Source: Candidatus Micrarchaeota archaeon | Lineage (GTDB): Archaea > B1Sed10-29 > WALL01 > WAMD01 | NCBI GenBank assembly: GCA_964652335.1 | Contig: CAZZDL010000015.1 | Coordinates: 1 to 19,033, forward strand | Length of the DNA: 19,033 nucleotides | Direction of reading: 5' to 3' | Shown here: positions 1 through 19,033 of the stretch, piece by piece | How positions within the stretch are numbered: the stretch's first letter is position 1 | Layout: each line of letters opens with the position of its first letter | Translations under genes and position numbers: made by a program | The notes under the pieces: generated by a model | What the model was told of the DNA's origin: nothing | What the model saw: the letters and a program-made list of their open reading frames with translations, nothing else | Databases searched by the model: none

Positions 1-18
1 CTGTTTTGCATAGCAGGG

Positions 19-42
19 TTAGAAGGGGTGCAACCCCTCTAA
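19..42. repeat. Short inverted repeat/hairpin immediately 3' of tRNA-Glu
   Basis: TTAGA-A-GGGGT-GCA-ACCCC-TCTAA: 5+5 bp stem with a single bulge and a GCA triloop, abutting the tRNA 3' end. Confidence 0.55.
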
Positions 43-117
43 TGCTCCGGCCGGGATTTGAACCCGGGTCGCCGGCTCGAAAGGCCGGTATCCTTGGCCG
101 GACTAGACTACCGGAGC
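43..117 (-). tRNA. tRNA-Glu (anticodon TTC), intronless, CCA not encoded
   Basis: Reverse complement GCTCCGG-TA-GTCTAGTCCGGCCAAGGAT-A-CCGGC-CTTTCGA-GCCGG-CGAC-CCGGG-TTCAAAT-CCCGG-CCGGAGC-A folds as a cloverleaf with a T-loop and a TTC anticodon. Confidence 0.96.
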
Positions 118-146
118 AAATCAACAGCGCTTAATTATGAGGAGCA

Positions 147-158
147 GTATTTAAAAAT
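147..158 (-). promoter_or_regulatory. Putative TATA box for tRNA-Glu
   Basis: Minus strand TTTTTAAATA about 30-40 nt upstream of the mature tRNA 5' end. Confidence 0.5.
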
Positions 159-189
159 ATTTTCTCAGGGCTTCTACATTAAAACTAGT

Positions 190-762
190 TCATTTAGGCT
201 TTGGAGACCTTACTGACCTTGCCCATGGAAGCTTTGGACTTGTTCTCTTTGGAAGCATTTTTTCTACAACTCTTGCTCCGATCCTTCTCTTTGGTTTTAG
301 CTCATTGAGTATTTTTTCTCCTAGTTCTTTAGTAACAACATTCCTTCTTAAAGCAGTTCTGAGTAATTTCTTCATTGGTTCCTCAATACCAGACAATTCT
401 AATTTTTTGATTATATTCTCTAGTTCTTCGGGTTTCTTATCTACGAATATGAGAAATCTTCCTGGTAATTTTTCAGTTGCAAATCTTAATCCCAGTTCCC
501 TTTCTATCAGGCCCGTGTGCTTCATGCTTAGTAACTTTTCTCCTAACCTGCCAACCTCTTCTTCTTTGAGCATTATAGCAGTTATTTTTCCACCACTAAG
601 CATTTCTCTAATCTTTTTTGCATTAACCACTAATATTGGGCTCCTCAAAAGACTCCTTGCTACTTTTTCATGTATACTTTCTTTTTCCCCATAACCTATC
701 CTTTCTCCAAACCCAATTATGGAAGGCCTTTTTCCCCTTCTTAGAAAGTCAAATATCCCCAT
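190..762 (-). CDS. Hypothetical protein with Lys/Arg-rich termini
   Basis: Long ORF with K/E-rich composition. The start is more likely ATG at 762 (MGIFDFLRRGKRP), about 25 nt downstream of TTTATAAA, than 807. No family recognised. Confidence 0.7.
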   Translation of the reverse strand: MGIFDFLRRGKRPSIIGFGERIGYGEKESIHEKVARSLLRSPILVVNAKKIREMLSGGKITAIMLKEEEVGRLGEKLLSMKHTGLIERELGLRFATEKLPGRFLIFVDKKPEELENIIKKLELSGIEEPMKKLLRTALRRNVVTKELGEKILNELKPKRRIGARVVEKMLPKRTSPKLPWARSVRSPKPK

Positions 763-786
763 ACGAACAATTTCTATCAAAACTAA

Positions 787-794
787 TTTATAAA
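787..794. promoter_or_regulatory. Palindromic TATA box between divergent genes
   Basis: TTTATAAA lies about 25 nt from ATG 762 (-) and about 20 nt from ATG 815 (+). Confidence 0.5.
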
Positions 795-814
795 TACACA
801 GCATCAATTAACTG

Positions 815-1654
815 ATGAGAGGTTTACCACCCATGCAAGTCAAGCTTGGATTCAGCTTGCTCCTTCTAGCTCTAGCTGCAGTATTCGCCATGTTGGACTT
901 GTCTTCTCTCCAACTTAATTCAATAATTGTCGTTGGCATATTAGCCACCGGCTTCTCAGCTTTTATAAAGGTTTTCAAAAGCTACTTCCTTGTCAAAACC
1001 ACAGCAGTTTCTTCGTACCAGCTAGTGAACAGGATTCTACCAGACGTACAACTGGCACCAGGTCCTTTCACTGTCCAGCTGATGCAACCGATGAAGATAG
1101 GATTCTCAAAAATGATAGGCAAAGGTCTTCTACTATTTTCCAAGTTTTTAGAATTGCTCTCCATAGCACTGGCAGCAACAATCAGCCTTTTCTACTTACT
1201 AGCTTTCTCACTTGGCCACAAAGATCCTATAGTCTTTCTCGGTATATACTTGATCCTCCTGGCATTCCTAGTCCTAGTTCTAGAAAGGATATCCATTACC
1301 ATACCTGTGGATAAAACAATTGAGCTAGCTTTACTAGGACTAGACTTCTCCAGCTGGGTCATGGACGCAATAGGTATATGGATAATATTATTCTCATTAG
1401 GGTTTTACATTCCGTTTCAGTACGTATTTCTCCCAGTATCTATATTATTGCTATCCACAAAGTTCCCTAGCTACTACGGGCTAGGAATATCTGAGCTAGT
1501 TGGGATGTTCGTTATTCATACTCTTGGTGCACCTTTATTTCTAGCTTTTCTAGCAGTCTTAGTATGGGACCTTTCTAGTCTTTTCTTCTCGTACCTGTTT
1601 ACCCTTTCCTGGAGGAACCTAGAAATGAGAAGAGAGATGTACACGTATGTTTAG
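815..1654 (+). CDS. Multi-pass membrane protein, flippase-like / lysylphosphatidylglycerol synthase TM (UPF0104) family-like
   Basis: About 7-8 hydrophobic segments. The C-terminal PSYYGLGISE...LGAP...AFLAVLVW resembles the PGGLG.E...G.P motif of UPF0104. The start could be 815 or 833. Confidence 0.55.
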   Translation: MRGLPPMQVKLGFSLLLLALAAVFAMLDLSSLQLNSIIVVGILATGFSAFIKVFKSYFLVKTTAVSSYQLVNRILPDVQLAPGPFTVQLMQPMKIGFSKMIGKGLLLFSKFLELLSIALAATISLFYLLAFSLGHKDPIVFLGIYLILLAFLVLVLERISITIPVDKTIELALLGLDFSSWVMDAIGIWIILFSLGFYIPFQYVFLPVSILLLSTKFPSYYGLGISELVGMFVIHTLGAPLFLAFLAVLVWDLSSLFFSYLFTLSWRNLEMRREMYTYV

Positions 1655-1706
1655 GGGCAGTAAAAATCCGAAAATAAATTAAAAACCATTTGATTAAAAC
1701 TTACTC

Positions 1707-2204
1707 ATGAGATTCAACTTGACATTTGCCGTATTTTCATTTCTGATGTATCTAGCCCTGACTGCTGGGAGAGGCAGCATTGTCCTCTGGAGTCCGATAG
1801 AGATTGGGGTAGGAATTGTTATTGCTATTCTAATCGGCCTGATCTCTAGCTCGCTTCCTAGGCATCCCAGCATGAAGGCCTTGAACCCAATAAGGTGGTT
1901 AAAGTTTGGTGTTTACCTTATCTTGTTTTTCATTCAGATGGCAAAAAGCAATATTGACGTTGCAATCAGAGTCATAACAGGTCATGTGAATCCAGGCATA
2001 GTGAAAGTTCCCTCAAAACAAAAGACACAAACAGGTTTAGTGCTTTTAGCTAACTCAATAACACTGACACCTGGGACTCTTACAATAGATACAGACAAGG
2101 ATTACAATCTTTACATTCATTGGATAGACGTTAAGAAGAAGCATCCAGATGTGGAAGACGTGGCAGATGGTTTACCAAAATTAGTGAGGTGGATAATGGA
2201 ATGA
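1707..2204 (+). CDS. mbhA: Mbh hydrogenase subunit A (MrpE/MnhE-like)
   Basis: SNIDVA, NPGIV, LANSITLTPGTLTID and LYIHWID motifs; first gene of the operon. Confidence 0.92.
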   Translation: MRFNLTFAVFSFLMYLALTAGRGSIVLWSPIEIGVGIVIAILIGLISSSLPRHPSMKALNPIRWLKFGVYLILFFIQMAKSNIDVAIRVITGHVNPGIVKVPSKQKTQTGLVLLANSITLTPGTLTIDTDKDYNLYIHWIDVKKKHPDVEDVADGLPKLVRWIME

Positions 2205-2452
2205 TGGACATATTCTTGCTCACAGGGATTGCTTTGGTAAGCATAGGGATATTTCCACTTATTAGACTAGTGCTTGGACCAACTATTCCAGATAGAGTTG
2301 TTGCCTTTGATACATTGAATACCCTGGTTGTGGCATCACTAGTTTCATTTGGTTTAGCTTTTAAGACAGCAACATACATAGATGTGGCAATAGTTTATGC
2401 TATACTGTCATTCGTGGCTACGATATACATTGCCAGGTATCTGGAGGGCTAA
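2201..2452 (+). CDS. mbhB: Mbh subunit B (MrpF/MnhF-like)
   Basis: RLVLGPTIPDRVVAFD...YIDVAIVYAILSF motif; ATGA overlap with the mbhA stop at 2201-2204. Confidence 0.92.
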   Translation: MMDIFLLTGIALVSIGIFPLIRLVLGPTIPDRVVAFDTLNTLVVASLVSFGLAFKTATYIDVAIVYAILSFVATIYIARYLEG

Positions 2453-2455
2453 AAA

Positions 2456-2791
2456 ATGATGGAAATAGTTTATGCGTTCATTGGCATAGGACTCTTGTTT
2501 AATCTGCTTGGTTCTCTAGGATTATTAAGGTTCCCAGATGTATACACAAGGTTACACGCAGAGACAAAATGTACAACCTTTGGTTCAATATTCATAATTC
2601 TAGCAGTCATTGCATATGCATTTCTAAATAAGAGCGTAGGGGTGGAGGTAATAGCTATACATTCTGTTTTGGCGTTAATAGCTTTATTAGTGACTAATCC
2701 AACTGGTGCTCATGCAGTGGCAAGAGCTGCGTACAAATCAGGAGTAAAACCAATTGCTGTTGTGGATGATTACAAGAGGGTGAGAGAATGA
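2456..2791 (+). CDS. mbhC: Mbh subunit C (MrpG/MnhG-like)
   Basis: GLLRFPDVYTRLHA.TK.TT.G and TNPTGAHAVARAA motifs. Confidence 0.93.
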   Translation: MMEIVYAFIGIGLLFNLLGSLGLLRFPDVYTRLHAETKCTTFGSIFIILAVIAYAFLNKSVGVEVIAIHSVLALIALLVTNPTGAHAVARAAYKSGVKPIAVVDDYKRVRE

Positions 2792-3024
2792 TCGTGCATG
2801 TTGCTGTTTTGTCAATGATCGTTATCACAGCCATCTTGGCAGTTGAACTGAAGGATTTAATGTCTGCAGTTATATCTCTAGGAGTTATGAGTCTAATGCT
2901 TTCTCTTGAATTCTATCTCCTTCATGCCCCTGACGTTGCGATAGCAGAGGCAGGAGTTGGGGCAGCGCTTACTACAGCTATCTATGTATTGGCTGTTAGG
3001 AAGACCAGGAGGGTTTCAAAATGA
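2788..3024 (+). CDS. mbhD: Mbh subunit D (DUF4040, MrpA/B-related)
   Basis: APDVAIAEAGVGA motif; operon position. Confidence 0.9.
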   Translation: MIVHVAVLSMIVITAILAVELKDLMSAVISLGVMSLMLSLEFYLLHAPDVAIAEAGVGAALTTAIYVLAVRKTRRVSK

Positions 3025-3278
3025 GATGGGAATTGATTGGTCTAATTGTTGTTATTTCGTTCATGCTAATGGCTATTGATTACCTACATCCATTTGGTGC
3101 GCCCATTAATGCAGAAATGGATGATTATTTTATAGCCAACGCCCAGCTGGAATCCGCAGCTAATAATGTTGTTACTTCAATTGTCTTTGACTACAGAGGG
3201 ATAGACACTTTGGGAGAAGCCACAGTGTTGTTTACTGCTGTAACTGGTGTTTACTTGCTTTTGGGGGTGACCAGATGA
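3021..3278 (+). CDS. mbhE: Mbh subunit E
   Basis: NVVTSIVFDYRGIDTLGEATVLFTA motif. Confidence 0.92.
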   Translation: MRWELIGLIVVISFMLMAIDYLHPFGAPINAEMDDYFIANAQLESAANNVVTSIVFDYRGIDTLGEATVLFTAVTGVYLLLGVTR

Positions 3279-3724
3279 AGAGCAAAATAGTGCAGACAGT
3301 GGCGAACATAGTAATTCCATTCATCGTTGTATTTGGTGTATACCTAGTTATACATGGGCATCTGACACCAGGGGGAGGGTTCCAAGGAGGAGCTGTTATC
3401 GCATCTGGATTTGCATTGCTTTTGATTTCATTTGGGATTCCAGCAACTAAAAGAAAGCTGGTTGAAACCAAGCTTAGTGCGTTGGAAGCGTTTGGATTAA
3501 TACTGTTCATCACATTTGCATTTTTAGGTCTGGGCAATAGTTTCTTTTACAATTTCTTAGCAAATTCCGGTCTGATATTTGGCGATCCTGTCCCTCATGG
3601 GATAAATTTAGGAAACCTGAACACGGCCGGAACACTTCCATTAATGAGCATTGCAGTTGGTTTGGAAGTTCTAGCTGGTTTGAGTATTATACTATTGGTC
3701 TTTTCAAGGGGTGAGAGAGAGTGA
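3275..3724 (+). CDS. mbhF: Mbh subunit F (MrpB/MnhB-like)
   Basis: HGHLTPGGGFQGG motif. Confidence 0.93.
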   Translation: MKSKIVQTVANIVIPFIVVFGVYLVIHGHLTPGGGFQGGAVIASGFALLLISFGIPATKRKLVETKLSALEAFGLILFITFAFLGLGNSFFYNFLANSGLIFGDPVPHGINLGNLNTAGTLPLMSIAVGLEVLAGLSIILLVFSRGERE

Positions 3725-4056
3725 ACTTTGTTTACCTTTCAATTGTAGTTCTAATTGCACTCGGTTTATATGCAGTCTTGACAAAAAAGAATTTGATAAA
3801 GATAGTGATAGGTATTAGCATAATAGAATCTGCTGTTAATCTTTTCTTAGTTGTCCTTGGATATGTGGAGGGTGGAGTTGCGCCCATTTATACGTTGGCT
3901 CCAAGCGAAAAGATGGTTCTTCCAACACCACAGGCATTGACTCTTACCAGCATTGTTATAGGTGTTGCAGTCACTGCATTGATGCTAGCTCTAGCTGTTA
4001 ATTACTTTAACAAATACGGGAGCTTAGACGTTAGAAGTAGGAGGTTGATGAAATGA
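3721..4056 (+). CDS. mbhG: Mbh subunit G (MrpC/MnhC-like)
   Basis: KKNLIKIVIG and PQALTLTSIVIG motifs; GTG start overlapping the mbhF stop. Confidence 0.93.
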   Translation: MNFVYLSIVVLIALGLYAVLTKKNLIKIVIGISIIESAVNLFLVVLGYVEGGVAPIYTLAPSEKMVLPTPQALTLTSIVIGVAVTALMLALAVNYFNKYGSLDVRSRRLMK

Positions 4057-5612
4057 TGTTCCCCCATACTTCAGTACTGATAATTGCTATTCCCTTGCTG
4101 ACGGCTTTCATTACTCCGGTTGTTGGAAAGGTAATTAGGCCATTAAGAAATGTCATAATATTCTTGTCTCTTCTGTTAACATTTGGCTTGGTCATATCAC
4201 TGGCCTGGGACGTATACTCTTTTGGGCATGTGGTCTATACATTTGGAGCGGAGAATCCTGGGATAACTCTACCATCAGGATACTCTCTTCCAATTAGAGT
4301 TATATTCAATATAGATGGAATGAGTGTGTTCATGGCTCTTATGATTGCAATAGTATCGCTTGTAGCTTTCGTATACAGCATTGATTTTTTGAAAAAAGAG
4401 AGACAAGATAAGATGGACAAATATTATACATTACTACTCCTGATGTGTGTTGGCATGTATGGCATGGTATTTACTGGCGATTTATTTAATCTATTTGTAT
4501 TTTTTGAAATCTTATCAATAGCTTCTTCTGCCTTGGTTGCATTTAGAACTAGTGGAGAGGCGTCTGAAGCAGGATTTAAGTATATAGTCATCAGCAGCAT
4601 CGCAGCCTTGTTTATCTTGTTTGCTATTGGGATATTCTATAGTCAGTACAATGCTTTGAATATTGCAGCGATAGCGGCTAACTTGAATTTTGGCGTACTT
4701 GATAAACTAGCTCTTTCTTTGTTGCTAGTTGGTCTGGCAATGAAAGCTGGAACAATACCTATGCACATGTGGGTTCCAGATGCGTATGGCGAATCGCCAG
4801 CTCCAATTACTCTTATGCTATTGATAGCTACGCAGGCAAGTTTGTATGCATTGTTTAGGATTTCCTTTTCTCTTTTTGGACTCCACGCAAACTTAGCATT
4901 ACTTGGCTGGATATTGATTATCTTTGGGTTGTTGTCAATGTTTGTGGGAGTCACTCTCGCTATTCCACAGAAGGACATAAAGAGATTGATGGCTTACCAC
5001 TCTATATCGCAAACAGGTTATATGCTTCTAGGAGTGGGTGTAGGTTTGGCAGTTCTCAATGACCCGACAGCTTTTAGCAATTATGGATTCAAGGCAATGG
5101 AGGGTGGAATATTTCATATGATAAATTATATTTTATACAAAGGACTTCTCTTCCTAACGGCTGGGGCTATATTTTACAGGCTAAAAACTAAAAACCTTGA
5201 TGAGATGGGAGGACTTGCTCATAGGATGCCATTCACTACGTTGTTTTTCATAATAGGTGCATTGGCAATAGCAGGAATACCACCATTCAATGGATTTGCA
5301 TCTAAGCTGTTGATATATGAAAGTGTTTATGCATTTAATCCATTTCTTTCAGTTATTGCGATGTTGGTCTCTGTCTTGACTCTAGCAAGCTTTGTTAAGG
5401 TTTTCCAGAGTGCATTTATGGGTCCAGACATAAATAAATCTGTTAAAGAGGTTCCAATCTGGATGTTAGTAGGTATGGGTATACTTACTCTGTTGATAGT
5501 CCTGTTTAGCCTGTTCCCTGGACTGGTGGTTGATACTATAATCAAACCAGCAGTTATTGCATTGGCAGAAAGGCAAGCATATATCTCAGCAGTTTTGGGA
5601 GGGGTGTTGTAA
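4053..5612 (+). CDS. mbhH: Mbh subunit H (MrpD/antiporter-like proton-pumping subunit)
   Basis: TGDLFNLFVFFEI, KAG.IPMH.W.PDAY, DIKRLMAYHSISQ.GY and GIPPFNGFASK motifs. Confidence 0.94.
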   Translation: MMFPHTSVLIIAIPLLTAFITPVVGKVIRPLRNVIIFLSLLLTFGLVISLAWDVYSFGHVVYTFGAENPGITLPSGYSLPIRVIFNIDGMSVFMALMIAIVSLVAFVYSIDFLKKERQDKMDKYYTLLLLMCVGMYGMVFTGDLFNLFVFFEILSIASSALVAFRTSGEASEAGFKYIVISSIAALFILFAIGIFYSQYNALNIAAIAANLNFGVLDKLALSLLLVGLAMKAGTIPMHMWVPDAYGESPAPITLMLLIATQASLYALFRISFSLFGLHANLALLGWILIIFGLLSMFVGVTLAIPQKDIKRLMAYHSISQTGYMLLGVGVGLAVLNDPTAFSNYGFKAMEGGIFHMINYILYKGLLFLTAGAIFYRLKTKNLDEMGGLAHRMPFTTLFFIIGALAIAGIPPFNGFASKLLIYESVYAFNPFLSVIAMLVSVLTLASFVKVFQSAFMGPDINKSVKEVPIWMLVGMGILTLLIVLFSLFPGLVVDTIIKPAVIALAERQAYISAVLGGVL

Positions 5613-5945
5613 ATGGTCTTTGGCATAGAAACAGGAGTGGGCACATGGAACGCAATTATCTTCGCAGTAGCGTTTTTCATAGTTTCAATTGTTGTTTACA
5701 TTCTATCTAGATTATTGTTCTCAGGCGCCCATAAGGAAGGGGAGCAGGCAAAGCCATTCCTTTCGGGTAACGAGGAAGTTACCAAACAGCATGTGGCGGC
5801 GTCAAATCTGTACTGGGGCTTCACCAGAGCATTGAAATCATATTACGATGTAGTCATCCCAGCTCATACAGGAATAATAAACGATTACATTGGTTGGTTT
5901 GTGATAGTCCTCGCGATCGTACTAATATTAGTAGAGGTGTTTTGA
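5613..5945 (+). CDS. mbhI: Mbh subunit I (membrane anchor)
   Basis: KPFLSGNE, NLYWGF and HTGIINDYIGW motifs; position between mbhH and mbhJ. Confidence 0.85.
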   Translation: MVFGIETGVGTWNAIIFAVAFFIVSIVVYILSRLLFSGAHKEGEQAKPFLSGNEEVTKQHVAASNLYWGFTRALKSYYDVVIPAHTGIINDYIGWFVIVLAIVLILVEVF

Positions 5946-6364
5946 TGGTACCCGTAGCGTTTAAGAAATCATTGTGGGTATTTCACGTTAATACGGGAGG
6001 ATGTAATGGGTGTGATATAGAGATACTAGCAGCTCTTACTCCAAGGTATGATGTAGAACGATTTGGTATAAAACTGGTTGGTTCCCCTAGACATGCAGAT
6101 GTTCTGCTAGTTACTGGCCCAGTAACTAGAAAGATGAAGGATAAATTGAAGAGGATATATGAACAAGTTCCTGACCCCAAGGTTGTTATTGTGGTTGGAA
6201 ATTGTGGAGCTACTGGTGGAGTATTCCATGAGTCCTACAATATTGTTGGTCCTATTGATGAAATAATCCCTGTGGATGTTTATGTTCCAGGATGTCCACC
6301 TAGACCAGAGGCCATAATTCAAGGTGTAATCAAGGCATGGGAGAAATTGGAGGGTTCTAAATGA
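5945..6364 (+). CDS. mbhJ: Mbh [NiFe]-hydrogenase small subunit (NuoB-like, 4Fe-4S)
   Basis: GCNGCDIE, SPRHAD, GNC and VPGCPPRPE motifs; TGATG coupling gives an ATG start at 5945 rather than 5894. Confidence 0.94.
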   Translation: MVPVAFKKSLWVFHVNTGGCNGCDIEILAALTPRYDVERFGIKLVGSPRHADVLLVTGPVTRKMKDKLKRIYEQVPDPKVVIVVGNCGATGGVFHESYNIVGPIDEIIPVDVYVPGCPPRPEAIIQGVIKAWEKLEGSK

Positions 6365-6855
6365 TAAATGAAATAGTAAAATTCCTTGATAAGGAAGGGT
6401 TTGAGTATGGAATTAAGAAGAGGCCATCCGGAAAAAAGAAGAGGGAACATACTCAGATATGGGTAAACCTAGACAGAAGTAAGTTGAAGGATTTTGTCAA
6501 GTCTTTGTTTAAGTTTGGCTTCCCTCATTTGTCAGTTATCTCTGGTGCAGATAGGGGAGATCATGTGGAGCTAATCTATCATTTTGCATTAAACTATGAT
6601 AAGAAATTTGGAGAGATAGTTTTGAACGTTAGGGTTTCATTACCTAAGGCCGACCTGGAGATAGATTCTATTACAGACGTTATTCCAGGATCCATTGTCA
6701 CAGAAAGGGAGAAGATGGAGTTTCTTGGTGTTAAATTCAAGGGAATAACTGACGAAAGTCATGCTTTCTTAGTTGGTGAAGAGAAGCCGTGGATAAAGGA
6801 TGATGAGAGGACAAAGAAATTAGTTAGAGACACGTATAAGGAGGGGAAGAAATGA
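6361..6855 (+). CDS. mbhK: Mbh subunit K (NuoC-like)
   Basis: HLSVISGAD..ELIYHF and SITDVIPG...ERE..E.LGV.F.G motifs. Confidence 0.9.
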   Translation: MINEIVKFLDKEGFEYGIKKRPSGKKKREHTQIWVNLDRSKLKDFVKSLFKFGFPHLSVISGADRGDHVELIYHFALNYDKKFGEIVLNVRVSLPKADLEIDSITDVIPGSIVTEREKMEFLGVKFKGITDESHAFLVGEEKPWIKDDERTKKLVRDTYKEGKK

Positions 6856-8054
6856 AAAAGACAGTTAGCGTTCCTATTGGCCCTGTGCATCCAGCCTTGA
6901 AGGAGCCAATAAGGGCTAATTTGGAGCTGGATGGGGAGAGAGTTGTATCTGCCAGCGTTGAAGTTGGTTATGTTCACAGAGGTATTGAGTGGATTGGTTT
7001 GAGAAGGAATCCTATACAAAGCATATACATCGCTGAAAGGGTTTGTGGCATCTGTTCTATTAGTCACCCGTTTGCGTATACACAGGCGATAGAGGAGGCT
7101 GGAGACATTGAAGTGCCAGAAAGGGCAGACTACATAAGAACAATTATTGCAGAGTTGGAAAGGATTCATTCCCATGCCCTTTGGGCTGGAGTCGCGGCTC
7201 ATGAGATCGGCTTTGACACACTTATGCATTACACATGGAAAGTTAGAGAGAAGGTATTGGATGTCCTAGAGTATCTTACAGGTAATAGGGTAAACTATGC
7301 AATGTTCCAAATTGGCGGAGTTAGAAGAGACATAACAAAGGAGCAGTATCCCAAGATAATTGAAGCTGTTGAATACTACAGAGGCCTGCTATCCAAGATT
7401 TCAGATTTATTCCTAAATGATGTCACCATTAGGAAGAGAACCAGAAACATTGGAGTTCTTTCAAAGCAGAAGGCTCTTGAACTTTGTGCAGTTGGACCGA
7501 CAGCTAGAGCCTCTGGCGTGAAGAAAGACATACGATATTCTTACGCGTATGGAGCTTATGGAGATATTGGGATTGAACCAGTGATCCCAGACGATCCAGT
7601 TGGTGATGTTTACGATAGAATCCTTGTTAGAGTATTGGAGATAGGGCAGTCCTGTGACATAATTGAACATTGCCTAGATGCTATGCCATCTGGAGAGATA
7701 ATTGCAGAGCCTAATGTGAGCAAGCTCTTGTTTAGTCTGAGAGCAATAAATGGAGAGGGCTTTGGGAAGCATGAGGCGCCAAGAGGAGAGGTTGTCCATT
7801 ATATAAGATTTGAAGGTAAGGAAAGCCCAACCGCTTGGAAGATAAGAGCACCGACTTACAATAATATTCAGACATGGCCGGAGATGCTAATGGATGAAGA
7901 ACTGGCAGACGTTCCGATTATATTAGCATCCATAGATCCGTGTATAAGTTGTACAGACAGAATAACTGTAAAAAGAGGGAGCAATGTGGAGGAACTTACT
8001 TCAGATTACTTGCATAAACTAAGCGTTGAGAAAACAAGGAGGTTGAAGGCATGA
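6852..8054 (+). CDS. mbhL: Mbh [NiFe]-hydrogenase large (catalytic) subunit, group 4
   Basis: L1 motif ERVCGICSISH and L2 motif DPCISCTDR retain all four Ni-binding Cys; 30-aa C-terminal extension after the Arg. Confidence 0.96.
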   Translation: MKKTVSVPIGPVHPALKEPIRANLELDGERVVSASVEVGYVHRGIEWIGLRRNPIQSIYIAERVCGICSISHPFAYTQAIEEAGDIEVPERADYIRTIIAELERIHSHALWAGVAAHEIGFDTLMHYTWKVREKVLDVLEYLTGNRVNYAMFQIGGVRRDITKEQYPKIIEAVEYYRGLLSKISDLFLNDVTIRKRTRNIGVLSKQKALELCAVGPTARASGVKKDIRYSYAYGAYGDIGIEPVIPDDPVGDVYDRILVRVLEIGQSCDIIEHCLDAMPSGEIIAEPNVSKLLFSLRAINGEGFGKHEAPRGEVVHYIRFEGKESPTAWKIRAPTYNNIQTWPEMLMDEELADVPIILASIDPCISCTDRITVKRGSNVEELTSDYLHKLSVEKTRRLKA

Positions 8055-8989
8055 TTAATGTAATTGGGGCCTTTTTGATAATCGTGCTTGGAATCTTTAT
8101 TGGATTGCTTTACAAAGGAATAGACAGAAGATTAGCCGCTAGGCTTCAGGCTAGAATAGGTCCCCCAATTATTCAGCCTTTCTATGACATTAGAAAGTTA
8201 ATGATGAAGGAAACCGTTAAACCTGAGAACGCAGTTAGTTGGATGTATGAGCTGGCCCCGGTTCTGTCATTGGCGGCGTCTTTACTGATTTTGCTTTACA
8301 TTCCATTTCCAGGCATTGGTTCAGTTTTAGGGAGTAGTGGAGACTTGATAGTTGTGTTGTATCTTCTCATGCTTCCAAGTCTGTTTATGGTCTTTGGTGG
8401 GTTTGCCTCTGGAAATCCATATGCAGCAGTAGGAGCTCAAAGGGAAATGGTAATGATGATGAGTTATGAGCTACCGCTTGCCACGGTGGCCATTGCAATT
8501 GCATGGAAGATTGGGAGCTTTATCCTGCCCAATATCGTTTCAGCTCCTGTTTGGTTGGTAGTTGGCCCGCTGGGAATAGTTGGATTCTTGCTTTTGTTGT
8601 TCGTTATCTTGTCAGTTGTTCCCGCTGAGCTGTCCAAGATTCCGTTTGATGCACCTGAGGCCGAAACAGAGATAGCTGGAGGATTGCTTGTGGACTATTC
8701 TGGTAGGAATTTAGCATTGTTCTATCTGAGTGATGCAGTTAAGAGCTTTGCAATTTCTGCATTAGTAGTCGTATTATTTTTCCCATTTGACCTTGGGCTA
8801 ACTGGTATTGCTTCTCTAATCTGGTTCTTGCTAAAGGTTTTAATTGTCATGGTGATTTCCATAACGTTTGTCAGGGTTCTTGCAGCTAGATTGCAGATAG
8901 ATAATGTTGCGAGGTACTACTGGAAGACGCTAAGCGTGATAGCAATCCTAGGTTTGGTATTGATTATGTTGGATGGGGTGATTGCCTGA
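8051..8989 (+). CDS. mbhM: Mbh subunit M (NuoH/HycD-like membrane subunit)
   Basis: RLQARIGPP..QPFYD..KL and PFDAPEAETEIAGG...YSG motifs. Confidence 0.94.
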   Translation: MINVIGAFLIIVLGIFIGLLYKGIDRRLAARLQARIGPPIIQPFYDIRKLMMKETVKPENAVSWMYELAPVLSLAASLLILLYIPFPGIGSVLGSSGDLIVVLYLLMLPSLFMVFGGFASGNPYAAVGAQREMVMMMSYELPLATVAIAIAWKIGSFILPNIVSAPVWLVVGPLGIVGFLLLLFVILSVVPAELSKIPFDAPEAETEIAGGLLVDYSGRNLALFYLSDAVKSFAISALVVVLFFPFDLGLTGIASLIWFLLKVLIVMVISITFVRVLAARLQIDNVARYYWKTLSVIAILGLVLIMLDGVIA

Positions 8990-9378
8990 TGATTTCTGCA
9001 TTTTTTGAACTAGTCAAACAGTTGATAGAAGGACCTGCTACAAATCCATTTCCAGCCAAGTTCGCCCCTAGTTCTGTCAAGAAATTCTTGGAAAAGGGAA
9101 AAATCAATCCACCAGTTCCCGTTCCTCCAAAGTTTAGAGGGAAACTTGAGTATAACAGGGACACATGTGTAGGGTGTGGTTTGTGCGCCAAAGTATGTCC
9201 GGCAAATGCAATAGAGATGGTAGGCGAGCCACCAAACAGGAAGATAAGAGTATTCATATCAAGATGTACCTTTTGCTCTCAATGTGTAGATATATGCCCA
9301 ACTAAATCACTTAGCATGAGTGGAGAATTCCTATTGGCAGATACAGACAAGAATTCAAAGAATCTCATAGTTGACTGA
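8989..9378 (+). CDS. mbhN: Mbh subunit N (2x[4Fe-4S] ferredoxin-like, NuoI-like)
   Basis: CVGCGLCAKVCP and CTFCSQCVDICP motifs. Confidence 0.94.
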   Translation: MISAFFELVKQLIEGPATNPFPAKFAPSSVKKFLEKGKINPPVPVPPKFRGKLEYNRDTCVGCGLCAKVCPANAIEMVGEPPNRKIRVFISRCTFCSQCVDICPTKSLSMSGEFLLADTDKNSKNLIVD

Positions 9379-9787
9379 TCTCATTCAGCTTGTCGCTTTT
9401 TAGTATTTCCATTAGCCTTTCCACTGCCATCTTTACCTCTGGAGACATTTCTGAGAATTCAATCTTTTTTGGTTGTATCCCTATGAGTATGCATCTTTTA
9501 AAATTCTCCATTAGCATTGACAATGGCATTGAGTGAGTGGTTATTGTATAATTTGCGATCTTTTCCTTTGGGATAATTCTAACCTCCCCAGGTTCTAGTC
9601 CCATGTCCGCCGAGTCAACTATTACTACCAAATCTGGATTCATTTTTTTGATTTTTCCAATAAAGTTCTCTGGTGCTGTCCCTCCATCTATACTAACCCA
9701 GCCGTCGGCTTTAAACCACCTAGCTAGTAAAGATCCACAGCCTTCATCTGCCCTGAGCTCATTTCCTACTCCGAGTAAAACCTTCAT
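9365..9787 (-). CDS. hycI: Hydrogenase maturation endopeptidase (HycI-type)
   Basis: LGVGNELRADEG.G, DGGTAPEN, IVDSAD, TTHSMPL and IGIQP motifs. Confidence 0.92.
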   Translation of the reverse strand: MKVLLGVGNELRADEGCGSLLARWFKADGWVSIDGGTAPENFIGKIKKMNPDLVVIVDSADMGLEPGEVRIIPKEKIANYTITTHSMPLSMLMENFKRCILIGIQPKKIEFSEMSPEVKMAVERLMEILKSDKLNEISQL

Positions 9788-9808
9788 GAAGTAGTTTTGA
9801 GCATTTGA

Positions 9809-9818
9809 TTTTTATATG
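9809..9818. promoter_or_regulatory. Putative shared TATA element of divergent hycI/hypB
   Basis: TTTTTATATG in the 53-bp gap between ATG 9787 (-) and ATG 9841 (+). Confidence 0.45.
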
Positions 9819-9840
9819 GGTTTTTGACCAAAAGATAAAC

Positions 9841-10488
9841 ATGTTCTTCCATGTGATATCTGTTGGTAAGGATATACTAGCTGTTAACAGAGAGCTTGCT
9901 GAAAAGAATAGACGGTTATTTGAAAAGTATGGAGTTAGGGCATTTGATTTTATGGGCTCGATAGGTTCTGGTAAAACTAGTCTTATTGAAGAGATGATCA
10001 AACGGTTAAGGGAAAAGGGAGTTAGAGTGGCAGCTATAACAGGAGATGTATCTGGAGACGATGATGCCAAACGGCTAGCGTCTTTGGGAATAAATGTTGA
10101 AAATTTGAACACTGGAAAGGAGTGCCACCTAGATGCTCATCTTATTGAGCATGCAATAGAGAAACTAAACTTAGATAGCATTGATGTTCTTTTCATAGAG
10201 AATGTTGGGAATCTTGTGTGTCCAGCAGATTTTCCGCTTGGAACAGAGAAGAGGCTTGTTGTCATTTCTGTCACAGAAGGAGATGACATGGTTAGAAAGC
10301 ATCCAGTGATATTCGGAACAAGTGACATTGCAGTTTTGAACAAAGTAGATCTGGCAGAAGTAATGGGCGTTGATATCGCTAGAATTGAAGAGGACTACAA
10401 AAGGATAAACCCAAATGGAGTGTTTATTAAAACTTCAGCTAAAACAGGAGAAGGCATTGATGAGTTGATTAGAGCATTAGGACTGTGA
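9841..10488 (+). CDS. hypB: Hydrogenase nickel incorporation GTPase HypB
   Basis: P-loop GSIGSGKT, ECHLDA, IENVGNLVCPADFPLG, SVTEGDD and NKVD motifs; ATG at 9841 preferred over the upstream TTG. Confidence 0.95.
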   Translation: MFFHVISVGKDILAVNRELAEKNRRLFEKYGVRAFDFMGSIGSGKTSLIEEMIKRLREKGVRVAAITGDVSGDDDAKRLASLGINVENLNTGKECHLDAHLIEHAIEKLNLDSIDVLFIENVGNLVCPADFPLGTEKRLVVISVTEGDDMVRKHPVIFGTSDIAVLNKVDLAEVMGVDIARIEEDYKRINPNGVFIKTSAKTGEGIDELIRALGL

Positions 10489-10494
10489 GTAGCT

Positions 10495-10863
10495 ATGCAT
10501 GAGTTTTCTACAATGCAGGGTGTTGTAGGAGTTATTATGGAATTCGCTGAAAAGAATAATGCAAAGAAGGTTTTGAGAGTTTATTTGGATGTGGGGGAGC
10601 TGACGTTTCTGAATCATGAGCAGTTGAAATTTTCATACCAAATTCTGTCAGAGGGAACGATCCTTGAAGGTAGTGAGCTTGTGATAAGTCCGATTAAAGC
10701 TAAATATGTATGCAAGCATTGTGGGTCTTCTGGAGACCTGCCAAGGGTTGAGGAGGGAGATCATTTTTCTGTTCCAGTCTTTTATTGCCCAGAATGTGGA
10801 AAGGAAATTGAGATCACTTCAGGAAGGGAATGCAGAGTCAGAGAAATAGAAATAGAGACTTAG
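10495..10863 (+). CDS. hypA: Hydrogenase maturation nickel chaperone HypA
   Basis: N-terminal MHE, VGELT, two CxxC (CKHC, CPEC) and GRE motifs. Confidence 0.95.
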   Translation: MHEFSTMQGVVGVIMEFAEKNNAKKVLRVYLDVGELTFLNHEQLKFSYQILSEGTILEGSELVISPIKAKYVCKHCGSSGDLPRVEEGDHFSVPVFYCPECGKEIEITSGRECRVREIEIET

Positions 10864-11531
10864 AACGGCCTTCTCTTTTTTGGTCTTCCCAGCTTTTTGT
10901 GGTGTTCAAATGCTTTCTTCCAAATGCTTTCTGGAACTCTTTCACATGCATATCCGTAATGTACACTTATTTTATCTCCCACCTTTGCATCTGGCAGGAG
11001 ATCTAGCTTGACTTCCATCTCACCAATAGGAGTTTCCACCTTGGCTATCTTGTCCTTAACTTCTTTTACAACAGCTGGCCACGCTATATCATTAATCAAA
11101 TCTTCCTCTGTCTTATGAACAGGATTCTCTTCAACGATTCCCCTGTGGTATATCAAAAAATATTCTCTTATCTTTTTGTCTGTAACCGGTTTTCCCATAG
11201 CCAATGCTCTTAGAGTATTCACTGCAAATGGAAATAATTTCTCTATTGGTTTCTCCAGTGGTTCCCCTTTAGTCACATGTTTAATTGCGTTTTCTAGGTC
11301 TTCTTTAGATCTTTTTTCTCCTCTAATATTTGCAGCCATACTGCAGGCATAGCTTTCAAATGATGGAATTGCATATTTCAGGAAAACCCAAGTGTTCATA
11401 TTGTGCCTTTCCAGTTCTTTATCAAAAAATTTCTCCGCGTCTTCAGGACCAAGCTCCCTAATCTTTTTTTCTATTATTTCCTCTGGAACTAGCCCCTTAA
11501 ACTTCTTCTTCAGCTTATTCAAGCTTGACAT
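10860..11531 (-). CDS. Uncharacterised protein with C-terminal HypC-like OB-fold domain (possibly DUF6390-related)
   Basis: C-terminal WPAVVKEV...AKVETPIGEMEVKLDLLPDAKVGDKISVHYGYACE resembles HypC; overlaps the hypC 3' end. Confidence 0.65.
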   Translation of the reverse strand: MSSLNKLKKKFKGLVPEEIIEKKIRELGPEDAEKFFDKELERHNMNTWVFLKYAIPSFESYACSMAANIRGEKRSKEDLENAIKHVTKGEPLEKPIEKLFPFAVNTLRALAMGKPVTDKKIREYFLIYHRGIVEENPVHKTEEDLINDIAWPAVVKEVKDKIAKVETPIGEMEVKLDLLPDAKVGDKISVHYGYACERVPESIWKKAFEHHKKLGRPKKRRPF

Positions 11532-11739
11532 TATCAGTTACCTCTTTCCATGCTTCAATCATCTTTCTCGCATTTTCTTCATCTAATATTTCAATAACAA
11601 AACCAGCAGAGACAATTACATAATCCCCAATTCTCGGCTTGACTACACTCAGTTTTGCAGTTCTTTTTTCAAATCCATAATCAATTACTGCTTTGTCTTC
11701 GCTTATTTCTACTACCTTCCCAGGGATTGCTAGGCACAT
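11515..11739 (-). CDS. hypC: Hydrogenase maturation chaperone HypC/HupF
   Basis: MCLAIPGKVVEI N-terminus and IGDYVIV.AGF motif. Confidence 0.93.
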   Translation of the reverse strand: MCLAIPGKVVEISEDKAVIDYGFEKRTAKLSVVKPRIGDYVIVSAGFVIEILDEENARKMIEAWKEVTDNVKLE

Positions 11740-11785
11740 ACTGGATTTTTACCCTTTAACATTTAAAAATAGTTATCCATTTGTC

Positions 11786-13102
11786 TTAGTCAATCTGTCT
11801 CAGACTTGCTTCCAGCTCTTTGAGTAGCTCTTCCCTAAACAGCGGCCTTTTCTCTCCTTCTTTAATCAGCTTCTTGTAAGTCTCAGGATTGTAGGCAAGT
11901 TTGAGATCTATGCCTAACTCTTTGCATGCCAACTCTAGGGCTTTCAAACTCTCTGACTCTAGCCTGAAGTAAGCTAGAAAGTGTTTGTAATGCTTTCTAT
12001 GAGTGTCCAAGAATTTCTTTATCCTTTCCTTGTTTATACGTATGTATGCCTCCTTTATCTCAGGCGTTTCTTTCCTTTCATCCCATTCATACGCATTAAA
12101 TGGGTATCTGTCATTGAACTCAAATGGTATCACGCCTGGGGAGGATATCACTATCTTATGGACTCTACTAGCCTTTCCACTTGCCTTTACTGATTTGTCT
12201 ATTAGCTTGTGAGTCTTTGATCTTGAATATGGCTTTGTGTATGAACACGGCACGAACAGGGCAATGTCTTTTCCTTTAGGTGGTTCGTAAAACCTCTGAA
12301 ACCAGTCTTGCCAGATTCTATACCAAGGATGGTCAATGTATTCTACCCCAACCCCTTCTATAAAGACCTTTTTCTCGTTTGGTATGTTCGGGACAAACTT
12401 GAAGGTTTCAAATTCTATCTCTATCTTCGGGTCATTTTTGTACCTCTCAGTGATCCTCTCAAATTCGTCTTTGCCCAACGGTTTCCATCTACCATCCGCC
12501 CACATCTCTAGCATTGGTGTTTTTCCATGGGGAAGCAGATTCATTATGACTATGTAATCAGCTGTCTCTCTTGCTAGCTCCACAGTCTTGTGAAATAGCT
12601 CTTCCCAGTTTGGGATTGGTAAATTGGCCAGGACATATGCCTTCACCTTGAACCCGTGGGAATGTATTTTTTCCACAGCCTTGAGATAGTCTTCCACAGT
12701 GAACCCTTTTGCTATCAGCTTCAGTGCATTGTTATCTGCCACCTCTAGCCCTATGCCAATGACTAGGTCTAGCCCCTTGAATTCCTCTAGTTTTTTGTCT
12801 GTTATGAATTCTGGCCTTGATTCAATTTGCAGATGCTTTATCCCCTTTTCTTTACATTTTTTCACCAAATACTCTCTGAACTCTTTTGGGAACTGCCTGT
12901 CATCCAGGAATGAGCCAGAGCAATAGATCTTTAGAGTATCACCATGGAAGTCTAGTAGCTGTCTGTCCAGCCAAGCTTTGAGGACTTGAACATTCACAGG
13001 ATACTCTTCTTTCCCATATCCACAGAATATACATTTTCCCCAGGCACATTTCCCTGATTTTGGAACTAGAACTTTTGTCTTTTCCTCTTTTTCATTACTC
13101 AT
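11786..13102 (-). CDS. Fusion of RaSEA-like archaeal radical SAM domain and ArcS/DUF5591-like archaeosine synthase domain
   Basis: N-terminal CAWGKCIFCGY, KIYCSGSFLD, ESRPEFI and IGIGLE (RaSEA-like); C-terminal PCSYTKPYSRSKTH matches the ArcS motif PCx3KPYx2Sx2H; GAGGTG SD upstream of the ATG. Confidence 0.8.
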   Translation of the reverse strand: MSNEKEEKTKVLVPKSGKCAWGKCIFCGYGKEEYPVNVQVLKAWLDRQLLDFHGDTLKIYCSGSFLDDRQFPKEFREYLVKKCKEKGIKHLQIESRPEFITDKKLEEFKGLDLVIGIGLEVADNNALKLIAKGFTVEDYLKAVEKIHSHGFKVKAYVLANLPIPNWEELFHKTVELARETADYIVIMNLLPHGKTPMLEMWADGRWKPLGKDEFERITERYKNDPKIEIEFETFKFVPNIPNEKKVFIEGVGVEYIDHPWYRIWQDWFQRFYEPPKGKDIALFVPCSYTKPYSRSKTHKLIDKSVKASGKASRVHKIVISSPGVIPFEFNDRYPFNAYEWDERKETPEIKEAYIRINKERIKKFLDTHRKHYKHFLAYFRLESESLKALELACKELGIDLKLAYNPETYKKLIKEGEKRPLFREELLKELEASLRQID

Positions 13103-13162
13103 CTCGGCACCTCGTTATGTTTGCGTTGTTTGTAACTTGTGGTAGATATGATTTGCTCAACT

Positions 13163-13173
13163 GATATATATAA
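13163..13173. promoter_or_regulatory. TATA-like element between divergent genes
   Basis: GATATATATAA about 20-30 nt upstream of ATG 13194. Confidence 0.45.
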
Positions 13174-13193
13174 GGTAGTCCAAATAAGTAAAT

Positions 13194-14261
13194 ATGCCAA
13201 AAAGAGTTGATCCGAAGAAAAAAGGAATCATATTGATATTTCCAACAGAAGCAGTATATGGTGGTAAAAAAGGAGATAAGAAAGAACTTGCCAATATTGT
13301 GAACAGAATAATCTCCCGTTCAAAGTCAGAGAGAGAGCATCAGATTACTGAAGAAGAACATGATGCCATTGCACTAAACCGGTTTTACGACCCCAAATCA
13401 ATTTCTGGTGAGAGGATATCTCTTATAAAAACGTTATTGAAGGAAGGGTATGATGTTAGGGTTATTAGGCCACCTACGTTTCCGGGAATGAGTTATCATG
13501 ACTTCTTAGAGGAAGTCAAGAACATTAAGGGATTAGGATTTGTAGACGTAAATGGGATCCCAGCGGTCGAATGGCTGAGGAATGTATTTACTCATGCAAA
13601 ACCTGATTTGATAATAGAGCATCTTGACAGGGCGACGGAGAGTTTAGGGCTGGATGACGTCATACAGAAGGAACTAAGGGACAAGGTAAAACACATTAGC
13701 ATAGAATCCGTGGACGGTGGTAGCTTAATTCCTGGCAAAGATTTCATTTTAGTATCCAACAACATATCAAAAGAGGATGAGGAAAAACTAAAACATCACT
13801 TTAAGGAGGTAATAAAGCTGCCATTCGGCAAGCGGGAAATCTTACCAGAATACGAATTGAGTAAATCAGTAGCGCCGGACAGGAGGTTCCTTGTAAAGAC
13901 GGATCAGATAGACTTGTTCGTAGGAGTCATCCCAGATAAGAAGTTATTAGTGGTTGACCCAGATTATTATAAAGAGCATAAAGAATTACTTGAGGATGTG
14001 GCTAAGAAGATAAAACATGAAATAGTCGTTGTCCCAGAGGAAGAAAAAAGACTCTACCCAGCCAACTTCCTATTACTTCCTGATGGCAAAGTTTTGCTGA
14101 ATGGTACTAAAAAGTTAGCTGAGAAGCTAAAGAAAAAGGGAGTTAAGGTTATAACATTAGATAAGCCGTTACATCATCATATTAGATTAGGTGGAGGAGT
14201 TAGATGCGTGACTAATATATTGAGAGGTGGTAAAGGTGCCAGGAAAACTTCCAAGAGATAA
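13194..14261 (+). CDS. Pentein (amidinotransferase/arginine deiminase/agmatine deiminase) superfamily protein, divergent active site
   Basis: C-terminal LGGGVRCVT with the catalytic Cys; VDGG, xIDLFV and PANFL motifs; WLRN where WxRD is usual. Confidence 0.7.
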   Translation: MPKRVDPKKKGIILIFPTEAVYGGKKGDKKELANIVNRIISRSKSEREHQITEEEHDAIALNRFYDPKSISGERISLIKTLLKEGYDVRVIRPPTFPGMSYHDFLEEVKNIKGLGFVDVNGIPAVEWLRNVFTHAKPDLIIEHLDRATESLGLDDVIQKELRDKVKHISIESVDGGSLIPGKDFILVSNNISKEDEEKLKHHFKEVIKLPFGKREILPEYELSKSVAPDRRFLVKTDQIDLFVGVIPDKKLLVVDPDYYKEHKELLEDVAKKIKHEIVVVPEEEKRLYPANFLLLPDGKVLLNGTKKLAEKLKKKGVKVITLDKPLHHHIRLGGGVRCVTNILRGGKGARKTSKR

Positions 14262-14667
14262 AGAATTTCTTAATGCTGTTAAAAAGCACATAGATTGGGG
14301 ATACAGGCCCCATCATGCGATAGTCAAACCCCTTATGGACGTGGATGCAAAGCTAAGAGAGGCTATTTTTGAAGCAGTAACACATTTACCTCCGGCAGCT
14401 GGTCCATCCTTAGATCCAGCCATGGTAGAGGTGGCTAGCAGATTTGAAGAGCCATCACCCGAAGCTAGCTGGAGGAGACTTGGTAGGGAACAGCTAGAGA
14501 AAATAATATCAGATAGTAAAGGGATACCAAGGGAAGAAGTAAGGGAATGGATGGATGGCATTATCAAGGAGATGAAACCAGCAATTGAAGATCAAATGAG
14601 GAGACTAATGAAAGACGCAGGGATAGATTGGGACGAGTTTAAGAAGACTTATGGCATAAAGGATTAA
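14227..14667 (+). CDS. Hypothetical protein
   Basis: 146-aa ORF with protein-like composition filling the gap between genes; GTG start at 14227 or 14236. No family recognised. Confidence 0.7.
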   Translation: MVKVPGKLPRDKEFLNAVKKHIDWGYRPHHAIVKPLMDVDAKLREAIFEAVTHLPPAAGPSLDPAMVEVASRFEEPSPEASWRRLGREQLEKIISDSKGIPREEVREWMDGIIKEMKPAIEDQMRRLMKDAGIDWDEFKKTYGIKD

Positions 14668-14752
14668 CACAAACTAACCCCTTTTCTTAACCTTTAAATT
14701 ACATTTTCTCCTTATTCTAGTGTCTGATCTGTGTATCAGAGAAGGTGAGTGT

Positions 14753-17005
14753 ATGCGTTATGTAGCCTGGTTCAATGAGATTAGCAAGAATGATATTCCA
14801 ATTGCAGGAGGAAAAGGAGCAAACCTAGGAGAAATGACCCAGCTTGGATTGCCTATCCCTCCTGGATTCGTGGTCACAGCTCAGGCCTATGCAGAATTTC
14901 TTAAAAGAACAGGTTTATCTAACATCATTTACTCAATTCTTAACTCCACCAATGTTGATGATACAGAGCAGTTAGAAAACAATGCAAAGAAAATAAGAGA
15001 CATGATACTATCAGCCAAGATCCCAATGGATCTACAAATGCACATAGTCCAAGCCTATAGAAAGCTTTCAAACCAACTAGGCAAAGAGCCATACGTAGCA
15101 GTCAGGTCTTCCGCCACGGCGGAAGACCTGCCTGAGGCTAGCTTCGCTGGTCAGCAAGAAACATACCTTGACGTTAGAGGAGAGAAAGAACTTCTTAAAG
15201 CAGTTCAAAAATGTTGGGCAAGCCTGTTCACTGCCAGAGCAATCTTCTACAGAACAAAACAAGGATTTCCTCATGAGAAGGTAAAGATAGCAGTTGTAGT
15301 TCAAAAGATGGTTGAGTCAGAAGTATCTGGAGTTATGTTTACTGCAGATCCGACTGGAGACACTAGCAAGATAGTCATAGAAGCCGCATATGGACTCGGC
15401 GAAGTGGTGGTAGGTGGGAAGGTTACTCCAGATACATATGTGGTGGACAAGGCTAGAATGGAGATAATCAGCAAGAAGATATCTAAACAAACATGGAAGC
15501 TTTCTAGAGCTAGGTCTGGTAAAGGAATAGAAAGATATGACATTCCAGAGGACATGCAGGAAAGACAAAAGCTTCCAGATGGCAAGATAATAGAGCTAGC
15601 AAAGCTTGGATTGAAAGCTGAAAACCATTACGGCCATCCTCAAGATATGGAATGGGCATATGAAGCCGGCAAAATATACATAGTCCAGTCAAGAGCAATA
15701 ACTACACTAAAACTAGGAGAGAAAATAGAAGAGGAAGAAGTAACCGGAGAGGTAATAACCAAAGGCCTGCCAGCTTCCCCTGGTATCGCAACTGGGCCGG
15801 TAAAAATAGTTCTTGATCTTTCAGAGCTAGAAAAGGTTAGAGATGGTGATATCCTAGTTACTAAAATGACAAATCCAGACATGGTCCCAGCAATGAAGAA
15901 GGCAGCTGCAATAGTAACAGACGAAGGAGGATTGACATGCCATGCTGCCATAGTTTCCAGGGAGCTAGGAATTCCAGCAGTGGTTGGGACTGGTAATATT
16001 ACCAAGCTAGTGAAGGATGGAGATTTAGTTACTGTGGATGCCACGAAGGGCTTGGTGTACAAAGGAGAGGTGAAAATAAAGGCAGAGGAAACAAGCCTAG
16101 AGGAGATTCCAGAGACAAAGACAAAGATATACATAAACCTAGGGGTCCCAGAGATGGCAGAGAAGTATGCAAAGCTTCCAGTGGATGGAGTTGGATTAAT
16201 GAGGGAAGAGTTCATCATTGCCACCAGCATAAAGAAGCATCCATTAAAGGCAATAGAAGAAGGAAAAGCCCAAGAATGGATTGACAAGCTAGCAGAAGGA
16301 ATAGAAAGGGTATGCAAAGCATTTTATCCTAGACCAGTCGTGCTAAGGTTTTCTGATTTCAAGACCAATGAGTACAAAGATCTAGAAGGTGGAGAAAAGT
16401 ATGAGCCAAAGGAGAACAATCCAATGCTAGGCTGGAGAGGTTGTTCTAGATACTATTCTCCTGAGTATGAACCGGCTTTTAGGCTAGAGTTAAAGGCAGT
16501 GAAGAAGGTTAGAGATTCTGGACTAGATAACCTGTGGGTCATGCTGCCTTTTGTTAGGAAGAAAGAAGAGGTAACTAGGATCTTAGAGATAATGAGGGAT
16601 GAAGGCCTAGAGAGGAGTGATGGCTTCAAGGTATGGATAATGGCAGAGGTCCCCAGCGTGGCTTTACTAGCTGAGGAGTTTGCAGAGCTAGTTGATGGAT
16701 TCTCCATAGGCTCCAATGATCTGACCCAGCTAGTTCTAGGAGTGGACAGGGACTCTGATAGGCTTGGAAGAATGGGCTTGTTTGACGAGAGGGATCCTGC
16801 AGTGAAGAAGGCGATTTCCATGCTGATAAAAGGGGCCAGGGAAAAGGGGAAGACAGTTAGCTTGTGTGGGCAAGCACCTAGCAATTACCCAGAGTTTGCA
16901 AGGTTCTTGGTTGAGTGTGGGATAACTTCAATATCGGTGAATCCAGATGCGGTTGCGAAGGTGAAGAAGGTCGTGGCCCAAGCTGAGAAAGAGTTAGAGA
17001 AATAG
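14753..17005 (+). CDS. ppsA: Phosphoenolpyruvate synthase (pyruvate, water dikinase)
   Basis: GGKGANLGE, AVRSSATAEDLPEASFAGQQET, phospho-His motif TDEGGLTCHAAIVSRELG, SIGSNDLTQ and CGQAPS; ATG 14753 follows a GGTGA SD. Confidence 0.96.
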   Translation: MRYVAWFNEISKNDIPIAGGKGANLGEMTQLGLPIPPGFVVTAQAYAEFLKRTGLSNIIYSILNSTNVDDTEQLENNAKKIRDMILSAKIPMDLQMHIVQAYRKLSNQLGKEPYVAVRSSATAEDLPEASFAGQQETYLDVRGEKELLKAVQKCWASLFTARAIFYRTKQGFPHEKVKIAVVVQKMVESEVSGVMFTADPTGDTSKIVIEAAYGLGEVVVGGKVTPDTYVVDKARMEIISKKISKQTWKLSRARSGKGIERYDIPEDMQERQKLPDGKIIELAKLGLKAENHYGHPQDMEWAYEAGKIYIVQSRAITTLKLGEKIEEEEVTGEVITKGLPASPGIATGPVKIVLDLSELEKVRDGDILVTKMTNPDMVPAMKKAAAIVTDEGGLTCHAAIVSRELGIPAVVGTGNITKLVKDGDLVTVDATKGLVYKGEVKIKAEETSLEEIPETKTKIYINLGVPEMAEKYAKLPVDGVGLMREEFIIATSIKKHPLKAIEEGKAQEWIDKLAEGIERVCKAFYPRPVVLRFSDFKTNEYKDLEGGEKYEPKENNPMLGWRGCSRYYSPEYEPAFRLELKAVKKVRDSGLDNLWVMLPFVRKKEEVTRILEIMRDEGLERSDGFKVWIMAEVPSVALLAEEFAELVDGFSIGSNDLTQLVLGVDRDSDRLGRMGLFDERDPAVKKAISMLIKGAREKGKTVSLCGQAPSNYPEFARFLVECGITSISVNPDAVAKVKKVVAQAEKELEK

Positions 17006-17067
17006 GCTTTTGCTTAGCTGATCGTTGCTTTTGATTAGTTGTAGGCTGATTTTAGATAAAACGATAG

Positions 17068-17120
17068 CTTTAAATATGAGTCATGACTAAATCATGACAG
17101 TTAAGATACAATCATGACAG
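17068..17120 (+). promoter_or_regulatory. TATA box followed by three TCATGAC operator-like motifs
   Basis: CTTTAAATA (17068-76); TCATGAC at 17081, 17092 and 17112; AATCATGACAG repeated exactly 20 bp apart. Confidence 0.65.
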
Positions 17121-17136
17121 ATTACAGTGATAGTTT

Positions 17137-17646
17137 ATGCCGAAGAAGAATATAAACCATACAGGTTCCGAGGCATGGATGGAAGAATACAAAAAATATC
17201 TAGGAAACTATGCAGAGGGATTTGAAGAGCATAGCAAGGACATAGCATACGACTTAGAGAAGTTCCATGATCCTGTGATAGTAGGAGCCATGATTCACAG
17301 ACTAATACAGGAGAGGAAGAAATCAAATGCAATGTTCCAGGCGATCCTAGAGGAGCTAAAGACAATCAGATCGCTCCTGGAGTCCGTTTCCCATCCCCCC
17401 TCCCCATCCCCCCACACGCCCGTCACCTCGGGAATAACTCCAGGTGTTAGCGAGGTGGACAAGCAGATATTAGACTTGGTGAAGGACAGAGGCAGTGTAA
17501 CTGCCGATGAGGTCCGGAAGATTCTAGGCTACAAAGGCAGGAACGCCGCTTCTGCCAGGCTGAATCGCCTTTGGGAGTTAGGACTGTTGACAAAGAAAAG
17601 AGCAGGAAGAAAGGTTTACTACTCCGCAAGGGTGGGCGCAGACTAG
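17137..17646 (+). CDS. Winged-helix (ArsR/TrmB-like) DNA-binding protein with N-terminal helical/coiled-coil region
   Basis: C-terminal SEVDKQILDLV...VTADEV...AASARLNRLWELGLL.K.RAGRKVYY has a wHTH pattern; Pro/Ser/Thr-rich linker. Confidence 0.8.
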   Translation: MPKKNINHTGSEAWMEEYKKYLGNYAEGFEEHSKDIAYDLEKFHDPVIVGAMIHRLIQERKKSNAMFQAILEELKTIRSLLESVSHPPSPSPHTPVTSGITPGVSEVDKQILDLVKDRGSVTADEVRKILGYKGRNAASARLNRLWELGLLTKKRAGRKVYYSARVGAD

Positions 17647-17689
17647 TTCTCACTGGTCATGCCACCCCCTCCCCTCCGCGCGCCCACCC
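17630..17689. repeat. GC-rich inverted repeat / structured element
   Basis: GGGTGGGCGC (17630-39) and GCGCCCACCC (17680-89) form a perfect 10-bp inverted repeat enclosing the hairpin GACTAGT-TCTC-ACTGGTC. Confidence 0.6.
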
Positions 17690-17757
17690 ATTACACGTAA
17701 ATAGCCTCGCTGAAAGACTTTTAAACTACTTAGTCGTTATTTTCTTTGGTGATACTC

Positions 17758-18510
17758 ATGGTTGAAAGGGTGAAGACAGGTATACCTGGTTTGGACGAGC
17801 TGGTTGAAGGAGGATTGCCAAAGGGAAGAAGCGTATTGGTGTCTGGTGGATGTGGTACTGGTAAGTCAATAATGGGTGTCCAGTATTTGTATTACGGAGC
17901 CACCCAGTTGAATGAACCTGGCGTTTATGTTACAGTGGATGAGAGGGCTGATCTTATAAGAGAGGATATGCTTAGGTTTGGTTGGGATTTGAAAGCCTTA
18001 GAAGATGATGGGAAGTTTATTATTCTAGACTTGTCAGCTCCAAAGATAGGCGTTCCAAGCACAGAGCAGTATTATGTAGAGGCCCATGAGCTTGAGCCTG
18101 AGAAATTGCTGATAAAGATAATGCAAGCCGCTAGGAGCATAGGGGCAAAGAGACTAGTTCTAGATTCCATCCCAGCGTTAGGCATGCATTTTGAATCTGA
18201 GACAAAGGTAAGGGAGTTCATACTTAAGCTTACTTATTATTTGAGGCATACAGGGTTGACTTCTATACTTATATCGGAGATTCCAGAGGGAGGAAAGGAG
18301 CTAGTGAAGTTCTCCAAGTACGGCGTGGAGGAATACGTGGTTGATGGTGTGATAGTTCTTAGGTATACAACGATACCTCTTGTGGAGGGGACACACAGGA
18401 TATTATTCATAAGGAAGATGAGGGCTACAAAGCATTATGAGGGAATGATCCCATTGAAGATAACCTCTGAAGGGATTGTTTTGATGAAGGAAGCCGATAT
18501 ATTGCCTTGA
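17758..18510 (+). CDS. Single-domain KaiC-like / RAD55 family RecA-superfamily ATPase
   Basis: RVKTGIPGLDEL, Walker A GGCGTGKS, RLVLDSI, EEYVVDGVI and IRKMRATKH motifs; GGTGAT SD before ATG 17758. Confidence 0.9.
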   Translation: MVERVKTGIPGLDELVEGGLPKGRSVLVSGGCGTGKSIMGVQYLYYGATQLNEPGVYVTVDERADLIREDMLRFGWDLKALEDDGKFIILDLSAPKIGVPSTEQYYVEAHELEPEKLLIKIMQAARSIGAKRLVLDSIPALGMHFESETKVREFILKLTYYLRHTGLTSILISEIPEGGKELVKFSKYGVEEYVVDGVIVLRYTTIPLVEGTHRILFIRKMRATKHYEGMIPLKITSEGIVLMKEADILP

Positions 18511-18519
18511 GGGGCTTGT

Positions 18520-18957
18520 ATGATGAAAGGGCAGATAACAATTGAATATGTCCTTATACTAGTAATAGTCCTTACAATAGTTTCTCTAGTGTCTATCCCT
18601 CTGATAAACTATGCAGAGGATTCAATTAAAGATGTGGGTTATGGTGTTCTCCTTGCCAACAAGATATCCAAGATCTTAGACGCCATTCATACTGTAAGTG
18701 TATCTGGATGTGGGTCTAGAAAGGTTTTGGTTATTCCTTCTGGATTTTCTGATTTGGGGGCTGGGATAGTGATAAACAGCGAGAATATTACTGGGTATTA
18801 TTATTTGCAGAATGGATCTTTGGTTTATCAGAAGGCTTATTCATATCCTGATTATATTAGCATTTCCTGCTCAGTGTCAGACGAAGGGGTTAGGTTTGTA
18901 ATTGAGAGAGACTGCTCCACAAAGAGGCCTAATAATAACTGTGAGGTAGGAGTATGA
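18520..18957 (+). CDS. Class III signal peptide-containing (archaeal type IV pilin-like) protein
   Basis: MMKG|QITIEY followed by a hydrophobic helix (KG-Q-x-x-x-E pattern); C-terminal Cys residues. Confidence 0.85.
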   Translation: MMKGQITIEYVLILVIVLTIVSLVSIPLINYAEDSIKDVGYGVLLANKISKILDAIHTVSVSGCGSRKVLVIPSGFSDLGAGIVINSENITGYYYLQNGSLVYQKAYSYPDYISISCSVSDEGVRFVIERDCSTKRPNNNCEVGV

Positions 18958-19033
18958 GGGAAGAATATGAGCGAGCTGAAGGCGAGGCGAAGCCGAGCCT
19001 GAAGCGAGCCAAGGGGAAGGGACAGACGGCGTT
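18954..19033 (+). CDS. 5' fragment of a second class III signal peptide protein (runs off the window)
   Basis: ATGA overlap with the previous stop; translates MREEYERAEGEAKPSLKRAKGKG|QTA(L/F). Not in the ORF track because it is truncated. Confidence 0.6.
   Translation, partial: MREEYERAEGEAKPSLKRAKGKGQTA
18971..19009 (+). repeat. 39-nt imperfect palindrome: hairpin with three tandem G.A pairs and a GAA triloop
   Basis: GCGAGCTGAAGGCGAGGC-GAA-GCCGAGCCTGAAGCGAGC: all 18 stem positions are Watson-Crick (12) or tandem GA/GA (6). Confidence 0.75.

Follow-up and report, generated by a model that had tools for sequence, protein, structure and literature searches.

The 438-residue product of a gene from a Candidatus Micrarchaeota archaeon joins, in one chain, a radical SAM domain and the C1 (DUF5591) core of the archaeosine synthase ArcS. 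Judged by its sequence, the protein is probably a one-chain lysine transferase and radical lyase that makes archaeosine (G+) at position 15 of tRNA. The gene lies within the 19,033-nucleotide stretch of DNA that was analysed (the window), at 11786..13102 on the reverse strand, and its two-part build (P0001) is supported by Pfam, by NCBIfam and by an AlphaFold2 model. It belongs to a conserved family in whose members' genomes canonical genes for ArcS and for its partner, the radical SAM lyase RaSEA, are almost entirely missing.

Domains, motifs and relationships of the fusion protein

The coding region is a single open reading frame (13102..11786, reverse strand) with an ATG start and no internal stops. 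A putative Shine-Dalgarno element, GAGGTG, read from the sequence 5 nt 5' of the ATG (13108..13113, reverse strand), supports the choice of start codon. Pfam places Radical_SAM at residues 17-169 (E 2e-15) and DUF5591 (PF17884) at residues 264-404 (E 1e-17, 64.7 bits against a gathering score of 26), both above their cut-offs, which bears out the fusion of radical SAM and ArcS parts in 438 residues proposed in a first-pass annotation of this DNA. The motifs named there, CAWGKCIFC, SGSFLD, ESRPE, IGLE and the ArcS signature, are all present in the frame.

The N-terminal radical SAM domain, recognized from a TIGR01210 match, a structural match and a tree, comprises residues ~1-238 (12389..13102, reverse strand, as are all the features that follow). 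Its cysteine triad C19-x4-C24-x2-C27 (13022..13048) would, by analogy with the radical SAM family, hold the [4Fe-4S] cluster and SAM. The SGSFLD motif (residues 62-67; 12902..12919) is common to RaSEA, its SGS part occurring in the queuine lyase QueL as well; ESRPE (residues 94-98; 12809..12823) is of the RaSEA type, QueL having E-x-H at this site; and IGLE (residues 117-120; 12743..12754) contains the invariant G118, L119 and E120. In an alignment of 119 sequences S62, G63, S64, D67 and E94 of the N-domain are likewise invariant, each of the three triad cysteines is at least 90% conserved, the Cx4Cx2C pattern occurs in 117 and E[ST]RPE in 97 of the 119.

The C-terminal domain (residues ~245-438; 11789..12370) was recognized as ArcS C1 by Pfam, by the ArcS models and by a structural match. 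It carries the signature PCx3KPYx2Sx2H, here PCSYTKPYSRSKTH (residues 285-298; 12209..12250), a motif defined for ArcS in PMC10516641 (excerpt), in which C286 is presumed to be the catalytic residue. C286, K290, P291, Y292 and S295 are invariant in the same 119 sequences; all of these contain Cx3KPYx2S, and 109 contain the full signature. The domain aligns with the C1 domains of five Asgard ArcS proteins, and the ArcS models NF040592 and NF053620 match the C1 region only, NF040592 with 56 bits against a cut-off of 440. The four-domain build of ArcS (TGT-like N-terminal domain, C1, C2 and PUA) is reduced to C1 alone; no PUA or TGT family domain was found in the protein at E<=0.1 by Pfam, in accordance with the earlier description of the ArcS part as cut down to a DUF5591-like core.

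The AlphaFold2 model, built from the 119-sequence alignment, has a pLDDT of 96.6 and a pTM of 0.90. Residues 262-438 match best the structure of AF0587 (2Q07; Z 14.6, rmsd 2.6, 138 aligned), and residues 6-235 match best the queuine lyase 6P78 (Z 19.5, rmsd 2.9, 209 aligned). For the N-terminal half the structural comparison that had been suggested led to queuine lyase, although no solved RaSEA structure was among the PDB search matches. The top Foldseek ranks were taken by viperin and Elp3, and the best PDB matches by sequence were Elp3 proteins (E 3e-10).

The kinship of the N-domain was approached through profiles and trees. Its best NCBIfam match is the RaSEA model TIGR01210, at 108 bits against a curated cut-off of 212; the match spans model positions 12-178 of 313, the domain being without the last ~80 positions, and the fusion relatives score 75-146 bits on the same model. 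On profiles built here the query scored 136 bits for RaSEA and 31 bits for QueL, and hhalign of the N-domain gave E 4e-53 for RaSEA versus E 3e-17 for QueL, the QueL profile being shallow. The QueL-like sequences were collected from metagenomes by scanning for a motif, and one of them was checked against 6P78 (E 1e-82). The tree subsamples comprised 26 rows of the fusion group, 36 of RaSEA and 10 of the 13 non-redundant QueL-like sequences. In a careful tree of 39 rows clades were formed by the fusion (100/99) and by RaSEA (98/97), and a third clade (99/98) united QueL with four short Thermoproteota radical SAM proteins; support for the QueL clade was 100/100, with the fusion outside it. A quick tree of 102 rows, from which row L307 was left out, agreed in keeping the fusion and RaSEA clades separate. 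The grouping of the fusion and its viral relatives with RaSEA had a support of 73/59, and the alternative grouping with QueL was not rejected (AU p 0.25).

The C-terminal cysteine tail HNCxxC occurs in 20 of 36 RaSEA proteins versus none of 120 fusions. The Cx4Cx2C spacing, which in PDB alignments is that of queuine lyase and Elp3, is no hallmark of RaSEA: it was seen in only 8 of the 36 RaSEA proteins above the cut-off, 27 having 7-9 residues and one having 12. The N-domain scores 39 of the 350 bits required for Elp3 and 59 of the 180 bits required for MnmL, outside both families, and the 39-row tree separates the fusion/RaSEA/QueL group from Elp3/MnmL at 100/98. On these profile and tree comparisons the N-domain is a separate, RaSEA-like subfamily of the RaSEA/queuine-lyase group outside TIGR01210, and it most likely works like RaSEA. 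Its first assignment as RaSEA holds as regards the wider group and the closer profile similarity; as a member of RaSEA proper it is contradicted by the score below the cut-off and by the clade of its own.

Distribution and genomic setting

The fusion is a real conserved family, widespread in DPANN archaea and sporadic in Thermoproteota and Asgard. It is neither a chance arrangement nor a misassembly, since at E<=0.001 the protein search returned 190 homologues, of which the 120 best are 396-467 aa long; all 120 contain DUF5591 and 114 are also labelled Radical_SAM. The closest full-length relatives listed are 72-79% identical and are titled Nanobdellati, 'archaeon' or Micrarchaeota, which places the window in a DPANN archaeon. 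The names met among the matches listed were 'DUF5591', 'radical SAM', 'hypothetical' or 'archaeosine synthase', the last label being already given to such proteins in some JGI entries. A pattern scan of GTDB contigs confirmed at least 508 relatives out of 593 candidate matches. The 80 loci taken bear mostly the titles Altiarchaeota, Aenigmatarchaeota, Iainarchaeum, Micrarchaeota, Nanoarchaeota, Nanohaloarchaea or unclassified archaea, with a few from Thermoproteota and one Asgard record. A fusion-type match was present in 20 of 24 genomes of the phylum to which the organism belongs and in 13 of 14 in the phylum of G054, to which the loci titled Altiarchaeota belong. Longer fusions, for instance one that also takes in arcTGT, were looked for in 7841 candidates; the single match was a radical SAM/ABC-ATPase protein of 953 aa, and the result is weak evidence. 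The search for shorter forms of the N-domain gave one match among 69, a 114-aa fragment, and split forms emerged from the genome search.

Co-occurrence was followed in 62 genomes (23 of the same phylum and those behind 50 of the 80 loci, after removal of 11 duplicates), of which 58 are carriers, or 59 with the organism's own genome; 39 of the 62 were chosen for carrying the fusion and the genomes are related, and the counts are accordingly descriptive. The tRNA-guanine transglycosylase arcTGT scored above its cut-off in 56 of the 59 carriers, own genome included, the carriers without a detected arcTGT being G057, G066 and G067. Among the four non-carriers, three of genus g9 were also without arcTGT, and G003, 81% complete, has it. 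A full-length canonical ArcS was found in none of the 59 carriers, the additional DUF5591 matches being part of arcTGT or of frames 118-262 aa long, and a canonical RaSEA above the cut-off in one (G055). In carrier genomes the fusion takes the place of the canonical ArcS and RaSEA genes.

Among 201 evenly sampled genomes of the phylum of G060, with this carrier as the centre, DUF5591 was present in 3 and arcTGT above the cut-off in 2, both among those 3; 32 other genomes have a TGT below the arcTGT cut-off, probably of the bacterial type, and none of them has DUF5591. Canonical RaSEA occurs in 43 of 81 Asgard genomes, and the Asgard fusion carrier G046 is without it; in the RaSEA genomes checked an arcS-like gene lies directly upstream in 5 of 5, three of these scoring above the ArcS cut-off. 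As for the fusion, arcTGT was present in the fetched flank of 18 of the 80 loci, always divergently upstream with one and the same orientation; in 6 of them the distance was within 500 bp. Upstream sequence of 3 kb or more was available for only 54 of the 80 loci.

The own genome (0.82 Mb, 96.8% complete) fits this description. The 438-aa gene is its sole TIGR01210 match and its sole DUF5591 match, no further member was found there by the C-half profile of the family, and the N-half profile detected, besides the fusion, only Elp3 and one weak radical SAM match. The absence of a stand-alone arcS or raSEA was thus confirmed, and so was the expected presence of arcTGT: the only TGT (PF01702) scores 515 bits on the arcTGT model against a cut-off of 350. 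It is not adjacent to the fusion gene in the window. G15 is present in 40 of 41 tRNA genes. Elp3 and TYW1 are encoded by separate genes and therefore the radical SAM domain is no stand-in for either. The divergent neighbour at 13194-14261, which gave a weak dimethylargininase match (E 0.01), was not upheld as an amidine-related partner: none of the fetched loci has a homologue of it, and the closest relatives have other genes at this place.

The expectation that queC, queD and queE would accompany arcTGT failed in this genome. QueD, YhhQ, FolE and FolE2 were not found by profile searches, the QueC-like match is AsnB-like and scores as an asparagine synthase, and the QueE-like matches are NrdG-type activases. 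Without queC, queD and folE the preQ0 pathway is therefore incomplete upstream. In the sample of 62 genomes QueC was detected in 15 (13 above the cut-off) and YhhQ in 6, never together and always in carriers; neither was found in 38 of the 59 carriers, own genome included, and these 38 comprise 9 of the 11 carriers with a completeness of 90% or more. Incomplete assemblies probably explain part of these gaps and not all of them. Carriers without QueC and YhhQ would have to obtain preQ0 externally, through an unrecognised transporter or through contact with a host. The carriers that have a full queC/D/E cluster keep the same fusion protein.

The two modules were also encountered as separate genes. 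In 151 Thermoproteota genomes (centre G045) RaSEA above the cut-off was found in none and the fusion in G045, G159 and G197. Nine Thermoproteota frames of about 200-350 aa contain DUF5591 alone, and eight were inspected (G101 was left out). A short radical SAM gene directly follows the C1-only gene in G086, G149 and G108; in G173 it is located elsewhere in the genome, away from the C1-only gene, and none was found within 1.5 kb of the C1 gene in G189, in G109 or beside the second C1 gene of G197. The partner status of the C1-only frame of G160 was left out of this tally. A YhhQ/Vut_1 gene is placed directly upstream of the split pair in G108 and about 2.5 kb away in G149. In G492 a C1-only gene lies directly beside a short radical SAM gene in a genome without arcTGT, and in G372 the fusion itself is divided at profile position 202, a distance of 420 kb separating its two genes. 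Among four viral loci, L310 and L312 have a short RaSEA-like gene after a C1 gene, with QueD and FolE2 within 5 kb of the pair in L310. A search with PF01702 found no TGT in the four viral records and one with NF041059 found no DpdA in those of L310 and L312; the records may be fragments or the enzymes too divergent. The viral radical SAM gene had no match in an annotated phage collection. Since the pair occurs fused, adjacent and divided, the C1 core and the short radical SAM lyase travel together, whether fused or not.

Proposed reaction and alternative explanations

ArcS of T. kodakarensis must be bound to RaSEA in order to transfer lysine to preQ0-15, and RaSEA then forms G+ from the lysine adduct; in this euryarchaeal complex the alpha subunit is the lysine transferase and the beta subunit the radical SAM lyase (PMC11298593, excerpt). 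By analogy, synthesis in the present organism would begin with its own arcTGT, the gene for which was found and the chemistry of which is established elsewhere, exchanging G15 of tRNA for preQ0; this preQ0 would come from outside. The C1 domain, to judge from its conserved motif, would attack the nitrile of preQ0 through Cys286, presumably with formation of a thioimide as in QueF-like (PMC5485725, excerpt), and displacement of the thioimide by lysine would give preQ0-Lys15. The radical SAM domain, by its kinship with RaSEA and QueL, would generate a 5'-deoxyadenosyl radical with its [4Fe-4S] cluster and SAM, and cleavage of the lysine C-N bond would leave the formamidine of G+. In Thermococcus the two enzymes have to associate, ArcS being inactive when RaSEA is absent; the fusion would make this association permanent within a single polypeptide. 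Loss of the PUA, C2 and TGT-like domains could be tolerable because ArcS needs little beyond the preQ0 nucleotide: the T. kodakarensis enzyme acts on the preQ0 nucleoside and nucleotide and does not co-purify with arcTGT (PMC11298593, excerpt). The predicted complex of the fusion with its own arcTGT scored 0.00 in two runs made without folded controls, a result that weighs neither way.

Points that count against this reading are the N-domain score below the RaSEA cut-off, the missing cysteine tail, the low support for the grouping with RaSEA, QueL as the top structural match, the lack of both QueC and YhhQ in 38 of 59 carriers, the exceptions to the pairing with arcTGT (G057, G066, G067, G003 and the split pair of G492), and data on phage ArcS2 and on M. 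jannaschii by which the lysine route is not the sole possibility. The C1 domain might make G+ on tRNA from another nitrogen donor, taking NH4+ or an amine other than lysine, in which case the radical SAM domain would break another adduct or act chiefly as a structural activator. For the ArcS of M. jannaschii the use of NH4+, Asn or Gln is reported (PMC11298593, excerpt), and the C1-only ArcS2 of phage nt-1 gave traces of dG+ in E. coli, 4-7 per 10^6 nt, without a co-expressed RaSEA gene (PMC10516641, excerpt); the separate, tail-less subfamily of the N-domain is also in keeping with such a route. However, three euryarchaeal ArcS proteins do not use NH4+, Gln or Asn (PMC11298593, excerpt), the triad and the motifs of the SAM region are nearly invariant, which argues for real radical chemistry, and unless an alkylamine adduct forms there is no need for a radical lyase. 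We regard this nitrogen-donor route as unlikely, although it is the least improbable of the three alternatives considered.

A lower probability still, only a slight one, is given to a role in salvage, in which the fusion, acting like QueL, would also or mainly process a 7-deazaguanine that is scavenged from the host as the free base, nucleoside or nucleotide (e.g. from degraded G+-tRNA) and would supply preQ0 to arcTGT in cells unable to make it. The joint absence of QueC and YhhQ from 38 of 59 carriers, QueL as the top structural match of the N-domain, the lack of an RNA-binding domain, the acceptance of preQ0 nucleoside and nucleotide by ArcS (PMC11298593, excerpt) and the inability of canonical arcTGT to use the G+ base (PMC5485725, excerpt) agree with it. 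However, carriers with a full queC/D/E cluster retain the same protein, the fusion does not track TGTs other than arcTGT, and no other G+-forming enzyme appears among the DUF5591 and RaSEA matches; T. kodakarensis ArcS is not reversible and has a Km of 433 uM for the nucleotide (PMC11298593, excerpt). The sequence matches to Elp3 in the PDB and the Cx4Cx2C spacing common to Elp3 could suggest an unrelated RNA-modifying task of Elp3 or MnmL type, or a non-functional remnant, but the tree parts the fusion from these families, the genome has a separate Elp3, and the conservation is strong and the linkage with arcTGT tight; this is the least probable explanation of all, and very improbable indeed.

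The one-chain transferase and lyase is preferred, and from it a wider scheme can be drawn that is tentative and in our estimation rather doubtful as a whole. The minimal archaeosine synthase would consist of the ArcS C1 core and a short radical SAM lyase of ~230 aa, fused in DPANN and encoded by adjacent genes in some Thermoproteota and viruses; the viral pair may put dG+ into DNA; bacterial queuine lyase, sister to the Thermoproteota lyases, would be derived from an archaeosine enzyme; and most DPANN carriers would take preQ0 from their hosts, possibly helped by the fusion. The retention of arcTGT and the fusion by tiny genomes with no known preQ0 route points to the transfer of a tRNA-base precursor from host to symbiont.

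Two open problems are named in PMC11298593 (excerpt): how RaSEA reacts, and what structure ArcS, RaSEA and tRNA form together. Structure and mechanism are much easier to approach in a single, confidently modelled chain of 438 aa, which also allows a direct test of whether ArcS can do without its PUA, C2 and TGT-like domains. The fusion is also the likely G+ enzyme of several DPANN phyla, and it suggests a partner for C1-only ArcS genes.

Comparison with known systems

The literature search, which did not extend to the primary ArcS and RaSEA papers and their supplements, found no published description of a radical SAM-C1 fusion, and the fusion is provisionally regarded as undescribed. The table of split genes in PMC3655853 lists the split arcTGT and not this family, the excerpt of PMC8204110 on DPANN deals with queuosine genes only, and the word 'archaeosine' is absent from PMC7337903.

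The nearest counterpart is the ArcS-RaSEA complex, which has the same two catalytic modules, the ArcS signature, the SGSFLD, ESRPE and IGLE motifs and the dependence on arcTGT. The fusion differs from it in having a single chain (~430 aa) where the complex has two (~650 and ~360 aa in the Asgard examples), in lacking the TGT-like, C2 and PUA domains and in occurring mostly in DPANN; unlike canonical RaSEA, its radical SAM part forms a separate clade, scores below the TIGR01210 cut-off and has no cysteine tail.

With QueL (6P78) the N-domain shares the CxWGKCxFC triad and the SGS motif. QueL performs a radical cleavage of the C-N bond on a 7-deazaguanine side chain. It is, however, a stand-alone bacterial salvage enzyme that acts on free queuine and has E-x-H in place of ESRPE. 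The bacterial-type TGT that would be expected beside a QueL was not found in the own genome, which has arcTGT only.

The reduction of ArcS to a C1 core with PCx3KPYx2Sx2H is shared with ArcS2 (PF17884; PMC10516641, excerpt). ArcS2, known from phages and some archaea, is described as standing alone and, in phages, as working on DNA together with DpdA, and no radical SAM partner is mentioned in that excerpt; here, in contrast, C1 is fused to a radical SAM domain and tied to arcTGT. As compact alternative routes to G+, GAT-QueC, itself a fusion, and QueF-like are also comparable (PMC5485725, excerpt). These crenarchaeal alternatives to ArcS have unrelated folds, neither is described in the excerpt as a radical enzyme, and QueF-like uses free NH4+. 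Set beside these systems, the fusion is probably a new architecture for a chemistry already known, and not a new kind of system.

Surroundings of the fusion gene and tRNA position 15

The fusion gene is accompanied by a divergently oriented orphan gene (13194-14261, + strand), encoding a 355-aa protein with a weak match to dimethylargininase (amidinotransferase-like). This orphan is not conserved at that place among the relatives; the loci L038 and L039 have other orphan genes in the gap separating the fusion from the PEP synthase-like gene, and L037 has no gene there. The window also contains a long membrane-bound hydrogenase/antiporter-like operon (1707-10863, + strand), which was recognized by eye from the translations and includes maturation genes of protease-, HypB- and HypA-like type; the DPANN genome to which it belongs measures 0.82 Mb. 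HypC is usually a small, stand-alone protein; here a HypC domain (Pfam, E 7e-10) was found at the C-terminal end of a 223-aa protein (10860-11531, - strand), preceded by a long, unassigned N-terminal part. Among the 41 predicted tRNA genes of the same genome, only the second copy of tRNA-Asn(gtt) departs from G at position 15, where it has A.

Divided and altered forms

The fusion is present in genome G372 as two separate genes at a distance of 420 kb (L357:1417-2106 and L345:1357-2091). The split point falls within the final stretch of the radical SAM domain, and G372 also has a short arcTGT frame (417 aa). In genome G492, where neither arcTGT nor DpdA was found, a C1 gene is followed by the gene of a 421-aa protein (both within L346:1378-3253) containing a Cys-rich motif in its unassigned N-terminal part and a radical SAM domain of the fusion type.

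Pairs possibly directed to DNA

On each of two viral contigs, a C1 gene precedes a short RaSEA-like gene, and the pair (L310:4656-6323 and L312:4554-6366) is set amid replication genes. QueD and FolE2 are additionally present on L310, and no TGT/DpdA was detected on either contig. These pairs may constitute a radical-SAM path to dG+ in viral DNA. The C1-only gene of the Thermoproteota genome G109 lies immediately downstream of a 289-aa DpdA/TGT-like gene (phrog_887, E 3e-42), and the two (L317:1378-2827) are possibly a pair for DNA modification.

Two-gene units and bacterial lyases

A C1-only ArcS gene immediately followed by a radical SAM gene of about 240-250 aa was observed in three Thermoproteota genomes, G086 (L326:1378-2792), G149 (L333:1168-2594) and G108 (L360:767-2178). 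A YhhQ transporter gene adjoins the unit in G108 and is close by in G149; the units are candidate operons for preQ0 salvage and G+ formation.

Two bacterial plasmids encode radical SAM proteins (L306:4821-5972 and L307:4836-5951) that resemble RaSEA, sharing 30-35% identity with one from Asgard. The gene from Clostridium is nested in the RaSEA clade, and the surroundings of the Streptomyces gene resemble a biosynthetic cluster; RaSEA-like lyases appear to have been reused beyond tRNA modification. Bacterial QueL, the queuine lyase, is the sister of the radical SAM proteins from the three Thermoproteota units (tree support 99/98), and its possible origin is from the radical SAM genes of such units.
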